From Elusimicrobiales bacterium (lineage in GTDB: Bacteria > Elusimicrobiota > Elusimicrobia > Elusimicrobiales > UBA9959), in assembly GCA_031082205.1 (NCBI GenBank), contig JAVHLJ010000010.1, positions 954 to 64,953 on the forward strand: a stretch of 64,000 bases of DNA, in the 5' to 3' direction. The notes under the pieces are model-generated. The model was not told the origin of the DNA and ran no database searches. It worked only from the letters and a program-made list of their open reading frames with translations. The position numbers and the translations under genes were made by a program. Below are positions 1-64,000 of this stretch, one piece after another. How positions within the stretch are numbered: the stretch's first letter is position 1; each line of letters opens with the position of its first letter.

Positions 1-426
1 GGCGCCAGGCGGGCGCTGGCGGCCGGCCTGACCGCGGTATTCGTAGGACAGTCGCTGGCTATCAACGCCCTCCAGGCCGGGCGCTACAACAGCGCCTACA
101 ATTACGGCGGAGAAGGGCTGACCGAAGCCGCGGCCATGGCAGGAGATGCTATCCGGGATGGAGGAAAAGCGATAGTTCCCCTGGAGATCTATGGCACCCT
201 GCGCCTTTCCGGGCTGGTCCCGGAGAGGCTGCCCAACTCCATGTGGGAGAAGGACCGCCTGCTCGCCTCGGTAGGCGACGATGATTACAGGGCCGTGGTA
301 TACGGCATCCCCTCCAACACGGTGGAACAGGTTCGCCTGCTCAGGCATCCCGGGACGGTCTCCCTGTTCAGAGCGGAGGGCTGGAGATTTGGACGGACGG
401 GGACGTACGAGCTATGGACGAGATGA
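1..426 (+). CDS. C-terminal part of a membrane-associated protein of the polysaccharide locus (5'-truncated by the window edge)
   Basis: Frame is open from base 1 (GARRALAAGLTAVFVGQSLAINALQ...) and its stop overlaps the next gene. Confidence 0.6.
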   Translation, partial: GARRALAAGLTAVFVGQSLAINALQAGRYNSAYNYGGEGLTEAAAMAGDAIRDGGKAIVPLEIYGTLRLSGLVPERLPNSMWEKDRLLASVGDDDYRAVVYGIPSNTVEQVRLLRHPGTVSLFRAEGWRFGRTGTYELWTR

Positions 427-1124
427 AACCCGGACTTTCACTGGTAATACCTTTCTATAACGAGGAAGCCTGCGCCGGACCGGTAGTGCGAGGCACGCTT
501 GAGGCTCTTGAAAAAGCTGGGCTTGATTTCGAACTGATACTGGTGGAGAACGCGTCCTCCGACGGGACGCGCCGCATACTTGAAGGATTCTCCGGCGACC
601 CGCGCGTAAAGGTGCTGAAGCTGGAGAGGAATATCGGCTACGGCGGCGCCGTCACGGAGGGACTGGCGGCGGCCGCCGGCCGGCACCTGGGCTTCACCTG
701 CGGCGACGGGGAAATAGAACCGGGCGACACGGCAAAGGTATGCCGCATAGCCATATGCTCCGGGGAACCGGTATGTAAGGCGCGGAGAGTTGACCGCCTC
801 GACGGTCCCTGGAGAAAGTTCCTTTCGGTCGCGTATCACCTGCTGGTGGGACTGCTTTTCAGGGTCCACGTGACCGACGTCAACGGCTACCCGGTCATCC
901 TGACGAGGGAAGCGTACGAGGCGATAGGTCTGACCTCCCGCAACTGGGTCTTCAACGTGGAACTGCTGGTCAAGGCCCGTCGGCTCGGATTCGGCATCCT
1001 CGAGCCGGAGATACTCCATAGAAGACGGGCCGGCGGGCGTTCGCACGTCGGCTTCGGCACGCCGCTGGCATTCCTGGCCCAGCTGCTGAGGCTGCGGCTT
1101 TCAGACTTCGGCGCCGGCAAGTAA
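414..1124 (+). CDS. Glycosyltransferase family 2 (DPM1/ArnC-like)
   Basis: SLVIPFYNEE, VENASSDGT and NIGYGGA motifs. Confidence 0.9.
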   Translation: MDEMKPGLSLVIPFYNEEACAGPVVRGTLEALEKAGLDFELILVENASSDGTRRILEGFSGDPRVKVLKLERNIGYGGAVTEGLAAAAGRHLGFTCGDGEIEPGDTAKVCRIAICSGEPVCKARRVDRLDGPWRKFLSVAYHLLVGLLFRVHVTDVNGYPVILTREAYEAIGLTSRNWVFNVELLVKARRLGFGILEPEILHRRRAGGRSHVGFGTPLAFLAQLLRLRLSDFGAGK

Positions 1125-1142
1125 AGAGTTTCCGGTTCAGCG

Positions 1143-3398
1143 TCAGGGGCCATCGAACTCGTAAAGCGCCACGTTGCCCCCGGAATAGACCCGGGAAAGA
1201 CATCCGGGCTCCGCCGCCCCCGGGAATCCGTAAGACCTGCCGTTTGAGTCCCAGTAAACGTGCCCGATACCCCGGGCCGCCAGCCAGCCGCAGGGGTCCG
1301 GCATGCTTCCCGAAAAAAAGGCGTCAGCCTCGGCCGCGGCTCCCGAATAAAGCGGTTCGCTTTCCCATACCCAGTCGGAGTAAACGCTCGCGTACATGCG
1401 GCCTCCGCATAGCGCGGCCTGCGCGAAGACGGTGCGGTCCAGGACATTGTGCAGGTAAAGCCCCCCGCCTCCCGTCGCCCTTTCCATGACCTCGCAAGCC
1501 CTCCTGTTGTCGTCCGTCCAGGGCTCTAAATTCGCGCGCTTGGCCCCGGAAGCCCAATAGACGAATTTAGGAGCGTGAGAAAGGGCGACAACGAAGGGGA
1601 TCGCCGCCAGAACGCGCCAACCTCCGAGCCTGAAAGCGGGAGGGCCGAAAACGCGAAGGAGCGGATATGACGCGAGGGCCGGGATCCATGAGGCATAAAG
1701 CAGGAGGTTCGCGGCGGCGCCGCGCCTGAGCAAGCAATACACGGCGGCGAACAACAGGAACCCCGATAAAAAGACCTCCAGGGAACGACGCCGGGCTCCC
1801 CCGTCATCGGCAGGCTTCTTTTCGTCCCGGGACCGGGACGCCCAGCGCCACGCGGACCAGATGAAAAGCGTCCCGCCGGCTATAGCGCCCCGGACGCACC
1901 AGTCGCGGCCAGGCCAGGCGGTGAAAGCGCCGTACCTGTCCAGCGTGGAAACGGCAAGGTCGGCCAAAGGGGCCGCCAGGAAGACCGGGACGGACCGCGG
2001 CGTCAGGACCGGCTTCAGGTCCGAGAAAAAGAACGGGAGAGCGGCCGCCCCGCACAACCAGGCTGAAAAGAATACCCAGTAGCCGTGAGCGCCGACATGA
2101 TTGTAGTAATGGAAAAGAACGAAAATGACGCAGGCGGCGGCCATGACCGCGGCGGTCGAAAGGACCACCCGACCTTCCTCCGATATCCTGCCCCCCTCTT
2201 TTACGGCGCCGCGCGCCCAGAAAGAAAGGGCGATGAGAGGCAGCGCCGCCAGTATCAGGAACGTCGCCAGGTTCTCTATGACAGCGGGCAAAGCCGAAAG
2301 CAGACGGCCCGGGATCCCGCTCCACTCAGAGAAGTAAGCCAGCAGGCGAGGGGAAAGCGTGTAATCGGGAAGGAACTCCCTCAGCCAGCCCGGGACGGGG
2401 CCGAACTTGATCAGTCCGCCGGCGTTAAAACCCTGGCCCGAAAGAGACAGATACGCCAGCAGCCATAGGGCCGCGCCCGCGGCCAATGTAAAAATTACCC
2501 GGGCCCGGCGGCCCGGAAAGAGAGATAGATAAGAGACGAAAAAAACCAGGTAAAGCGCGCCGAAAGTCCCCTTCGAAAGCGTGATAAGCGCCGGCATGAG
2601 GGCGGAGACCGCAAGCCCCGGAACGAGCCCTCTGGACGCCGAAAAAACAAGCAAAGGCATAGCTGCCGCAGCCAGGCCAAGCGCGAAGGAATTCTGCCTG
2701 AAGGCGAAATTAAAAAGCATCTTAGGATGGACCAGGAAAAAAGCCAGAAAAGCCAGATACGGGGCAAGCCTCCAGTATCCCGGACGGAAAAGGGACAGGA
2801 TGGCCCTCATCCCCAGGAACAGGCAGAACCAGTTGAAAGGCACCAGGTACCGCAGGTAGACGGTCTCGAGCGGTATCCGCGTTATGGCGGAGGCCGAGCC
2901 CGCCAGGAACTCGGCCGCGTAATAGTAATGCATCAAGCCCGAATGAACGAATATATTCTGGGCCGGGAACTCCCGCATTGACGCGGCGGCCACCGCCATC
3001 CGCAGAAGTTCGTCCGAATGGTAAAGCGCCGCGGCGTCATGGGTGAGATAGGCGGAGAAAACCGCGGCGAGAGAGAGGAACGCCGCGCTTTCGGCGGAAA
3101 AAACGGAGCGAAGCGCGGACAAGGAAAGGGAGCGAGCCGCCGGGTCGCGGGAAACTATGTACATCAGGACGGCGCTGATAAGAGCGCTGAAGAGAGCGAC
3201 GGACCCGTGACCGATACCGGCCCAGCGCAGCGCGGGCCAAATGAGAAAGAAGAGGGCGGTACCGGCGGCGACCGCCGCGGCGCCCAGGAGGTCCCGCGGA
3301 CACACTTCGCGCTCCCGGGCGCAAAGAAGCCCCGTGATCATGGAACCGGGAAGGATCACGGAGAGCGATACGAATAAAATGAAAAGAACGGGACCCAT
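1143..3398 (-). CDS. Large polytopic membrane protein, possibly a GT-C-type glycan-modifying enzyme
   Basis: About 750 aa with many hydrophobic helices and a soluble C-terminal domain; lies inside the glycosylation locus; start moved to MGPVLF. Confidence 0.65.
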   Translation of the reverse strand: MGPVLFILFVSLSVILPGSMITGLLCAREREVCPRDLLGAAAVAAGTALFFLIWPALRWAGIGHGSVALFSALISAVLMYIVSRDPAARSLSLSALRSVFSAESAAFLSLAAVFSAYLTHDAAALYHSDELLRMAVAAASMREFPAQNIFVHSGLMHYYYAAEFLAGSASAITRIPLETVYLRYLVPFNWFCLFLGMRAILSLFRPGYWRLAPYLAFLAFFLVHPKMLFNFAFRQNSFALGLAAAAMPLLVFSASRGLVPGLAVSALMPALITLSKGTFGALYLVFFVSYLSLFPGRRARVIFTLAAGAALWLLAYLSLSGQGFNAGGLIKFGPVPGWLREFLPDYTLSPRLLAYFSEWSGIPGRLLSALPAVIENLATFLILAALPLIALSFWARGAVKEGGRISEEGRVVLSTAAVMAAACVIFVLFHYYNHVGAHGYWVFFSAWLCGAAALPFFFSDLKPVLTPRSVPVFLAAPLADLAVSTLDRYGAFTAWPGRDWCVRGAIAGGTLFIWSAWRWASRSRDEKKPADDGGARRRSLEVFLSGFLLFAAVYCLLRRGAAANLLLYASWIPALASYPLLRVFGPPAFRLGGWRVLAAIPFVVALSHAPKFVYWASGAKRANLEPWTDDNRRACEVMERATGGGGLYLHNVLDRTVFAQAALCGGRMYASVYSDWVWESEPLYSGAAAEADAFFSGSMPDPCGWLAARGIGHVYWDSNGRSYGFPGAAEPGCLSRVYSGGNVALYEFDGP

Positions 3399-3523
3399 CG
3401 ATCTTCGCGGCGCTCCTGAAATCAAAAATCCGTAAGCGAGCCGGGCTCGCTAATCCTGTGGAATTATATATATTATTAGGTCGGGCAAAATCCCGGGGCC
3501 GGATAGCGTCCGGGAAACGCGAA

Positions 3524-4744
3524 ATGAACATCTGCATACTCTCCACTTCTTTGACGGTACATCGCATGGGCGGAACGGAAGTGCATGCCGAGGCCCTGGC
3601 GGCCGAGGCCGCCCGGCAGGGGCATGAGGTCACGGTGGTCACCTCGTCCCACCCGTCCGGCCTGAAGGCCGAGCGGAAGAACGGTTTCGAAACCTTCTAT
3701 CTGGAAGGGACCAGCCACCTCATGTCGCGGGCGGACGCCCCCGCCTGGTGGCGCGCGAGCGCGGCGGAGGTCTCCCGGCTCGCGGCGAGCGGAAAGGCGG
3801 ATGTGGTCTGGGCGGAGAATTTCGCGGGGCTCTCCTGCGCCGCGATCCCGCGGGGAAAAAGACCGCCGGTCATATCGGTGGTGCAAGGGCTGGGCATACG
3901 GGGCGAGATCGCCAGCAGGTTCTCTGAAACGTCTTCTCTCTCCGGCCTGGCTTATTTCCTGACAAGGTACGCGGCGCAGACACTCCTCTACTATATCCCC
4001 AGGTTCAGGGCCATGGTCAGGGATTCGGACCTGCTGGTAGGCGTCAGCAGGGAGACCATAGCGGCCCTGCACGCCGAATTCCCCCGAAGCAGGATGAAAA
4101 CGTCCCTTATTTTCAACCCGGTGGACACCGGCCGCTTCAGGCCGGACCCGGGACTGAGAGCGGAAGCCCTGAAAAGGCTGGCGCTGCCCGCCGGAACCCG
4201 CCTCGTAATGATGGCCGGGGTTATGAGCCGGCAGAAAGGCATGCACGTCGGGCTGGAAGCCTTCTCTGCGATAGCGGACCGGTTCCCGGAGGCGAGGCTG
4301 CTCATAGTCGGCGACGGACCGGAGCGCGGCGCCCTGGAAGCCGCGGCCGCCGGCCTGAAGGACAGGATAATCTTCGCGGGGCGGGCCGGCAACGCGGACA
4401 TGCCGGCGCATTATAACTCGGCGGACGTCTACCTTAACCCCACGCTGCGGCTGGAAGGCCTGCCTCTCGTCATCGCCGAAGCGATGGCCTGCGGCCTGCC
4501 TTCCGTCGTTTCAAGGATCGGGGGCACGGCCTCTACTATAGAAGACGGGATAAGCGGTTTTTTCGCGGCCCCGGGCGACGCCGCGGGGCTGGCTTCCGGA
4601 ATGGAAAAACTGCTCCGCGACCCCGGCACCGCCGCCGGCATGGGCAGGAAGGCGAGAGCCGACGCCGAAGCGAGATTCAGCCTTTCCAACGCAGTACGAC
4701 GCTACGCGGAGGAATCCGGGAAATTGCTCGGGGAGGGATCATGA
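3524..4744 (+). CDS. Glycosyltransferase family 4
   Basis: MGGTEVH at the N-terminus; QKG and EGLPLVIAEAMACGLP motifs. Confidence 0.92.
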   Translation: MNICILSTSLTVHRMGGTEVHAEALAAEAARQGHEVTVVTSSHPSGLKAERKNGFETFYLEGTSHLMSRADAPAWWRASAAEVSRLAASGKADVVWAENFAGLSCAAIPRGKRPPVISVVQGLGIRGEIASRFSETSSLSGLAYFLTRYAAQTLLYYIPRFRAMVRDSDLLVGVSRETIAALHAEFPRSRMKTSLIFNPVDTGRFRPDPGLRAEALKRLALPAGTRLVMMAGVMSRQKGMHVGLEAFSAIADRFPEARLLIVGDGPERGALEAAAAGLKDRIIFAGRAGNADMPAHYNSADVYLNPTLRLEGLPLVIAEAMACGLPSVVSRIGGTASTIEDGISGFFAAPGDAAGLASGMEKLLRDPGTAAGMGRKARADAEARFSLSNAVRRYAEESGKLLGEGS

Positions 4745-6366
4745 CCGCCCCGCTCGTCTCCGTCATAATCGTAAGCTATAACACCAAAGAGACGCTCCGG
4801 CGCTGCCTGGAATCCGTAAGAACCCGTTGCGCCGATATCGCGCATGAGGTTTTAGTGGTGGACAATGCCTCAGCTGATGGCAGTCCCGCCATGGTGCGCG
4901 AGGATTTCCCGGAAGCGGCGCTGATAGAGAACGCCGGGAACGCGGGATTTGCCAAAGCAAACAATCAGGCCCTCCGCCTTATGAAGGGAGAATATGCTCT
5001 TCTTTTGAACAGCGACGCCTTTCTGCGGCCGGGATCGGTCGAAGCCATGCTTTCCTGCATGGACAGACATCCCGGCGCGGCAATGGTCGGGCCGAAACTC
5101 CTGGACGAATCGGGCAGGACGGTCCCGTCCACCTACCCGCTGCCGTCGCCCTGGAAAGAGACGCTCCTGGCCCTCAGGGCTTACCTCCTGCTGCCCGCCG
5201 CTATTAACGCCCGCGTTTTCCTGGGTTCTTTTTTCAAGCATGACCGCCCGGCCGAAGCCGGCAGGCTCACCGGCGCCTGCGTTCTGATAAGGAAGCGCGC
5301 GCTGGAGGAGATAGGCCCGCTGGACGAGGACTTCTTCTTCTACGGCGAGGTCCACGACTGGTGCTGGCGGGCCGGGAAAAAGGGCTGGAAGGTCCTTTTT
5401 TGCCCCGGGGGCGAGGTGGTCCATCTCGGCGGCGCCAGCTCCGGCGCGAGCTGGCCGTCGGAGGAAAGACTGAAGATAAACCTGCGCGAGCAGGAGCGGA
5501 TGCTGGCAAAAAACCTCGGAACTCTCTCGCGCTGGTGGATAATGTCGTGCAGGCTCTTCGGCACGGGCACCGCCGCGCTGGCGAACGCCCTCTTCAGGGA
5601 AGGCCGGCCGGAAGCGCGGCGGGCCAAGGCGGAATTCTCCTGGTTCCTGGGGCGTTTTTACGGGACAGCGGCCTGGATATTGAAGAAGAACCGGGCCGCC
5701 AGGGCTTTCTATTCGTCCGGATTCCACCGCGGCGGCACCGTGCGGCTTTTATCCGGGGAACTGGGCTGCGATGCCGCCCTCTTCAGGTCCTACCTGGACG
5801 AGGCGGCCGTTCTCGCGGGGGAGACGGAGCGGCGGCTAACCGAAGCGGCCGGCAGGGGCGCCAGGGCTGGCGCGATGGACCTTTTCGGAGCCCGCCTCCT
5901 CTACGCCGCGGTAAGGGCCCTCAGGCCGGTCTCCGCAGTGGAGACCGGCGTCGCGAACGGAGTGTCATCGCTTTTCATACTGTCCGCCATGGAACGGAAC
6001 GGCCGCGGAAAACTTCATTCGATAGACCTTCCGGAAGCGGAAGGGTTCATCCCCGCGGGCAGGGAAGCCGGCTGGCTGGTGGAGGGCGGGCTCCGGGCGA
6101 GGTGGCGGCTGATCATAGGCGATACCCGCGAGCTGCTGCCCGCCCTTCTGTCGGAACTGGGCGGGACCGGCCTCTTCCTGCACGACAGCGCCCACACCGA
6201 AGAGAACATGCTCTTCGAATACAGGACAGCGTGGCCTTTCCTCGGATCCGGCGGCCTCCTCATATCGGACGACACCGGCTTCAACCGGGCTTTCGCCGGG
6301 TTCGCCTCCGGGACCGGAAGAAAACCTATAATATACTCGGACAGGCTGGGGTTCCTTAGAAAATGA
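4741..6366 (+). CDS. GT2 glycosyltransferase fused to a C-terminal class I SAM methyltransferase (Methyltransf_24-like)
   Basis: N-terminal VSVIIVSYN/VDNASADGS/LLLNSDA/FFFYGE; C-terminal VETGVANGVSS, LHSIDLP, FLHDSAH and LISDD. Confidence 0.85.
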   Translation: MTAPLVSVIIVSYNTKETLRRCLESVRTRCADIAHEVLVVDNASADGSPAMVREDFPEAALIENAGNAGFAKANNQALRLMKGEYALLLNSDAFLRPGSVEAMLSCMDRHPGAAMVGPKLLDESGRTVPSTYPLPSPWKETLLALRAYLLLPAAINARVFLGSFFKHDRPAEAGRLTGACVLIRKRALEEIGPLDEDFFFYGEVHDWCWRAGKKGWKVLFCPGGEVVHLGGASSGASWPSEERLKINLREQERMLAKNLGTLSRWWIMSCRLFGTGTAALANALFREGRPEARRAKAEFSWFLGRFYGTAAWILKKNRAARAFYSSGFHRGGTVRLLSGELGCDAALFRSYLDEAAVLAGETERRLTEAAGRGARAGAMDLFGARLLYAAVRALRPVSAVETGVANGVSSLFILSAMERNGRGKLHSIDLPEAEGFIPAGREAGWLVEGGLRARWRLIIGDTRELLPALLSELGGTGLFLHDSAHTEENMLFEYRTAWPFLGSGGLLISDDTGFNRAFAGFASGTGRKPIIYSDRLGFLRK

Positions 6367-7085
6367 ACGACTGGGAAAAACTGAAGGCCTCTTATCCGGA
6401 CGAAAAGCGCGCCTGGGACGCGACATACCCATGGATATTCCGCGTAGCGAGGCCGGCCTCTTTCCCGATAAGTCTCGCCTGCAGGCGCCTCGGCGTAAGC
6501 GCCAACGCGGTCACGGTCTTCACCGCCGTGCTCGGGGCGCTCTCCTTCCCGTGCCTGGCGTCCGGGTCAGCGCCCCTGATGACGGCCGGCGGCGCCTGCC
6601 TGCTCCTCTACACGATATTCGACTGCGTGGACGGCAACCTGGCCAGGGCATGGCCCGAGACAGGCTCCCCCGCGGGGCAATGGTGGGGAGAGCTCGTCGG
6701 CAACTTCTACGTGCTTTCCTATCCGGCGCTGGGCCTGGGCCTTGGCGGGGAATGGGCCCTGTACGGGGCTTTCACGGCCATAGCGAAGCAGCTGGTCTCG
6801 CTCATAAGGAACAATTTCTGGCAGACGCTCGGCGGGCTCTGGAAGGAATCAAAGAACCGGGGCGGGTACGAACCGCATACGGGGCGATGGTACTACAAGG
6901 TCTATTACAACCTCACCGACCCGCAGGCTCATATAGCGGCGCTGCCTTTCCTGGTTTTTTACGGCCTGGGGCATCATTTCCTGGCGGCCTCTCTGGCGAT
7001 AAGCCTCGCCGACCTGGCCTTCATACTTTTCTTTTACCTGCGCCGGGCTTCCAGCATCGGAGGAGAGCGTGGCAAAACGATATGA
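6363..7085 (+). CDS. CDP-alcohol phosphatidyltransferase family protein
   Basis: SANAVT and DCVDGNLAR (DxxDGxxAR) motifs; hydrophobic. Confidence 0.85.
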   Translation: MNDWEKLKASYPDEKRAWDATYPWIFRVARPASFPISLACRRLGVSANAVTVFTAVLGALSFPCLASGSAPLMTAGGACLLLYTIFDCVDGNLARAWPETGSPAGQWWGELVGNFYVLSYPALGLGLGGEWALYGAFTAIAKQLVSLIRNNFWQTLGGLWKESKNRGGYEPHTGRWYYKVYYNLTDPQAHIAALPFLVFYGLGHHFLAASLAISLADLAFILFFYLRRASSIGGERGKTI

Positions 7086-7851
7086 ACAGGGGCTGATGAC
7101 CTTCCTCACATCGAGGCGGGGGGTCAGCGAGATCGTGGAACCGCTGCCCGGCCCGCTGGCCCCTTTGCTCGGCCTCAGGGCCGGGAACACAAGGCCTTTC
7201 CTCTCCCTCGCCCTCAGAGTCCCGCCGCTCCGGGAAAAACTGCTGGGCATCGCCTGGAAAGCCAGCGAACGCGTCATCGAGAACCCTCTGGCGCACTCGG
7301 CGGCGGCGCCGCTGCCGCCCGAAGCGGAGATCCTCGACGCCGGGTCTTACGAAAGCCTTCTGCCTTTCGAACTCGCGTGCCTGGGCCGCCGTGTGACCGC
7401 CGTAGACCTCAGGAAATATCCTATAGAACATCCGAACCTGCGCGTGGTAGAGGCGGACCTGTTCCGCCTTCCTTTCGGCGACGGCGCTTTCGATCTGGTG
7501 ACCGCGGTATCCACGCTGGAACACCTTGGCCTGCCTTCCTGGGGCTGCCCGGAAACCGCGGACGGCGACAGGAAAGGCCTCGCGGAACTGACGCGCTGCC
7601 TTAAGCCCGGCGGACTTATCTTCATCAGCGCGCCCTTCGGCATACGCCAGACCTCCTGGCAGCGCTTTTACGATGCAGCCGCCTGGGGTTCCCTGACCGG
7701 CGGTCTTGAAAAGGTCTGGGAGAGGCATTTCAGGAGGCGGGAGCTGAAGATCTGGCTCCCCGCGGACCCCCTGGAACTGGAAAAAGAGAACACGGCAGGG
7801 GCTTTCGGCACGGACGGGGTCGTAGCCGGACTCTACCGGAAGCGGGCATGA
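7069..7851 (+). CDS. Class I SAM-dependent methyltransferase
   Basis: ILDAGS, LPFGDGAFDLVTAVSTLEH and LKPGG motifs; GTG start. Confidence 0.85.
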   Translation: MAKRYEQGLMTFLTSRRGVSEIVEPLPGPLAPLLGLRAGNTRPFLSLALRVPPLREKLLGIAWKASERVIENPLAHSAAAPLPPEAEILDAGSYESLLPFELACLGRRVTAVDLRKYPIEHPNLRVVEADLFRLPFGDGAFDLVTAVSTLEHLGLPSWGCPETADGDRKGLAELTRCLKPGGLIFISAPFGIRQTSWQRFYDAAAWGSLTGGLEKVWERHFRRRELKIWLPADPLELEKENTAGAFGTDGVVAGLYRKRA

Positions 7852-9041
7852 AGCTCTGCCTCGTAACCCCGTATTCGGAGGAAGGCGCCGGGGGAGGCAT
7901 AACCCGGCACGTACAGAACGTGGCCGAAGCCGCTAAAAGCCTCGGGCACGAACTCACGATACTTTCCGGCCTGATGAGGCCGGACTCCACTAAGCCGGCT
8001 GAAATCTTCGGCTGCCCGGCCTTTTACGTGACGGACGCGCCCGGAAGCACTTTTTCCCCTTCGTTCTGGAAGGCGAGCCGCGAGTTATTCACGCGGCTGG
8101 ACGCCCGCCGCGGATTCGACGCCGTTCTCTCCGAAGGTTCTTCGGCCAACGGGCTGAGGGGCCGCACGGGCGGAAGGCCCGTCCTGGCTTTCATGCACCA
8201 GTTCAAGCCGGTGCACCTGCTGAATTCATTCAAGGAAATATCGGGGCCCAGGTCACTGGCCTCGTACGCGTTGCGTACCGTCCCCCGCTGCTTCTACGAG
8301 GCTTTCTCCAGCGAACTGGCCTTCTTCAGGTCCGCGGACAGGGTCCTGTGCGGGGCCCGGCATATTATGCGCCTGGCCGGGGCCCTCTATCGCATACCGG
8401 AGGAGCGACTGGTATACACTCCGTATTCTATCGACCGCGGCGCCTTCCGGAAAGACCCCGCCCTCAGGAAAGAATCACGCGCCGCTCTCGGCATTTCCGA
8501 AAGAGATTTCGTGTTCCTTGTGCTCGGCAGGATACAGCGCACAAAAGGCATCGACACGGCTCTCCGCGCTTTCGAGAAGTTTTCAAGGGAACGCCCGGAG
8601 GCCTGGCTCGTGATCGCCGGCGGAGGGGACGCGGCGCTTGAGGCCGAGCTCAAAGCTTTCGCGGCCGGCAGGAAACTGCGGGTCCTCTTCACCGGCATGG
8701 TCCCGCAGGGCGGACTTCCGGGAATGTATAACGCGGCCGACTGCCTTATAATGCCGTCCGTCCTGATCGAAGTGCTGCCTTATGTCATACTCGAAGCCGT
8801 TTCGTCGGGACTCCCCGTTCTGGCTTCTGACATGCCAGGAAGCCGGGAGGCGCTTGGCGATTCAGAAGGGCTGTTCCCTTCGCGGGATTACGAAGCGCTC
8901 GCCGGACTTATGACAAAGGCCTTCTCCGACGAGGCCTTGAGGAGGCGCCTTTCCGCATCGGCGTCGGAAAGACTCGACGCTCTTTTCAGCCCAGACGGGT
9001 TCAGGCAGGCACTGTCGGATTCCATAAAGGCCGTGATATGA
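7848..9041 (+). CDS. Glycosyltransferase family 4
   Basis: GGGITRH, GRIQRTKG and EVLPYVILEAVSSGLPV motifs. Confidence 0.9.
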   Translation: MKLCLVTPYSEEGAGGGITRHVQNVAEAAKSLGHELTILSGLMRPDSTKPAEIFGCPAFYVTDAPGSTFSPSFWKASRELFTRLDARRGFDAVLSEGSSANGLRGRTGGRPVLAFMHQFKPVHLLNSFKEISGPRSLASYALRTVPRCFYEAFSSELAFFRSADRVLCGARHIMRLAGALYRIPEERLVYTPYSIDRGAFRKDPALRKESRAALGISERDFVFLVLGRIQRTKGIDTALRAFEKFSRERPEAWLVIAGGGDAALEAELKAFAAGRKLRVLFTGMVPQGGLPGMYNAADCLIMPSVLIEVLPYVILEAVSSGLPVLASDMPGSREALGDSEGLFPSRDYEALAGLMTKAFSDEALRRRLSASASERLDALFSPDGFRQALSDSIKAVI

Positions 9042-10357
9042 GCAGGGGCGGCGGCTTCACCCGGGACGTCGCCGGAATATTTTTAAACCAGGCTTTCCTT
9101 CTCGGCGCGGGGATCCTGACGGGGGTCCTGACCGCCAGGGGCCTCGGCCCCGACGGCAGGGGCTTATACGCGATAGCCCTTCTTTTCCCCTCCTTCCTTT
9201 CGTCGATGCTGCCCCTGGGCCTCAATTTCGCCAATCTCTACCTTGTTAACAGGGAAGGGGCGCCTCCCGGCAGGCTGGCCTTCAATACGATCGCCTATTC
9301 GGCTTCCTCGGGGCTGCTCTTCACTTTGGGGCTGGTCATGTTCTCGGCCTCGCTGTCCGCGTCCTTTGCCGGCGGCGAGGGCCGGGGCCTGATAGCGCTG
9401 GCCGCGGCCGCGCTCATCCCCTCCATGCTTTTCGAGAACGTTTACTACCTGCTGCTCGGCAGGCGGGATATAAAGGGGATGACGGCGATGAACCTGGCCC
9501 GAGCGGCCGCCTACGCGGCGCTGCTGGGCGGCATGTTCATCTTCCCGGGCTTCACTCCCGGGAAAGCGGTGATGGCGTACCTGGGAGGGCTCGGGGCCGG
9601 GCTGATACTGGGTTTCGCCCGCCTTAAAAAGAACGGCTTCCTCTCCGATTTCAGACCGTCACGGACGCATTTCGGAGCGGCCCTGGGCTACGGCATAAGG
9701 CAGCACCCCTCATCGGTACTGCAGTTCCTTACCTACAGGACGGACCTGTTCATAGTGGGGGCTTTTCTTCCCGCCTCCGAGGCCGGCTTATACGCGGCGG
9801 CTGTGGTCATAGCGGAACTGTTGTGGCAACTGCCGGCGGCGGCGGCCCAGGTCCTTTTTCCCAAGGTCGCGGCGTCCTCCGAGAAGGAGTCCGGGGAATT
9901 CACCCCGCAGGTCGTCCGACATGTGCTGCTGATATCTGGCGTCTCCGCGGCCGGACTTTTCCTGGCCGCCGGATACGCCGTTACGCTGTTGTACGGGACG
10001 GAATTTTCCGGGGCGGCGCTACCCCTGCGCATCCTGCTGCCGGGCGCCGTCCTGATGGGTCTTTCCAAAATACTGGGAAGCGACATAGCGGCCCGCGGGC
10101 GGCCGGGTACGGTGTCCATGGCGTCAGCGGCCTCTTTCATTACGGCGGCCTGGCTCGGGATAGCGCTGACCCCGCTATTCGGCCTTCCGGGCGCCGCCCT
10201 GGCGACTTCCGCCGCTTACGCCGTCAACTCCGCGGTGATGACGCTGTCCTTCCTGCGGATATCCGGCAAAAAGGCCGCCGATATTTTTGTCTTCAAAAAA
10301 GAAGACCTCTCGGTATATCGCGGATTGAAAAGCAGAATTTTCCCGGGACTACGGTAA
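9038..10357 (+). CDS. wzx: Wzx-like polysaccharide flippase
   Basis: ARGLGPDGRG, RTDLFIVG and GLPGAALATS; roughly 12 TM segments. Confidence 0.82.
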   Translation: MSRGGGFTRDVAGIFLNQAFLLGAGILTGVLTARGLGPDGRGLYAIALLFPSFLSSMLPLGLNFANLYLVNREGAPPGRLAFNTIAYSASSGLLFTLGLVMFSASLSASFAGGEGRGLIALAAAALIPSMLFENVYYLLLGRRDIKGMTAMNLARAAAYAALLGGMFIFPGFTPGKAVMAYLGGLGAGLILGFARLKKNGFLSDFRPSRTHFGAALGYGIRQHPSSVLQFLTYRTDLFIVGAFLPASEAGLYAAAVVIAELLWQLPAAAAQVLFPKVAASSEKESGEFTPQVVRHVLLISGVSAAGLFLAAGYAVTLLYGTEFSGAALPLRILLPGAVLMGLSKILGSDIAARGRPGTVSMASAASFITAAWLGIALTPLFGLPGAALATSAAYAVNSAVMTLSFLRISGKKAADIFVFKKEDLSVYRGLKSRIFPGLR

Positions 10358-11272
10358 GCGCTTTACCCTTTCGGGAACGGCCCCGAAAGCGCCGGCCAGC
10401 GCCGCTTTTAACACGATCAGGAGCTCCGCCGGGTCCGTGCCGCGGTTGCGGCGCAGCGATTCCAGCAGGTGCAGCGGGGTCCCGCCGAGCAGCAGGAAGG
10501 CCAGCTGCAGGGCTTTGAGCGGGAAAGAAAAATTACGCCTTATTACCCACAATTTATTCCTGTAGAGATAATACAGGCGTTCCTTCTTGGGCGCCTTCAT
10601 CTCTATATCGTGCAGAACTTTGACCGAAGGAATGTAGCGGACCTTGAAGCCCGCTAGTCCTACGCCCAGGCAGAAATCCACTTCCTCGTGGGCGTTAATA
10701 TAATCCCCGCAGAAACCTCCGCTGCGCCGCAGCGCCTCAGTACGGATCAGGAAACAGCTGGAGTTCAGCCAGTCGCAATCCAGAGGGGACGTCGAGTCCA
10801 TTTCCCGGTATCGGCCATTGAACCGGCCCACGAAATTAGCGCTATGCGCCGTTCTGCCCGGATCGGAAAGGAAACATATTCGCGGACCGGCCACGCCCAA
10901 CGACGGGTCGCGTTCCGCCGCGGAGACCAGCGAGGAGACCAGGTCCGGGGGTAGTACCACGTCGTCGTCCAGGTAAAGCGCGTAACGACTCTCCCCCGCC
11001 AGCTCCCCCTGGAGTCTCTCCCGTCCTCTAGCGATGTCAGCTCGGGAAGAGTTGCGCAGCAGCCTTGCCCCCACCCAGCCGGCGCAGATGAAAGACCCCA
11101 ATAATTTGCCGGCCGATTTATCGGACCCGTCGTCGCTGGCGTCATCGAGGACGGTGAGGTCCATAAGCGGAGCCGGATAATCCTGTGCCAGCAACGAATG
11201 CAGCGTGCGTTCCAGTTCACGCGCGCGGTTGCGGGTACAGAGAGCGACGCTTATCCTCGCCTTGCCCCTCAT
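10349..11272 (-). CDS. Glycosyltransferase family 2
   Basis: VLDDASDDGS, LYLDDD and HEEVDFC motifs. Confidence 0.88.
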   Translation of the reverse strand: MRGKARISVALCTRNRARELERTLHSLLAQDYPAPLMDLTVLDDASDDGSDKSAGKLLGSFICAGWVGARLLRNSSRADIARGRERLQGELAGESRYALYLDDDVVLPPDLVSSLVSAAERDPSLGVAGPRICFLSDPGRTAHSANFVGRFNGRYREMDSTSPLDCDWLNSSCFLIRTEALRRSGGFCGDYINAHEEVDFCLGVGLAGFKVRYIPSVKVLHDIEMKAPKKERLYYLYRNKLWVIRRNFSFPLKALQLAFLLLGGTPLHLLESLRRNRGTDPAELLIVLKAALAGAFGAVPERVKRLP

Positions 11273-12654
11273 GACTCTTTCCCGGCGGGCTTACCGTGGA
11301 CTGAAAGCCCGTGAAGGACCATTATGAACGCCGTAAGCATCCAGAAAGGCTCCATTATGCGCACTATGATAAAAGTGTTCACTCCAAGGCCCTGGAAGAG
11401 AAGGCCGACGAGTCCGATCATGAGTCCCGCCGCGATCGCCTTGACCCAGTCCTCCTCGTAACTCCTGTACACGTGTCGCGCGGCCTTGAAGATGGCCTGG
11501 AGCATCCACAAAAAAATGAAAAAGCCGGCTATGCCCAGCTCTCCGAGCACGAGGGCGTACTGATTGTCTCCCAGGCCTATACCGGTCACACCGCGGCCCA
11601 GGAGGGGGTGCTTCGGCAAATGTTCGGTCAATACCCGGCGCAGTGAGTTATAACGCAGGTAAGCGGACTCCTCGAGGTTGAACTTCACCCCCAGCAACTC
11701 CACTCTTCTCGTCGCCAGCTCGCCCGAATAGGTCATCCTTACGCGGTCCCCCGCTCTTTCCGATATGCCCGGCAGAATAAAGGCCGCTATCGTCATGCCC
11801 AGTAGGGCCGTAAAAAGAAAAAGCTTCCGCCTGGAAAAAATAAGCAGGCTGGCGGGGATCATGGCCGCCAGACCGAGATAAGAGGCCCTGGAATAGGTGA
11901 CCATAAAGGCGGGCAGCACCGCGAGCATCGCCGCTATTGCGGCCGCCGAAACGCGGAACGGCGCGTGGACGACCAGCCCCAGGAGAACCCCGAAAAGCAG
12001 AATGTAATATCCTCCCAGAGAAGCAGGCTCTGATTCTCCCGGGCTCCCTATATCCGCCTCGAAAGGCGCGGTCGCCCTGCCGCCGGGACCGGAGTTCAAA
12101 TAGTAATAGTAAGCGTAAACGGTCACTATGGCGGCCACCAGCAGGGCGACCCGCAGGTACCGCTTGATCTCGTCCTTCGACTGCACGATATTCACGGTCA
12201 TGAAATAAAGAAGGAAATACTGAACGTACTTGAGGACGTAGAAGAACGACACCTTGGCCTCGATTTCCCCGCGGAGTATGCCGAGACCCGTGGAAACGAC
12301 GCAGAGGATGGTATAGACGAGGATAGGCTTATGCACCGGGGTGTCCACGATGAAAGCCCGGCCCTTTTCTATGGCGGTGCGGGCGAACCAGGAGATGAAG
12401 ATGATGGCGATCAGGATGTCGTCATAGCGCACCACGACGTGGCGCTCGCTGATGGCGGTTCCGACCGGTATCTCCGGGGACAGGAGCATGGAGAACACCA
12501 CGAGGAATAGGCTGAGCTTTGGCGAGAAAAAAGCGAAGATGGATATGCCGACGGCCAGGGCTCCTATCACGATGAAGCCCGGCTCCGCGACCGTGACGAA
12601 CCAGCCGGCCAGGACGGCCAGAGCGGACGCGGCTATGGCCAGCAGGTAGTTCAT
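11269..12654 (-). CDS. O-antigen ligase / Wzy polymerase family membrane protein
   Basis: TYSRASY, HPLLGRG and DNQYALVLGELGIAG motifs; downstream of wzc. Confidence 0.82.
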   Translation of the reverse strand: MNYLLAIAASALAVLAGWFVTVAEPGFIVIGALAVGISIFAFFSPKLSLFLVVFSMLLSPEIPVGTAISERHVVVRYDDILIAIIFISWFARTAIEKGRAFIVDTPVHKPILVYTILCVVSTGLGILRGEIEAKVSFFYVLKYVQYFLLYFMTVNIVQSKDEIKRYLRVALLVAAIVTVYAYYYYLNSGPGGRATAPFEADIGSPGESEPASLGGYYILLFGVLLGLVVHAPFRVSAAAIAAMLAVLPAFMVTYSRASYLGLAAMIPASLLIFSRRKLFLFTALLGMTIAAFILPGISERAGDRVRMTYSGELATRRVELLGVKFNLEESAYLRYNSLRRVLTEHLPKHPLLGRGVTGIGLGDNQYALVLGELGIAGFFIFLWMLQAIFKAARHVYRSYEEDWVKAIAAGLMIGLVGLLFQGLGVNTFIIVRIMEPFWMLTAFIMVLHGLSVHGKPAGKES

Positions 12655-12661
12655 CCGCGGT

Positions 12662-14527
12662 TCACCGTTTTACGTAATTATTGTAGTCGTAGTAATAGTA
12701 GCCGTACTGCGGGCCCATCTCGGAGGCGCGCACGCCGTTGAGGACCACGCCGATCATCCGGGCGTTGACGCCGGTGATCTGCTCCTTGGCGCGGCGCAGG
12801 GCGCCGCGGGCGATCTTGCCGGCCTTGTAGACCAGCACGACGCCGTCCGTGTGCTTGGCGAGTATGACGGAATCTATGAAGAGCAGCACCGGGGGGGCGT
12901 CGAAGATCACCACGTCGAATTCGCTCTTGAGCGAGGTCATCAGTTCTTCCCAGCGCCAGGAGTCCAGCAGGTCCACGACGTTGGCCGGCGCGGCGCCGCA
13001 GTTCATTATCTTGAGGTTCTCCACGCCCTGGAAGCGCATCAGGTGTTCGAAATTCATGCCGCCCATGATGAAGTCGGCGCTCTCGGTCACCACGTCCTGC
13101 CATTCCGCGCGCCCGGAGAGAACGTCGCTGAGGCCCGGCTGCTTGTCCAGCCCGAAGATCTGGTAGATGGCGGGGCGCCGCATGTCGGCGTCTATCAGCA
13201 GCGTCTTGAGCCCTGAGTTGGCGCTGGCCAGGGCGAAATTGACGGCGGTGAGAGTCTTGCCTTCCGCGGCCCCGGCGGAGCTGAACACCACGGCGAAGCT
13301 CTCCTTGGTATTGAGGTTGGAGACGATATTGGTCCTAAGCGTGTGGTAGGCCTCGATCACGCTGGAGGCGTAACGCTTGTTGAAGATGAGGGCGCTGCGG
13401 AAGGCCTCGACGGTGTAGCGCTCCTTCTTGAAGAACTGCGTAAGCCAGTTGTCGAGGGGCTTCTCGCTGAGGATATTGGGGATCAGGCCGAGCACGGGCA
13501 GTTTCAGGAAGCCCTCGATGTCCTCTATGGTGCTGATCGAAACGTCCAGGTTCTCCAGTATGAATACCAGCACTATCGCCAGGAACAGGCCCATGAAGAT
13601 GCCGACCATCAGGTTCAGCTGCTTGTTCGGCGATACGGGCGAACCTGACGGCGTCGGCGGGTTTATCACCGTGACGAAGGAAACTATGGAGGAAACGCCG
13701 AGCTTGGCCGACTCGTGCTCCTTGTTGAGCGTGGTGTAGAGCTCCTCCTGCATGCGCAGTTCCCGGGTCATGCGAACCAGCTCGGTCTCCTGGGCGGGGA
13801 TCTCGGCCAGCTTGCCCTGCAGCACGCCTATCCGCTGCTCGATATTCATTATCTCGGGGTGGTTCGGCGTGTACTTCTCCAGGAGTTCGCGCTTGCGTAT
13901 CTCCATGTCCGCCAGCTGATTGGCCAGCACCGAGCTCATGCCGGACTTGGGATTGCGCTCGTAGAAGGACTGCCGCTGGCGCTCCAGCGAGCGGAGGCTG
14001 CTTTCGACCTCCGCTTTCCTGGCTGAAATATCGTCGAGCGTCTTGCGCGCCTGGGCGCTCTTCTGCTCCAGGTCGTACTCGCGGTAGGATTCTATGACCG
14101 CCTGGACGGTCCTGGCGGCCATCTGCGGATTGGGGCTGAACGCCGATATGCTGATGAGGTTGGAGTCCTGCAGTCTTTCGGCCTTATAAGAGCCCAGAAG
14201 CGAAGCCACCCGCTGCGTGTCGGCTCCGTCGCGCTTGAGGACGCCCAGCCGGGACGCCGCCCGCTCCGCCACTTCCGAGGACATTATCACCCGCAGCTCG
14301 GTTGCTACGGCTCCCCACGGGTCCCACTCGGTAACCTCGGAGCCGGGCAGCCTGGCGTAACTGGCCGGCGGCTTGAATTTTATCACGCCCTGGCTCTTGT
14401 AGGTCACGGGCTGCAGGCGCGTGTAAAAAAGCACCGAGATTATGGTGACCGCGAAAGTGAGCATCGCCACCCATTTGCGGCGGTTTATGATGCGCCAGTA
14501 GTCGTAAAGGGTCAGCTCGGAATTCAT
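12662..14527 (-). CDS. wzc: Polysaccharide co-polymerase / tyrosine autokinase Wzc
   Basis: Wzz-like N-terminus, Walker A AEGKT, IDADMRRP, IFDAPP, Tyr-rich tail YGYYYYDY; ATG overlaps the wza stop (TGATG). Confidence 0.93.
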   Translation of the reverse strand: MNSELTLYDYWRIINRRKWVAMLTFAVTIISVLFYTRLQPVTYKSQGVIKFKPPASYARLPGSEVTEWDPWGAVATELRVIMSSEVAERAASRLGVLKRDGADTQRVASLLGSYKAERLQDSNLISISAFSPNPQMAARTVQAVIESYREYDLEQKSAQARKTLDDISARKAEVESSLRSLERQRQSFYERNPKSGMSSVLANQLADMEIRKRELLEKYTPNHPEIMNIEQRIGVLQGKLAEIPAQETELVRMTRELRMQEELYTTLNKEHESAKLGVSSIVSFVTVINPPTPSGSPVSPNKQLNLMVGIFMGLFLAIVLVFILENLDVSISTIEDIEGFLKLPVLGLIPNILSEKPLDNWLTQFFKKERYTVEAFRSALIFNKRYASSVIEAYHTLRTNIVSNLNTKESFAVVFSSAGAAEGKTLTAVNFALASANSGLKTLLIDADMRRPAIYQIFGLDKQPGLSDVLSGRAEWQDVVTESADFIMGGMNFEHLMRFQGVENLKIMNCGAAPANVVDLLDSWRWEELMTSLKSEFDVVIFDAPPVLLFIDSVILAKHTDGVVLVYKAGKIARGALRRAKEQITGVNARMIGVVLNGVRASEMGPQYGYYYYDYNNYVKR

Positions 14528-15213
14528 CAGCGTCCGTCCGTGGCAAGGTGAAGGCTCAAAGCGAAAGTCCCCAGCATCAGCCAGGGCAGCAGGTTGTCCG
14601 TAAGCCATTTGGTGGTGGTGGTGAACTTCTTGCGCGGCACATAGACCACGTCCCCGGGCTTGAGGGCTATATTCTTGTCCATCCGGCCTTCGAAGACCTC
14701 GTCCAGCCGGGCCTCGAAGACCTCTTCCCTCACGTCACCGCCGTCGGACTTCACGCTCCTGAAGACGCGGAGATCTCCCGTACGGGCGTAATCCTGCAGC
14801 CCGCCCGACTGGGCGACAAGCTCCAGCAGTTTCATCCCCTCCCGGTACTCGAAATAGCCGGGATTGCGCACCTGGCCGATGACGGCGACCCTGTAGGAGG
14901 AGAACTTCCTGACATTGACGGTGATAGAGGGGTTCGAAACGTACTTGGAGAACCTGGCCGTAAGGATGTTCTGCAGGTCTTCCGCCTTCATGCCCTGGAC
15001 CTTGACCGAGCCCAGCAGGGGGATCTCGATGGTACCGTCGGGCTGCACAGTGACCTCCCTGGAGAACTCCTCAGCGGGAAAGACATTGACGCTTATGACG
15101 TCGCCCGGAGATATGTAGTGGACGCCGGCCGCGGCGAGGGACAAACCCTGGGCGCAGAGTCCGGCCGGGAAGGAATTGAGCAAGAGTGTCAAAGCGACTG
15201 CCAGTCTTTTCAT
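14527..15213 (-). CDS. wza: Polysaccharide export protein (Poly_export + SLBB), Wza-like
   Basis: Signal peptide, ISPGDVI, VQPDGTIEIPLLG, VIGQVRNPG and LKPGDVVYVP. Confidence 0.9.
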   Translation of the reverse strand: MKRLAVALTLLLNSFPAGLCAQGLSLAAAGVHYISPGDVISVNVFPAEEFSREVTVQPDGTIEIPLLGSVKVQGMKAEDLQNILTARFSKYVSNPSITVNVRKFSSYRVAVIGQVRNPGYFEYREGMKLLELVAQSGGLQDYARTGDLRVFRSVKSDGGDVREEVFEARLDEVFEGRMDKNIALKPGDVVYVPRKKFTTTTKWLTDNLLPWLMLGTFALSLHLATDGR

Positions 15214-15256
15214 ATAAGCCCCCGGATCGCCGCGGATACTTAATTATAACTATTTA

Positions 15257-15856
15257 TCAGCGCCGGCCGGGATTTTCCACGGCCTTCGAAAGGGTGCGCA
15301 CGATGGCCCTCAACTCCTCTACCTTCCTCTCCAGTTCCTTTTCCCTGGCGCCGTCCTGGGCGGGAGCGACGGAGAAGGACTGGCCGGATGGCGAGCGCAT
15401 CTCGAGGGCCTCTATCTTGCGCCTGAGCCGCTCTATCTTCTCGGTGACGCCGAACTCCAGCGCCCCGCGGCGGCGGGAATTGAAATAGTACCCGACCAGC
15501 ATCAGGAAGGATGCTATGGCGAAGAGCATGAAGGCGACCGACCCGAAAAGCACCAGGTAAGGATAGCCGCCGATCACCCCCAGCGCCGAGGCCAGGACCG
15601 ATATCAGCAGGCCGAAGATCAGGGTCTCCTTGTTCTCGGCCCAGATGAGGGAACCGTGATGGGCCGCGGGCTGCTCGGCCGCGGGCTCGGGCAAGGGCCG
15701 CCGTCCTCGGCTGGTTATACCGGGGCCGGGCGCGGGCCTGAACGCCGGGGCCTGGGAAACCGGCGGCTCGGGAGCCCGGTTTCTGCGTTCGGCCTCCGGG
15801 GTCTCCTCGCGCAGCCTGCCCAGCATCCGGGCGAGGTCTTCCATGCCGCCGCCCAT
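15257..15856 (-). CDS. Hypothetical protein: Pro-rich N-terminus, two TM helices, C-terminal coiled coil
   Basis: Translationally coupled to the upstream gene (TAATG); host-like codon usage. Confidence 0.7.
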   Translation of the reverse strand: MGGGMEDLARMLGRLREETPEAERRNRAPEPPVSQAPAFRPAPGPGITSRGRRPLPEPAAEQPAAHHGSLIWAENKETLIFGLLISVLASALGVIGGYPYLVLFGSVAFMLFAIASFLMLVGYYFNSRRRGALEFGVTEKIERLRRKIEALEMRSPSGQSFSVAPAQDGAREKELERKVEELRAIVRTLSKAVENPGRR

Positions 15857-16554
15857 TATTTCCTCCCCGCGTCGCGCAGCGCGGCTTCCCGCTCGGCCAG
15901 CGATCTCTCCCTGGCCTGCAGTTCGGCGCGAGCCCTTTCGAAAGTCTTTATCAGTTCGGCCTTCTTGAGGGCGAACTCGTCCTCCATGATCTTCTCACGG
16001 GCGTCCAGCGCCCTGGCCTTCTCGGCCCGGGCCTTTTCCTGGGCCTGCGCCCGAAGTTCCAGTTCGCGGCTCTTGCCCTCCCACGAGGCGAGCATCTCCT
16101 GCTCCTTCTTGTTGAGCTTGTCGTAGAGCTCCTGCATCCTGGTCACGTAGCGGGAATTGAGCTCGCTCTCGCTCTCTGCGCCGGCGGCGCGGGCGTCGGC
16201 CAGCTCGGAATCCTTGCGCCTGAGCGTTTCGGCCAGTTCCGCCATCTTCTTGTGCAGCCCGGCGCGTTCGGCGTCGCCGGCCGCCGCGCGCTCCTTGAGG
16301 TCCTTTATCTGGGCCTCCAGCACCGCGACTTTTTCCGCGTGCTCGCGCTCGGCTATGGCCAGCCGGCCGGCATAGCCGGCCTCGTACTCGCCCAGCACTT
16401 TCTCCATCGAGGTCACTTCGTCGCCGAATTCCTCTATGAGCGCGCTGACATGGACGGCGGCCGGGTTCTTCTCGTCCCAGAGCCTGCGGGAGAGGGTCTG
16501 CAGGTTGCGCACCAGGTCGAGCGGCACGCATTTTACGGCTTTTTCCTTTTCCAT
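15856..16554 (-). CDS. Hypothetical coiled-coil protein
   Basis: E/K/R/A heptad-rich 232 aa; starts 1 bp after the upstream stop. Confidence 0.75.
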   Translation of the reverse strand: MEKEKAVKCVPLDLVRNLQTLSRRLWDEKNPAAVHVSALIEEFGDEVTSMEKVLGEYEAGYAGRLAIAEREHAEKVAVLEAQIKDLKERAAAGDAERAGLHKKMAELAETLRRKDSELADARAAGAESESELNSRYVTRMQELYDKLNKKEQEMLASWEGKSRELELRAQAQEKARAEKARALDAREKIMEDEFALKKAELIKTFERARAELQARERSLAEREAALRDAGRK

Positions 16555-16555
16555 A

Positions 16556-19261
16556 TTATTTCTTGCCCTTGTACTCGGCTATGGCGCGGGAGAGCTCTAT
16601 GCGCATCTTCTCCAGCTCCGCGGACTTGCGCGCGTAATCCTTATCCAGCTCCAGCCGGCGCGCTTCCAGGTCCCGCTCCCTGGCGGCGTCTGCGCGGCGC
16701 ATCTCTCCTATCTCCTGGTCTATGGCCGCGGCTTTCGTGGCCAGTTCGGCCTGGCGCGCGTCCAGGTCCAGCTGCTTGCGCCCGTAGACGGCCTCGCGTT
16801 CCTTGAGCATCCGGTCCTTGCTGCCTGCCAGCTCTTCCAGCCGCGCCAGGCGCTCCTCGTAATCCTTGCGGGTCTGCTCGACCTGCCTGAAGTAGCCCTC
16901 TTCCAGCTCAAGCTGGCGCTTCTGGAACTCGGCGATGACGTCCTTGAACTTCTCCTCCTGCTCGGCCAGCTGCCGGACCACTATCTCGGCGGCTTCCTGC
17001 TTGTGGGCTATGAGCTGGCGTTCGAGGTCGGCTATCTTGAGGCCGGCGGCTTCCGTGTACTTCTCGCGCTTGGAAAGCTCGGCCAGCAGCCGGTCTTTCT
17101 CGGCGGCGGCTGCTTCGCGCGACTTGGCGAGCTCCAGCTCGTAGTCGTCGCGCATGGAGGAGATCTCCTCCTCGGCCATCGCTATCTTCCTCACCAGGCC
17201 CTCGGTGGCTTTCTCCACCGCGGCGCGGGTGCGGGCGTCCAGCTCGGCGGCGTGGGACTCGCGCAGGGCCAGGGTCTCTTCCTTGTGCTCGCGGACCTTC
17301 TGCATCATCTCGTCGAAGACCTTGGCGGAACGCGTGCCGGCGGCGGCGGCCTCTTCGCGCAGCGCGGCTATGTTGGCGCGCAGGGCCTCGTTCTCCGCGC
17401 GGAGCTGGGCCAGTCGCACCTCTGCGGTCTTATCGCTCTGCTCGGACTTGCGGGCGTAGTCGGCCTCGAGGGCGGCGCGCAGCTGCGCGGTCTCGTCCTC
17501 GAGCTCCGCCCGCCTGGCCTCGTAGCGGCCTTCGAGCTCGGCGACCTTCTGCGAGAGGGCGCTGCTCTCCTCGAAAGCCTGCCTGGCGCGGCATTCGCGC
17601 TCCGTCCTGGCCGCCGACGAACGGGCTTCGGCGAGGTCGTTCTCCAGCCTTGAAACCTTGTCCTCGAGCTCCGCCCTGAGCGACTTCAGTTCCTCGAGCG
17701 CGGAAGCCAGGGCCGCGGTGCGCACGGCGACGGCCTCCTCTATGCGGGCCAGCGCCTCTTTCTCCGAGGCGGCGCGCGCCTCGCCCAGCTCGCGGCTGAA
17801 CCGGGCTTCCGCGGCCACCAGCTCCTCGCCGGCCCGGCGGTTGGCCTCCATCAGCGAGCGGGCCTCGGAACGGGCGGACTCGGCGCTCTTCTCGGCGCCC
17901 GCCACGAGCGCCTCCAGGCGTTCCTTCTCGGCGGCCCAGAGGTTCCTCTGTGATTCCAGCGCGGCGGAGAATTCCTCCTCGCGCGCCCTGAACGTTTCGT
18001 TGGCGGACGCCAGGGCGGCGTCGCGCTCGGCGCGCGCGCCGGCCTCAAGAGCTATGATCTTGTTCTCAAGTTCCTTTATGCGCTCAGCCGACTCCGAGGA
18101 CACGGCCGACGCCCTTTTCTGTGACTCAAGTCGTATCGCCGCGCCCCTGGCGCGCTCCGCTTCAAGCTCCGCCCCGAGAGCGGAAACCTGGGCCGAGTAA
18201 CGTCGCTCTATCTCTGACGACCTTTTTTCAAGGGCCGCTTCGTAGGAGGCGGCCAGTTCGGCCTCGCGGGCGGCGAAAGCGGCGGTCGCGGACTCCATCT
18301 CGGCCACGCGCGCGCGGAAAAATTCGTCCTTCTTCGCCAACTGACGCATGACCTCATCCGCGGTCCGTTCCTGCACTGAAGCCATTGAGTTCTCGAGCTC
18401 GCGTATCTTATCCTGCGCGTTGCGGAACTGTTCCTCCCGCACGCGCTGTTCGTCCACCAGGCGGGAGCGCTCCACGGCCCAGGTGGATTCCAGCGAGCGC
18501 AGCTGCTGCGCGTGCTCGGAGTCCACGGAGCGCATCCTGGCGTCCAGCGAGGCTTCGAGTTCGGCGCGCAGACGGCGGAAATTCCCCTCCAGCTCTGTCT
18601 TCTTGGCGAGGAACTCGCTCTCGAGCTCCTTGCGGCGCGACTCGATGCCGCCCTCGGAGCCGCGCAGGGACTTCTCCAGCATCTCTATGCGGGACTTCAG
18701 TTCGGCTTCCTTGGATTTGTAGTTGCGCTCCAGAGAGGTCAGGCGGGACTGGTGCTCGGCCTCCACTTCGGAGCGGAGCGAATCGTATTTGGCCTGCGCT
18801 TCGCTCAGGCGCGCGGCGTACTGGGTCTCGACGTCCAGCAGGCGCTGGTTCCAGCGCTCTATGACGCCCTTCTGCTTGCGGTCGAGTTCCTCGAACTTGG
18901 CCTGGTACTCCTCCTCCAGCGCGGAGCGGAGCTGGTCGAGGCGGTTCTCCTTGCGCAGCAGCTGCTGCAGGTCGAGCTTGCCCTCCCCCAGGAGGGACAT
19001 GGTGGCTTCCAGCTTGGAGTAGAAGCCCTCTTTTTCATCGAGTGTCTTGGAGCGGCTGCGGAAGGATTCCTCCAGCTCGCGGACGCGGGATTCCAGCTGC
19101 TTGCGGTCCCCTTCGGAAAGGTTCAGGTTCTTCTTGAGCTCGGCGCGCTCTTTCTCGATGCCGTTGAGGCGCTCCAGCGCCCAGCGCAGCGTCATCCTCG
19201 CGGTGTCTATGCTGGTAACGTCGTTGACCAGCTGCTCGAGCTCGTTGTATTCGTCGGCCAT
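16556..19261 (-). CDS. Large (901 aa) coiled-coil protein
   Basis: AAGGAG RBS before MADEYNELEQ; continuous heptad-rich sequence with no ATPase motif. Confidence 0.8.
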   Translation of the reverse strand: MADEYNELEQLVNDVTSIDTARMTLRWALERLNGIEKERAELKKNLNLSEGDRKQLESRVRELEESFRSRSKTLDEKEGFYSKLEATMSLLGEGKLDLQQLLRKENRLDQLRSALEEEYQAKFEELDRKQKGVIERWNQRLLDVETQYAARLSEAQAKYDSLRSEVEAEHQSRLTSLERNYKSKEAELKSRIEMLEKSLRGSEGGIESRRKELESEFLAKKTELEGNFRRLRAELEASLDARMRSVDSEHAQQLRSLESTWAVERSRLVDEQRVREEQFRNAQDKIRELENSMASVQERTADEVMRQLAKKDEFFRARVAEMESATAAFAAREAELAASYEAALEKRSSEIERRYSAQVSALGAELEAERARGAAIRLESQKRASAVSSESAERIKELENKIIALEAGARAERDAALASANETFRAREEEFSAALESQRNLWAAEKERLEALVAGAEKSAESARSEARSLMEANRRAGEELVAAEARFSRELGEARAASEKEALARIEEAVAVRTAALASALEELKSLRAELEDKVSRLENDLAEARSSAARTERECRARQAFEESSALSQKVAELEGRYEARRAELEDETAQLRAALEADYARKSEQSDKTAEVRLAQLRAENEALRANIAALREEAAAAGTRSAKVFDEMMQKVREHKEETLALRESHAAELDARTRAAVEKATEGLVRKIAMAEEEISSMRDDYELELAKSREAAAAEKDRLLAELSKREKYTEAAGLKIADLERQLIAHKQEAAEIVVRQLAEQEEKFKDVIAEFQKRQLELEEGYFRQVEQTRKDYEERLARLEELAGSKDRMLKEREAVYGRKQLDLDARQAELATKAAAIDQEIGEMRRADAARERDLEARRLELDKDYARKSAELEKMRIELSRAIAEYKGKK

Positions 19262-19287
19262 AGTTCGCTCCTTAAATCGACAGTAAC

Positions 19288-19346
19288 AGTTTAACATGGC
19301 CCGCCCCCCTCTTCAATAAAGGGATTGTTAAATGAATGTTAAATGA
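19288..19346 (-). promoter_or_regulatory. sigma70-like promoter (TTGAAG-N17-TAAACT) with an upstream TTAACA-N5-TTAACA direct repeat
   Basis: -35 at 19316-19311, -10 at 19293-19288; TCATTTAACA occurs twice with an 11-bp period at 19326-19346. Confidence 0.55.
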
Positions 19347-19398
19347 TTATTACGCCCCATGTGCGCCGGCAGCGCCTATTTTATAGAATCATACCTGG

Positions 19399-19824
19399 AT
19401 GCTCAGGAAAAAGCGGTTCTATTTCTTACTTCTGCTGGCAGGCGCGGCCGCCGCCGCCTGGCACCTGCACCCTTATCTCTTCAGGAGTTTTTTCAGGGTT
19501 TCCGGCACCGTGGACCTGGCCCCCGCTTCCGCGGGCTTCAAGCCCAGGCCGAATACCATGCTGTTCATAGTAGCCCGGGACGAAGGCGGCGTCCCGTTCG
19601 CGGTCCTCAAGGTCATAAACCCGTCCTTCCCGCTGTCCTACTCGATGGACAGCTCCGACCTGATACTGCCGGAGCTGCTGCCGCTGAGGCTGCGGCTGGA
19701 GGCCTTTCTCAACACCCACGGGGAGATAGGCTCGCCCAGGCGGGGAGATCTTTACGGCTCGCTGGACCGGGACGTTTTCCTGTCCGATAAGGACTGCGAC
19801 CTGCTGCTCGACAGGGAGGAATAG
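19399..19824 (+). CDS. Membrane-anchored protein resembling the C-terminal Ig-like domain of CcmI/CycH
   Basis: N-terminal TM; VSGTVDLAP...MLFIVAR...PFAV...FPLSYSM...GDLYG pattern. Confidence 0.55.
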   Translation: MLRKKRFYFLLLLAGAAAAAWHLHPYLFRSFFRVSGTVDLAPASAGFKPRPNTMLFIVARDEGGVPFAVLKVINPSFPLSYSMDSSDLILPELLPLRLRLEAFLNTHGEIGSPRRGDLYGSLDRDVFLSDKDCDLLLDREE

Positions 19825-19950
19825 GGACCTTGGGCCCATCACGGACTGGGCCCCGGGACCCTGCCGCGGAGGGGCGGCAGGAGCTATACTTTTTACAGGG
19901 TGGTCCCCGCGGCTTCAGCGCCCGAAGCGGGGGACCAAAGAGGGGGCAGT

Positions 19951-20124
19951 ATGACTTGGGAAGAGCTCTCCAGGAAGTACGATAGCGACAATGACCGCAG
20001 GAGGGAGTCCAGGACGGCCGTAAAAGGCAGGCCCTGGCAGGAGATAATGAAGTCGACCGACAAGCTGGTCTGGCTTTTCCTGCTGACCGACGGCAACAAA
20101 AGCAAGGCCGCTAAAGCGGGCTGA
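19951..20124 (+). CDS. Small hypothetical protein (57 aa)
   Basis: AGAGGGGG RBS, upstream TATACT at 19885 and a downstream intrinsic terminator. Confidence 0.6.
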   Translation: MTWEELSRKYDSDNDRRRESRTAVKGRPWQEIMKSTDKLVWLFLLTDGNKSKAAKAG

Positions 20125-20145
20125 CGGCGGGAACCGCCGGAAATG

Positions 20146-20185
20146 AGGACCGCCGGGGTTCAAGCCCGGCGGTCCTTTTTTTTTT
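20146..20185 (+). terminator. Intrinsic terminator
   Basis: AGGACCGCCGGG/CCCGGCGGTCCT stem followed by a T run. Confidence 0.88.
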
Positions 20186-20203
20186 GCGGCGCGGGCGCGC
20201 CGG

Positions 20204-20443
20204 TCAGGGATAAAGGGGGCCCAGGCGGTCGAAACCCATGTAGAGCAGGAGGGCGCCAAGCAGCGCCAGCAGCAGTCCCACGCTCCTGCGGTTGAGGGCG
20301 ACCCAGGAATCGTTGAGTACCGTCTCGCGCAGGACCTTGTTGAGCTTGAGCATCAGGTCCGGCTTATAGAGATATCCCATGCCGGCCGCCAGGAAGAGGA
20401 AGCCGAGGATTATTTTCAGCAGCGGTGGCACGTTAAATTGCAT
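20204..20443 (-). CDS. Small two-TM hypothetical protein
   Basis: Two hydrophobic segments; overlaps the pth stop. Confidence 0.6.
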   Translation of the reverse strand: MQFNVPPLLKIILGFLFLAAGMGYLYKPDLMLKLNKVLRETVLNDSWVALNRRSVGLLLALLGALLLYMGFDRLGPLYP

Positions 20444-21014
20444 TGTTGAAAGCGTTCATGGCCTTCTCCACCCCGTCCGAGAAAGTCCCGGCCAGGGCGT
20501 CGCAGGCGGCGGCCAGGAAGGCCGGCAGACGCTCCTCCTCTTCCTTCGAGAATCTTGAAAGCACGAAATTGGTCCCGGGAATATGCGCCGGCCGAGGACC
20601 TATCCCCAGCCGCAGGCGCGGCAGCGAGGGCCCCACGGCTTCTATAACGGAGTTCATGCCGTTATGCGAACCGCCGGACCCGTCCTTTCGCAGACGCAGC
20701 TTGCCGAAGGGCAGGGCCAGGTCGTCGTAGACGGCCAGTATGGCCCGGGGAGGGACCTTGTAGAATCCGCCAAGGCTCTGTACCGCGCGGCCGGAGAGGT
20801 TCATGTAGGTCTGCGGCTTGAGGAGGAAGCAGCGCCGGCCGCCGCTCTGGAACTCCACGTAAAGGCCGACGCCTTTCCAGTCGCGCCAGCGCTCGCCGGG
20901 CGCGAGGCGCCCGGCGGCCAGGTCGGCCACCATGAAGCCGATATTGTGCCGGGTCTTTTCGTATTCCGGTCCGGGGTTCCCCAGCAGGACCGCGAGCTGA
21001 ACCTGGTCTTCCAA
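20433..21014 (-). CDS. pth: Peptidyl-tRNA hydrolase
   Basis: LGNPGPEYEKTRHNIGF, KPQTYMNLSG and SHNGMNS. Confidence 0.97.
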   Translation of the reverse strand: MEDQVQLAVLLGNPGPEYEKTRHNIGFMVADLAAGRLAPGERWRDWKGVGLYVEFQSGGRRCFLLKPQTYMNLSGRAVQSLGGFYKVPPRAILAVYDDLALPFGKLRLRKDGSGGSHNGMNSVIEAVGPSLPRLRLGIGPRPAHIPGTNFVLSRFSKEEEERLPAFLAAACDALAGTFSDGVEKAMNAFNNAI

Positions 21015-21028
21015 TCCCCCTCCTGCTC

Positions 21029-21074
21029 AAAAAGAGGGGAGCGGGAACCGAAACTGATGTCGGCTCCCGCTCCC
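21029..21074 (-). terminator. Intrinsic terminator / attenuating hairpin after rplY
   Basis: Minus strand GGGAGCGGGAGCCGA...TCGGTTCCCGCTCCC followed by CTCTTTTT. Confidence 0.7.
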
Positions 21075-21093
21075 GTTCCGAGAAGGGCCGCCC

Positions 21094-21798
21094 TTACTTC
21101 TTGGGCTCGGCCTTCTTCTCTTCCGGTTTGGCTCCGGCGGCGGGCTTGGCTCCGGCGGCGGGGGCCGCGCCTTCCTCTTCCTTCTTGCCCTTGGCTATGA
21201 CCTCGGGCTCGGCGGCGCCTGCGGCGGCCGCGGGAGTCTCCACGACCTCTTCCTTGGCCGCGATCACGCTGACCACCACGAGGTTCGGATCGTCCGTGAG
21301 TTCCACCTTGGACTTTACGTCCCGGACGCGTATAGAATCGCCGATCTTGAGCGCCGTAACGTCGACCTCGATCTCCTTGGGGATCTCGGTCGGCAGGCAG
21401 AGGATGTTGAATTCGCGCATGGCGTGCTCCATGATGCCGCCCTGGATCTTCACGCCCTGGGGCTCGCCGACAAGTTTGACGTGGACCTTGAACTTCATCT
21501 TGTCGGTCAGCTTGATGCGCTGGAAGTCCAGGTGTATGACCCTGTCGGTCACGACGTGGCGCTGCACGACCTTGATGATGACGTTCTCCTCTTCGGAGCC
21601 GTACTTGAGCTTTATGAGGGCGTTATCGCCGAACTTGAGCACGCCGGCGATATCCTTCTCCCCCACCATGACGGAGACGGGGCTCTTCTCGCCGCCGTAA
21701 ACCACGGCCGGGACCATGCCCTTTCCGAGCACGGAGCTTATGGCGCCCTTGCCTCCCGTCTTCTCGCGGGGCTGGGCTGAAACGTTAACCTGTTGCAT
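21094..21798 (-). CDS. rplY: 50S ribosomal protein L25/Ctc
   Basis: VPAVVYG, HLDFQRI, IGDSIRV and EPEVIAKGKKEEE; prs-rplY-pth synteny. Confidence 0.95.
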   Translation of the reverse strand: MQQVNVSAQPREKTGGKGAISSVLGKGMVPAVVYGGEKSPVSVMVGEKDIAGVLKFGDNALIKLKYGSEEENVIIKVVQRHVVTDRVIHLDFQRIKLTDKMKFKVHVKLVGEPQGVKIQGGIMEHAMREFNILCLPTEIPKEIEVDVTALKIGDSIRVRDVKSKVELTDDPNLVVVSVIAAKEEVVETPAAAAGAAEPEVIAKGKKEEEGAAPAAGAKPAAGAKPEEKKAEPKK

Positions 21799-21834
21799 CA
21801 CTTCCTCCTGAACCGCTGAAAAAAAGCCGGCCTC

Positions 21835-22782
21835 TCAATAGAAAAGCTCGCTTATGGAATGGCCGCCGTGGTTGCGTTTAATGGCTTCGGCCAGAAGCGG
21901 GGCCACGGTGACAGTCTTGATTTTAGCACTTTTTGAGGCCACCGGTATAGTGTCGGTCAGCACCAGCTCGCTTATGGGCGAAGCGTCTATCTTCTCCACC
22001 GCGTCGCGGGACAGGACCCCGTGGGTGCAGAAAGTGGTGATACTGGCGGCCCCGCGCTCGGTTATGGCGGCGGCCACGGCGGTCAGCGTGCCGGCGGTAT
22101 CGACCATATCGTCGAATATGAGGCAGTGCTTGCCCTCGACCGAGCCGATGATATTGTAGACCGAGGCGACGTTGGGGCGCGGGCGGCGCTTGTCTATGAT
22201 GACCAGGCCCGCGTCCAGCCGCTTGGCGAAGGACCTGGCGCGCTCCACGCTGCCCATGTCCGGCGAGACCACGATGAAGTTGGACATCTTCCGCTCGCGC
22301 ACATAGTCCAGCACGACGGGGCGGGCGTAGAGGTGGTCCATGGGTATGTCGAAAAAGCCCTGTATCTGGGCCGCGTGAAGGTCTATGGTGACCACGCGGT
22401 TGGCGCCGGCCGAGGTTATCAGGTTGGCGACCAGCTTGGCCGTGATGGCCACGCGCGGGGCCGGCTTGCGGTCGGCCCGGCCGTAGCCGTAATAGGGAAT
22501 GACCGCGGTTATCCTGCCGGCCGAGGCCCGGCGCAGCGCGTCGAGCATGACCAGCAGCTCCATCAGGTTCTCGTTCACCGGCGGGCAGGTGGGCTGGATG
22601 ACGTAGCAGTCGCAGCCGCGGACGTTCTCCATGATCTGCACGTCTATTTCGCCGTCGGCGAAACGGCCGGTCTTGGCCTGGCCGAGCGGGACGCTGAGCG
22701 CGTCGCAGATCTTCTGCGCCAGCGCGGGGTTCGCGCTGCCGGTGAATATGCGGAGCGGGCCGGTCTTCCAGGAGTCAACCAT
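21835..22782 (-). CDS. prs: Ribose-phosphate pyrophosphokinase
   Basis: FADGEI, DLHAAQIQGFF and DDMVDTAGT. Confidence 0.97.
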   Translation of the reverse strand: MVDSWKTGPLRIFTGSANPALAQKICDALSVPLGQAKTGRFADGEIDVQIMENVRGCDCYVIQPTCPPVNENLMELLVMLDALRRASAGRITAVIPYYGYGRADRKPAPRVAITAKLVANLITSAGANRVVTIDLHAAQIQGFFDIPMDHLYARPVVLDYVRERKMSNFIVVSPDMGSVERARSFAKRLDAGLVIIDKRRPRPNVASVYNIIGSVEGKHCLIFDDMVDTAGTLTAVAAAITERGAASITTFCTHGVLSRDAVEKIDASPISELVLTDTIPVASKSAKIKTVTVAPLLAEAIKRNHGGHSISELFY

Positions 22783-22783
22783 T

Positions 22784-24175
22784 TTATATCCCCTTTCTTT
22801 TTTTGAGCACCTGCCGCGAGCGGGCCAGGGCCAGCGCCCCCGCGGGAACGTTCTCGGTTATGGTGGAGCCCGCCGCTATCAGCGCGCCCTTGCCGATCTT
22901 CACCGGGGCAACGAGATTGGCGTTGGAGCCGATGAAGGCGCCGTCGCCTATCACGGTCCTGTGCTTGTTCTTCCCGTCGTAGTTGCAGGTGATGGTGCCG
23001 GCGCCGACATTGACCTTCTGGCCCATCGTCGTGTCGCCGACATAGCTGAGGTGCGGGACTTTGGAGCCGCGGCCCACGCGCGACTTCTTCACCTCGGAGA
23101 AATTGCCGACCTTGGCGGCGGGGCCGATGTCAGCGCCGGGGCGCAGGTGGGCGAAAGGTCCGACGACCGAGCCCTCGCGCAGCCGGCTGCCGTTGAGATA
23201 GCAGGAGAACTTGACTTCGCAGCCGTCTTCGATGCGGCAGTCCTCTATGACGGCGGAGGGACCGATGCGGCAGCCCGAGCCTATGACCGTGCCGCCCTTT
23301 ATGTGGACGCCGGGGTAGACGACGGTGTCCGGCCCTATCTTCACGCCTTCCTCTATGTAGGTGGCGGCGGGATCCTTGACGGTCACGCCCTTGTCCATCA
23401 GTTCCTCGATAACGCGCTTGTTAAGCATCTTATAGGCTCCGGCCAGGTCTTTTCTCGAATTTATCCCCGCTATCTCGCTCTCGTCGGCGGCCTTTACGGC
23501 CAGGACCCGCCCTCCGGAGTCCAGTATGGCCTCCAGCGTGTCGGTCAGGTAGTACTCGCGCTTGGGGCCCTTGGGTTTAAGCGTTTTCAGCGCCTTCAGG
23601 AGCGCCGGCGTATGGAAGAAATAGGTGCCGGAATTGACCTCTTTCACGGCCAGTTCCGCAGGGGAGGCGTCCGAGGCCTCGACAATGGCCCTCACCGCGC
23701 CGCCGTGGCCGCGTATTATCCGGCCGTAGCTGCCCGGGTTCGCCAGATCGGCCGTCATCACCACGCAGCCGGGCCGTTTCCGGAAATAGAAAGAGGCGAG
23801 TTTTTTGATGGTGGCCGGACGGAAGAGCGGCGCGTCGCCGCATATTATCAGCGTATGGGCGAAACCTTTTATCGCCGGCACGGCCTCCTGAACGGCGCGG
23901 CCGCTGCCGGTCAGCGACTTCTGCTTTACGAAGACGACTTCGGCGCCGACCGGGTTCTTATCCAGCCAGGCGCCCAGCCGCTCCCGGACCATCTCCCCCT
24001 TGTGCCCGACAACGATCACGATGCGCGCCGGGCCGAGTGCGGCGGTTTTCTTTATGACGCGGGCGGCCAGCGGCAGGTCGCCCAGCTCATGGAGAACCTT
24101 GGGCAGCGCGGACTTCATCCTCGTCCCCATGCCGGCGGCGAGTATGAGAGCGCAGAGGTCTTTTTTTTCAGGCAT
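22784..24175 (-). CDS. glmU: Bifunctional UDP-GlcNAc pyrophosphorylase / GlcN-1-P acetyltransferase
   Basis: LAAGMGTRMKSALPKVLH, hexapeptide repeats and GAGTITCNYDG. Confidence 0.97.
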   Translation of the reverse strand: MPEKKDLCALILAAGMGTRMKSALPKVLHELGDLPLAARVIKKTAALGPARIVIVVGHKGEMVRERLGAWLDKNPVGAEVVFVKQKSLTGSGRAVQEAVPAIKGFAHTLIICGDAPLFRPATIKKLASFYFRKRPGCVVMTADLANPGSYGRIIRGHGGAVRAIVEASDASPAELAVKEVNSGTYFFHTPALLKALKTLKPKGPKREYYLTDTLEAILDSGGRVLAVKAADESEIAGINSRKDLAGAYKMLNKRVIEELMDKGVTVKDPAATYIEEGVKIGPDTVVYPGVHIKGGTVIGSGCRIGPSAVIEDCRIEDGCEVKFSCYLNGSRLREGSVVGPFAHLRPGADIGPAAKVGNFSEVKKSRVGRGSKVPHLSYVGDTTMGQKVNVGAGTITCNYDGKNKHRTVIGDGAFIGSNANLVAPVKIGKGALIAAGSTITENVPAGALALARSRQVLKKRKGI

Positions 24176-24203
24176 CCGTTGGAAAGGAAGCTAGGTTATC
24201 TGC

Positions 24204-24488
24204 CTATAGTTTACCAAATCGGGCGGACGGGCGGGAAATGAGGGCCTCTTTTCCGGTCCGTGTCAGCTTTTTTATCGCCGCTTCCAGCTTAGAGGCGGCC
24301 GAGCGGTCCTTCTTCCGGCGCCGCCAGGCCAGCGCTACAGGGCCGAAGGCGGCGGTGTATTTCGCGCCCCTGCCGGCGTTATGGTCGGCGATCCGGCCCG
24401 CCAGGTCGTTGGTTATACCGGTATAGAGAGAGCCATTCGCGCAGCGCACGATATAGACCGTCCAGGATTTTTTATTCGAGCTTCCCAT
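24204..24488 (-). CDS. Small GIY-YIG nuclease family protein (YhbQ/UPF0213-like)
   Basis: VYIVRCANGSLYTGITNDL...HNAGRGAKYT...EAAIKKL. Confidence 0.9.
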   Translation of the reverse strand: MGSSNKKSWTVYIVRCANGSLYTGITNDLAGRIADHNAGRGAKYTAAFGPVALAWRRRKKDRSAASKLEAAIKKLTRTGKEALISRPSARFGKL

Positions 24489-24654
24489 AAGGAGACGACC
24501 GGGGGAGACGCCGTGAGGGTTCGCGGGGGCGCCCCGGAGCCGCGAGCATCGTAAGCGCGAGCGGCGAGGGCCGAGGACCGACGCGCTATGCGCGCGAGTC
24601 CGTACCCCGCGACGCCCTCACGGCGGCTACCCCGTTATAGGTCTCCTGTTTTAT
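24487..24654. repeat. Dispersed palindromic repeat (MITE/REP-like), copy 1
   Basis: 24487-24594 aligns without gaps to the reverse complement of 43813-43920 (97/108 by manual count); ends AGGAGAC...GTCTCCT are inverted. Confidence 0.85.
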
Positions 24655-24725
24655 CTCCCGGGCATGGATTCGAACCATGTCTAACCGAGTCAAAGTCGGT
24701 TGTGCTACCGTTACACCACCCGGGA
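24655..24725 (-). tRNA. tRNA-Gln (TTG)
   Basis: Cloverleaf TCCCGGG...ACCGA-CTTTGAC-TCGGT...GGTTCGAATCC...CCCGGGAG; CCA not encoded. Confidence 0.96.
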
Positions 24726-24801
24726 ATAAATCGGGCCGCAAAACCCGGCCTCTCGGCCGGGCCTTGCGGCCGGGCTGTCTCCGCGCGGGGCGCGGAGCGG
24801 C

Positions 24802-25107
24802 TCAGTCCTCTTCCGCTCCGGTCGGCGCCGGTATGCCGCCTGACGCCTCGGCCCTGGCCAGTTCCTTGTTGTACTCGCCCAGTATTATCTCTTCCAGCCG
24901 GCCGCGGAACTCGTTGCTGATCGGGTGGGCGATGTCCTTGTAAGTGCCGTCCTTTATCTTGCGGGACGGCATGCAGACTATCAGCCCCTTGTTCCCGTTC
25001 ACTACCTTCATGTTGTGCACCACGAAGGCGTTGTCGAAAGTTACCGTCGCGAAGGCCTTCAGCCTGGCCTCGTTGCGCAGATGTATGCGTACCTCGGTGA
25101 TTTCCAT
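24802..25107 (-). CDS. spoVG: SpoVG family nucleic-acid-binding protein
   Basis: MEITEVRI, LKAFATVTFD and MPSRK...YKDIAHPI. Confidence 0.95.
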   Translation of the reverse strand: MEITEVRIHLRNEARLKAFATVTFDNAFVVHNMKVVNGNKGLIVCMPSRKIKDGTYKDIAHPISNEFRGRLEEIILGEYNKELARAEASGGIPAPTGAEED

Positions 25108-25207
25108 CCCTTCCCCCAGTTGTAAGAGCCCCCGCTACAGAGTCAGTAGGCGCGCAGTCCCCGTAGACGCCAGCGACTTACTTCGTTGGATCCGACGGCC
25201 CCTGCCG

Positions 25208-26098
25208 TCAGGCAAATTCTGCCAAAAAAACCATGCCTTTGCAAGGTTTGATGGCGCGCGCCAGCCTGGCGGCTTCCGCCCGGCTCCCGGCCACGGCGAA
25301 GACCGTTGAGCCGGAGCCTGACATCATGACCCCGGCCGACCCGGCCTCGGCGAGGCGCCGGCGGGCCCGTGCTATGGACGGATGGGCCGGCAGAACGGGG
25401 TCCTCCAGCCGGTTCTTCATGAGCGGCGCCCAGGCCGCCGGACCGGCGCCCGCGGACATGGCCTTTAACAGCCGGCGATATTCCCGGCGCGAGGCGGAGA
25501 CCTCCGCCGGACCCGGCCGCCTGAGCGCGGCGTAGACGCCGGGCGTGGGCACGGGAAAACCGGGGAAATACACTACGAGGAAAGTCCGGCCCGGCCGCAG
25601 GCGCAGCGGCTTGAGCTTCTCGCCGCGGCCCCGGCCCTCGCAGAAAACGGAGCCGGCCAGGAAGAACGGCACGTCGGAGCCCAGCCCCGCCGCCAGGCGC
25701 ATCAGCTTGCGCCGGTCGGCCGGAGAGCGGCGCCGGTGCAGCCGGGAGAGTCCTTCGAGTACGGCCGCGGCGTTGGACGAGCCCCCGCCCAGGCCCGCGC
25801 CGGACGGTATACGCTTGACCAGCCGCATATCCAGCGCCGGTTCCAGGCCGAAACGCCGGTAAAAAGCGTCGGCGGCCCTCCAGGCCAGGTTCTTCTCCGG
25901 CGGTATGGGGGCGAAATTAGACTTGTTATCGACGGTCAGCCTGATACCGGGCTTCCCGGAAGGGCGCAGCGTCAGCGAATCGGCCAGGCTTATCCTGCCG
26001 AAGAGCGTGAGCAGATCGTGATAGCCGTCGGGCCTTTTCCCGGTGACTTCCAGGAAGAGGTTCACCTTGGCCCGCGACTTTAAGACGAGGGTCTTCAT
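25208..26098 (-). CDS. ispE: 4-diphosphocytidyl-2-C-methyl-D-erythritol kinase
   Basis: AKVNLFL, GKRPDGYH, IPSGAGLGGGSSNAA and MSGSGS. Confidence 0.96.
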   Translation of the reverse strand: MKTLVLKSRAKVNLFLEVTGKRPDGYHDLLTLFGRISLADSLTLRPSGKPGIRLTVDNKSNFAPIPPEKNLAWRAADAFYRRFGLEPALDMRLVKRIPSGAGLGGGSSNAAAVLEGLSRLHRRRSPADRRKLMRLAAGLGSDVPFFLAGSVFCEGRGRGEKLKPLRLRPGRTFLVVYFPGFPVPTPGVYAALRRPGPAEVSASRREYRRLLKAMSAGAGPAAWAPLMKNRLEDPVLPAHPSIARARRRLAEAGSAGVMMSGSGSTVFAVAGSRAEAARLARAIKPCKGMVFLAEFA

Positions 26099-28260
26099 TC
26101 GTCGGCAGGCGCGGGAACGAAGAGCGGGTTCTCCGCGGGGATATTGACCTGCCTCCGGTCGATGACCAGCTTCAGCCTGGCCGACGGGACTTTCATCTCT
26201 ATCTCGCCGGGCACCCAGTAGCCCTTCCGGGGGAAATAAGCGCCGAAGGTGAGCGTCACGCCGCCGCCGGTGTCGAGCGATCCGAGCCTTGCGCCGGTCT
26301 CGTCCAGCGCGGCCTTTTTCTTCCCGGACTTCAGCGAGGCGGAACGCCTGCCGCCCTCGAAGACCAGTCCCGGCTCGTTGAAAAAAGAGCCGGAATAGAA
26401 GTATTTCATCTCGGCCGCCAGCGCCGGCGCCCAGTAGACGAAACCGTCCCGGGCCTTGCCCTCCAGGGCGGCCGGCTCGTCCATCTCCACGATGCCTCCC
26501 CGGACCCTTATCCTCCAGAGAGGGGCCATCAGCGGCCCCGTTATGGTGAAAGTGAACTCGTCGGGAGCGATGTAGCTGATGACGCCGTCGAACTTGAAGC
26601 TCTTGCCGAAGGAGGAGACTTCCAGACCGCAGAACGAGGCGTAGCCGGAACCGGCCGGCATGAAACGCGCGATGGCGCCCGCCAGGAGCGGGCCGGCCTC
26701 GGCCGGCGGCATCTTCCCCAGTTCGGCGAAGAGCCTGCCGCGCACGGCGGGCACCCGCTTGGCGTCCGCGTCCAGCTGCAGCGAGACGGTCCAGGCGTGG
26801 ACGGCTTCGCGAGCGCGCCCCAGCGCCGAGTAGGCGTCGCCGACATGCTCCCAGATCACGGGGTCCGCGTTTATCAGGCGGGAGGCCTCGAGCAGTTTCT
26901 CCAGCGCTTCGGCGTGCCGTCCTTTTTTATACAGCACCCAGCCGAGCGAATCGACATAGGCGCCGTTGCCGGGGTCCAGCTCCACCGCGCGGCGGATGAA
27001 CCCCTCCGCCTCGTCGAGTTTCAGACCCCTGTCGGCCAGCGAGTAGCCGAGGTAGTTGAGGACCACGGCGTTGTCGGGCTCGGAGGAGAGTATGATCCGG
27101 AACTGCGCCTCGGCCTCTCCGATGTTCCCCTCCCTTTCGGAAACTATGGCGTACTGCATCCTGGCCTCTCGGTAGCCGGGAGAGGACTCGACTATCCTCT
27201 TCATAAGCTCCAGCGCGCGCTTGGTCTTCCCGGTATCGTCCAGCCCCAGCGCCAGGAAATAGGCGATCTCGTCGTTCTTCGGCCACCTGGCGTGGGAGTC
27301 CTCCAGCAGTTTCACCGCCTTCTCCGGCTGACGCGCCTGACTGTAATAGTAGGCCAGCCGCATGACCAGCCCCGGATTCTCCTTGAGCCCGGCGGAACGC
27401 TCCATGTAGGCCACGGCCGAGGCGTAATCCTCGCGCTGCTCCGCGATCAGCGAAAGCCAGAAGCAGGAGTCCGGGTCCGTCTGGTCCAGCGCGTTCGCCT
27501 TCAGGAAATATTTTTCGGCGCGGGCGAGATCCCCCACGGCGGGCCCGGCCAGCAGCGCGCCGAGATGATTGAACAGTTCCCTGTTGGAAGGGTCGAGATC
27601 GGCCAGTTCCTCGTACTGCGCGACCGCGGCGGCGGTGTCGCCGTTCACCTCGTAATGATTGGCCAGGGCGAAGCGCGGCTGCAGGTAGTAGGAGTCCTCC
27701 GCCGCGGACTTGACCATGTACTCTTTCGCCAGGTCGGCGCGGCCTCGCATGCCGTGCAGCGTGGCGATCTGGAAATACGTCTCGGCCGCGGCGTCGGGCC
27801 GCAGCTCGGCGTAACGCAGAAGATACTTTATGCTGGCGTCGGGGTCGCGCCCGCTGTTGGCGCCCGCAAGCTGGTAGACCGCCTCGTCGTTCTCGGGCTC
27901 CAGTTCCACGGCCCGGGCGAAGGCCTTTATCGCGCCGTCGATGTCGTTCTTCGCCCAGCGCACGTTCCCGTAGAGTATCCAGTTGTCTGCCGAGGACGGG
28001 TCGGCGTTTATTATGTGCTCCGCCCAGGCCTCGGCCTCGGCCACGCGCCCGACATGAAGCGCCAGGTTGAGGGCCTGGCGGCGGACATAGACCGACTGCG
28101 GGTCCAGCAGCATGGCGGCCTTGTATTCGCCCAGGGCCGCGTCGTAATCGCCCTTGCGTTCGCGCGACACCCCGGCCATGAAGTGCAGGTAGGCCGATTT
28201 ATCCGCGGCGGCCGCGGCCGGCGCGGCCAGCAGCATGAAAGCGATGGTCAGGTTCCTCAT
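26095..28260 (-). CDS. Exported TPR protein with a beta-rich C-terminal domain (LolB-like?)
   Basis: Signal peptide; many TPRs including LNYLGYSLAD...YVDSLGWVLY; about 190 aa non-TPR tail. Confidence 0.85.
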   Translation of the reverse strand: MRNLTIAFMLLAAPAAAAADKSAYLHFMAGVSRERKGDYDAALGEYKAAMLLDPQSVYVRRQALNLALHVGRVAEAEAWAEHIINADPSSADNWILYGNVRWAKNDIDGAIKAFARAVELEPENDEAVYQLAGANSGRDPDASIKYLLRYAELRPDAAAETYFQIATLHGMRGRADLAKEYMVKSAAEDSYYLQPRFALANHYEVNGDTAAAVAQYEELADLDPSNRELFNHLGALLAGPAVGDLARAEKYFLKANALDQTDPDSCFWLSLIAEQREDYASAVAYMERSAGLKENPGLVMRLAYYYSQARQPEKAVKLLEDSHARWPKNDEIAYFLALGLDDTGKTKRALELMKRIVESSPGYREARMQYAIVSEREGNIGEAEAQFRIILSSEPDNAVVLNYLGYSLADRGLKLDEAEGFIRRAVELDPGNGAYVDSLGWVLYKKGRHAEALEKLLEASRLINADPVIWEHVGDAYSALGRAREAVHAWTVSLQLDADAKRVPAVRGRLFAELGKMPPAEAGPLLAGAIARFMPAGSGYASFCGLEVSSFGKSFKFDGVISYIAPDEFTFTITGPLMAPLWRIRVRGGIVEMDEPAALEGKARDGFVYWAPALAAEMKYFYSGSFFNEPGLVFEGGRRSASLKSGKKKAALDETGARLGSLDTGGGVTLTFGAYFPRKGYWVPGEIEMKVPSARLKLVIDRRQVNIPAENPLFVPAPADE

Positions 28261-28709
28261 TTATTCTCCCCGGAAGGAAGCGCCTTCCTCATCAGCAGCG
28301 CGTCCTCCGCGTTATCGTAGAACTTGGGCCGGCGGCCTTCCACCTCGAAACCCTCGGCGGCGTAGAGGGTCCTGGCCGGCGAGTTGTTCTCGCCCACCTC
28401 CAGCGTGATGGAGGTACAGGCGCTCTTGCGCGCGTACTCCGCGCATTTGTTCAGCAGCGCGCGGGCGGCCCCGCGGCGGATGAAAGCGGAAGAGACGGCA
28501 AGTGAATTTATCTGCGCCTCGGGCCGCACTATCCAGAAATTGATGAAGCCGGCGGGGGCGCCGTCCTGCTCGGCGACCAGCGTCACCGAAGAGGGTTTGG
28601 CCAGTTCCTCCCGCAGCCCTTTCTCCCCCCAGGCCGGGTAGCCCGGCCAGGCGGCCTCGATGGCGGCCAGCGCGGGGATATCCTTTTCGAAGGCGCGGCG
28701 CACCGTCAT
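28257..28709 (-). CDS. rimI: RimI-like GNAT N-acetyltransferase
   Basis: LAVSSAFIRRGAA, ITLEV, NSPARTLY and RPKFY...EDALLM; true start MTVRR. Confidence 0.88.
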   Translation of the reverse strand: MTVRRAFEKDIPALAAIEAAWPGYPAWGEKGLREELAKPSSVTLVAEQDGAPAGFINFWIVRPEAQINSLAVSSAFIRRGAARALLNKCAEYARKSACTSITLEVGENNSPARTLYAAEGFEVEGRRPKFYDNAEDALLMRKALPSGENK

Positions 28710-29416
28710 TTCCCGCGGCCCCCGGCCCTGGCTTTTTTGGCCCTGGCGTCCAGTTCGTACTTGGCTGGCTTGAGGTAAAGCGGCTCGAGCGGCCCGCCGA
28801 AAATTTCCCCGGCGGCCATGACGGCCTCCGGCCTGACCATCGACAAGCCGGGAGGCGCTTTGCGGCAGCCGGCCGGAGCGAGCGAGTATATTTCCGGCTT
28901 CTCCTCGGCGTCGGCCACGCAGAGGTCCGGCGCGGCCGAGGCCAGCAGTTCGCGGGCCCCGGCTTCGGGCAGCCAGACCGGCGCGCCGAGCGGCTTCGGG
29001 ACCTTTCCGCCGGAAGGTACCCGGTAGAACTGGACGAAATATTCTTCCTTGAAGGCGTGCAGCAGCACCGCCAGTTTCCCGCCGGCCGGCAGCAGCGGGG
29101 CGGCGGAGAGGGCCAGGACTTCGAAAACGGTGACCCCGCGGGCGCGGCAGCCCAGCAGCAGTTCCAGAGAGCCGGCCAGCGTGAGGCCTATCCTGATGCC
29201 GGTGAACCGGCCAGGCCCGCGCACGGCGCAGACGCCGGAGAGGTCCTCCAGGCGCGCGCCGGATTTCTTGAGCAGCAGGTCCAGCGACGGGAAGAGCTGT
29301 TTCTCCTGGTTCGGCTCCTTTACGCTTGAGGCGTGGAACTTCCCCGCCTCCAGCCCCAGCTTGAGGCGGCCGCCGCTGGTGCATATCGAAAGTTTCACTT
29401 CTTTTTTCTGCGCCAT
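28706..29416 (-). CDS. tsaB: tRNA threonylcarbamoyladenosine biosynthesis protein TsaB
   Basis: GPGRFTGIRIG and LEPLYL; tsaE-tsaB-rimI synteny. Confidence 0.88.
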   Translation of the reverse strand: MAQKKEVKLSICTSGGRLKLGLEAGKFHASSVKEPNQEKQLFPSLDLLLKKSGARLEDLSGVCAVRGPGRFTGIRIGLTLAGSLELLLGCRARGVTVFEVLALSAAPLLPAGGKLAVLLHAFKEEYFVQFYRVPSGGKVPKPLGAPVWLPEAGARELLASAAPDLCVADAEEKPEIYSLAPAGCRKAPPGLSMVRPEAVMAAGEIFGGPLEPLYLKPAKYELDARAKKARAGGRGK

Positions 29417-29895
29417 TCCCTCTCCATCCGCGCCAGGGCGGCCCCGTGTACTCCGCCCTCGGCGCGGGCACGTATCTCCCGGCGGTCGCCGCCGGCCAGC
29501 CTGAAATCCAGTTCCAGCCTCTCGGCGCCGTAGGCCGTGTCCCTTATATCCCCGCCCCATTCCACGGCCATTATACCGTCGGCGCGGCCGGCGTAATCGG
29601 AGAAGCCGGTGTTCTCCAGTTCGCCCGGGCCCAGCCTGAAAAGGTCGAAATGAAAGATCTTAAGCCTTCCGCCATAGGTCCTGAGTATGTTGAAGCTGGC
29701 GCTGACCGGCGAATCCTTGGACCCCAGCGCCGCCGCCAGGCCTTTGACGAACTCCGTCTTGCCGGCGCCTATCGGCCCCGTAAGCACCAGGCATTCGCCG
29801 CCGCGGGCCGCGCGGGCGAGCGCCGCCGCCAGGCGGCGGGTCCCGTCCGGACCGTCCGTTTTAAAAATGCTCGAAGACGGGGATCTCGCCGTCAT
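29395..29895 (-). CDS. tsaE: tRNA threonylcarbamoyladenosine biosynthesis ATPase TsaE
   Basis: GPIGAGKT, HFDLFRL and VEWG. Confidence 0.93.
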   Translation of the reverse strand: MTARSPSSSIFKTDGPDGTRRLAAALARAARGGECLVLTGPIGAGKTEFVKGLAAALGSKDSPVSASFNILRTYGGRLKIFHFDLFRLGPGELENTGFSDYAGRADGIMAVEWGGDIRDTAYGAERLELDFRLAGGDRREIRARAEGGVHGAALARMEREWRRKKK

Positions 29896-30817
29896 AACCC
29901 TCCACTTCGACTCCCCTGCCTTTCAGCGCTTCCCCGACCCGCAGCGCGCCGGGCAAGAGCCGCCGGACCAGGGCCTCCTTGGAAGGCCGGCAGGAGAAAA
30001 CGAGGCCGTAATCCTCGCCGCCGGCGAGGGCGTAAAGCCGCCAGTCCTTTTTTTTCGCCGCGGCCCAGCGCCGCAGGTCCGGGGAGCAGGCCTCCTCCGG
30101 CAGCCGGGCCTTCACGCGGCAGCCCGAGAGCCTGGCGATGATGCCGAGACTGCGGTACAGCCCGTCGGAATTGTCCAGCATGGCCGAAGCCAGCCCCCGG
30201 CGGCCGATGAGGGCTCCCTCGGCCAGCATGGGCCGGGGGCGCCAGAAAGCGTCGACGAGCCCGGCGAAACCGCGGCGCCGCGCTCCTTTAGACATGAGCA
30301 GTTCCAGTCCCGCGCGCGACCGGCCCAGCGGGCCCAGCGAGTAGACAAGGTCGCCCGGGCGGGCGCCGTACCTGGTGACGAAGCCGCGGCATTCGCCCAG
30401 CACGGTCATCGAAAAATGCTTCTTGTCCGAACGGGCGATGTTGCCTCCGGCCACGGCCACGCCTGAACGGCGCGCCTCGGCGCGCAGGGCTTTTATGAAC
30501 CGCCGCGCCCATCCGCCGCTGGCGGAGCGCGGCAGGCCGGCGGCGGTGAGCAGCGCCAGCGGCCGCACTTCGCCCATGGCGGCCAGGTCGCTGAGGTTCA
30601 TGCGCAGCAGCTTGCCGGCTATGAGTTCCGGGGAAGAAAAAGAGTCCAGGAAATGCGCGCCCTCGCACATCTCGTCCACGGTGGCTACAAGCCGGCGGCC
30701 CGGGCGGACCTTCAGCACGGCCGCGTCGTCGCCGGGTCCCAGCAGCAGCGGACCTCCGCCGGGGAAGACCCGCTCTATGCGCTCTATCAGCGCGTCCTCG
30801 CCGCGCGGCTTCTTCAT
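29861..30817 (-). CDS. thiL: Thiamine-monophosphate kinase
   Basis: GPGDDAAV, MNLSDLAAMG, DNSDGL and GGEDYGL. Confidence 0.94.
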   Translation of the reverse strand: MKKPRGEDALIERIERVFPGGGPLLLGPGDDAAVLKVRPGRRLVATVDEMCEGAHFLDSFSSPELIAGKLLRMNLSDLAAMGEVRPLALLTAAGLPRSASGGWARRFIKALRAEARRSGVAVAGGNIARSDKKHFSMTVLGECRGFVTRYGARPGDLVYSLGPLGRSRAGLELLMSKGARRRGFAGLVDAFWRPRPMLAEGALIGRRGLASAMLDNSDGLYRSLGIIARLSGCRVKARLPEEACSPDLRRWAAAKKKDWRLYALAGGEDYGLVFSCRPSKEALVRRLLPGALRVGEALKGRGVEVEGYDGEIPVFEHF

Positions 30818-31698
30818 CGCTCAAGCCTCCGGAAGGCGGCGGGCAGGTATTCCACCAGGTCGGAGGCGGTCACGCTCCGCGCGTTCAGCCTGCGCGCCGC
30901 CATTGAACCGGCCAGCCCGTGGAGGTGAACCGCCAGGCGCGCGGCGGCGCAGGCGGTCTCCCGGTTAAAACCGTCACGCCGGCCGAGCTGCGCCCAGAGC
31001 CCGCCGATGAAGCCGGCCAGCGCGTCGCCGGAGCCGCCCTTGGCCAGCTCCGGGCCGCCGCCGGCGTTTTTCCACATACTGCCTCCGCAGGCCGTGATCG
31101 TGCCGGGGCCCTTGAGGACGGCGACGACGCCGCGCGCGGCCAGCGCCGCGGCGGCCTCCGGCCGGCTTCCCCGGAAACCGGGGAAAAGCCTGGCGAACTC
31201 GCCGGGATGGGGAGTGAAAACGGCCGGCGAACCGTTCAGGATGCCGCCGCCTTTCCAGCCGGAGGCCGCGAGGGCGTTGAGAGCGTCGGCGTCGACGACG
31301 CAGGGCAGGCGCAGCCCGCGAAGCACCTTCAAGACGAAAGAGGAGGACTTCATGGAGAGACCCGGACCTATGACGGCCAGGTCGTATTTGCCGCGGGAGG
31401 CGGCTTCAAGAAGGGCGGACGAAGCCGGAGCCCCGAAGCGATCCTTCCCGGGCAGCGGCAGCGTCATGGCCTCGGGCACCGCGGCGGCCATGACAGCCCG
31501 CTCGGACTCCGGCAGCGCCGCCGTCACGAGGCCCGCGCCGGCGCGCAGAGCGGCCCGGGCGCAGATAACGGCCGCCCCGTTCATGCCGCGGGAACCGGCG
31601 ATCAGCAGCAGCCGGCCGAAATCACCCTTATGCGCGCCGCGCGGGCGGGGAGGCAGCAGGCGCCGCAGGGCGGGGGCGTTATCCGTCGGGACTTTCAT
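30814..31698 (-). CDS. nnrD: ADP-dependent NAD(P)H-hydrate dehydratase (YjeF C domain only)
   Basis: HKGDFG, VDADAL, TPHPGEFARL and GGSGDAL. Confidence 0.92.
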   Translation of the reverse strand: MKVPTDNAPALRRLLPPRPRGAHKGDFGRLLLIAGSRGMNGAAVICARAALRAGAGLVTAALPESERAVMAAAVPEAMTLPLPGKDRFGAPASSALLEAASRGKYDLAVIGPGLSMKSSSFVLKVLRGLRLPCVVDADALNALAASGWKGGGILNGSPAVFTPHPGEFARLFPGFRGSRPEAAAALAARGVVAVLKGPGTITACGGSMWKNAGGGPELAKGGSGDALAGFIGGLWAQLGRRDGFNRETACAAARLAVHLHGLAGSMAARRLNARSVTASDLVEYLPAAFRRLER

Positions 31699-32071
31699 TT
31701 TCGCCAGGCCAGCGCCGCGGCGCAGGCGTACGAGGAAGTGTGGGTGAGCGAAAGTTCTATCCGCGCGCCGGCGTGGCGGCGGGCGCTTATCTTCACGGAA
31801 GGCCGACCGGAGGAGCTCTTGATTATCTCGATGGACTTGAGAGGCAGGCTCCTGTCGTCGAGGGCCTTTATGACCGCCTCCTTGGCCGCGAACCGCGCGG
31901 CCATCCGCTCGTAGCGGTTGGCGGAGGCGCCGCAGTACTCTATCTCTCCGGGAGTGAAGAAACGGGTCAGGAAGGAGGGCCTGCGCGAGGCGAGCCTGCG
32001 CACGCGCGAGACCTCTACGATGTCTATGCCCAGGCCCGGGACGAATTCCCCGGGCTTTCCGCGGGAGCTCA

Positions 32072-32072
<1 letters not shown>
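31695..32072 (-). CDS. acpS: Holo-ACP synthase
   Basis: GIDIVEVSR, ARFAAKEAVIKAL and SLTH; ATG overlaps the glmS stop. Confidence 0.92.
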
Positions 32073-33937
<1,865 letters not shown>

Positions 33938-34012
33938 GGTAGATAGCGACGGGACGGCGGAGGGCCGTGGCGGCTAAGCCGCGCTGGCGTGACCTCCGGC
34001 GCGCCGGCCTCC

Positions 34013-34732
34013 TTATTGCATCAGGCGCTTCATCTCGGCGACGGCCGAGCGGAGGCCGGTGAAAACGGCGCGGGAGATTATGGCGTAGCCTATGTTCAGG
34101 CAGTCCATGCCCTCTATGCGGGCCACCTGCCCGACATTGTAGTAGTCCAGGCCGTGGCCGGCGTGCAGGCCCATCTTGAGTTCCTTGACCAGGAACGAGG
34201 CCAGCTGCAGCCGCTCCAGTTCCCTGGCCTGCAGCTTCTTCCCCCAGGACGAGGAATAGGCGCTGGTGCAGAGCTCTATGGAATCGGCGCCCAGCTTATG
34301 GACCTTGCGTATGGCCTCGGGCTCGGGATCGGTGAAGACGGCGACCTCTATGCCGGCCCCGGAGAGCGACTTTATCACGCGCTCCAACTCGGCGTTCTTG
34401 CCGGAGAGCTTTATTCCGCCCTGGGTCGTGACCTCGTTGGGCGATTCCGGGACCAGGCAGACCGAATCGGGCTTGGTCTTCAACGCGAATTTCTCCATCT
34501 CGGAGGTAGCGGCCATCTCCAGGTGCAGCATGCCCTTCACTTCCGCGCGCACCCTCTCCACGTCGGCGTCCTGCACGTGGCGCCGGTCGGCGCGCAGGTG
34601 CATGACTATCATCTCGGCCCCGGCGGCCAGCGCCACGCGCGCGGCCTCGACGGGGTCCGGGTTCTTCTCCCTGCGGGCCTGCCTGACGGTGCAGACATGA
34701 TCTATGTTGACTCCGAGTTTGACCTTTTTCAT
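34013..34732 (-). CDS. pdxJ: Pyridoxine 5'-phosphate synthase
   Basis: LGVNIDHV, HLRADRRH and HAGHGL. Confidence 0.96.
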   Translation of the reverse strand: MKKVKLGVNIDHVCTVRQARREKNPDPVEAARVALAAGAEMIVMHLRADRRHVQDADVERVRAEVKGMLHLEMAATSEMEKFALKTKPDSVCLVPESPNEVTTQGGIKLSGKNAELERVIKSLSGAGIEVAVFTDPEPEAIRKVHKLGADSIELCTSAYSSSWGKKLQARELERLQLASFLVKELKMGLHAGHGLDYYNVGQVARIEGMDCLNIGYAIISRAVFTGLRSAVAEMKRLMQ

Positions 34733-36135
34733 TTCCCCTCCACGTTATGGCGGCTTGAAGCGCCCCCCTGGGCGCCGCCGGCCGCTGCGCGGCCCGAATT
34801 CCTGCCGTAAAATCCGATTATCCCGTCGGCTATCTCCTTCACCAGCGCGCCGTCCTCTCCCTCCACCAGCACCCGCAGCAGCGGCTCCGTGCCGGAATAG
34901 CGGACGAAGATGCGCCCCTCCCCGCCCATGCGCCCCTCCTGCTCCTCTACCATCTCCGTGAAGCCCGGTATGTTCTCCAGCGGGGGCTTGGACTCCACCT
35001 TCAGCGAACGGACCTCCTGCGGGAAGCGCTTCCAGGCGGCGTGCGCGCTCATGGGGCGGGAGTCCTCCCGGGCGGCGGCTATCACCTGCAGCGCCGTCAG
35101 AAGGCCGTCGCCCGTGGGGGCGAACTCGCGGAATATCGTGTGGCCGCTGGATTCGCCTCCCAGGCTGAGGTCCTCTTTCTCTATGGCCTCGGTGACGTTC
35201 TTGTCGCCGACGGCGACCTGGGTCACGCCGACGCCTATGGAGTGCAGGTACTTGATAAGGCCGCAGTTGGACATCAGGGTCAGCACCACCCTGGAATTCC
35301 TGAGCCTGCCGCCGGCCTTGAGGTGCGGCGCGGCTATGGAGATGATGTCGTCCCCGTCGAGCAGGCGGCCGTTCTCGTCGGAGAGCATGCAGCGGTCGGC
35401 GTCGCCGTCGAAGCTGACGCCGCACCAGGCGCCCCAGGCGGCGGTCTCCGCGCGCATCGGCCCGGTCTCGAGCGCCCCGCAGCCGACGTTTATGTTGGAG
35501 CCGTCGGGGCTGGCCCCGATGACCTTTATCTCGGCGCCGAGTTTCCTGAATACGCGCGGCGCCAGCTCGCTGGCCGCTCCGTTGGCGCAGTCGAGCACCA
35601 CCTTGACGCCGGCCAGGCTGAAGCCGGGCGGCAGGGTCGACAGCAGGAACTCTTCGTAGTCCGCGGAAAAATCAGATTTTTTTATTCCCGGCTCCGCTGA
35701 AGGCACGGCCAGGTCCGGCGAGGCCAGCAGCCTCTCCACGGCGGCCTCGTCGGCGTCGGACAGCTTGAGGCCGTCCGCGGAAAAGAACTTTATGCCGTTG
35801 AATTCCGGGGGATTATGGCTGGCCGAGATGACCACGCCGAGGTCGGCCCCCTCCCTCTTGACCAGGTAGGAGACCGCGGGGGTCGGGATCAGGCCCAGGT
35901 CCAGTATCTCGAAACCGCCGGCGGCGAAACCCTCGGCGAGGGCGGCCTTGATGGACGGGCCGGACCCGCGGGAATCCATGCCTATGATGACGGAGGGCCT
36001 GGCCTTGCGGGACCCGTTGAGGCGAGCCAGCGATACGCTGGCCGCGGCGAAACCTATTTTTTTGACGAAATCGGGCTCGAAGGGATGCCGGCCGGCCAGC
36101 CCCCTTATTCCATCGGTGCCGAAAAGTTTCTTCAT
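34729..36135 (-). CDS. glmM: Phosphoglucosamine mutase
   Basis: FGTDGIRG, SASHNP, DGDADR and RYSGTEP. Confidence 0.96.
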   Translation of the reverse strand: MKKLFGTDGIRGLAGRHPFEPDFVKKIGFAAASVSLARLNGSRKARPSVIIGMDSRGSGPSIKAALAEGFAAGGFEILDLGLIPTPAVSYLVKREGADLGVVISASHNPPEFNGIKFFSADGLKLSDADEAAVERLLASPDLAVPSAEPGIKKSDFSADYEEFLLSTLPPGFSLAGVKVVLDCANGAASELAPRVFRKLGAEIKVIGASPDGSNINVGCGALETGPMRAETAAWGAWCGVSFDGDADRCMLSDENGRLLDGDDIISIAAPHLKAGGRLRNSRVVLTLMSNCGLIKYLHSIGVGVTQVAVGDKNVTEAIEKEDLSLGGESSGHTIFREFAPTGDGLLTALQVIAAAREDSRPMSAHAAWKRFPQEVRSLKVESKPPLENIPGFTEMVEEQEGRMGGEGRIFVRYSGTEPLLRVLVEGEDGALVKEIADGIIGFYGRNSGRAAAGGAQGGASSRHNVEGK

Positions 36136-36209
36136 GAACCCGCTATTATATCATTTAATAATATTGGACCGAATCCCCCCTCCCCCGCCGTTTTGTATAA
36201 TTGAAGGAC

Positions 36210-36297
36210 GGAGGGATGGCCGAGCGGTTTAAGGCGCCGGTCTTGAAAACCGGTGTACGGTTAACCCGTACCGTGGGTTCGAATCCCACTCCCTCCG
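36210..36297 (+). tRNA. tRNA-Ser (TGA)
   Basis: GGAGGGA acceptor, CCGGT-CTTGAAA-ACCGG anticodon arm, long variable arm; TATAAT at 36196; CCA not encoded. Confidence 0.96.
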
Positions 36298-38090
36298 AAG
36301 ATTTTTGCATTTTTCTTTTCCGGAATTTAAATTTAAAATTTCTGCGCGCGCGGAATTAAAATTAAATATAAATTCCCAAGGTTTTTTGAACTCGACGGAA
36401 AGCCGCCGCCTGCCCCTACGGAAGTTTCAGGGCTGGCGCCCTGGGGAAACGCTGGCGCGTTTTCCGAACCAATCTTCTCTTTATGCGCCGCACGTAAGGC
36501 CAGCTTAGCTTTCAGCAAAGCCGGCCTTACGCTCGGCGGAGAGTTGCAGAATAGCACTTAATGCAGGTTTCGCCCTGCTGGGCCAAACCTGCATTAAGAG
36601 CACGGAGGTAAGGTATGCAGAACCTTAATATGCGGTATTTCCTTTACGCCAGAAAATCAACCGACGAGCCGGACCGCCAAATCCTGTCCATAGAGGCGCA
36701 GCTCTCCGAACTGCGCGAGTACGCCCAAAAGGAAGGTCTTACAATCGCCCGCGAGTTCATCGAGAGCAAAACCGCCAAGGAGCCGGGGCGCGAAATCTTT
36801 AATGACATGATCGCCTCTATAGAGGACGGCATGGCGCAGGGCATTATCGCCTGGCACCCGGACCGCCTGGCTCGCAACTCAATAGATGGCGGGCGCATTA
36901 TCTATCTGGTGGACATCGGCAAGATCACCGCCTTGAAGTTCCCTACCTTTTGGTTTGACCCCACACCGCAGGGCAAGTTCATGCTGTCTATCGCCTTCGG
37001 GCAGTCTAAGTACTATGTGGACAACCTCTCGGAGAACATCAAGCGAGGCTTCCGCCAAAAACTTCGCAATGGTATCTGGCCCGCCTGCGCCCCGCTCGGT
37101 TACATCAACGACAAGAACACCAAGACGATCTATCCGGATAAAGACCGGGCGGTCTTTATCCGGAAGACCTTTGAGCTTTACGCCACAGGCGATTACCCGC
37201 TGGCGGAAGTCAGGCGTATAATGAACGGCGTTGGCCTGAAAGGGCGGCATACCACCCTTTCAGTGGGCAACTACCAGTATATGCTTAAGAACCCGGTCTA
37301 TTATGGCCTTATTCGCTACAAGGGCGAACTTTACGAGGGCAAGCATGAGCCCATCATATCCAAGGCCCTCTTCGATAAATGCCAGGAGGTACTGCTTCGC
37401 AAAAGCAAACCCAAAGGGCCGCGCTTAAAGCCTTACACTTACCGGGGCGTATTTCATTGCGCTACCTGCGGTTGCTTCATCACTACGGAAACCCAAAAGG
37501 CGCACAACTACCTGCGTTGCACAAAGCGCAAAGGCTCCTGCGACGAGCCTTTCGTGCGCGAGGAAGTTATTGAGGAACAGATAAAAGGTGAACTAAAAAA
37601 TGTTTCCTTACCCCCGGCCCTGGCCGCCTTGCTTATACAACACGCAGAAGCGGAAAAAGCGGCGGCGGCCCAAGCCGGGGAGAGTGCCCGGCAAAAGCTG
37701 CGAGATAACTTGGTTATCCTTACGGACCAATTGGGCAAGTTGCTGGACCTGGTACTGCAAGGCCATCTTACACAGGCCGAGTACGCCAGCAAGAAAGCCC
37801 AATTGGTCAACGACAAAAAGGAAATTGAAAACAAACTCGCAGCTTTTGCGCGGGAGGGGAGGAATCGGCTCGAACCGCTCAAACGGTTCTACGCGCTCTG
37901 TGAAATTGCTGGGAAATCCGCGGTTTCTGGCAGTCCGTCTGAAAACCTGCAAATAATGAGAAAAATCGGCTCGAACTTCTTTTTGGGCGGGCAAAAAATA
38001 AAATTAAAATTTAATTTTCCGTCGGAGCAGGTGCGGGAGTTGCGGCAGGCGGCGGGCTTCGGAAAGCCCGGTTTTGAGACTTCAGAAATT
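36298..38090 (+). mobile_element. Minimal serine-recombinase element between convergent tRNA-Ser and tRNA-Glu
   Basis: Visibly lower GC than the flanks, a single recombinase gene, a structured leader and short repeats shared by the two ends. Confidence 0.7.
36428..36601 (+). ncRNA. Candidate structured RNA / leader of the recombinase
   Basis: Four hairpins at 36428-36443, 36444-36465, 36487-36537 and 36554-36601 (14-bp perfect stem). Confidence 0.45.
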
Positions 38091-38120
38091 TGGCGCCCCC
38101 TACGGGATTCGAACCCGTGA
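36615..38120 (+). CDS. Large serine recombinase (resolvase + recombinase + Zn-ribbon + coiled coil)
   Basis: GGAGGT RBS; YARKST catalytic motif, DRLARN, LKNPVYYG, HEPIIS and CATCG...YLRC...C; last 30 nt are antisense to tRNA-Glu. Confidence 0.95.
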   Translation: MQNLNMRYFLYARKSTDEPDRQILSIEAQLSELREYAQKEGLTIAREFIESKTAKEPGREIFNDMIASIEDGMAQGIIAWHPDRLARNSIDGGRIIYLVDIGKITALKFPTFWFDPTPQGKFMLSIAFGQSKYYVDNLSENIKRGFRQKLRNGIWPACAPLGYINDKNTKTIYPDKDRAVFIRKTFELYATGDYPLAEVRRIMNGVGLKGRHTTLSVGNYQYMLKNPVYYGLIRYKGELYEGKHEPIISKALFDKCQEVLLRKSKPKGPRLKPYTYRGVFHCATCGCFITTETQKAHNYLRCTKRKGSCDEPFVREEVIEEQIKGELKNVSLPPALAALLIQHAEAEKAAAAQAGESARQKLRDNLVILTDQLGKLLDLVLQGHLTQAEYASKKAQLVNDKKEIENKLAAFAREGRNRLEPLKRFYALCEIAGKSAVSGSPSENLQIMRKIGSNFFLGGQKIKLKFNFPSEQVRELRQAAGFGKPGFETSEIWRPLRDSNP

Positions 38121-38167
38121 TCTCTGCCTTGAAAGGGCAGCGTCCTAGGCCGCTAGACGAAGGGGCC
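38091..38167 (-). tRNA. tRNA-Glu (TTC), CCA encoded
   Basis: GGCCCCT-TC-GTCTAGCGGCCTAGGAC...CTGCC-CTTTCAA-GGCAG...GGTTCGAATCC...AGGGGGCG-CCA. Confidence 0.94.
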
Positions 38168-38193
38168 GTACACCCAGATTATACTAAATTCGC

Positions 38194-38265
38194 AGCCGGC
38201 GAGAGGAATCGAACCTCCAACCTACTGTTTACAAAACAGTTGCTCTACCGTTGAGCTACGCCGGC
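38194..38265 (-). tRNA. tRNA-Thr (TGT)
   Basis: GCCGGCG acceptor, ACTGT-TTTGTAA-ACAGT anticodon arm and GGTTCGATTCC; CCA not encoded. Confidence 0.96.
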
Positions 38266-38321
38266 GTCGCGACCTCTATTATAGGACTTTTTTAAAGGGC
38301 TTGCCGCCGGGCGGCCGCGGG

Positions 38322-38909
38322 TCAGTCGTTGGCGAAGTAGTCCGTCGTTTTCCGGAGGGGGGCGTTCCAGAGGTAGAGCTTGCTGACCTTGCCGTCGTAA
38401 TGCGGGACCGTTATCTCGGCGTCGGGGCGGTATCCCTCTATGCCGAAATCGTGCGAGACTATCCGCGCGCCGGGACGGAGCTTTTTGAGCTGCGGCAGGA
38501 GCTTTACGTTGAGCTCCGGCAGGAGGTAGAGCGTCACCACGGTGGCGCTGCTCAGGTCCAGCCCGAAGATGTCGCGCTCCTCTATGGTTACCAGGCGGGA
38601 GACCTTCTCCTTCTCGGCGTTGAGGCGCGCCTCCTCCACGAGGTCGGGGTCTATCTCGAAGCCCCAGGCCCGGGCCCCGGTGGTCCGGGCCGCGGTGATG
38701 ACTATCCGTCCGTCGCCGCAGCCCAGGTCGTAGACTATGTCCTTGGCGGTCACGCGGGCGAGCCTGAGCATCTCGCGCACCACCTTGTGGGGGGTAGGGA
38801 CATAATCTACGTCGGGGGGGCGGGACGGCCCGCCGGAAGCGGAAGCCGCGGATATGGCGGCGGCGATCAGCGCTGCGGCGACGCTCTTCAACCGGAGTCC
38901 CGGGGTCAT
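38322..38909 (-). CDS. Class I SAM methyltransferase with an N-terminal signal peptide
   Basis: YVPTP, VYDLGCGDGRIV, VVTLYL and GARIVSHDF. Confidence 0.88.
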   Translation of the reverse strand: MTPGLRLKSVAAALIAAAISAASASGGPSRPPDVDYVPTPHKVVREMLRLARVTAKDIVYDLGCGDGRIVITAARTTGARAWGFEIDPDLVEEARLNAEKEKVSRLVTIEERDIFGLDLSSATVVTLYLLPELNVKLLPQLKKLRPGARIVSHDFGIEGYRPDAEITVPHYDGKVSKLYLWNAPLRKTTDYFAND

Positions 38910-38972
38910 AAGTCCCATATTATAATTTTTCGCCCGGGATTTCGTATGATATACCCGGGCCGGGGCCCGTCC

Positions 38973-39599
38973 ATGCTCACCGACGAACTCAGGAAACTGC
39001 TGACACTGGAACATTCCGCCGACGGCGTGACGCTGGGCGAGGTGTTCGGGCGCATCGGCGACCGCGGCTTCGGCCTGCTGCTGCTGATCCTTTCGCTGCC
39101 CAGCGCGCTGCCTTTGCCCGCGCCCGGCTACAGCACCCCGTTCGGCATACTCCTTTTCATCCTGGCGCTGCAGATGATATACGGCCGGCGGACCCCCTGG
39201 CTGCCGGCGCGCGCGGCCGGCCTCAGGCTGAAGGGGAAATTCGTCGGCGCGATGCTTTCCTTCCTCGAGAAGTTCTTCGGCAAGGTGGAGTTCCTTATAA
39301 AGCCGCGGCTGCGCTGGGTGGGCTCGCGCGGCGGACTGGTCTTTCTCGGCCTGCTGGTGCTCATCATGGCTGGGCTGATGATACTCCCGATACCCCTGAC
39401 CAACACCGCGCCGGCTTTCGTTATCTTCCTTATCGGGGTGGGGCTGAGCGAGGAGGACGGCGTATTCTGCCTGCTGGCCGCCGCCCTCGGCGTGATGGCG
39501 ACCGGCGTTTACGCGCTGGTGGTCTACCTGTTCTACCGCTTCGGCGTGGCCGGGCTGGGCCAGATAACCGAGTGGCTCAGGGAGTTCGCCCGGGGCTGA
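38973..39599 (+). CDS. exoD: ExoD family exopolysaccharide synthesis membrane protein
   Basis: GDRGFGLLLL, PWLP, LPIPLTNTAPA and EEDG. Confidence 0.88.
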   Translation: MLTDELRKLLTLEHSADGVTLGEVFGRIGDRGFGLLLLILSLPSALPLPAPGYSTPFGILLFILALQMIYGRRTPWLPARAAGLRLKGKFVGAMLSFLEKFFGKVEFLIKPRLRWVGSRGGLVFLGLLVLIMAGLMILPIPLTNTAPAFVIFLIGVGLSEEDGVFCLLAAALGVMATGVYALVVYLFYRFGVAGLGQITEWLREFARG

Positions 39600-40329
39600 C
39601 CCCGCCGTCCGGCTTCTTTTTCAGGGCTTCGCCGGTCATCGGGACGAAGATCACCGGCAGCAGTTTCTCCTCTTTCAGTTTCCCTTTGACCCTGCGTATC
39701 CTGACCAGGTCCTGCGAGCGCCCGCCCACGGGCGCCACCAGCCTGCCTCCCTCCGCAAGCTGGTCCAGCAGCGGACGCGGCACCCGCGGCGGCGCGGCGG
39801 TCAGTATTATCGCGTCGAAAGGGGCCTCTTCCGGCCAGCCCTTATAGCCGTCGGCGCAGCGGGTCCTTACTGTCCCGAACCCCAGCCGGTCCAGCGCGGC
39901 CCGGGCGGTCCTTTCCAGCGGGCAGATTATCTCTATCGAGAACACTTTCGGCGTTAGTTTCGCCAGGACGGCGGCCTGGTAGCCGGAGCCGGTGCCTATC
40001 TCCAGCACCTTGTCGCCGGGTTTGAGCTCCAGCAGCTCCGTCATGTATGCGACTATGTATGGCTGGCTGATGGTCTGTCGGCGGCCTATCGGCAGCGGGA
40101 AGTCGCCGTGCGCGTCCTCCCAGTACTCCTCGGGGACGAACTCGTGGCGCGGGACCTCGCGCATGGCGGCCAGCACCCGCCCGTCCTTCACTCCGCGGGC
40201 CTCTATCTGTTCGGCTACCATGCGCGACCGTTCTTCCGCGTACGGGACGAAGACGTCCGCCGTCCCGGCCGCGGCCGGCCGCGCCGCCAGGGCGGCGGCG
40301 AGGACGAAAAAGAGGCGGTACGCGGCCAT
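39577..40329 (-). CDS. pcm: Protein-L-isoaspartate O-methyltransferase with a signal peptide
   Basis: VPRHEFV, QTISQPYIVA, VLEIGTGSGYQAA and FVPMTG. Confidence 0.93.
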   Translation of the reverse strand: MAAYRLFFVLAAALAARPAAAGTADVFVPYAEERSRMVAEQIEARGVKDGRVLAAMREVPRHEFVPEEYWEDAHGDFPLPIGRRQTISQPYIVAYMTELLELKPGDKVLEIGTGSGYQAAVLAKLTPKVFSIEIICPLERTARAALDRLGFGTVRTRCADGYKGWPEEAPFDAIILTAAPPRVPRPLLDQLAEGGRLVAPVGGRSQDLVRIRRVKGKLKEEKLLPVIFVPMTGEALKKKPDGGVSPGRTP

Positions 40330-40358
40330 CCCTTCCCCCTGGAAACAGGCGCCGCGGC

Positions 40359-41252
40359 TCAGTAGTCCCAGGCGCCGCCGCCGGAATTGTAAGGCAGGTC
40401 GTAGAGGCTGATGTCGAAGCGGTATTCCTTGCCGCCGGCGCGGTAGACGAAGCACCCGTCCTTCTGCGCGCTGAAGTTGAACCCGGCGCCCCACCAGTGA
40501 TGGCCCGGAGCGCCGTGCACGGTGTTGGCGGCGCTCTCAGGGTTCTGGTAGACGGTCAGTTCGGCGTCGGGCGTTATGGGGCCCGCGATGTTGCGGGTCT
40601 TATGCCGGAAACGGACCCGCTCGTCGGCCACCAGCTGCCCGTCCTCCAGCATTTTTAGCTGTTCCGCGGTGTGATAGAAGATCTTCAGCCGGGGGTCGGA
40701 GAGCATGTCGCGGTACAGTTCGGACATCTTCGGCACGGGATACTTCGAGTATTTCGAAGCCCACAGGGAGTCGGGCACCAGTATGTGCGAGTGCCCCATG
40801 TCGGGGAAGAAGACGGCGTCGATATAATCCAGCTCGAAGGCCCGCTCTATGTGGCGGGCGACGGCTTTTACGAGCCCTTCGCTTATCTCGACATCCCCGC
40901 CCCTCCCGGCGTCATAGGGCAGCATCAGTTTTCCAGCCGCGGCGTCCCAGTAGGCGCGCCGGTCTAGGCGCTTGGGTGAGGCGTACATCTCCGCGAAGCG
41001 GGCCTTCATCTCGGGCAGCGAATAGTTCCAGTGGAAATCGGACTGCCATATCTTCTCCTCGCCGGCGGCGGGAGGGGAACAGCGGGCGGCGATGGCGGCC
41101 GGCGAGTTGGGGTCCTTGTCGGAGGCCGGGGCCGCGGCGACGGCGGCGGGGGCGGGCGGTTCGATGTCGGAGCGTCCCAGCTGTTCCAGCGCCCCGGCGG
41201 CGAAAGCGGCGCCGGGCAGCGCCAGGGACAAAGAGAGGAGAAGCTTTTTCAT
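40359..41252 (-). CDS. Secreted hypothetical protein
   Basis: MKKLLLSLSLALPGAAFA signal peptide; host-like codon usage. Confidence 0.75.
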   Translation of the reverse strand: MKKLLLSLSLALPGAAFAAGALEQLGRSDIEPPAPAAVAAAPASDKDPNSPAAIAARCSPPAAGEEKIWQSDFHWNYSLPEMKARFAEMYASPKRLDRRAYWDAAAGKLMLPYDAGRGGDVEISEGLVKAVARHIERAFELDYIDAVFFPDMGHSHILVPDSLWASKYSKYPVPKMSELYRDMLSDPRLKIFYHTAEQLKMLEDGQLVADERVRFRHKTRNIAGPITPDAELTVYQNPESAANTVHGAPGHHWWGAGFNFSAQKDGCFVYRAGGKEYRFDISLYDLPYNSGGGAWDY

Positions 41253-41333
41253 AGTGATAGTATAGACCCGCGGCCGGCAGTTTTCAAGGGCCCGGTTCCG
41301 CCCCATTTTGATAGAATAGCCGGGGGGGCCATT

Positions 41334-41843
41334 ATGCCTAAAAAAATCGCGATGTTCATAGCGTTCCAGGGATTCCGTGACGAGGAGTATATCGAGCCTA
41401 AGAAAGCGCTCGAAGCCGCCGGCGTGAAGGTGGACACCGTTTCCACCGCCAAGGGCCAGGCGCAGGGCAAGTTCAGGCTGACCGCGCAGGTGGACAAGGT
41501 CGTGGACGAGGTGAAGGCCGGGGATTACGACGCCCTGGCGCTGGTCGGCGGGCCCGGCGCGCTGGAACACCTGGACACCCCGAAAGTCCACGCTCTTTTC
41601 CGCGAGGCCATGGCCGCCGGCAAGGTGATAGGCGCGATCTGCATCTCGCCCGTGGTGCTGGCCCACGCCGGCCTGCTGAAAGGCCGAAGGGCCACCTGTT
41701 TCCCCGACGGCGGGCCGGAGCTGGAGAAGGCCGGGGCCAGGTATACCGGTTCCGAGCTGGAGATAGACGGCAAGCTTATAACCGCCAGCGGCCCGGTGCC
41801 GGCCAGGCGGTACGGGCAGGCGCTGGCCGAGGCCCTCAAATAA
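41334..41843 (+). CDS. DJ-1/PfpI family protein
   Basis: FRDEE, LVGGPG, AICISP and LITASGP. Confidence 0.92.
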   Translation: MPKKIAMFIAFQGFRDEEYIEPKKALEAAGVKVDTVSTAKGQAQGKFRLTAQVDKVVDEVKAGDYDALALVGGPGALEHLDTPKVHALFREAMAAGKVIGAICISPVVLAHAGLLKGRRATCFPDGGPELEKAGARYTGSELEIDGKLITASGPVPARRYGQALAEALK

Positions 41844-41854
41844 GGAGAAAGGCG

Positions 41855-42517
41855 ATGAAAAAAATACTGTTGATGGCGGCGCTGGCCCTGATGGCGGGCG
41901 GCGCGTCCGCGGCTGAAAAGGCCGGGGGTAAAAAGGCGGAAGAGTGGAAGGAAAAGGTCTTCACCGCCGAGGAGCTCAAAAAATTCGACGGCAAGGCGGG
42001 CCGCCCCGTCTACGTGGCCGTGGACGGCGTGGTCTACGACCTTTCGAAGGTGAAGTACTGGAGGGGCGGTTCGCATATGAACATGCACGACGCCGGCGGG
42101 GACCTCTCCGACGACATAAAGAACCGGGCGCCCGAGGCGATACACAAAAAGGGCGCCATATTGTCCCGATACCCAAAGGTCGGCGTCCTGGCGCCGGCGC
42201 CCGAGAAGGGCGAAGAGGAAAAGCCGGTGGTGACCGTGCCGGAAGAGAGCGAGATAGGCCTGGAGAAGTTCTGCCCGGTCATGGAGCACAGTTTCGTGGT
42301 GGAGGCGAAAACCCCGGTCGTGATATACAAAGGCGAGCGCTACTTCATGTGCTGCCCCGCCTGCCCGCCGCAGTTCGCCAAGGACCCGGAGAAGTACATA
42401 AAGAGCGACAAGGTGAAGGCGGAAAAGCGCAGGGAGAAGCTCGAGCGCGAGAAGCGCGAGCGCGCGGAGAAACAGAAAAAGAAAAAAGGCGGGAAAGACA
42501 AAAAGAAAAGCGAATAA
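41855..42517 (+). CDS. Exported cytochrome b5-like heme/steroid-binding domain + YHS domain protein
   Basis: FTAEELKKFDG...YVAVDGVVYDLS...H; CPVM...YKGERYFMCCPAC...FAKDPEKY. Confidence 0.82.
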   Translation: MKKILLMAALALMAGGASAAEKAGGKKAEEWKEKVFTAEELKKFDGKAGRPVYVAVDGVVYDLSKVKYWRGGSHMNMHDAGGDLSDDIKNRAPEAIHKKGAILSRYPKVGVLAPAPEKGEEEKPVVTVPEESEIGLEKFCPVMEHSFVVEAKTPVVIYKGERYFMCCPACPPQFAKDPEKYIKSDKVKAEKRREKLEREKRERAEKQKKKKGGKDKKKSE

Positions 42518-42520
42518 GAA

Positions 42521-43753
42521 TCAGAAGACGCGGCGGAAGTCGCGGAAGAAGCCCGGGTATGATTTGTCCACGCAGCCCGGGCTCTTTATTTTCAGGCCGG
42601 GGCAGGCGGCGGAGGCGGCGGCGGCGGCCATGGCGACGCGGTGGTCGTCAAAGGTCGTCACGGGCCGGAGCGGGCGGAAAGCCTGGCCGCCGGGTACGGT
42701 CAGCGTACCGCCGCGGTACGAGGCCCGCGCGCCCAGCGAGGCCAGCAGTGCCAGGGTGGACGCTATCCTGTCGCTTTCCTTTTTCCGCAGTTCATCGGCT
42801 CCTTTAATGACGGTGACGCCGCGCGCCCGCGCGGCCAGCAGGACCAGCAGCGGCACCTCGTCTATCATGGACGGTATTTCGCGGGCGGAGACCCTGGCCG
42901 CGCGCAGTTCCGAGGGCGATATCTCAATGTCGCCGGCCGGCTCCGGCTTCCCCGCCGCGCGGGTGATCTTTATCCGCGCTCCCATCCTGCTCAGGATCTT
43001 GACGAAGCCCAGCCGGCCGGGGTTGAGGCCCGCCCGCTTTATTTTGAGCGGCCGTCCGGCGAGCAGCGCGGCGGCGATGAAAGGAGCCGCGGAGGAGATG
43101 TCTCCCGGGACTTCCATGGCGCGGCCTCTCAGCGCGCCCGGATATGCGCTGAGGCGGGGGCCGGACCTTTTCAGCCGCGCGCCCATGAATTCCAGCAGGC
43201 GCTCGGTGTGGTCGCGCGACGGCGCGGACTCGCGGAAAGAGACGGGGCGCCGCGCGCCGAGGCCGGCCAGCAGGAGGGACGACTTTATCTGGGCGCTGGC
43301 AGTGGCGAACTTAAGAGTCCCGCCGAGGGGACGGGCGGGGCTTATCGTCAGCGGCAGGCGGCCCCGCGCCGCGCGGACATCCGCCCCGGCCATCCTCAGG
43401 GCGGCGGCCACGGGTCCCATCGGCCTGCGGCGCAGCGTGCCGCGGCCGGTGATCACGGCCGCCGTACCGGACCCGGCCAGCAGTCCGGCCAGCAGCCTGG
43501 CCAGCGTGCCGGATTCGCGGGCGTCGAGGCGGAAGGGGCCGGGGCCGAAGCCGGCGGGCCCCGCGCCGGTTATCTCGAGGCTGTTCCCTGCGGTCTTGAT
43601 CTTTACGCCGAGCGCGCGCAGGCAGCGCAGGGCGGCTTCTGTGTCGCTGGAGCGGAGCGGGTTCTTTACGACGGTACGGCCGCGGGCTATGGCGCCCAGG
43701 AGCAGGGCCCTTATCGTTATCGATTTATCCGGCGGCGGGGTGTAAGTCTGCAT
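42521..43753 (-). CDS. aroA: EPSP synthase
   Basis: DKSITIRA, RRPM, SAQIKS, RDHTERL, KESDR and DDHRVAM. Confidence 0.93.
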   Translation of the reverse strand: MQTYTPPPDKSITIRALLLGAIARGRTVVKNPLRSSDTEAALRCLRALGVKIKTAGNSLEITGAGPAGFGPGPFRLDARESGTLARLLAGLLAGSGTAAVITGRGTLRRRPMGPVAAALRMAGADVRAARGRLPLTISPARPLGGTLKFATASAQIKSSLLLAGLGARRPVSFRESAPSRDHTERLLEFMGARLKRSGPRLSAYPGALRGRAMEVPGDISSAAPFIAAALLAGRPLKIKRAGLNPGRLGFVKILSRMGARIKITRAAGKPEPAGDIEISPSELRAARVSAREIPSMIDEVPLLVLLAARARGVTVIKGADELRKKESDRIASTLALLASLGARASYRGGTLTVPGGQAFRPLRPVTTFDDHRVAMAAAAASAACPGLKIKSPGCVDKSYPGFFRDFRRVF

Positions 43754-43759
43754 AAAAAT

Positions 43760-43920
43760 ATGAAAACTATCCGCGGGCATGGCAGGGGGCCGGCCCGCAA
43801 AACACGCGGTCTCGCGCATAGCGCGTCGGTCCTCGGCTCTCGCCGCTCGCGCTTACGATGCTCGCGGCTCCGAGGCGCCCCGCCGGGCTGTCACGCCGTC
43901 TCCCCCGGTTGTCTCTTTAT
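43760..43920. repeat. Dispersed palindromic repeat, copy 2 (inverted relative to copy 1)
   Basis: Reverse complement of 43813-43881 matches 24526-24594 at 67/69; overlaps the last codons of aroQ. Confidence 0.85.
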
Positions 43921-44349
43921 ATAACCCGCTAAAAATTCCAGGGCTTCGATATAGGAGAGCTCGCCTTTGCCTTTGAACTGGCGCAGGCAGACGGGCTTTA
44001 TTACGGAAATCCGGCGGAAGGGTTCGCGTTTGGAGATGTCGGTCAGGTGGACTTCCGCGGCGGGCAGGCCGCAGGCCTCGACGGCGTCGCGCAGGGCGTA
44101 GGAGTAATGGGTGTAGGCGGCCGGGTTTATCAGGAGGCCGCGGGCCCGCGCGTGATTTTTTTCGAGCCAGTCGATAAGTTCGCCCTCGCCGTTGGCCTGG
44201 AAGGTCCTTACGGCGAGACCCAGTTCCGCGGCGCGCTTCTTTATGAGGCCGTTAAGCTCCGGCAGCGTCATGGCGCCGTATAGTTCCGGCCTGCGCAGGC
44301 CGAGGCGGCCGAGGTTGGGGCCGTGCATCACCAGGACGGTCTTCTTCAT
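43891..44349 (-). CDS. aroQ: Type II 3-dehydroquinate dehydratase
   Basis: HGPNLGRLGLRRPELYG, NPAAYTHYS and EVHLTDI...REPFR. Confidence 0.95.
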   Translation of the reverse strand: MKKTVLVMHGPNLGRLGLRRPELYGAMTLPELNGLIKKRAAELGLAVRTFQANGEGELIDWLEKNHARARGLLINPAAYTHYSYALRDAVEACGLPAAEVHLTDISKREPFRRISVIKPVCLRQFKGKGELSYIEALEFLAGYIKRQPGETA

Positions 44350-45434
44350 ATCTCCTCCAGCGCGGCCAGCAGCACCCGCTCGGGTATATTGTCGGCCGGC
44401 TCCACGTCGCCCGGGCTGCGCAGCAGGAGGAACCGGTTGTCGCGGCCGCCGCGCTTCTTGTCGGCGCGCACGAGCTTCAGGAACGCCTTGGGCCGGCGGC
44501 AGGCGGCGGGCAGCGGCAGCGGGTCTATCATGCCGGCGGTTTTCCAGGCGCCGGGGGTGTTGTCCAGGACTTTCATTTTTTCGGACACCTTCAGCGCGTA
44601 GCGCAGGCCCCAGAGGACGGCCTCGCCGTGCGGCAGCCGGCCGCCCGAGAGTATCTCGAAGGCGTGGCCGGCGGTGTGGCCGAAGTTCAGCGTCTCGCGC
44701 AGGCCGGTCTCCTCGCGCTCGTCGGCGGCGCAGACGCCGGCCTTGTACTCGGCGCAGGCCCGCACGCAGGCCAGCAGGTCGCCCGGCCGGCCGGCCATGG
44801 CCCCGTCGAAAGAGCGCATTATGGACAGGCGCAGGTCGCCGGGGCCGATGAGGGCGTACTTTATCAGTTCGCCCGCCGCGGCCCGCCTGACGGCGGGCCT
44901 GAGGGTCGAAAGGAAAGCGGTGTCGCAGACGGTCAGCGCGGGCTGGTGGAAGGAACCGATAATGTTCTTCGTCCCGAGGAAGTCCACGGCGGTCTTGCCG
45001 CCTATGCCGGCGTCTATCTGCCCCAGGAGCGTGGTGGGGACGCTGACCCAGTTTATTCCCCGCATGTAGAGGGAGGCCGCGAAGCCGGCCGCGTCGGTGA
45101 CGGCGCCGCCGCCGGCGGCTATCAGTACGGATTGCCGGCTGAAGCCGGCTTTGAAGAGGTCCGAGCAGAGTTTTGTCACGGCGGCCGGCGTCTTCTCGCG
45201 GCCGGCCGGCAGGGAGAAGCGGCGGGCCTTGGGGGCCAGGGAGGGGCCGAGCATTTTTTTGAGCGCCGGCGAGCCGGCGGCGGAGCGGTCGGTGACGAGC
45301 GCGATATGGTCCGCGCGCCCCAGAACCTCCGGCAGCAGGACGGAGATGTCGCCGACGTTCCGGCCGCAGGCCAGCCTGAAAGAAGGCCTGCGCATGATCT
45401 CCCGGTTAAGAAGGGATAAAACCGTTCTTTTCAA
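44346..45434 (-). CDS. aroB: 3-dehydroquinate synthase
   Basis: GGGAVTDAAGF, VPTTLL, GGKT, LNFGHT and HGEAV. Confidence 0.94.
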   Translation of the reverse strand: MKRTVLSLLNREIMRRPSFRLACGRNVGDISVLLPEVLGRADHIALVTDRSAAGSPALKKMLGPSLAPKARRFSLPAGREKTPAAVTKLCSDLFKAGFSRQSVLIAAGGGAVTDAAGFAASLYMRGINWVSVPTTLLGQIDAGIGGKTAVDFLGTKNIIGSFHQPALTVCDTAFLSTLRPAVRRAAAGELIKYALIGPGDLRLSIMRSFDGAMAGRPGDLLACVRACAEYKAGVCAADEREETGLRETLNFGHTAGHAFEILSGGRLPHGEAVLWGLRYALKVSEKMKVLDNTPGAWKTAGMIDPLPLPAACRRPKAFLKLVRADKKRGGRDNRFLLLRSPGDVEPADNIPERVLLAALEEI

Positions 45435-45954
45435 GCTGCCTCCTTATTTCCCGCGCCGCCGCGGCTGGCGCGAGGCCGGCCGCGCCCGCCCGCAGGTCGC
45501 ACATGGCGTAGAACTTTTCCCGGCGCGCGAAGAGCCTTCTTACCGCCGCGGCGCTGCCGCGCGCCAGCAGGGGCCGGCAGCCTTCGGACGAGGCCAGCCG
45601 CAGCATTTCAGGCAGGGGGCGCCTGACCCAGACCGTGACGCCGGCCCGCCTGAAGAGGGGCAGGCGCCGGCCCGACGGGTATATGCCGCCGCCCAGCGCC
45701 ACCACGGCGGCCGGCCCGGCGGCCAGCTTTTTCAGCGCAGCGTCCTCCGCCTTCCTGAAAGCGCCCAGGCCGCGCCGCAGGATGAACTCGCCCGCCGGGA
45801 GGCCGGAGTCCCGGCGCACCTCCTCGTCGGTGTCCCTGAACGGCAGGCGCAGCAGGCGGGCCAGCTCTCGTCCCGCCGAGGTCTTGCCCGCCCCCATGAA
45901 GCCCGCGAGGAATATCCTCAGCGGCGCGCGGATTTCGCGGTCTTTTTTCGCCAG
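45406..45954 (-). CDS. aroK: Shikimate kinase (non-canonical start, probably CTG)
   Basis: IFLAGFMGAGKT, DTD, FRKAE, ALGGG and RPLL; no ATG/GTG/TTG near the N-terminus in this frame. Confidence 0.85.
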   Translation of the reverse strand: MAKKDREIRAPLRIFLAGFMGAGKTSAGRELARLLRLPFRDTDEEVRRDSGLPAGEFILRRGLGAFRKAEDAALKKLAAGPAAVVALGGGIYPSGRRLPLFRRAGVTVWVRRPLPEMLRLASSEGCRPLLARGSAAAVRRLFARREKFYAMCDLRAGAAGLAPAAAAREIRRQLEKNGFIPS

Positions 45955-46934
45955 ACGCGCACCCTCTCTTTTATCTCGTCCATCGTGTCGCCGCCGAATT
46001 TTTCCAGCAGGGCCGCGGCCAGTTCCAGCGCGGCCGCGTGCTCCGCCACCACGGCGGCGGCGTAGACCGCTGTGACGTCGGAAGTGGCCGAGCGCGATAC
46101 CGCCGGCTCGTCGGTGCGGGCGTCGAAGGAGGGGACGCCCGCTTCCACGCCGGGCACCGGCTTCATGGCGCAGCGCAGCACCAGGTCGCCGCCGTTGGTC
46201 ATGCCGCCGTCCAGGCCGCCGGAGACCCTTCGGTCGCGGGCCGCGAGAGTGCCTTTCCACGAAGCCAGATCGAAGCCTCCGCCCGTCTCGAAACCTTTTA
46301 TGCCGTTGATCCCCAGCAGGGCCGCGCCCAGCCGCGCGCCGAGGCGCCTGTCGTGATGGACATGCGAGCCCAGCCCGGCGGGCAGGCCGGCGCAGGTCAG
46401 TTCGAAGACGCCGCCAAGGGTGTCGCCGTCTGCCGCCGCCCGCGCTATCAGCCCGCGGGCCTCGTCCGGCGACGGGTTCTCCGTCATGCTGAGCCGGACG
46501 ACCCGCGACGAGAACCGCGCGCCGGTCTCCGCCAGCAGCCGCAGGGCGAAGGCGCCCATGGCCGAGACGCAGGCGGTGTGGCGCGCGCTGGCCCGCTCGC
46601 GGACCTGCGCGGCGTCTAGGCCGTACTTGAGCATGCCCGGCAGGTCGGCGTGGCCGGGCCTGGGGACCCAGCATGGCGCGACCCGACCGGCGGCGGCGTT
46701 GGGTATCAGGATGGCGACCGGCGCGCCGGTGGTGGCGCCGCGGTCCATGCCGGAGAGGACTTTGAACGCGTCGGTCTCTTTCTTCTGGCGGAGGCTCCTG
46801 CCGGGGGCCGCGCGCCGCCGCGCGAGCTCGCGCTTGATGTCGGCCGGCGAAACTTTCAGCCCGGCGGGGAGGCCTTCCAGTATGCAGGCCAGCGCTTCTC
46901 CGTGGGATTCTCCGGCAGTCAGGTATCTCAGCAT
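45918..46934 (-). CDS. aroC: Chorismate synthase
   Basis: TAGESHG, PRPGHAD, ERASAR and GGMTNG. Confidence 0.94.
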   Translation of the reverse strand: MLRYLTAGESHGEALACILEGLPAGLKVSPADIKRELARRRAAPGRSLRQKKETDAFKVLSGMDRGATTGAPVAILIPNAAAGRVAPCWVPRPGHADLPGMLKYGLDAAQVRERASARHTACVSAMGAFALRLLAETGARFSSRVVRLSMTENPSPDEARGLIARAAADGDTLGGVFELTCAGLPAGLGSHVHHDRRLGARLGAALLGINGIKGFETGGGFDLASWKGTLAARDRRVSGGLDGGMTNGGDLVLRCAMKPVPGVEAGVPSFDARTDEPAVSRSATSDVTAVYAAAVVAEHAAALELAAALLEKFGGDTMDEIKERVRVWRKKTAKSARR

Positions 46935-46938
46935 GTGT

Positions 46939-47775
46939 TCAGCCTCCGGTCCTTTCGCGCAGGAGCTTGCGCGCCTCGCGCGTGAGATCGGCTATCTCGC
47001 TCTCCCTGCAGCCGCCCCAGAGGAAGAGTGAAAGCGCGCCCTGGCGCACCAGCAGTTCCATCCCGTCTATGACGTGCGCGCCCAGTTCCTTCGCCCTGCG
47101 GGTGAAGAAGGTCCCCCCGGGGCTGTAAGGCCAGTCCACGCAGATCTGTCCTCTCTCCGGCTCGAAAGGCAGGTGTCCGTCCTCGTACATGCCTATGGGC
47201 GTGGCGTTGACCACGGCCGCGGCGCCGGCCGGCGGTCCGAAAGGCTCCGCGGAAAATACCGCGCCCGGGAAAGCGGCGGAGAGCCGGGCCGCAGCGGGGC
47301 CGGCCCTGCCGGGATCCCGCGCGTAGAAGGTCACGTTCGCGGCGCCGGCCGAGGCCAGCACGTAGGCCGAGGTGGAGGCCGACCCCCCGGAACCGTATAC
47401 CGCCGCTTTTTTGCCGGTGAGGTCCATTCCGCGGTCCAGCATCGCCGCTGCCAGGGCCGAAGCGTCGGTATTGCGCGCCTCCAGGCCCTCGGGCGTGAAC
47501 CGGGCGCAGTTGGCGGAGCCGGCTATCGCGGCGGCGCGGTCCTTCTTCGAGGAGATCTCCCCGGCGAGCAGCTGCTTGTCGGGCAGCGTGACGTTGAAAC
47601 CGGACCAGCCCTCCGCGCGGGCCTTCGCCGCGGCCTCATGGAATTTAGCCGTGCCGCATTCCCAGAGCGAATATTCTATCTCGCGGCCGCAGAGTCCGGC
47701 CAGCACGGCGAAGAGCTGGGGGGAGAGCGACCTGCTGAGTGGAAGGCCGATGAGGCCCGCTTTTATCGGCGGCAT
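46939..47775 (-). CDS. aroE: Shikimate dehydrogenase
   Basis: SLSP, FNVTLPDK, NTD, NATPIGM and DGMELLVRQG. Confidence 0.88.
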   Translation of the reverse strand: MPPIKAGLIGLPLSRSLSPQLFAVLAGLCGREIEYSLWECGTAKFHEAAAKARAEGWSGFNVTLPDKQLLAGEISSKKDRAAAIAGSANCARFTPEGLEARNTDASALAAAMLDRGMDLTGKKAAVYGSGGSASTSAYVLASAGAANVTFYARDPGRAGPAAARLSAAFPGAVFSAEPFGPPAGAAAVVNATPIGMYEDGHLPFEPERGQICVDWPYSPGGTFFTRRAKELGAHVIDGMELLVRQGALSLFLWGGCRESEIADLTREARKLLRERTGG

Positions 47776-47778
47776 GGG

Positions 47779-48741
47779 TTATTTCCGGAGGGCCCTGAGT
47801 TTTTTAGCCAGGGCGGCGAACTCCGCCAGGCCCATGGTCTGCCGGCCGTCCACCAGCGCCGAGGACGGATCCGCGGCGGACTCTATCATTACGCCGTCGG
47901 CGCCGGCGCGCGCGGCGGCCAGGGCCTGTTCCGCCACCAGCTCCCTGCGGCCGCAGGCGTGGCTGGGGTCGGCTATGACCGGCAGCGCCGTCGCCTTCAT
48001 GGCGAGCTCCATGATCCGCATGTTCAGGCGCCCTCCGCCGAAGGAATCCCCCCGCTCGCAAAGGATGACGCGGGGGTCTCCGTGCTTAAGCAGGTACTCG
48101 GCCGACAGCAGCCACTCGCGAAGCGAGGCGCCCGGGGCCCGCTTGAGTACGACCGGCGCGCCGGTCCGCCCCGCCGCCTTGAGTAGCTCGTAGTTGCGCA
48201 TGTTCCGCGCGCCTATCTGGAGGACGAAGCCGGCCGCGGCGAGCCTGGCGGCCTGGGGAAGGTCGACGATCTCCGTCACCGGGGGCAGTCCCGCCGCCCG
48301 GGCGGCGCGCCGCGCCGCCGGCAGCGCCGCCAGGCCGAGCCCCTGGAAGGCGTAAGGGGAGCTTCGCGGCTTGAAGAGGGCCGCCCGCAGGCCGGTGGCG
48401 CCGGCCCGGGCCAGGGACTTGGCCGTTCTCGCGTAAGACCCCGCGTCCTCCACGGCGCAGGGACCGGCTATGATAACGAACCCTTTCCTGAACGGGAGTT
48501 CCGGCGGGGGGGCCGAGCAGGCCAGCGGGCAGGCCTCCGCGTCGGAAAGAAGGACGGCGGAGACGCCCGGGAGATTCTCTATCAGGGCGAGTCTTTCGGA
48601 AAATATTGCGGGCCGTCCGGAACTGACCGATATCGAGCCGCCGGCCCGGCGCGGGGAGGTCCCGGGCAGCAGGCGCGCCAGCGCCTCGGACAAAGCGCGC
48701 GCTCCCGCGGCGGAGAGACCATTTTCGAGAAGTATTTTCAT
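47779..48741 (-). CDS. aroF: DAHP synthase, type I-beta
   Basis: IAGPCAVE, KPRSSPYAFQG, QIGARNM, CERG and DPSH. Confidence 0.9.
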   Translation of the reverse strand: MKILLENGLSAAGARALSEALARLLPGTSPRRAGGSISVSSGRPAIFSERLALIENLPGVSAVLLSDAEACPLACSAPPPELPFRKGFVIIAGPCAVEDAGSYARTAKSLARAGATGLRAALFKPRSSPYAFQGLGLAALPAARRAARAAGLPPVTEIVDLPQAARLAAAGFVLQIGARNMRNYELLKAAGRTGAPVVLKRAPGASLREWLLSAEYLLKHGDPRVILCERGDSFGGGRLNMRIMELAMKATALPVIADPSHACGRRELVAEQALAAARAGADGVMIESAADPSSALVDGRQTMGLAEFAALAKKLRALRK

Positions 48742-48989
48742 CGGCGGCCCTGCAGCAGGCGGGACTGCTTGATTATCTCCGCGTAGGCGGCGCGGGCCGC
48801 CTTGCGGAAGCCGGGCCTTGTCAGGCGCGAGATATTGGCCAGGACACGGGCCTCGCGGCGGGGGTCGCGCGCCTTCTTCTTCAGCGGACCCAGTGCCGCG
48901 GCCAGGGCGAAGCGCCGGTCCAGGAGCCGGGCCACGGCCCGGTCCAGCGCGTCTATCCTCTTCCTGGCCTTCTCGAGGCGTCCGTCCAT
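48738..48989 (-). CDS. Monofunctional chorismate mutase (CM_2)
   Basis: RKRIDALD...LLDRR...K...RDPRRE; first gene of the aro operon. Confidence 0.85.
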   Translation of the reverse strand: MDGRLEKARKRIDALDRAVARLLDRRFALAAALGPLKKKARDPRREARVLANISRLTRPGFRKAARAAYAEIIKQSRLLQGRR

Positions 48990-49027
48990 GGGATTAATTC
49001 TATTAAATTTGCTCCGCGGCCGCGCTG

Positions 49028-49061
49028 AAAAAAAAGCCCCCCTCCGCGGGGAGGGGGGCTT
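49028..49061 (-). terminator. Intrinsic terminator of the protease gene
   Basis: AAGCCCCCCTCC/GGAGGGGGGCTT stem with a T run on the minus strand. Confidence 0.85.
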
Positions 49062-49082
49062 CGTCGGGCGGGACGGGCCCGC

Positions 49083-50132
49083 TTATTCGAATTCGAGGCC
49101 GAAGCGGTCCAGTATCGGCGCGGTGTCCCGGGTCGGGGCCTCCGGGGCGGTAACCGCCGCCGGCGCCGCGGCGTGGCCGCTCTTTATGGTCAGCACCGCC
49201 AGGATGTCCTGGTTTATCTTGGTGACGCCTTCGCCGCCGCCGCCGTCCTGCGCGACGCGGTTGGACTCCACGCAGGGCTTCTCCTCGGTGCCGCCGGCGC
49301 GGAAGTCCTGGTCGCCGCGCACGAGTATGCCCTCGACCTTGTTGGTCTTGGCGTTGAAGACCGCCGAGCCGGAGTTGCCGCCGTAGGTGTCGAGGTTGGC
49401 GAGGAAGTAGGTCTTGCCGTCGCCGATGTCGCGCACGCTGGCGTCGTCGGCCACCTTGAGCGGGAGCCCGACGGGATGACCGATGACGAACAGGGCGTCG
49501 CCGTTCTTAAGGGTGCTCTCGGGGTTGACCGCCAGCGCCTTGCGGCCGGTCACTTTCCTGTCGAGACGGACTATCGCGAAGTCCTGGTCGCTTATCTTGC
49601 CCAGCAGCTGGTCGAGCATCGGGTTGCCGGTGGTCTCGCTGGACTCGAGCTTGCGGGTCTCCACCTTGGAGCAGCCGTAGACGTCGGAGGCGGGCACCTC
49701 GGCGGGAGCCTTTCCTCCCCGGGCCTTCACCGCGAAGCCGAAGATGAACTTGGTGGTGGAGCATTTTTCCTCGGTGATGCAGTGTCCGGCCGTCATGATC
49801 AGGTCCTCGCCGACCAGCGAGCCGGAGCAGAAGGCGCCGACGGGCTGTTCGCGGAAGGGCTCGGTCGCGCAGAGAGGCGCGCCGGCCTGTTCCTGTATCA
49901 TGTCGGTGAACTTGGCGGTCTTGAGCTTGAACTTGGAGCCGCTGGCCTCCACGTCCTCGGCCTTCCAGAGGGAGACCACCGAGTCGGCCAGGGCTTTCCT
50001 GGCGGCGGGGGCCTCGAAATAGTCGAGGCGGTTGTCTTCCCCGTAAATTATCTTGTTCTCCGCGAAAGCGCCGGCGGGCAGCAGCAGCGACGCGAGCAGC
50101 GCGGTAAGTCCTAAGTCCAGCATCCGTTTCAT
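49083..50132 (-). CDS. Secreted trypsin-like serine protease
   Basis: GGAGGT RBS, signal peptide, TAGHC / DFAIV / GGNSGS triad. Confidence 0.92.
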   Translation of the reverse strand: MKRMLDLGLTALLASLLLPAGAFAENKIIYGEDNRLDYFEAPAARKALADSVVSLWKAEDVEASGSKFKLKTAKFTDMIQEQAGAPLCATEPFREQPVGAFCSGSLVGEDLIMTAGHCITEEKCSTTKFIFGFAVKARGGKAPAEVPASDVYGCSKVETRKLESSETTGNPMLDQLLGKISDQDFAIVRLDRKVTGRKALAVNPESTLKNGDALFVIGHPVGLPLKVADDASVRDIGDGKTYFLANLDTYGGNSGSAVFNAKTNKVEGILVRGDQDFRAGGTEEKPCVESNRVAQDGGGGEGVTKINQDILAVLTIKSGHAAAPAAVTAPEAPTRDTAPILDRFGLEFE

Positions 50133-50256
50133 ATTACCTCCGGGAACGGTCGTTTCTCCACGCCATATCGTAGCGGAACGGTTGACGGATGTCAATCCCC
50201 CATGGTCCCGGGCGGGTTCTGGGCCTTTTGGCCCGGGGAAACGGCCCTCCGGCTGT

Positions 50257-51624
50257 TCAGCGGCGGATATGGGTGGTGACGAGGTCGTCTATCTTCTGTA
50301 TCAGGCGTATGGCGGCCGAGGCCAGGCTGCCGCCGCCGGGTTCGTAGCGGGCTTCCTTGAGGCTCTCCATCTCCTTGCCCAGCTCCACCTGTATGTCCTC
50401 CGACTTGCGGATGGAGAGGACCTGGGAAGGGAAGACGCTGAGATTTCCGCTCATGAGGAAGCTGACCACGCAGGCGACGGTGGCGTAAGGCGCTATGGCC
50501 GGGCCGAAAAGTTCCACGGCCAGTATGCTGGCGGCTATCGGGGTGTTGGCCGCGCCTGCGATGAGTGCGCACATGCCGATGGCCGCGAAAGTGGCCGGGT
50601 TGAGGCCCAGCGCCTGCGCGTAGGCGCTGCCCGCCGCGCTGCCTATGAAGAAGATCGGAGTGACGATGCCGCCGCTGCCGCCGAAGGCCAGCGTCACTGA
50701 GGTGAACATTCCCTTGACGATGAAGTCGTACCAGTTGGCCGGCGTCCCGGAAAGGAAGGACTCTATGGATTCCAGCCCCAGCCCCAGGTAGGCCCGGGAG
50801 GTGAGCAGGGCCAGCAGCGCCAGGATGACGCCGCCCAGCAGGCCCTTGGCCGGCTCCCAGCCGCCGATCTTCCTGGCCCGCTTCTCCGCGTATTTGAGCA
50901 TCTCGACCAGCATTATGGCGACCAGGCCGAAGAAGACGCCGGCCAGCATCACCTTGACCATGAAGGTCTCGGAGAAGACCGGCACGAAATTTATGGGATG
51001 GTAGAAATAGGCGGTGCCCATGGCGGAGGCCACCTGGTAGGCGGTTATGCCTGCGATGAACGACGGCAGGAGCACCTCGTACATTATCGCGCCGACGAAG
51101 AGCACCTCCACCCCGAATATCGCCCCGGCTATCGGCGTGCCGAAGACGGCGGCGAAGCCGGCGCTGATGCCGCAGATGACCAGCTTCCTGCGGTCACGGT
51201 CGTTGAACCGCAACAGGCCGCTTATGGCCGAGGTCAGGCCGGCGCCTATCTGCGCGCAGGGGCCCTCCTTCCCGGCGGAGCCGCCGCAGGCCAGTGTTAT
51301 TATGGTCGCCAGCAGCTTGACCGGCACCACCTTCAGCTCTATCCTGCCCGAGCGCTTGTGCACGGCCTCTATCACCTTCTCCGTTCCGTGGCCCCTGGCG
51401 TCGCGCGCGAAGTACCAGGTCAGCAGCGAGCTGGCGAACAGCGCCGCCGGCAGCAGCAGCCAGTAATACGGGAAACCGCCGGCCGCGCCCGTGGCGGCGT
51501 GCAGCAGCTTAAGGAACACGGCGGTGGCGGCCCCCACGACGGCGCCGGCGCCGCTGGCCAGCGCCACCCATTTGACCACGCTTATGAAAAGAAGGGTCGA
51601 TTCCGTGATGCGGGACTTCATCAT
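50257..51624 (-). CDS. CLC-family chloride (or fluoride) channel/transporter
   Basis: GGSAGKEGP, FGTPIAG and GGSGGIVTP. Confidence 0.9.
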   Translation of the reverse strand: MMKSRITESTLLFISVVKWVALASGAGAVVGAATAVFLKLLHAATGAAGGFPYYWLLLPAALFASSLLTWYFARDARGHGTEKVIEAVHKRSGRIELKVVPVKLLATIITLACGGSAGKEGPCAQIGAGLTSAISGLLRFNDRDRRKLVICGISAGFAAVFGTPIAGAIFGVEVLFVGAIMYEVLLPSFIAGITAYQVASAMGTAYFYHPINFVPVFSETFMVKVMLAGVFFGLVAIMLVEMLKYAEKRARKIGGWEPAKGLLGGVILALLALLTSRAYLGLGLESIESFLSGTPANWYDFIVKGMFTSVTLAFGGSGGIVTPIFFIGSAAGSAYAQALGLNPATFAAIGMCALIAGAANTPIAASILAVELFGPAIAPYATVACVVSFLMSGNLSVFPSQVLSIRKSEDIQVELGKEMESLKEARYEPGGGSLASAAIRLIQKIDDLVTTHIRR

Positions 51625-51716
51625 CTTCCTTTATCTTAATAAATACCCGCCGGTCCTTCCAAAAAACCCCTTTCCCTATGACGGCGCGGGCATAAAGTTG
51701 TAGAATCAACGTATAA

Positions 51717-52856
51717 ATGGCCGCCAACATAGAGTTCAAGGACATACTTAACAGGCTGGAGAGGCTTGAAGCCTCCCTGGCGGATTTTTCCAGGCTGGTG
51801 GACCTCGACGCCAAGAAGGAGCAGCTCCGGCAGAAGGAGGCCTTCTCCGCCGAGCCCGGCTTCTGGGACGATGCCGGCAAGGCGCAGTCCCATCTCAAGG
51901 GTCTCAACGACCTCAAGCACTGGGTGGACGGCGTCGGCGCCGTGGCCCGCGAGCTGGGCGACGCGCGCGCCCATTACGAACTGGCCAAAGAGATGGACGA
52001 CACCGGCGAGCTGCCGGCCATTATGGCCGCGCTGGAGACCGCCGAGAACCGGCTTGCCGACATGGATTTCGAGCTCAAGCTCTCCGGCCCCTACGACAAG
52101 AACGACGCCATCCTGAGCGTGCACGCCGGCGCCGGCGGCACCGAGGCCTGCGACTGGGCGCAGATGCTGCTGCGCATGTACACGCGCTGGGCGCAGGCGC
52201 GCGGCTACGATTTCAAGATCACCGACATGCTGCAGGGCGAGGAGGCCGGCGTGCGCAACGCCACCGCCTTCGTCAGCGGCAAGTACGCCTACGGCTTCCT
52301 CAAGAGCGAGATAGGCGTGCACCGGCTGGTGCGCATCTCGCCCTACGACGCCAACAAGCGCCGCCACACCTCCTTCGCCTCCATCGACGTTCTGGCCGAC
52401 ATCGAGGAGGAGGTGGAGATAAAGATCGAGGACAAGGACGTCAAGCTCGACACCTTCCGTTCCGGCGGCGCAGGCGGCCAGAACGTCAATAAGGTGGAGA
52501 CCGCCGTCCGCCTCACCCATATCCCGTCGGGCGTCGTCGTCGCCTGCCAGGTGGAGCGCAGCCAGCTCAAGAACCGCGAGCGCGCGATGAAGATGCTCAA
52601 GGCCCGCCTCTACGAGATAGAGATGGACAAGAAGCGCGCGGAGCAGGAGAAGCATTACGACGCCAAGGGCGACATCGGCTGGGGCCACCAGATCCGCTCC
52701 TACGTGTTCATGCCCTACCAGCTGGTCAAGGACATGCGCACCGGCTACGAGACCTCGCAGATAGACGCCGTCATGGACGGCGCGCTCGATCCCTTCATGC
52801 GCTCCTTCCTTTCCCTGAAAGCGGACGAGGCCAGGAAAGAAGCGGAAAAGAAATAG
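51717..52856 (+). CDS. prfB: Peptide chain release factor 2 (uninterrupted frame)
   Basis: [25 protein letters not shown] and WGHQIRSY. Confidence 0.96.
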
Positions 52857-53662
52857 TGCTGATAGAGACCCACTGCCATCTTAACGACCGCGCTTTCGCG
52901 GAGGACCGCGGCGCGGTGATAGGCCGCGCGCTGGCCGCCGGCGTCGAGAAGTTCGTCGAGATAGCCTGCGCCGCCCCCGAATGGGAGCCGGCCCGCTCGC
53001 TCTGCGCCGCCTGGCCGGGAAAATTCGCCTGCGCCTACGGCCTGCACCCCGAATACGTCAAGGACTACCGGCCGGAGCAGCTGCCGGAGCTGGAGAAGTT
53101 CCTGGCCGACCCGACGGCCGCCGCGCTGGGCGAGATAGGCCTGGACTACTGGTGGGAGCCGGAGCGCGCCGGGGAGCAGAGCGCGCTGCTGGAAGCGCAG
53201 CTGCCGCTCTCCGTCAAGTACGGCAAGCCGGTGGTCTTCCACGCGCGCAACGGCAAGGAGCCGGGGCAGGACGCCTACGCCGCCCTTTTCGCCGCGCTGA
53301 AGGGCTGGGACTATTTTCCCATGGGCCGCCGCCACCGCGGCGTGCTGCACTGCTTCTCCGGCTCTTACGACGACGCCAGGGCCGCCGCGGACCTGGGGCT
53401 GCTGCTGGGCGTCAACGGCAGCTACACCTATCCCCGCAACTCGGACCTGCGCGAGACTGTGAAGCGGATGGGCATAGGTTCGGTGGTGCTCGAGACCGAC
53501 TGTCCCTACCTGCCGCCGCAGTCGGCGCGCGGCAAGCGCAACGATCCCTCCTTCATTCCCGAGATAGCCCTGGCCGTCGGCGACGGCCTGGGGATGAGCG
53601 CCGCCCTGGTGGCGGAAAAGACCAGCGGAACCGCGTCGGACCTTTTCGGCTTACAGGGGTAA
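52856..53662 (+). CDS. tatD: TatD family hydrolase
   Basis: ETHCHL, GEIGLDY, HCFSG and ETDCPYL. Confidence 0.94.
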   Translation: MLIETHCHLNDRAFAEDRGAVIGRALAAGVEKFVEIACAAPEWEPARSLCAAWPGKFACAYGLHPEYVKDYRPEQLPELEKFLADPTAAALGEIGLDYWWEPERAGEQSALLEAQLPLSVKYGKPVVFHARNGKEPGQDAYAALFAALKGWDYFPMGRRHRGVLHCFSGSYDDARAAADLGLLLGVNGSYTYPRNSDLRETVKRMGIGSVVLETDCPYLPPQSARGKRNDPSFIPEIALAVGDGLGMSAALVAEKTSGTASDLFGLQG

Positions 53663-53664
53663 AA

Positions 53665-56600
53665 ATGACCGGCTTCACATCGGCTATGAAAGACCGCGTC
53701 CTCGTCTTCGACGGGGCGATGGGCACTTACCTGCAGGGCTGCGGGCTTAAGCCGGAGGATTACGACGGTCACGAGGGGCTCAACGAGATACTTTCCGTTT
53801 CCCGCCCCGACATGATAAAGAAAGTCCACCTGGATTACCTCGAGGCGGGGGCCGACATAATAGAGACCAACACCTTCGGCGCCAACGCCGCCGTCCTGGC
53901 CGAGTACGGCCTGGAGGGGAGGGTCACCGAGTTGAATCTGGCCGCCGCGCGGCTGGCGCGCGAGGCCGCGGACAGGTTTTCCGCGGATAAGCCGCGCTTC
54001 GTCGCCGGCTCCGTCGGACCCACGAACAAAGCCATTTTTGTCACCGGCGGGATCTCCTTCGACGACATGCGTTCGCTTTACCTCGACCAGATGCTGGCGC
54101 TCATCGAGGGCGGCGCGGACCTCCTGACGATAGAGACCGCTCACGACGCGGTCAACCTCCGCGCGGCGCTGGCGGCCGCCCGGCTGGCTTTCAAAAAGAC
54201 GGGGCGCGAGCTCCCCGTGATCGCCTCCGCAACGATGGACGAAAAGGGCAAGATGCTCTCCGGCCACGACCCGGAGTCCTTCTACGCCGCCGTCGGCCAT
54301 TTCCCGCTGGCCGCCATCGGTTTCAATTGCTCCTCGGGGCCGGAGGGCATGCGCCCGCGGCTGGAGAGACTGGCCGCGCGCGCGCATTTCCCGACGCTGG
54401 TCATGCCCAACGCCGGCCTGCCCGACGAGAGCGGCCGCTACTCGCAGACCCCGGAGACTTTCGCCGCGCTGATGGGCGGCTTCGCCTCGGGCGGGCTGCT
54501 CAACCTGGCGGGCGGCTGCTGCGGCACCGGCCCGGCGCATATAAAGGCGCTGGCCGCCGCCGTGAAAAGCCTGAAGCCCCGCGCGCCGAAGGCGGAAGAG
54601 CCCTGGGTCATCTCCGGCACCGAGGCGCTTTTCTTCGACGAGATAGAGCCGCCGGCCATGGCCGGCGAGCGGAACAACTCCATCGGCTCCAAGAAGTTCC
54701 GCGACATGGTGGCCGCCGGCGACCGCGACGGCGCTCTGGCGCTGGCCCGCGCGCAGGCCGCCGCCGGGGCGCACCTGCTCGACGTCTGCCTGGCCAATCC
54801 CGAGCGGGACGAGCTCGCCGACGTGAAGGACCTTTTTCCCGCGCTGGCGCGCGCCGTGCGCCTGCCGCTGATGATAGACACCACCGACCCCGCCGTCATG
54901 GAGGAAGCCCTCAAGAACGCCGCCGGCAAGTCGGTCATCAATTCCGTCAATTTCGAGTTCGGGCCGGATAAGCCGCGCGCGGCGGCCGAACTGGTGAAGA
55001 CCTACGGCGCCAAGCTCGTGGTCGGCTGCATCGACGAGGACAAAGAGAAGGGCCTGCCGCTCGAGTCCGGCCGCAAGCTGGAGATAGCCCGGCGCGCCCA
55101 CGCTTTCCTGACCGGCGAATGCGGCCTGAAGCCCGCGGACCTGGTCTTCGACGCGCTGGTCTTCCCGGTCGGCGTCGGCGGCGAGCACGCCGCCAGCGCC
55201 CACGAGACCATAAAGGCCATAGAGGCGATAAAGAAAGAATTCCCCGGCGTGAAGACGATACTGGGCGTCAGCAACGTTTCTTTCGGCCTGCCGCCCGCTT
55301 CGCGCGAGGTCCTTAATTCCGTCTTCCTGCATCACGCCGTGAAGGCCGGGCTGGACCTGGCGATAGTGAACATCGAGAAACTGCGCCGCTACTCAGCCAT
55401 CCCGGAGAACGAGCGGGCCGCCGCCGAGGACCTGGTCTTCGCCCGCCGTCCCGACGCGGCGCAGGCCTTCGCCGCTCTTTACCGCGACGCGAAGAAGAAG
55501 GCCGCGGAGCCCGCGGCCGCCGCGGCGCTGCCGCCCGAAGAGAGGCTCAAGGCCGCCGTGCTGGGAGGGTCGCGCGCCGGCGTGCCCGAAGCCGTCGCCG
55601 GACTGCTCTCCTCGCTGGGACCGCTCGAGATCATCAACGGCCCGCTGATGGAGGCCATGAAGGAAGTGGGCCGCCAGTTCGCGGCCGGCGACCTGATAGT
55701 CACCGAGGTGCTGCAGAGCGCCGAGGCCGCCCGCGCCGCCGTCAACGCGCTGGAGCCCGCGCTGAAGGCCCATAAGGCCCCGAAGCGCGGCCGGCTTCTG
55801 CTGGCCACGGTCCGCGGCGACGTGCACGATATCGGCAAGAACCTGGTCGGCATAATCTTCGAGAGCAACGGTTTCGAGGTGGAGGACCTGGGCGTCAAGG
55901 TCCCGCCCGAAGAAATAGCGGCGGCCGCGGTGAAGAACCCGCCCGATTTCATCGGCCTCTCCGGCCTGCTGGTGCGCTCCTGCGAGCAGATGGCCGTCAC
56001 GGCGCGCGAGCTGGCCGCGGCCGGCGTGAAGGCCCCGCTGCTTGTGGGCGGCGCCGCCCTAACGCCCAAATTCACCGGGACGGTGATCGCTCCCGCCTAC
56101 GTCGGCCCCGTCTTCTACGCGGCCGACGCCATGGAGGGCCTCAATTACGCCCTGGAAAGGGCCGGTTCTCCCGCGAGTCCTTCCGCGGCGGCGGCCCCGG
56201 CCGCCGTTCCCGCCCCCGCGCCCGCCTCTTCGGGATTCCGCCCTTCGCCGCTTTATTACCCCGGGTATATCCCGGTCCCGCGCGACCTGGACCGCCATTT
56301 CGTGGACGACCAGCCCCTGGCGGAGCTTTTCGACAACCTCGACGAGGACCTCTTCAACCTGCGCTTCCTCAGGCTCAGGAAGGGAGAGGGGGAGAAGAAC
56401 GAGAAGGCGAAAGAACTTTTCGGGGTTCTGAAAGCGGAAATACTGCGCGGCGGCCTGATAAAACCCCGCGGCGTGTACCGCTTCTTCAGGGTCAACAGCC
56501 ACGGCGACGAGATCCGTTTCCGCGGCGGGGAAGCGACCGAAGTGTTCCGCTTTCCGCGGCAGCCTTCCGGGCGCCGCCTCTGCCTGGCCGACTACGTGGC

Positions 56601-57027
56601 GCCGGAGTCCGGCGGCAAGGACGATCACGCCGCGCTTTTCGCCGTGACCTGCGGCCTGGGCGTGACGGAAATGGCCCGCCGCGAGCGCGAGGCCGGCGAA
56701 TATGTCCGCTCCTACATGATAGAGGCCCTGGCGCTTACACTGGCCGAGGCCTTCGCCGACGTCATCCATTACCGGATAAGGAAGGACTGGGGCATAGCCG
56801 AGGCCGATCCCGTCGTGCCGCTGCTGCGCAGCAAATACCGGGGCAAGCGCTATTCCTTCGGCTACCCGGTCTGCCCGGCGCTGGAGAACCAGGAGCGGCT
56901 GTTCCGGCTGCTGCGCCCCGAGCCCGACGCCGGCATCGGGCTGACCGACGGCTTCATGATGGACCCCGAGGCCTCGGTCTCGGCCATAGTGCTGCATAAT
57001 CCCAAGGCGGAGTATTTCAATGTCTGA
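53665..57027 (+). CDS. metH: Cobalamin-dependent methionine synthase
   Basis: DGAMGT, GGCCGT, pterin domain GERNN, GDVHDIGKNLV and activation domain RYSFGYP. Confidence 0.96.
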   Translation: MTGFTSAMKDRVLVFDGAMGTYLQGCGLKPEDYDGHEGLNEILSVSRPDMIKKVHLDYLEAGADIIETNTFGANAAVLAEYGLEGRVTELNLAAARLAREAADRFSADKPRFVAGSVGPTNKAIFVTGGISFDDMRSLYLDQMLALIEGGADLLTIETAHDAVNLRAALAAARLAFKKTGRELPVIASATMDEKGKMLSGHDPESFYAAVGHFPLAAIGFNCSSGPEGMRPRLERLAARAHFPTLVMPNAGLPDESGRYSQTPETFAALMGGFASGGLLNLAGGCCGTGPAHIKALAAAVKSLKPRAPKAEEPWVISGTEALFFDEIEPPAMAGERNNSIGSKKFRDMVAAGDRDGALALARAQAAAGAHLLDVCLANPERDELADVKDLFPALARAVRLPLMIDTTDPAVMEEALKNAAGKSVINSVNFEFGPDKPRAAAELVKTYGAKLVVGCIDEDKEKGLPLESGRKLEIARRAHAFLTGECGLKPADLVFDALVFPVGVGGEHAASAHETIKAIEAIKKEFPGVKTILGVSNVSFGLPPASREVLNSVFLHHAVKAGLDLAIVNIEKLRRYSAIPENERAAAEDLVFARRPDAAQAFAALYRDAKKKAAEPAAAAALPPEERLKAAVLGGSRAGVPEAVAGLLSSLGPLEIINGPLMEAMKEVGRQFAAGDLIVTEVLQSAEAARAAVNALEPALKAHKAPKRGRLLLATVRGDVHDIGKNLVGIIFESNGFEVEDLGVKVPPEEIAAAAVKNPPDFIGLSGLLVRSCEQMAVTARELAAAGVKAPLLVGGAALTPKFTGTVIAPAYVGPVFYAADAMEGLNYALERAGSPASPSAAAAPAAVPAPAPASSGFRPSPLYYPGYIPVPRDLDRHFVDDQPLAELFDNLDEDLFNLRFLRLRKGEGEKNEKAKELFGVLKAEILRGGLIKPRGVYRFFRVNSHGDEIRFRGGEATEVFRFPRQPSGRRLCLADYVAPESGGKDDHAALFAVTCGLGVTEMARREREAGEYVRSYMIEALALTLAEAFADVIHYRIRKDWGIAEADPVVPLLRSKYRGKRYSFGYPVCPALENQERLFRLLRPEPDAGIGLTDGFMMDPEASVSAIVLHNPKAEYFNV

Positions 57028-57565
57028 ACCCGGGCGCTACTTCAAAGCCTCCATGGATTCCAGGCTGCGCAGCCTGACCTGGATATTTTCGGCCGTGGTC
57101 GTAGGCGCCTCGCTGGCGGCCGCCCTGCCGATGACCGCCATGAAAGCGAGTTGCCCGGACGCGTGCTCCGCGGCCGCGGTAAACTTCGGCGGCTGGGCCA
57201 TACTGACGCTGGCCGCCGCGCTGCTCTGGTCCTGCTGGGCGCTGGCCCCGAAAGGATTTATCGCGGAGCCGGGTAGGGTCACGGTCGACCGGCCGATCAT
57301 GCCGGTAAAGATAGTTCTGCGTCCCGGGACTATAGTCGAGGCCGCCGGCGCCGGGCTGTTCGACGGCTCGCTGCGCACCATGGGCAACGGCGGCCTTTTC
57401 GGCTACTACGGGAATTTCTGGAAGAAGGAGATCGGGAACTACCTGCTCTACGCCACCCGCTCCGACCGGCTGGTCCTCATCGACAACGGCAAAAAATATT
57501 TCCTGACCCCGGACGAGCCGGAGCTTTTCATAGAGGAGGTCAGGCGCCGTCTGCCCGGCGCCTGA
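57020..57565 (+). CDS. Membrane protein with a bacterial PH domain
   Basis: Two TM helices; LRTMGNGGLFGYYGNF...YAT motif. Confidence 0.8.
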   Translation: MSEPGRYFKASMDSRLRSLTWIFSAVVVGASLAAALPMTAMKASCPDACSAAAVNFGGWAILTLAAALLWSCWALAPKGFIAEPGRVTVDRPIMPVKIVLRPGTIVEAAGAGLFDGSLRTMGNGGLFGYYGNFWKKEIGNYLLYATRSDRLVLIDNGKKYFLTPDEPELFIEEVRRRLPGA

Positions 57566-57570
57566 GATCC

Positions 57571-57987
57571 ATGGTGAGGGTTTTTGAGAAAGAGATAAAG
57601 GTCGGCCCCGAGGCCATCGACGGGCTTAACCACGTGAACAACGTCGTCTACCTGGAGTGGTTCCTGGACATAGCCACCGCCCACGGCTCCTCGACGGGCT
57701 GGGACCTGCCGCGAATGCTGAAGATGGGCGAGGGCTGGGTGGTGCGAAAGCACGAGATCGAGTATCTCGCCCAGGTGCTGGAGGGAGAGGAGCTTACGCT
57801 GCGGACCTGGATAGAATCCGTGGACAGGGTGTCCGCCGTCCGCCGCTACGAACTGGTGCGCAGGTCCGACGGCCGGTCCTGCGCGCGCGGCTCCACGGTC
57901 TGGGTCTGGATAAACTATAAGACGGGCCGGCCCTGCCGCATCCCCGCCGACCTGGTCGAGAGCTACGGCTTCGCCGGCGGGGATTGA
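57571..57987 (+). CDS. Acyl-CoA thioesterase (4HBT hotdog fold)
   Basis: IDGLNHVNNVVYLEW and TGRPCRIP. Confidence 0.9.
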   Translation: MVRVFEKEIKVGPEAIDGLNHVNNVVYLEWFLDIATAHGSSTGWDLPRMLKMGEGWVVRKHEIEYLAQVLEGEELTLRTWIESVDRVSAVRRYELVRRSDGRSCARGSTVWVWINYKTGRPCRIPADLVESYGFAGGD

Positions 57988-58007
57988 CCGGTCAAGGACC
58001 CCTCCCC

Positions 58008-58035
58008 TTGACAAAACGGAAGCGTCTGCTATACT
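58008..58035 (+). promoter_or_regulatory. Near-consensus sigma70 promoter TTGACA-N16-TATACT (extended -10)
   Basis: TTGACA at 58008-58013; TGcTATACT at 58027-58035. Confidence 0.7.
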
Positions 58036-58040
58036 ATCCG

Positions 58041-58089
58041 TGAGCCCGCGGCCCCATATTAACGGGGATCCTCGCGGGCTCTTCCTTTT
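58041..58089 (+). ncRNA. Candidate ~50-nt small RNA (hairpin + U-rich tail)
   Basis: Directly after the promoter: GAGCCCGCG/CGCGGGCTC stem, inner CCCC/GGGG, then TTCCTTTT; no downstream + strand gene. Confidence 0.4.
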
Positions 58090-58103
58090 GGCGCCGCCCG
58101 GCG

Positions 58104-59066
58104 CTATTTCTTTATGTATTCCCGCCCCGACCTGTCTATGTAGAAAGACTTGCCGTCCCTGACCGCTTTGGCCAGGCCGCCCTCGAAGCCGGTCACCGAG
58201 TCGTAAAGCGGTTTTATGGCCTCTTTCCCCGCGGCGTCTATGAAGCCCCATTTCCCGGAACGCTCCCTGAGCACCGGCGCCAGCCCGCCGCTGAAAGAGG
58301 CGCACATGAAGAACCTGAAGATTATTTTCTCGTTTCCTTCCGCGTCGATATAGCCGCAGCGGTCCCCGGCGCCGCCGCGGTCCCTGGCGGGGGCCAGTCC
58401 TTCCGAGTAGGGGCCTATGTCGATGAAGTCCTTCTCCTTGAAGGAGAGGGAGTCGCGCAGAATGAAGCCGTATTTGCCGCGCAGCCGCGCGGAGGCGAAG
58501 CCGCCCGAGAAGGGAAAGGCGTCGTCGTATACGGCCGGCGCGGCCTCGCGGCATTGCGGGTCGACAAAGCCGTAAAGGCCGCCGCGGCGCACCCGGGCCA
58601 GGCCTTCGCTGAAAGGCTGTATCTCCTCGTAGGGGCAGGGCACGAATTTCATCTCCTTGTCCAGCAGGCCGGTCCCGCCGTCCTTTTTAGCGGGCGCAAG
58701 GCCGCCGGAGAAAAAGCCGGCCTCGTCCAGCGTGAACGGGTGCGCTTCGCTGCCGTCTTTCCTTATATATCCCCAGCGTCCGCGTGTCTTCACCGGGGCG
58801 AATCCGTCAGCGAAGGGGCCGGCGGACTGGTAGACGGGCTTTATCTTCTCCCTCCCCTTGTGGTCTATGAAGCCGTAGCGGCCGCGGTCCAGCACGAGGG
58901 CGAGCCCTTCGGAGAACGGGAAGGCGTTGTCGTAGCGGGCCTTTATCTTCACCTTGCCGCCGGGGGCGGCGTAGCCCCAGCGGGCCCCGTCCCGCCAGGG
59001 TATGAGCTCCTGGGCGGCCGCGGCGGCCGGCAGGAGCAGTGCGGACAGTAATATGGCTTTTTTCAT
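58104..59066 (-). CDS. Secreted WG-repeat protein
   Basis: Signal peptide; repeated FSEGLA.V...G.YGFID..G units. Confidence 0.92.
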   Translation of the reverse strand: MKKAILLSALLLPAAAAAQELIPWRDGARWGYAAPGGKVKIKARYDNAFPFSEGLALVLDRGRYGFIDHKGREKIKPVYQSAGPFADGFAPVKTRGRWGYIRKDGSEAHPFTLDEAGFFSGGLAPAKKDGGTGLLDKEMKFVPCPYEEIQPFSEGLARVRRGGLYGFVDPQCREAAPAVYDDAFPFSGGFASARLRGKYGFILRDSLSFKEKDFIDIGPYSEGLAPARDRGGAGDRCGYIDAEGNEKIIFRFFMCASFSGGLAPVLRERSGKWGFIDAAGKEAIKPLYDSVTGFEGGLAKAVRDGKSFYIDRSGREYIKK

Positions 59067-59128
59067 GTTCCCTCATTGAGATTTTAGCAAAGCCCGGAGG
59101 GTTTAAATAATATAATTCCAGTCATACC

Positions 59129-59986
59129 ATGACGGGATACGGGATAAAGATACAGGCCGGGGTCGGGGGCTTCGCGGAAATGAGGCGCTTCATCGCCGCG
59201 GGAGCGGACGAGCTCTACGGCGGTATTTCGTCCGTGCCCAGCCACGTCTACGGCGCCGATAATTTTTCTTCGCCCGGGGAGCTGCTGCGGGCGGCCGCGG
59301 AGGCCCGCGCCGCCGGGCTCAAATTCTTCTTCGTGGCCAACGAGGTCGGCGGCCGGCTGCTGGAGCATGCCGCGCGCGTCATAAAGAAGCTCGGCCCGGG
59401 CGTGGACGGCGTGATAGTGAAGGACCTGGCGCTGCTGCGCCGTCTGGCGGAACTTAAGGTTAAAGGCTTTTACATCCTGAGCACGCTGGCCTGCTGCTAC
59501 AACTCGCGGACCCTGGAACTCTACCGCCGTCTGGGCGTGCGGCGCCTGGCGCTTCCCGAGCACCTGACGCCGGCCGAAGCCGCGGGGATGATGCGCCGCG
59601 GCGTCGGGACGGAGGTTTTCATCAAGGCCCGCGAGTATTGCGTCAACGCCAACGGTCTCTGCTTCCTGCAGTTCGGTCCGGAGAACCGCTGCTTCTGCCG
59701 CGACGAGTTCCGTGCCGCCGGGAAGGCTTTCCGTATGCCAGGGCCGTCCGCCGCCGAACAGTTCGGGCAACTCTACGATTTTGTAAAGCTGGGCGCCCGC
59801 ACGATAAAGGTCGGCCGCTCGCCCAGGCCCGAAGGCGCGGCGCTGGTCTTCAAAGAGGCCTCGGCGCTGCGCGATATGCTGGAGGCGGGGGAGCCGCGCG
59901 GCTCTTTCGTTAAAAAAGCGCTGCGCGTGCACGCCGCCATCGAGAAGGGCTTCGACGCCCTGCGCGCCGGGGAGGCCCGGAAATGA
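59129..59986 (+). CDS. Peptidase U32 family Fe-S hydroxylase-like protein
   Basis: AGADELYGG, DGVIVKD, RRLALP, CX6CX9CXC and IKVGR. Confidence 0.75.
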   Translation: MTGYGIKIQAGVGGFAEMRRFIAAGADELYGGISSVPSHVYGADNFSSPGELLRAAAEARAAGLKFFFVANEVGGRLLEHAARVIKKLGPGVDGVIVKDLALLRRLAELKVKGFYILSTLACCYNSRTLELYRRLGVRRLALPEHLTPAEAAGMMRRGVGTEVFIKAREYCVNANGLCFLQFGPENRCFCRDEFRAAGKAFRMPGPSAAEQFGQLYDFVKLGARTIKVGRSPRPEGAALVFKEASALRDMLEAGEPRGSFVKKALRVHAAIEKGFDALRAGEARK

Positions 59987-60696
59987 GGCCGGAAAAAGCC
60001 GCCGTCCTCCCTTACGGGCTGACCGCGAGGGAGTATCCCGACTTTGTCCGCCGCTGGGACCGGGTATATTGCGGCAGTTCCTTCTGTCCCGGCCTCGCCC
60101 CGTCGAAGGAGGCGGTGTCCGCCCTATACCGCGCCGGCGCGCGGGCGGTCACCGTGCTGACCCCTTTCGTCACCGACGAGGCCCTGGCGAAGCTCGTGAA
60201 GCTCTTCGGCGGAATGGCGAGAGCCGGCCTCCGCCCGGAGATAGCCGTCAGCGACCTGGGCCTGCTCTCCGCCCTGCGCTCCGGTCCCTGGCGCCGCGGC
60301 TCCTTCACTCTTGGCCGTCCTCTCTCCCACGATTTCCTGCGCATGCCGGTCACCTTCCTGAAGAAGTTCTTCGCGGAGAACGGTATCGCAATGCTGGAGA
60401 CCGACGAGGCGGACATGGCGGAGGGACTTCCGGCGCGGGGATTGAAAGTCGCTTTCCATTACCCGCTGCGCTTCGTGACCATGAGCCGCTGCTGCCCGTG
60501 GACCGGGCGGATGGGGAGCTGCTCCCGTCCCGTCTGCGCCGGGCGGCGCAAAGTGCTGACGGCCCCGGGAATGACCGCGCCCGGAGGGAAGAAGCCGGGA
60601 CGGCTGATACTGTCGGAGAACGCCTATTTCTTCGGCGGCGGCCGTCCGCCGGACCATCCCGCCGTCGCTCGCACGGTATTCGCTCCCGGAGCCTAG
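59983..60696 (+). CDS. U32-like partner subunit (UbiV-like)
   Basis: RVYCGSSFC, VLTPFVTD, VSDLGLL and SRCC...C...C; ATGA overlap with the upstream U32 gene. Confidence 0.6.
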   Translation: MRPEKAAVLPYGLTAREYPDFVRRWDRVYCGSSFCPGLAPSKEAVSALYRAGARAVTVLTPFVTDEALAKLVKLFGGMARAGLRPEIAVSDLGLLSALRSGPWRRGSFTLGRPLSHDFLRMPVTFLKKFFAENGIAMLETDEADMAEGLPARGLKVAFHYPLRFVTMSRCCPWTGRMGSCSRPVCAGRRKVLTAPGMTAPGGKKPGRLILSENAYFFGGGRPPDHPAVARTVFAPGA

Positions 60697-60713
60697 CGCG
60701 GCCCGGGCCGGCC

Positions 60714-61451
60714 TCACTCCTCGCCGAATTCCGTTATGTTCTTCCTGTATTTGAGCGGCACGAACTGCCGCTGCAGGCCGGGGTTGAGCCTTTCCTTTAT
60801 CGCGACGGAATCGAAGAAGGCGCGCCAGAGCGACGCGGTGCGCTTTTCTTTTTCGGACGGCGGCGGCACCGAGGCTTCCAGCGCCGAGACCAGCCGCAGC
60901 CGGCCGCCGGCGTGCATCGCGGCCAGGCCGCGCTTTTTATCGTGGAGTATCCAGTTGAAGCCCGCCATCCGGCGGCGAAAATGATTGGTGATGAGCGGCA
61001 GTATATTGTGGTCCGGCTCTATTTCCGAGTAGAGCGTGCCGTCTTCGAGCTCGCGGAAGCGGACCAGGCCCTTGAATCGGTGCGCCTCGCGCAGGACCGC
61101 CAGGGCCGTCTTATGCGCCCGGTTGACCACCGGATCGGCCAGCCGGTCGTTAAGTCCTTTGCCCGCGGCGAAAGCGCGCCGCGCGTAGGCCAGCATCAGC
61201 GCGTCGCGGTCCTTCTCTTTGGAGAGGAAGCAGAGCTTTATATTGTCCACGGTGTCCGGGCCCGAAACCGCGGACACCCGCTCCAGGAACTCGGCCGCCT
61301 TCCTGCCGTCGCTCTCGACTTCGTTGGCCGGGGCGAACAGATCGTCCTGGGCGGGCGTCCGGTCGGCCATCTCGGCGGCCGGGTCGCTCACCGCCGCGGC
61401 CAGGGCGCAGACCAGGCCAGTGAAGGTGCCGTCGTGGACGTAGGCGCTCAC
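60714..61451 (-). CDS. Putative DNA repair protein, TIGR03915/DUF4130 type
   Basis: HDGTFTGL, EAHRFKGLVRF, EPDHNIL and LWRAFFDSVAIKERLN. Confidence 0.88.
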   Translation of the reverse strand: MSAYVHDGTFTGLVCALAAAVSDPAAEMADRTPAQDDLFAPANEVESDGRKAAEFLERVSAVSGPDTVDNIKLCFLSKEKDRDALMLAYARRAFAAGKGLNDRLADPVVNRAHKTALAVLREAHRFKGLVRFRELEDGTLYSEIEPDHNILPLITNHFRRRMAGFNWILHDKKRGLAAMHAGGRLRLVSALEASVPPPSEKEKRTASLWRAFFDSVAIKERLNPGLQRQFVPLKYRKNITEFGEE

Positions 61452-62713
61452 GCGGGCGCCCCCGCCGGGGCGGTTTCCGGGGCCGGCTCAAAAAGTTCCG
61501 GCTGCGCGGGTTTTCCCGACGGGCCTTCCAGAAGCTTTGCGCGTATAGCCGCGGGGTCGTCGCGCCGCAGGCCGCCGTATATCCCGCCCGCCGTCACGAA
61601 ATAGACCGCCCGCTTCATCACCGCGCCAAGGCGGGAGAGGTCCTCCAGCCGCAGGCTCCCGGCCCGCCGCGCGCGCACTATCCTTTTGGCCGTCAGCACG
61701 CCGAAGCCGGGCACTCGCAGCAGCTCCTCGTAGGGCGCTTTGTTGACCTCCACCGGGAAGCGGTCCAGGTTGCGCAGCGCCCAGACCGTCTTGGGGTCGA
61801 AGGTCAGGTCCAGGCAGGGGCATTTCTCGTCGAGCAGTTCGTCCGTGCTGAAGCCGTAGAAGCGCAGCAGCCAGTCGGCCTGGTAGAGCCGGTGCTCGCG
61901 CCGCAGCGGCGGCTCTTTCACTGCCGGCAGGCGGCTGTCCGTGGTCGCGGGCACGAAGGCGGAATAGTAAACCCGTTTGAGCCCCAGCTTGTCGTATAGC
62001 GACTGGCTGAGCTTCATTATCTGCAGGTCGCTCTCGGGGCTGGCGCCGACTATGAACTGAGTGCTCTGGCCGCCGGGCGCGCAGGGCGGGGCCTTGTGGC
62101 TTTTGCGGCGCTCTTCTTTGCCGGCCGCGATTGAATCGGCGAGTTGCGCCATCGGCTTGAGCACGCCGTCGCGGCTTTTCTCGGGCGCCAGGCGCTCCAG
62201 CGAAGCGGCGCTGGGCAGCTCTATGTTGACGCTGACGCGGTCGGCGTAGAGCGCGGCCAGGTCCACCAGCCGCCTGTCGCAGCCGGGTATCACTTTGAGG
62301 TGTATGTAGCCGGGGAACTTGTGATCGACGCGGAGCTTGCGCGCGGCGCCTATCATCAGCTCCATCGTGTAATCCGGGCTGCGCGCGACGCCGGAGCTCA
62401 GGAACAGTCCCTCGATATAGTTGCGGCGGTAGAAATCCATGGTGAGGCCGGCTATCTCGTCGGGAGTGAGGAGAGCGCGCGGCGTATCGGAGGAGCGGCG
62501 GTTCACGCAGTAGGCGCAGTCGTAGACGCAGAGATTGGTCATCAGGATCTTGAGCAGCGAGACGCACCTGCCGTCGGCCGACCAGCTGTGGCAGCAGCCG
62601 GGCACGCGCTCCGCGCGGCCGCCCGCGCCCGGGCGCGTCGAGCCCGACGAAGCGCAAGAGGCGTCGTACTTGGCGCCGGCCGTGAGTATCTCTATCTTGC
62701 GCCGCAGGTCCAT
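61448..62713 (-). CDS. Putative DNA modification/repair radical SAM protein, TIGR03916 type
   Basis: AKYDASCASSG, CVYDCAYC, REHRLYQADWLLRFYGF and a C-terminal HhH. Confidence 0.92.
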   Translation of the reverse strand: MDLRRKIEILTAGAKYDASCASSGSTRPGAGGRAERVPGCCHSWSADGRCVSLLKILMTNLCVYDCAYCVNRRSSDTPRALLTPDEIAGLTMDFYRRNYIEGLFLSSGVARSPDYTMELMIGAARKLRVDHKFPGYIHLKVIPGCDRRLVDLAALYADRVSVNIELPSAASLERLAPEKSRDGVLKPMAQLADSIAAGKEERRKSHKAPPCAPGGQSTQFIVGASPESDLQIMKLSQSLYDKLGLKRVYYSAFVPATTDSRLPAVKEPPLRREHRLYQADWLLRFYGFSTDELLDEKCPCLDLTFDPKTVWALRNLDRFPVEVNKAPYEELLRVPGFGVLTAKRIVRARRAGSLRLEDLSRLGAVMKRAVYFVTAGGIYGGLRRDDPAAIRAKLLEGPSGKPAQPELFEPAPETAPAGAPA

Positions 62714-62873
62714 CCTTACATTATAGAAAAGGGGCGCGACAGCGTAGTGTCGCACCCCCTCCGCCCCGGCGCCCGCCGGGCGGAAGAGGGAACCGGCGGT
62801 TCCCACGCGAAAATTTCAGAAAAACGCGCCGCCGGAAGGGGAGAAAGCGGGGGAGTTTGCGATAATCGCGCTT

Positions 62874-63075
62874 ATGTTCCCTACAGATAAGACCGCCGCC
62901 GCGGACCTGATGTCCGACATCACCGGCCGCCTGGTGGGCACAACCGGACCAACAACCAGCCCGCCTTCTGCTGGTACCCGGCCGTGGGCCACTCGCCCTC
63001 CAAGGGGATAGAGGCCTGCTTCCCCTCGGGCAGCCCCCGACGGCTACGACGAAATGCATTGGACCGGGGCCCCGC
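62874..63075 (+). pseudogene. Probable frameshifted gene remnant
   Basis: GATAAT-N7-ATG; host-like GC3 codons hop across frames (MFPTDK...LVG / HNRTNNQPAFCWYP...SP / DGYDEMHWTG). Confidence 0.35.
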
Positions 63076-63161
63076 CTCGCCTCTTTTCGCGTTAAATAGC
63101 GCTGATATTCTCGTTTGAAAATATAAATATAGTTAGATCCCCGGCGCCTCATAGGCTATTG

Positions 63162-63178
63162 TTGGCATATAAAATGCT
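63162..63178 (+). promoter_or_regulatory. sigma54-type promoter (-24/-12)
   Basis: TTGGCATATAAAATGCT has exact GG-N10-GC spacing, about 60 bp before the ATG, after an AT-rich tract. Confidence 0.6.
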
Positions 63179-63240
63179 CTAAAACTATCGCCAGGGGGTT
63201 CCTGGCTGGTAACTTAGGTACAGAAAAGAGAGGTTAAGCC

Positions 63241-63555
63241 ATGACAAGTAAAGAAATACCGTCCCGGCGTGAAGCGCTGAAGCGGATGGCCAAAGTCTCC
63301 TTCGGTATGGGTTTGGGCCTTCAGCTTATCGGCGCCTTTGTCCCACAGGCCGAGGCCGCGGCGCCGGGGAGGATTTCCCCCAGGTTCGATACCATAGGGA
63401 AAGTCTCCCTGCCCGCCGGTCTCCCGAACGGGGTGTCGCAGGACAATACCCTGCGCGGCTGCGGCGTCTACACCAAGGGCGGGGGGTATGCCCAGAACGG
63501 CTACGCCGACTATGGGAGATACCAGGACTACGTAAATGACGGTAACTGCGGCTGA
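63241..63555 (+). CDS. Tat-signal small protein with a Tyr/Gly-rich C-terminus; candidate radical-SAM-modified RiPP precursor
   Basis: GAGGT RBS; SRREALK twin-Arg motif, AEA cleavage site; core GCGVYTKGGGYAQNGYADYGRYQDYVNDGNCG. Confidence 0.75.
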   Translation: MTSKEIPSRREALKRMAKVSFGMGLGLQLIGAFVPQAEAAAPGRISPRFDTIGKVSLPAGLPNGVSQDNTLRGCGVYTKGGGYAQNGYADYGRYQDYVNDGNCG

Positions 63556-63562
63556 TACGCTT

Positions 63563-63597
63563 CCATGCCGCCGCGGGTGATCCCCGCGGCGGTATGG
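63563..63597 (+). other. 15-bp intercistronic stem-loop without a U tract
   Basis: CCATGCCGCCGCGGG-TGATC-CCCGCGGCGGTATGG between the precursor and the radical SAM gene. Confidence 0.75.
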
Positions 63598-63611
63598 GCC
63601 ATGGAGAAAAG

Positions 63612-64000
63612 ATGCCAAATATCCTTCTTACACAGAAATGCGTGCGCTCGTGTCCCTACTGCTTCGCAAGGAAGCAGATGAACGAGAACGACGGCGGGGA
63701 CACTCTCAAGTGGGAAGACCTCGTCTACCTCGCCGACATGTTCGCGCAGGGCGGCTGCAAGGAGATGCGCTTCCTCGGCGGCGAGCCGACGCTGCACCCG
63801 GCCTTTTCCGATTTTGTCGCTTATTCGCTCCAGCGCGGATTCTCGGTCACGGTATTCACCAGCGGGATCATGTCCGACAAGGTCAAGGCCGGGCTTCGCC
63901 GGGTTTACAAGACCTTCCCCGGGGCCGATAAGGACCTCTCCTTCCTCTGCAACCTCAACGACCCGGAAGTGTCGCCCCCGGAAGAGACAAAAAAGGTCGA
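63612..64000 (+). CDS. Radical SAM protein (3'-truncated by the window edge; absent from the ORF track)
   Basis: GGAG RBS; MPNILLTQKCVRSCPYCFA (CxxxCxxC) and FLGGEPTLHP. Confidence 0.9.
   Translation, partial: MPNILLTQKCVRSCPYCFARKQMNENDGGDTLKWEDLVYLADMFAQGGCKEMRFLGGEPTLHPAFSDFVAYSLQRGFSVTVFTSGIMSDKVKAGLRRVYKTFPGADKDLSFLCNLNDPEVSPPEETKKV

What the first reader, a model, noticed from the sequence alone, without database searches (positions are those of the whole stretch)
36396..38068. Putative attL/attR inside the recombinase gene: joining the ends builds a palindrome and swaps the C-terminus
Seen: CGGAAAGCC occurs at 36396-36404 and 38060-38068 in the same codon phase (C-GGA-AAG-CC). Left of the right copy is GGCAGGCGGCGG (38044-38055). 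Overlapping and extending right of the left copy is its exact reverse complement CCGCCGCCTGCC (36403-36414). Crossing over at the 9-mer gives a 1664-bp circle whose junction has 12-bp perfect inverted arms 11 bp apart, a palindrome that exists only after joining. It also fuses the enzyme in frame to a new tail (GKPPPAPTEVSGLAPW...LQNST*, stop at 36559-36561) in place of GKPGFETSEIWRPLRDSNP*. Known: serine-integrase attP sites are imperfect palindromes, and att-within-gene switches exist (SSV1 integrase, mycobacteriophage BPs repressor). Inference: directionality may be set by recombination-driven exchange of the enzyme's own tail instead of by an RDF. Caveat: the arm spacing is odd-numbered, and other short repeats (TGGCGCCC 36434/38091, CCCCTACGG 36413/38097) are alternative cores.
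Basis: partly seen in the sequence, partly recalled or inferred. Interest (0 to 1): 0.85.

Follow-up and report, generated by a model that had tools for sequence, protein, structure and literature searches.

The report
Stranded tRNA-targeting serine integrase cassette

Summary
They are not special. The 12-mer occurs 4 times in the window, and 0 of 41 homologous loci carry the 9-mer at both ends.

Comparison of 161 related loci shows a different architecture:
- A large serine recombinase (LSR) gene runs antisense into the 3' end of a tRNA or tmRNA gene.
- Its last ~44 codons (T, ~134 nt) are repeated, inverted and 93-100% identical, upstream of the gene.
- That upstream copy continues in frame into a conserved peptide, D (R-x-F-x-DEVRTYFAQHPE, then stop).

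Four complete elements show attP (T|core|D), attR (T|core|tRNA) and attL (host|core|D) sharing a 4-6 nt core. The core is the tRNA 3' terminus. The attachment site therefore does lie inside the integrase ORF, and recombination does exchange the C-terminus. It does so at the tRNA end (38091-38097 here), not at 36396/38060.

The window copy is a mosaic:
- an inverted type-ii tail abutting tRNA-Ser;
- a type-ii gene body;
- a type-i 3' end and tail abutting tRNA-Glu.

It has two attR-type junctions and no D, attL or attP, so it is most likely stranded. An assembly chimera is not excluded.

The parts
36209..36298 (+). tRNA-Ser(tga). Its 3' end (CTCCG, 36294-36298) is the core of a type-ii attR-type junction, and the encoded CCA is missing here.
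   Evidence: ARAGORN and Rfam. Same-genus genomes G004, G002 and G006 have ...CCCTCCGCCA|ATATT plus a terminator at this tRNA, which is an empty site. The window has ...CCCTCCG|AAGATTT.
36299..36426 (-). T(ii): inverted copy of a type-ii recombinase tail.
   Evidence: The minus strand translates to NFRRGRRRLSVEFKKPWEFIFNFNSARAEILNLNSGKEKCKNLRR, which is the tail of homolog P0001, then runs antisense into tRNA-Ser. It is 100% identical to L017 over 36360-36419. Logan contigs of runs X2 and X3 join at 36426 on the opposite strand.
36427..36614 (+). Hairpin-containing insert (about 36427-36465), a short inner repeat (about 36466-36480), then the 5'UTR with two hairpins (36486-36538 and 36554-36601) and a ribosome-binding site GGAGG at 36601-36605.
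   Evidence: Inverted repeats I1 and I2. The same hairpin lies beside the inner end of the upstream T copy in type-ii loci L018, L023, L024 and L031. The segment is 88-98% identical to L017 and L026. The single promoter-like site found (36333-36362, outside this part) is not above chance.
36615..38120 (+). Large serine recombinase ORF, 501 aa. Codons 1 to about 414 are type ii. From about 37800-37860 onward it is type i. The GSN codons lie at 37968-37976.
   Evidence: Pfam Resolvase 1.6e-18, Recombinase 1.4e-12, Zn_ribbon_recom 1.8e-07. G452, S453 and N454 are invariant in alignment A1. Mosaic profile. Contigs of X2 and X3 match 36385-37858 with 2 mismatches and then diverge.
37974..38090 (+). 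T(i): the tail-coding repeat unit of a type-i element (NFFLGGQKIKLKFNFPSEQVRELRQAAGFGKPGFETSEI).
   Evidence: It is 100% identical to L028 over 37980-38099. In L028 the same tail has a 124-nt, 99.2% identical inverted copy upstream. No second copy exists in this genome's assembly.
38091..38097 (.). Core of the type-i attR junction: TGGCGCC, the reverse complement of the 3' terminus (CCA, discriminator and end of the acceptor stem) of tRNA-Glu. It encodes the W-R of the ORF's final WRPLRDSNP.
   Evidence: Position of the tRNA. By analogy with the attP/attR/attL triads sharing GGCGG, TGGCGG or GCGG in L074, L079, L082 and L087. An attL-type junction with AAATT-TGGCGC-D lies at about 690-731 on own-genome contig C5.
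38091..38166 (-). tRNA-Glu(ttc), the target tRNA. The ORF overlaps it antisense by 30 nt.
   Evidence: ARAGORN and Rfam. Of the 142 related loci that have a 3' end, 113 abut an antisense tRNA or tmRNA in the same way.

Best explanation
The gene at 36615-38120 is the integrase (a large serine recombinase, LSR) of a family of small integrative elements, about 3.4-4.5 kb where both ends are seen. The family is found in Elusimicrobiota and in candidate-phyla-radiation bacteria (record titles).

How the family is built:
- attP lies inside the integrase ORF, between the tail repeat T and a conserved 17-20-codon end, D.
- Its core equals the 3' terminus of a tRNA or tmRNA gene.
- Integration gives host|core|D ... 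LSR-T|core|tRNA. The integrated gene loses D and reads on into the antisense tRNA.
- A second, inverted and still translatable copy of T+D sits just upstream of the gene.

The window holds a derived, mosaic cassette: tRNA-Ser | T(ii) inverted | type-ii 5'UTR and body | type-i 3' module and T(i) | tRNA-Glu. It has two attR-type junctions and no D, attL or attP. It therefore cannot excise through the family's sites and is most likely stranded.

It was probably made by homologous recombination between two LSR copies within the stretch 37680-37860, which is conserved across types.

Inferred: that this LSR catalyses the crossover at the core, how the mosaic arose, and that this copy is immobile.
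For: LSR identity: three Pfam domains.

Target:
- Of 161 loci examined (the window, L017-L096 and L109-L188), 19 lack the 3' end.
- Of the other 142, 113 abut an antisense tRNA or tmRNA (Ser, Glu, Asp, His, Gln, Trp, tmRNA).
- 7 more show tRNA-like read-through, 3 end in D, 13 hit a contig end, and 6 are unclear.

Inverted tail:
- 87 of the 142 have an upstream inverted T followed by D. This counts 6 that my pattern missed and that I assigned by eye from the printed peptides.
- 42 reach a contig end on the left, 8 have no inverted T (the window among them), 3 have a tRNA there, and 2 are unclear.
- IR identity is 92.7-100%, typically over 124-134 nt.
- 0 of 88 upstream copies carry an in-frame stop. 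32 are identical to the downstream copy. Differing codons are 61 synonymous and 75 non-synonymous.

D peptide:
- It is present, with a stop at a fixed distance, in 32 of 36 loci with enough left flank.
- 17 of the 120 listed homologous proteins end in it (7 by pattern and 10 by eye). 74 end in the DSNP-type tRNA read-through.

att triads:
- L074, L079, L082 and L087 each show attP, attR and attL sharing GGCGG, TGGCGG or GCGG.
- L082's 3.4-kb element holds no other gene resembling a recombinase by size or composition, only one 420-aa ORF that I did not scan against Pfam.

Own genome:
- attL-type junctions of the form terminator|core|D lie on C83, C16, C5 and C61.
- No D lies on contig C1.

Empty versus occupied tRNA-Ser in the genus: G004, G002 and G006 are empty. 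G005 has tRNA-Ser | inverted T | LSR, as in the window.

Mosaic:
- 36360-37860 tracks type ii (L017, 77-100% per 60-nt window apart from one at 65%).
- 37800-38160 tracks L028 at 95-100%.
- Contigs of runs X2 and X3 carry the same body joined to a type-ii 3' end.

Against: - No read-level or experimental evidence of excision, integration or inversion was obtained. The one raw-read run (X21) did not contain the organism, and Logan contigs cannot show rare forms.
- The mosaic junction is not bridged by a Logan contig under the tool's 31-nt rule. Record 7 of X1 has only 27 nt to the left of 37858.
- The parental fragments that a misassembly would leave behind would mostly be shorter than the smallest contig seen in this assembly (C89, 1549 nt). 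An assembly chimera is therefore not excluded.
- The flanks that follow tRNA-Ser in relatives map to the end of own contig C39, not next to tRNA-Glu. This fits either a real rearrangement or a misjoin.
- Complete attL/attR/attP triads were seen only in 4 candidate-phyla-radiation loci. For Elusimicrobiota the attL junctions sit on other contigs.
- The role of the spare inverted T+D copy is unexplained.
- The AlphaFold model is of low confidence over residues 452-501, so nothing can be said about how the tail folds.
Confidence: 0.7

Rival explanations
1. The 9-mers at 36396 and 38060 are the crossover cores of attL and attR. Recombination releases a 1664-bp circle whose junction is a split palindrome and gives the enzyme a new tail ending LQNST.
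For: The words are present, direct and in phase, with a 12-nt inverted match beside them. Many homologs sit on contigs of 1.6-3 kb.
Against: - 0 of 41 homologous loci have the 9-mer at both ends.
- The left words lie in the inverted type-ii tail and the right words in the unrelated type-i tail.
- The 12-mer occurs at two other places in the window.
- The short contigs are explained by assembly breaks at the ~134-nt inverted repeats.
- None of the C-terminal stretches printed (the last 45-175 residues of about 60 distinct homologs, most of them) resembles the proposed PPPAPTEV...LQNST tail. I did not search for that peptide explicitly.
Confidence: 0.03
2. A self-inverting switch. The recombinase, or RecA acting on the 134-nt repeats, flips the gene body between the two inverted T copies. 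The protein then alternates between a D-ended form and a tRNA-antisense-ended form. The tail repeats exist for this purpose.
For: - Both arrangements occur in assemblies. B-T-tRNA is seen in 113 loci and B-T-D in 3 loci, L076, L122 and L123.
- 17 of 120 proteins end in D.
- tRNA | inverted T | LSR reading away from the tRNA occurs in G005, in L013 (G002) and on the left side of the window.
- The upstream copy is kept translatable.
- The near-identity of the repeats suggests frequent exchange.
Against: - The same arrangements also follow from integration through either of the two inverted attP copies, so they do not prove flipping.
- No reads show both orientations in one sample.
- In the window the two tails are unrelated: blast finds no inverted repeat between them. 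This copy could not flip.
Confidence: 0.25
3. Assembly chimera. Contig C1 wrongly joins a type-ii element at tRNA-Ser to a type-i element at tRNA-Glu through the conserved stretch 37680-37860. The 1.8-kb unit would then not exist as one molecule.
For: - All element types are 80-97% identical over 37680-37860.
- Logan pieces do not bridge 37858 by 31 nt on both sides.
- The flank that follows tRNA-Ser in relatives lies at the end of contig C39.
- An attL-type junction with the matching core lies on C5.
Against: - No contig in the genome carries the missing type-ii 3' end or a type-i body for tRNA-Glu.
- X1 record 7 runs 37832-38024 without a mismatch.
- Run X1 holds 0.82 of the stretch's sampled words.
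Confidence: 0.25
4. An autonomous IS-like transposon. The unit T-LSR-T, with its terminal inverted repeats, moves on its own to tRNA 3' ends.
For: Units flanked by tRNAs on both sides occur in the window and in L096/L171. The repeats end exactly at the tRNA terminus and include 5-9 nt of it.
Against: - In 87 of 142 loci the left flank is the conserved D, not varied host DNA.
- The triads place the element boundary at D', 1.3-2.4 kb further left.
Confidence: 0.07

Closest known systems
Large serine integrases of phages and mobile elements (A118/LI, phiC31, Bxb1, SPbeta SprA)
   Same: Same domain set: resolvase catalytic domain, recombinase domain and zinc ribbon, followed by long helices at 334-416. 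There are weak sequence matches to SPbeta and A118 integrase structures. attP, attR and attL junctions share a short core.
   Different: - The target is the extreme 3' terminus of tRNA and tmRNA genes.
- attP lies inside the integrase's own ORF.
- A ~134-nt inverted copy of the gene's 3' end lies upstream.
- No candidate RDF was looked for or seen.
Searches listed no paper describing such an arrangement. I saw only listings and the starts of abstracts.
SSV-type 'suicidal' tyrosine integrases of archaeal elements
   Same: The recombination site lies within the integrase ORF and integration disrupts the gene (start of the abstract of PMC7253208, seen in listing 63). That these integrases target tRNA genes is recalled and rests on no call here.
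   Different: That family is made of tyrosine recombinases and the gene is split into two parts. Here the enzyme is a serine recombinase and only the last 17-20 codons are exchanged. The body stays intact, and a spare copy of the 3' end is kept.
Integration-dependent immunity of mycobacteriophage BPs
   Same: attP lies inside a coding gene, so the integrated and free forms encode proteins with different C-termini (start of the abstract of PMC4557955, listing 62; the details are recalled).
   Different: There the gene is the repressor and the integrase is a tyrosine enzyme. Here the gene is the serine integrase itself, and no functional effect has been shown.
Genomic islands in tRNA and tmRNA genes (Islander)
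   Same: Site-specific insertion at tRNA and tmRNA genes, with the tRNA kept intact (start of the abstract of PMC4383910, listing 64).
   Different: Those islands are usually integrated by tyrosine integrases, with a displaced 3' fragment of the tRNA. Here a serine integrase crosses over within the last 4-7 nt, so almost nothing is duplicated.
Invertible segments that carry their own recombinase (Salmonella Hin; yeast 2-micron FLP) - recalled, not tested
   Same: A recombinase gene lies between inverted repeats. As in the 2-micron circle, two unique parts are separated by inverted repeats.
   Different: Hin is a small serine invertase with 26-bp sites, and FLP is a tyrosine enzyme. Inversion has not been shown here, and in the window the two repeats do not match.

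Membership tests
Large serine recombinase | N-terminal resolvase-type catalytic domain with the serine nucleophile | tested here: met
   PF00239 over residues 9-154, E 1.6e-18. Y11, R13 and S15 of YARKSTDE are invariant in 34 sequences.
Large serine recombinase | Recombinase domain and zinc-ribbon domain C-terminal to the catalytic domain | tested here: met
   PF07508 over 177-261 and PF13408 over 277-327. Cysteines C282, C285, C302 and C309 are invariant.
Large serine recombinase | Coiled-coil motif after the zinc ribbon | tested here: inconclusive
   The AlphaFold model has long helices at 334-381 and 387-416 with pLDDT of about 75-89. Overall pTM is only 0.33.
Large serine recombinase | Conservative attP x attB recombination at a 2-bp crossover | not testable with these tools
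   Triads share 4-6 nt cores. The exact crossover and the catalysis were not tested.
tRNA-end LSR element family described here | ORF runs antisense into a tRNA or tmRNA 3' end | tested here: met
   The window ORF ends WRPLRDSNP inside tRNA-Glu. 113 of 142 loci do the same.
tRNA-end LSR element family described here | Near-identical inverted copy of the tail upstream, followed by D | tested here: not met
   In the window the upstream inverted tail is of another type and abuts tRNA-Ser. No inverted repeat is found between the two ends. No D lies on contig C1. The window copy is therefore a derived, incomplete member.
SSV-type suicidal integrase | Tyrosine recombinase catalytic fold | tested here: not met
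   Only serine-recombinase domains were found.
DNA invertase (Hin/Gin type) | Small serine recombinase with a C-terminal HTH acting on short inverted sites | tested here: not met
   The protein is 501 aa with the LSR domain set. The window has no matching inverted sites.

The most novel reading that the evidence does not exclude
This family of serine integrases may control its own activity or direction without a separate directionality factor. Integration at a tRNA terminus removes a conserved C-terminal peptide (DEVRTYFAQHPE) from the enzyme. A spare inverted copy of the gene's 3' end would then allow the full-length form to be restored, by flipping the gene body or on excision. The enzyme's tail would thus record and govern the state of the element. 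The window's orphan cassette, and the units flanked by tRNAs on both sides, would be by-products of two attP copies recombining with different tRNA genes and so rearranging the chromosome.
Probability: 0.3. Interest if true: 0.8.

Novelty: new variant of a known kind. Interest (0 to 1): 0.55.

Why it matters
Large serine integrases are prized genome-engineering tools. Their one-way behaviour is normally reversed only by a separate directionality protein. A natural family whose attachment site lies inside the integrase gene, so that the integrated and free forms differ in a conserved C-terminal peptide, offers a directly testable alternative form of control. Its targets, the 3' termini of tRNA and tmRNA genes, are short, universal and well defined.

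The family is abundant in poorly known lineages. More than 500 relatives turned up in each of two collections. Its inverted repeats break many assemblies. For the present window the practical result is more modest: the finding as written is not an att pair, and this copy is probably a dead end.

Tried and rejected
- Structure of the tail. The AlphaFold model built on alignment A1 has pLDDT below 50 for residues 452-470 and 483-501, so I make no claim that the tail completes the zinc ribbon. No fold search was run.
- PDB sequence search. It matched only the N-terminal and recombinase domains.
- Rfam. Nothing but the three tRNAs reached threshold in 35500-39000.
- Promoter and terminator scan of 36150-38300. 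Counts were not above the shuffles.
- Reads. Raw-read run X21 covered only the tRNA genes, so it does not hold this organism. The Logan contigs of X1-X3 show presence and the type-ii form, but they cannot show rare junctions or bridge 37858.
- The T-loop-like word GTTCGAAC. It occurs in the GSN codons, in D and in the tRNA T-loop, and I considered it as the crossover. I rejected it because attL keeps the D sequence between the core and that word, and the word is not conserved in D of Elusimicrobiota.
- G005 contig C14. It could have shown a complete tRNA | inverted T | LSR-T-D element, but it ends inside the gene.
- Synteny of the C5 host flank with the tRNA-Glu region in G004. The match is weak (65%) and in the wrong orientation, so I dropped it.
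- Literature. Searches listed no description of this architecture. I saw only listings and the starts of abstracts, and I read no paper in full. Supplements were not consulted.
Full report
**1. The observation**

- CGGAAAGCC lies at 36396 and 38060.
- GGCAGGCGGCGG lies at 38044, and its reverse complement at 36403.
- The phase of the right copy and the stop at 36559-36561 in the joined frame follow from the sequence.

They are not unusual.
- The 9-mer occurs 5 times in the window, against a mean of 2.06 in shuffles.
- The 12-mer occurs 4 times, twice outside this locus.

**2. What lies there**

- The stretch 36150-38250 has about 50-56% G+C, against 63-72% around it.
- It holds one ORF, 36615-38120, of 501 aa. 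This is a large serine recombinase (LSR) with the resolvase, recombinase and zinc-ribbon domains.
- It lies between tRNA-Ser(tga) on the plus strand (36209-36298) and tRNA-Glu(ttc) on the minus strand (38091-38166).
- The ORF's last nine residues, WRPLRDSNP, are the antisense reading of the tRNA-Glu 3' end. The TGG codon for W is the reverse complement of CCA.

**3. Relatives: the ORF runs into a tRNA**

- The protein search found thousands of relatives (7838 of 8000 scored candidates at E <= 0.001). The best 120 are 40-88% identical (all but one 54% or more). The source names shown for some of the top hits are Elusimicrobiota.
- In an alignment of 34 of them, nearly all end in W-R-x-x-RDSNP.
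- I examined 161 loci: the window, 80 genome contigs and 80 metagenome contigs. Nineteen lack the 3' end.
- Of the other 142, the right-hand neighbour is as follows:

| Right-hand neighbour | Loci |
|---|---|
| Antisense tRNA or tmRNA (Ser, Glu, Asp, His, Gln, Trp, tmRNA) | 113 |
| tRNA-like read-through without an ARAGORN call | 7 |
| The peptide D | 3 |
| Contig end | 13 |
| Unclear | 6 |

**4. The inverted tail**

- In these loci the last ~44 codons (T, about 134 nt) run from just after the invariant GSN codons to the tRNA terminus.
- T is repeated in inverted orientation 115-330 nt upstream of the start codon, at 92.7-100% identity.
- The repeat's outer end includes the last 5-9 nt of whichever tRNA is targeted: TGGCGG, TGGGGTG, TGGTGG or CGGAG.
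- Read outward, the upstream copy continues in frame into a conserved peptide, R-x-F-x-DEVRTYFAQHPE-x-x-x, followed by a stop. This is seen in 32 of 36 loci with enough flank, from Elusimicrobiota to candidate-phyla-radiation bacteria, and the differences include synonymous ones.
- Of the 142 loci, the left-hand neighbour is as follows:

| Left-hand neighbour | Loci |
|---|---|
| Inverted T followed by D (6 of these assigned by eye) | 87 |
| Contig end | 42 |
| No inverted T | 8 |
| A tRNA | 3 |
| Unclear | 2 |

- None of 88 upstream copies has an in-frame stop.
- 17 of the 120 listed homologous proteins end in D, and 74 end in tRNA read-through.

**5. Where the crossover is**

- In L074, L079, L082 and L087 a second inverted pair of 156-209 nt (D and D') lies 1.3-2.4 kb further left.
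- The three junctions T|D, T|tRNA and host|D' share only GGCGG, TGGCGG or GCGG. This is what attP, attR and attL of a conservative recombinase look like, with the core at the tRNA 3' terminus.
- L082's whole element is 3.4 kb. Besides the LSR it holds one 420-aa ORF, which I did not scan.
- Small XRE-type HTH genes lie beyond D in L040 and L074.
- The window's own genome has attL-type junctions of the form terminator|core|D on contigs C83, C16, C5 and C61. It also has further LSR copies at tRNA-Asp (C89 plus C10) and at tmRNA (C49).
- At the window's own tRNA-Ser, three same-genus genomes are empty (...CCGCCA|ATATT plus a terminator). G005 carries tRNA-Ser | inverted T | LSR.

I infer that the LSR integrates a small circle through a site inside its own ORF. 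Excision would then restore the D ending.

**6. The window copy**

- Its upstream inverted tail (36299-36426) is of type ii. The minus strand reads NFRRGRRRLSVEFKKPWEF...KNLRR, as in homolog P0001, and it abuts tRNA-Ser.
- Its downstream tail (37974-38090) is of type i and is identical to that of L028.
- Identity profiles put the switch at about 37800-37860, within a stretch that is conserved in all types.
- Contigs of two public runs carry the same body (36385-37858, 2 mismatches). They continue with about 115 nt that are absent from the window, and then with the reverse complement of 36426-36385. That is a type-ii 3' end.
- The window therefore has two attR-type junctions and no D, attL or attP.
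- I think it arose by homologous recombination between two LSR copies and is stranded.
- An assembly chimera remains possible. The junction is not bridged by Logan pieces. The flank that follows tRNA-Ser in relatives lies at the end of contig C39.

**7.

- The left 9-mer and 12-mer encode part of GRRRLSV on the minus strand of the type-ii tail.
- The right ones encode RQAAGFGKP of the type-i tail. These are not homologous positions.
- The 9-mer is present upstream only in six type-ii loci, present in the tail only in L028, and present at both ends in 0 of 41 loci.
- His alternative core TGGCGCCC at 38091 is the true attR core. Its partner at 36434 is a hairpin that type-ii elements carry at tRNA-Ser genes.

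**8. Open points**

- Why a spare inverted T+D copy is kept is not known.
- B-T-D arrangements (L076, L122, L123) and tRNA | inverted T arrangements (G005, L013, and L096/L171) exist.
- They fit either a flip of the gene body or integration through the second attP copy. I could not tell these apart.

**9. Comparison with what is known**

- This is an LSR by domain content.
- It resembles the archaeal SSV-type tyrosine integrases in having the att site inside the integrase gene (start of the abstract of PMC7253208; their tRNA targets are recalled).
- It resembles mycobacteriophage BPs in changing a protein's C-terminus on integration (start of the abstract of PMC4557955).
- tRNA-gene islands are usually the work of tyrosine integrases (start of the abstract of PMC4383910).
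- My five searches listed no description of a serine integrase with this arrangement.
- I rate it a new variant of a known kind. I rate the finding as written as not an att pair.

Noticed in passing
own genome contigs C89 (1-1549), C10 (1-185) and C49 (57-1592); loci L002, L004, L003: There are two further LSR copies. One is 73% identical, split over C89 and C10, and abuts tRNA-Asp. One is 54% identical and abuts the tmRNA gene. C89 is bounded by the inner ends of its inverted repeats.
   Followed up: partly
own genome C83 end, C16 start, C5 about 690-731, C61 about 8270: Four attL-type junctions (a terminator hairpin, then a tRNA-terminus core, then the D peptide). Three of the four lie at or within about 0.7 kb of a contig end (C61's is about 3 kb from one), which suggests several integrated elements whose repeats broke the assembly.
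   Followed up: partly
window 36294-36300: tRNA-Ser(tga) has no encoded CCA here (CCCTCCG|AAGATT). Five of the six same-genus genomes encode CCGCCA. G001, like the window, lacks it. The element junction replaced it.
   Followed up: yes
window 38133: Many public contigs read G instead of A at the tRNA-Glu anticodon (ttc versus ctc). Same-genus genomes carry ctc at this locus.
   Followed up: no
window 37133-37164, 37691-37704/37836-37849, 37725-37736/37797-37808: Perfect inverted repeats of 15, 14 and 12 nt lie inside the LSR coding region. Their meaning is unknown.
   Followed up: no
L074 154-314 / 2598-2757; L079, L082, L087 likewise: A second pair of near-identical inverted repeats (D and D', 156-209 nt) flanks the cargo segment. 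A complete element therefore has two unique parts separated by inverted repeats.
   Followed up: partly
own genome C39, last 300 nt: A duplicated terminator region with a displaced 14-nt fragment of the tRNA-Ser 3' end. This is the flank that follows tRNA-Ser in relatives.
   Followed up: partly
L010 (G001) and L008 (G004), upstream of tRNA-Glu: Decayed relics. G001 keeps an HTH gene, D and a 32-nt palindrome made of the outer ends of both T copies. G004 keeps about 75 nt of T. Neither has a recombinase gene.
   Followed up: partly
window 42601-42612 and 44498-44509: Two further copies of GGCAGGCGGCGG, in unrelated GC-rich sequence.
   Followed up: no

Follow-up and report, generated by a model that had tools for sequence, protein, structure and literature searches.

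A gene cluster begins close to the 3′ edge of the window, that is, the whole 64,000-nucleotide stretch of the Elusimicrobiales bacterium contig JAVHLJ010000010.1 that was analysed, and continues past it (Table 1). Gene A encodes a 104-aa precursor-like peptide, MTSKEIPSRREALKRMAKVSFGMGLGLQLIGAFVPQAEAAAPGR...CGVYTKGGGYAQNGYADYGRYQDYVNDGNCG, and is followed by a stem-loop and by gene B, a radical SAM (rSAM) gene that reads MPNILLTQKCVRSCPYCF...FLGGEPTLHP from its ATG and is preceded by GGAG at 63603-63606. The original prediction had described these elements, namely a peptide with SRREALK, AEA, a spacer, a Cys-bracketed core and four tyrosines in three-residue register, then a stem-loop and a CxxxCxxC/GGEP rSAM gene, and all of them were confirmed from the ORFs, the folding and the match of B to PF04055 (53 bits; cut-off 29.5). 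Its statement that the cluster runs off the window edge was also right, as gene B (333 aa in full length) ends 613 bases past it. The gene order A-B-C-D was read from the contig beyond the window, and the four genes are intact, full-length ORFs that keep every family-invariant Cys and motif. None of 200 shuffles folded as well as the stem-loop, which has no U-tract downstream and is absent from the terminator-scan list; it may let the peptide message exceed the enzyme message. No sigma-70-like site was found upstream of gene A in the promoter scan.

Table 1. Features of the cluster. Positions are those of the window, except for genes C to E, which lie on the contig beyond it and are given in L003 coordinates (window position minus 63146).
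Feature	Position	Strand	Basis or remark
Shine-Dalgarno-like GAGAGG	63228..63233	+	7 nt upstream of gene A ATG; read from sequence
Gene A, 104-aa precursor-like peptide (signal-like N-terminus, spacer, Tyr-rich tail)	63241..63555	+	ORF
Gene A residues 1-39: n-region SRREALKRMAK, Gly/Leu-rich hydrophobic stretch, AEA	63241..63357	+	sequence
Gene A residues 9-17, RREALKRMA, common to family peptides across phyla	63265..63291	+	motif comparison
Gene A residues 44-73: spacer with RFDTIGKVSLPAG	63370..63459	+	alignment A3
Gene A residues 74-104: Tyr-rich tail from C74 to C103	63460..63552	+	positions, shuffles
15-bp GC-rich stem-loop, A/B intergenic	63563..63597	+	folding: -36 kcal/mol, z -4.08
Gene B, 5′ part (predicted rSAM/SPASM)	63612..64000	+	CVRSCPYC + GGEP, PF04055
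Gene C, 278 aa	L003 1464-2300		beyond window
Gene D, MPTIIF start	L003 2281-3387		beyond window; longest ORF from TTG at 2254
Gene E, DUF3738-like	L003 3303-4130		beyond window

No Pfam or NCBIfam model covers gene A. Homologues that have the same neighbours were found in genome G031 (E 3.8e-10) and, as P0122, among metagenome proteins (50% identity, E 4.5e-14), so gene A is a real gene. A weak match was also seen in G040 (E 0.0033), within a 336-aa frame. After the N-terminal motif, the best 12-residue Kyte-Doolittle mean is 1.82, and 62 residues without a lipobox follow AEA. Tyrosines stand at positions 77, 83, 88, 91, 94 and 97, the last four in exact register as Y88-A-D, Y91-G-R, Y94-Q-D and Y97-V-N. 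Shuffling residues 43-104 produced a four-Tyr run at this spacing 145 times in 100,000, and shuffling residues 74-104 produced one 948 times in 100,000. The Cys bracket around this core, noted in the original prediction, did not hold as a general feature: it is absent from P0122, the closest relative, and is not conserved. The spacer is conserved only among the three Elusimicrobia-type peptides (RFDTIGKVSLPAG, RFGIIGGVSSPAN and KFSTIGHVSSPAN; alignment A3), the only three of the spacer-bearing type known. The Tyr share after the signal is 0.10 in gene A and 0.07 in the G031 peptide, the lowest values of the family.

Gene B carries the residues of a SAM-cleaving cluster, since C10, C14 and C17 (CxxxCxxC) are invariant in 14 of 14 sequences, together with nine further cysteines (113, 215, 220, 242, 257, 299, 302, 310 and 314). 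No SPASM HMM matched it. In structure comparison, its model aligned with SuiB (Z 18.8, rmsd 3.5, 289 aa) and anSME (Z 18.0), both matches spanning residues 1-331, and with PqqE (Z 16.2). Its best NCBIfam matches were viperin and MoaA, over the rSAM core only, and no informative relative was found beyond that core; the XyeB, GrrM/OscB, FxsB, YhhB and AmcB models were not among its 25 best matches. We predict from these residues and the modelled fold that B is an active rSAM/SPASM enzyme.

Gene C lacks CxxxCxxC in 24 of 24 sequences, and only a CxxCx5C near the C-terminus is invariant among them. Its model (pLDDT 86.3) nevertheless resembles anSME (Z 12.4, rmsd 3.9, 254 aa) and ChlB (Z 12.0), and because the motif is missing from an rSAM/SPASM-like fold, C is classed as a predicted pseudo-enzyme that has lost the SAM-cleaving cluster. 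Although B and C share this fold, C was rejected as a recognisable sequence paralogue of B (profile comparison probability 0.6%). Neither B nor C is covered by a family-specific Pfam or NCBIfam model. Prediction of a complex of C (alignment A2) with A (alignment A3) scored 0.00 in both runs, which is evidence neither way.

In gene D, C12, C16 and C19 (CxxxCxxC) are invariant in 21 of 21 sequences, as are C246, C252, C268, C311, C314, C320, C324 and C342; PF04055 matches above cut-off, and the SPASM model TIGR04085 gives 47 bits (cut-off 27). All 21 family members match the DynA, anSME, DarE, AmcB, GrrM/OscB, YhhB, XyeB and FxsB models, and the matches to solved structures were anSME (4k37, 47.9 bits), ChlB (47.5 bits) and the SPASM part of PqqE (22.1 bits). 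D is thus predicted to be an active rSAM/SPASM enzyme of the anSME/DynA/DarE/ChlB kind, a group to which the cyclophane- and ether-forming enzymes belong. The original prediction had proposed to read the sequence downstream for SPASM and RRE domains, further rSAM enzymes and peptidases: SPASM, the further rSAM protein D and the apparently dead rSAM-fold protein C were found there, but B, C and D contain no RRE domain and the cluster no peptidase gene. Two neighbouring genes, E (DUF3738 at 40.2 bits, cut-off 40) and F (195 aa, outside any family), were rejected as members of the system, as neither recurs in the 41 public loci described below. In G031 the counterpart of E adjoins the cluster as a redoxin-DUF3738 fusion, the redoxin half of which is missing here; this fusion and DsbD follow the G031 cluster, a hint at disulfide formation.

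The cassette is widespread. A search for relatives of gene B gave 602 at E ≤ 1e-5 among 1235 candidates, and at least 470 genome stretches encode one. B is followed by C in 41 of the 80 public loci kept, from more than 10 phyla (Nitrospirota, Bacteroidota, Gemmatimonadota, Spirochaetota, Fibrobacterota, Desulfobacterota, Acidobacteriota, Planctomycetota, Elusimicrobiota and others), and 38 of these 41 also have D. A profile search with C over 1.84 billion sequences returned 438 representatives at E ≤ 1e-3, with 269 at E ≤ 1e-30. The order A-B-C-D is the same in G031 and becomes B-C-D-GT9-A in G323. In 23 of the 41 loci, D is followed by a GT9 glycosyltransferase or fused with one. Only three other gene clusters were found in at least three loci, an ABC ATPase, TatC and one protein without assignment; the neighbourhoods share no recurrent gene for a peptidase or an exporter. 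A literature search covering papers outside subscription journals found no description of the A-B-C-D system. Since the same set recurs in many phyla without a description, the peptide and its rSAM genes probably mark a new family of enzymatically cross-linked secreted peptides. The system at this locus is genuine and apparently undescribed, an rSAM-modified peptide system present here in a reduced and Tat-less form, whose chemistry we infer.

The association of peptide and rSAM genes, which the original prediction had expected in relatives, was borne out: an ORF with the RR motif ([ST]RR[DE]A[LIM]KR[IM]A) was present in 34 of 43 cassette loci vs. 3 of 39 non-cassette loci, and two of these three are contigs cut short that carry a B of the same subfamily. 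Because the leader HMM derives from the regex matches, its count is not independent of these numbers, and the invariance of RR in alignment A3 likewise follows from how the peptides were chosen. Three more cassette loci carry a KK/KR variant with a Tyr-rich tail, and a candidate peptide is lacking in 6 of the 43, two of them at contig ends and four not. Most RR-motif ORFs end in a Tyr/Ser/Asn-rich tail. The tails contain 33% Y, 16% S and 12% N over the family and up to 65% tyrosine; at the second position after Tyr, the commonest residues are N (224), Y (211), S (209) and D (59). As to the Tyr periodicity that the original prediction emphasised, Tyr-richness of the tail is thus a family trait, whereas the exact period of 3 is kept in some relatives only.

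These tails may be read as parts of a structural envelope component instead of a diffusible natural product. The cassette would then mature a Tyr-rich polypeptide, often glycosylated and anchored by a lipid, that the cell retains as a matrix, adhesive or protective layer, and gene A would be a short version of it. In keeping with this, the tails reach 138-202 residues with 26-56% Tyr in L008 and L011 and some 130 residues in L009, ten loci (L007, L010, L011, L013, L014, L020, L024, L026, L029 and L046) have a lipobox-like Cys after the signal, GT9 is frequent, and a recurrent peptidase or exporter gene is lacking. However, the gene A peptide is small and has no lipobox, GT9 was not found in its genome, and short forms occur elsewhere too (L025, L039 and L071). 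We consider this explanation possible but doubtful.

The export route is the point at which the locus departs from much of its family. TatC, searched with PF00902, TIGR00945 and the TatC protein of a relative, and TatA, searched with PF02416, were not found over threshold in this genome, which is estimated to be 100% complete (98 contigs). Neither was found in six congeners, giving TatC in 0 of 7 genomes of the genus, and TatC was not found in G031 either. Tat export, as originally proposed, is therefore unsupported for the gene A peptide. For the family, in contrast, the idea holds, because 5 of 43 cassette loci have tat genes next to the gene for the peptide: tatA-tatC directly follow it in three spirochaete loci (L013, L020 and L046), and tatA adjoins it in two Bacteroidales loci (L008 and L009). 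TatC is present in 13 of the 16 cassette-bearing genomes tested. The proposed twin-Arg signal fared in the same divided way, with the RR motif, hydrophobic stretch and AEA in place but the Tat-signal HMMs PF10518 and TIGR01409 giving no match to the gene A peptide at E ≤ 0.1. Peptides of relatives remained below threshold with both models (TIGR01409, 12.2-15.3 bits, cut-off 16.7; PF10518, 14.1 bits, cut-off 22.7), and their N-termini weakly match the start of the Iro, MelC1 and BagZ/FevE models, which represent Tat-exported proteins.

The motif itself persists in the present Tat-less genome, in L042 as KKEALKRMA, and in the G323 peptide, where a hydrophobic region is lacking (best hydropathy 0.07 vs. 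1.31-2.67 in the 35 others). From this pattern we infer that the N-terminal motif has a leader role beyond export.

These data weigh on the explanation closest to the original prediction, a triceptide that owes its cyclophanes to the adjacent B and leaves through Tat in this organism. The SRREALK segment with its hydrophobic stretch and AEA, the Y-x-x register, the sub-threshold signal matches of relatives, the tat genes at five related loci and the TatC of most genomes tested all speak for it. The missing TatC and TatA of this genome, the missing TatC of its genus and of G031, the silent Tat HMMs, and the failure of B to match any cyclophane-synthase model above noise speak against it, and we judge it unlikely. 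The triceptide-like maturase would rather be D, two genes downstream, as its match to ChlB suggests, although D too stays below all cut-offs.

Another explanation is that the system was acquired by horizontal transfer, is now decaying and makes nothing useful in this genome. The patchy distribution fits this, with the cassette in 3 of 301 genomes of the phylum and in 0 of 3 congeners sampled, as do the missing GT9, Tat genes and redoxin half of the DUF3738 fusion and the low Tyr content of the peptide. However, A-D are intact and keep all family-invariant Cys and motifs, B and D have no stops and are 73% and 74% identical to their nearest relatives, respectively, and the locus, which groundwater habitats hold, is near-identical in contigs of sequencing runs from several other studies and shows a single intergenic difference among them. 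Decay of the whole system thus appears improbable. That gene A encodes a precursor from whose Tyr motifs a small redox cofactor is excised, as in the PQQ and mycofactocin pathways, where Tyr is the reacting residue, is very improbable: the B model resembles PqqE and D matches its SPASM part, but the cluster has no peptidase and no PqqB/C-like or MftE-like genes, the signal-like N-terminus and the Tat genes speak for an exported polypeptide, and neither the dozens of repeats in each peptide nor the lipoboxes suit a cofactor precursor.

On balance, we favour with moderate confidence the view that A is the substrate of the three-gene cassette B-C-D. According to this proposal, the enzymes would recognise the N-terminal RR[DE]ALKR[IM]A segment of A in the cytoplasm and put radical cross-links on the Tyr-x-x motifs of its tail. 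D would most likely make Tyr-to-C-beta cyclophane links of the triceptide type, B would add a second modification, and C would perhaps serve as a non-catalytic scaffold. The modified peptide would then be exported and its signal-like N-terminus cleaved at AEA, possibly followed by formation of a C74-C103 disulfide. In most lineages, modification by the GT9 glycosyltransferase would come first and Tat export second, and a lipobox would often anchor the product. The present genome holds a reduced version without GT9 and Tat genes, so export would proceed through Sec or not at all, and for the same reason this copy may be decaying or work differently.

More tentatively, and with rather less confidence than in the substrate relation itself, the family could represent a new class of ribosomal product in which one N-terminal segment is both maturase leader and Tat signal and the product is an rSAM-cross-linked, GT9-glycosylated poly-Tyr polymer of the envelope, the copy in the window being a Tat-independent offshoot that keeps the motif. 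Two rSAM/SPASM enzymes and a dead paralogue would do the cross-linking in the cytoplasm. As the product would no longer thread through Sec, it would leave by Tat, sometimes by the cluster's own tat genes, and end up in the envelope as a cross-linked tyrosine polymer, either free or anchored by a lipid, in anaerobes that span more than 10 phyla.

Radical-SAM-modified peptides are a main source of new enzyme chemistry and of antibiotics such as darobactin. Curated models are missing for three of the four core cassette proteins, and the cassette substrates are unlike known precursors in their signal-like leaders, Tyr content, frequent lipoboxes, accompanying glycosyltransferase and, sometimes, own tat genes. 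If the proposed chemistry proves right, they provide testable cases of a signal peptide that also serves as the recognition sequence of a maturase and of a cross-linked peptide leaving through Tat. The Tat-less copy in the window is a natural experiment on which of the motif's roles is the essential one.

Compared with known systems, the family N-termini resemble Tat substrates in their RR, moderately hydrophobic Gly/Ala-rich stretch and AxA or lipobox. Unlike in Tat substrates, however, Ala and not Phe always follows RR-x, and one relative has no hydrophobic region. The pairing of an active rSAM/SPASM protein with a fold-mate devoid of the SAM cluster recalls the GeoRSP system and the pseudo-SAM/SPASM family TIGR04347, and among the structural neighbours of C is a cluster named 'GeoRSP system SPASM domain protein' (TM 0.59). 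B, however, gives only 19.7 bits against GeoRSP_rSAM (cut-off 400), a PqqD-family protein is absent, and the peptides differ. Matches to pseudo_SAM_Halo, at 22-36 bits against a cut-off of 525, indicate no sequence membership. anSME acts on C-beta of a Ser or Cys residue in a protein that later leaves the cell. By sequence it ranks first among the solved relatives of D, by structure it is the top match of C, and for B it lies within 1 Z of SuiB. D differs from it in reaching 130.6 bits with TIGR03942 (cut-off 349.45), and no sulfatase gene is among the cluster ORFs.

The best NCBIfam matches of D were the darobactin and dynobactin maturases DynA (NF041298, 143.8 bits), DarE (NF038005, 101.6 bits) and DarW (NF041300, 105.9 bits), below the cut-offs of 450, 650 and 650, respectively. 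These maturases share a common origin with the triceptide enzymes according to PMC12912966. The present family differs in that its peptides have no Trp-X-Trp type core and the cluster partners are others. The triceptide models also matched D below cut-off: XyeB 55.5 bits (450), GrrM/OscB 80.8 (310), FxsB 55.2 (370), YhhB 80.1 (445) and AmcB 93.4 (425). Over the 21 D members, the best E-values were 2.9e-36 and weaker, far from cut-off level. Because D lies far below every curated cut-off, its chemistry may differ from that of all named families.

Triceptide systems differ further from the cassette, as here two more rSAM-fold proteins, B and C, are obligatory neighbours, the leader resembles a signal peptide, tails extend to about 200 residues, GT9 is usual and a protease is lacking. 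In every characterised triceptide, cleavage falls before the first cyclophane, as stated in PMC12912966; in the cassette, the signal peptidase site AEA could substitute for the missing peptidase. The likeness to triceptides lies in the gene A core with its repeated aromatic-X-X motifs (YAD, YGR, YQD and YVN) and in D, an anSME-like rSAM/SPASM protein without an RRE, as triceptide maturases are. The joint best solved relative of D, ChlB, is a Tyr triceptide synthase, the native motif of which is YDR as given in PMC11499958. The supplements of that paper present a network of 5369 cyclophane synthases, and the D family may be among its uncharacterised clusters.

Gene A, encoding a 104-aa tyrosine-rich peptide, closes the window with a GAGAGG upstream of its start; the peptide ORF, the stem-loop and the CxxxCxxC/GGEP radical SAM (rSAM) gene of the original prediction were all present at their predicted places. 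The 15-bp stem-loop (-36 kcal/mol, z -4.08) is not followed by a U-tract, and gene B carries CVRSCPYC and GGEP, with PF04055 matched at 53 bits. The gene A product consists of an N-terminus MTSKEIPSRREALKRMAKVSFGMGLGLQLIGAFVPQAEAAAPGR..., a spacer and a tail CGVYTKGGGYAQNGYADYGRYQDYVNDGNCG, and has six Tyr (77, 83, 88, 91, 94, 97) and two tail Cys (74, 103). Shuffling matched its exact 3-residue register of four Tyr in 145 of 100,000 cases for the post-signal part and in 948 of 100,000 for the tail alone. The A-D locus is near-identical in contigs from runs of several other studies, with one difference, which is intergenic (63133). Immediately upstream, a TIGR03916 (571.5 bits; putative DNA modification/repair radical SAM protein) and TIGR03915 (224.7 bits; DUF4130) pair appears unconnected with the peptide cluster.

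The host genome (G000; 2.75 Mb, 98 contigs, estimated 100% complete; window at G000:C1:954-64953) extends on this contig 7 kb past the window, and reading that DNA for SPASM domains and more radical SAMs, as had been suggested, yielded C, of rSAM/SPASM fold, and D, an rSAM/SPASM protein. A and C are without Pfam or NCBIfam match. No Pfam or NCBIfam membership was found for gene F, which separates the cluster from a P-type ATPase gene; the F product has a hydrophobic segment at its N-terminus and numerous spaced Cys.

Coordinates of the features (L003, the stretch of G000 reaching beyond the window: window coordinates minus 63146)
Feature	Sequence	Coordinates	Strand	Remark
TIGR03916/TIGR03915 pair	window	60714-62716	-	
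Gene A	window (L003)	63241-63555 (95-409)	+	104 aa
A-B stem-loop	window	63563-63597		
Gene B	L003	466-1467	+	333 aa; 5' part in window, ATG 63612
Gene C	L003	1464-2300		278 aa
Gene D	L003	2281-3387		368 aa from MPTIIF start; longest ORF begins at TTG 2254
Gene E	L003	3303-4130		DUF3738/TIGR03435-like, 40.2 bits vs. cut-off 40
Gene F	L003	4883-5470		195 aa
P-type ATPase	L003	3' of F	opposite	
Redoxin/AhpC-TSA::DUF3738, then DsbD	L089 (G031)	4349-7384		
G323 peptide	L095	3392-3676	-	
D::GT9-like fusion	L019	7831-9939		
Tandem peptide genes	L043	4279-5280		
Tandem distant B-like genes	L059	6001-8843		
Tandem distant B-like genes	L066	5953-8719		

Against Pfam and NCBIfam, B matches through the rSAM core only. 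Along its entire length, its model (pLDDT 82.8) matched SuiB (Z 18.8, rmsd 3.5, 289 aa), anSME (Z 18.0), PqqE (16.2) and ChlB (15.7), and 12 Cys are invariant among 14 sequences from several phyla; these fold matches and Cys mark B as an active rSAM/SPASM enzyme, one that lacks an RRE domain. The C model (pLDDT 86.3) aligned with anSME (Z 12.4, rmsd 3.9, 254 aa), ChlB (12.0), CteB (11.9) and TigE (11.1). CxxxCxxC is absent from C, the sole invariant motif among 24 sequences is a C-terminal CxxCx5C, and profile comparison with B gave no match; as modelled, C is a putative dead member of the rSAM/SPASM fold. In the ESM Atlas, its clusters carry only 'hypothetical protein', and a GeoRSP SPASM-only protein is among its structural neighbours (TM 0.59). 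D matched the SPASM domain model above cut-off (47 vs. 27 bits); its many matches to anSME-like rSAM/SPASM models were all far under cut-offs, namely DynA at 143.8 bits (cut-off 450), anSME at 130.6 (cut-off 349), DarW (105.9), DarE (101.6), AmcB (93.4), GrrM/OscB (80.8), YhhB (80.1), XyeB (55.5) and FxsB (55.2). Among solved structures, anSME (47.9 bits) and ChlB (47.5 bits) are equally close, the latter described in the accessible text of PMC11499958 as a triceptide synthase with native motif YDR. The predicted triceptide-type maturase thus has its sub-cut-off, anSME-like rSAM/SPASM counterpart in D, but the adjacent B matches by its rSAM core only.

Among 1235 candidates, 602 B relatives were found at E<=1e-5, the closest (73% identical) named Elusimicrobiales and the others (46-50%) from other phyla. 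With one genome scanned for each species, at least 470 stretches encoding a B relative were found, and 80 loci were kept. C comes after B in 41 of these, with D following as well in 38, and B scores about 280 bits or more in all these cassette loci; the remaining 39 have no C, and their B-like genes are more distant. In L059 and L066, tandem distant B-like genes flanking a short B-like ORF represent a different subfamily, without C and Tyr-rich peptides. The C profile retrieved 438, 342 and 269 representatives among 1.84 billion at E<=1e-3, 1e-10 and 1e-30, respectively. Source labels of the loci include Nitrospirota, Bacteroidota, Gemmatimonadota, Ignavibacteria, Spirochaetes, Fibrobacterota, Deltaproteobacteria/Desulfobacterota, Acidobacteriota, Alphaproteobacteria, Isosphaeraceae, Elusimicrobia and, in one MAG, Thorarchaeota. 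That MAG, in which TatC was not found, holds a contig with a complete B-C-D-GT9-peptide cluster (L049), which could reflect transfer or a binning error. Within Elusimicrobiota the cassette is rare (3/301 genomes at E<=1e-40) and is missing from all three sampled congeners of G000. In 23/41 loci there is a glycosyltransferase of GT9 type, either after D or fused with it (PF01075, 27.5 bits in L007 and 51 bits in G031). The D::GT9-like fusions (685-850 aa; L019, L023, L025, L029, L030, L032, L034, L036, L039) are labelled Deltaproteobacteria, Acidobacteriota and Alphaproteobacteria, the two being separate genes elsewhere.

A small ORF nearly always adjoins the cassette, 5' of B or 3' of D/GT9. 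Its product begins with a charged stretch and the motif [ST]RR[DE]A[LIM]KR[IM]A, continues through some 20 residues of moderate hydrophobicity to an AxA or lipobox-like site, and ends in a tail mostly of Tyr, Ser and Asn. A regular expression detected the motif in 31 ORFs of 30/43 cassette loci (G000 and G031 included); an HMM made from these matches, and so not independent of them, gained four loci and lost one, bringing the union to 34/43. KK or KR replaces RR in three Bacteroidales loci with Tyr-rich tails (L022, L038, L042). A candidate peptide was absent in 6/43 loci, two of which end <150 bases from the cassette. In the neighbourhood analysis proposed for the system, a motif peptide accompanied 34/43 cassette vs. 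3/39 non-cassette loci, two of the three (HMM matches) being truncated contigs with high-scoring B. In the tails of the 31 peptides Tyr makes up 33%, Ser 16% and Asn 12%, and position +2 from Tyr is occupied by N (224), Y (211), S (209) or D (59). Spacing is strictly period 3 in L018, L019, L022, L023 and L042 and predominantly period 4 in L007 and L010, and others are dense YY arrays; therefore the predicted Tyr periodicity holds for gene A, but represents a single variant of a wider Tyr-x-[N/S/D/Y] theme. L043 carries a tandem pair of peptide genes with tails of 51% and 56% Tyr and YYNYYNYSYSD-like repeats.

Only two close relatives of A were found, the peptide of G031, a genome of the same family (order A-B-C-D-GT9-redoxin::DUF3738-DsbD), and P0122, a 98-aa metagenome protein with 50% identity. 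The three have a common signal-like part and spacer (RFDTIGKVSLPAG / RFGIIGGVSSPAN / KFSTIGHVSSPAN), but tails unlike one another (CYQATYANSTHTYSYSRGTCP in G031), and P0122 has no Cys anywhere. Hence the Cys-bracketed core, although present in A (C74/C103) and seen again in L018, L019, L022, L023 and L042, is not a family feature. Directly 3' of the G031 cluster, the redoxin/AhpC-TSA::DUF3738 fusion (TIGR03435 type) and DsbD hint that DUF3738 works with periplasmic thiol-disulfide chemistry; G000 keeps the DUF3738 half only, as gene E.

The predicted link to Tat is real for the peptide family. In three spirochaete loci (L013, L020, L046) tatA and tatC lie directly 3' of the peptide gene (L013 TatC, 158 bits on PF00902), and in two Bacteroidales loci (L008, L009) tatA adjoins it. 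N-termini of relatives scored close to threshold on the Tat-signal models, as well as on the N-terminal ends of the models for Iro, MelC1 and BagZ/FevE, which are Tat-exported proteins. TatC presence in 13/16 cassette-bearing genomes tested is weak evidence, since it is common (11/14 controls). The link fails, however, for G000, where PF00902, TIGR00945, PF02416 (TatA and TatC undetected) and a same-family relative's TatC protein gave nothing over threshold. TatC was found in 0/7 genomes of its genus (five 97-100% complete), in 5/24 of its family, and not in G031 (96% completeness). The RR motif is nevertheless perfectly conserved in G000. It is also kept (RRQALKRM) in G323, a TatC-containing genome of the same class (order B-C-D-GT9-A), whose peptide ARRQALKRMAALAANKGGFKSQKNPLGPKGPKNK... 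lacks a hydrophobic region (hydropathy over 12 residues at best 0.07 vs. 1.31-2.67 in the 35 others), and as KKEALKRMA in L042. For these reasons the motif seems to serve a necessary role beyond Tat, the simplest candidate being recognition by maturases.

From the established gene set, conservation, co-occurrence with peptides, folds and cluster motifs, a pathway can be proposed in which the enzymes would bind A via its N-terminal motif and the A-B stem-loop would set the ratio of peptide to enzyme message. D would form Tyr-to-C-beta links at Tyr-x-x motifs, by analogy with the action of its nearest characterised relatives on aromatic-x-x motifs (PMC11499958; PMC12912966, accessible text), and the latter text gives triceptide and daropeptide enzymes a common origin. 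B would install a second modification, with C possibly a scaffold. The product would be exported and cleaved at AEA, and C74-C103 pairing may follow export; a periplasmic redoxin fusion and DsbD lie 3' of the G031 cluster. In G000, GT9 is lost (one generic match elsewhere, 28.6 bits), as is the redoxin half of the DUF3738 fusion, and with Tat also absent its cluster is a reduced, or possibly declining, variant. The A-D ORFs are intact with all invariant residues present.

The family behind gene A, of probable rSAM-modified ribosomal peptides, is wider and more interesting than the original prediction could show. No prior description of the system was found in the main texts of mostly non-subscription papers, and D-like enzymes may already be an uncharacterised cluster in published cyclophane-synthase networks. 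Judged from sequence, the cluster would work most like a triceptide pathway, yet is not a member by the available tests. Known rSAM peptide pathways differ from it with respect to its three rSAM-fold proteins, signal-peptide-like leader, core length and composition, frequent lipoboxes, GT9 and, within some clusters, tat genes.
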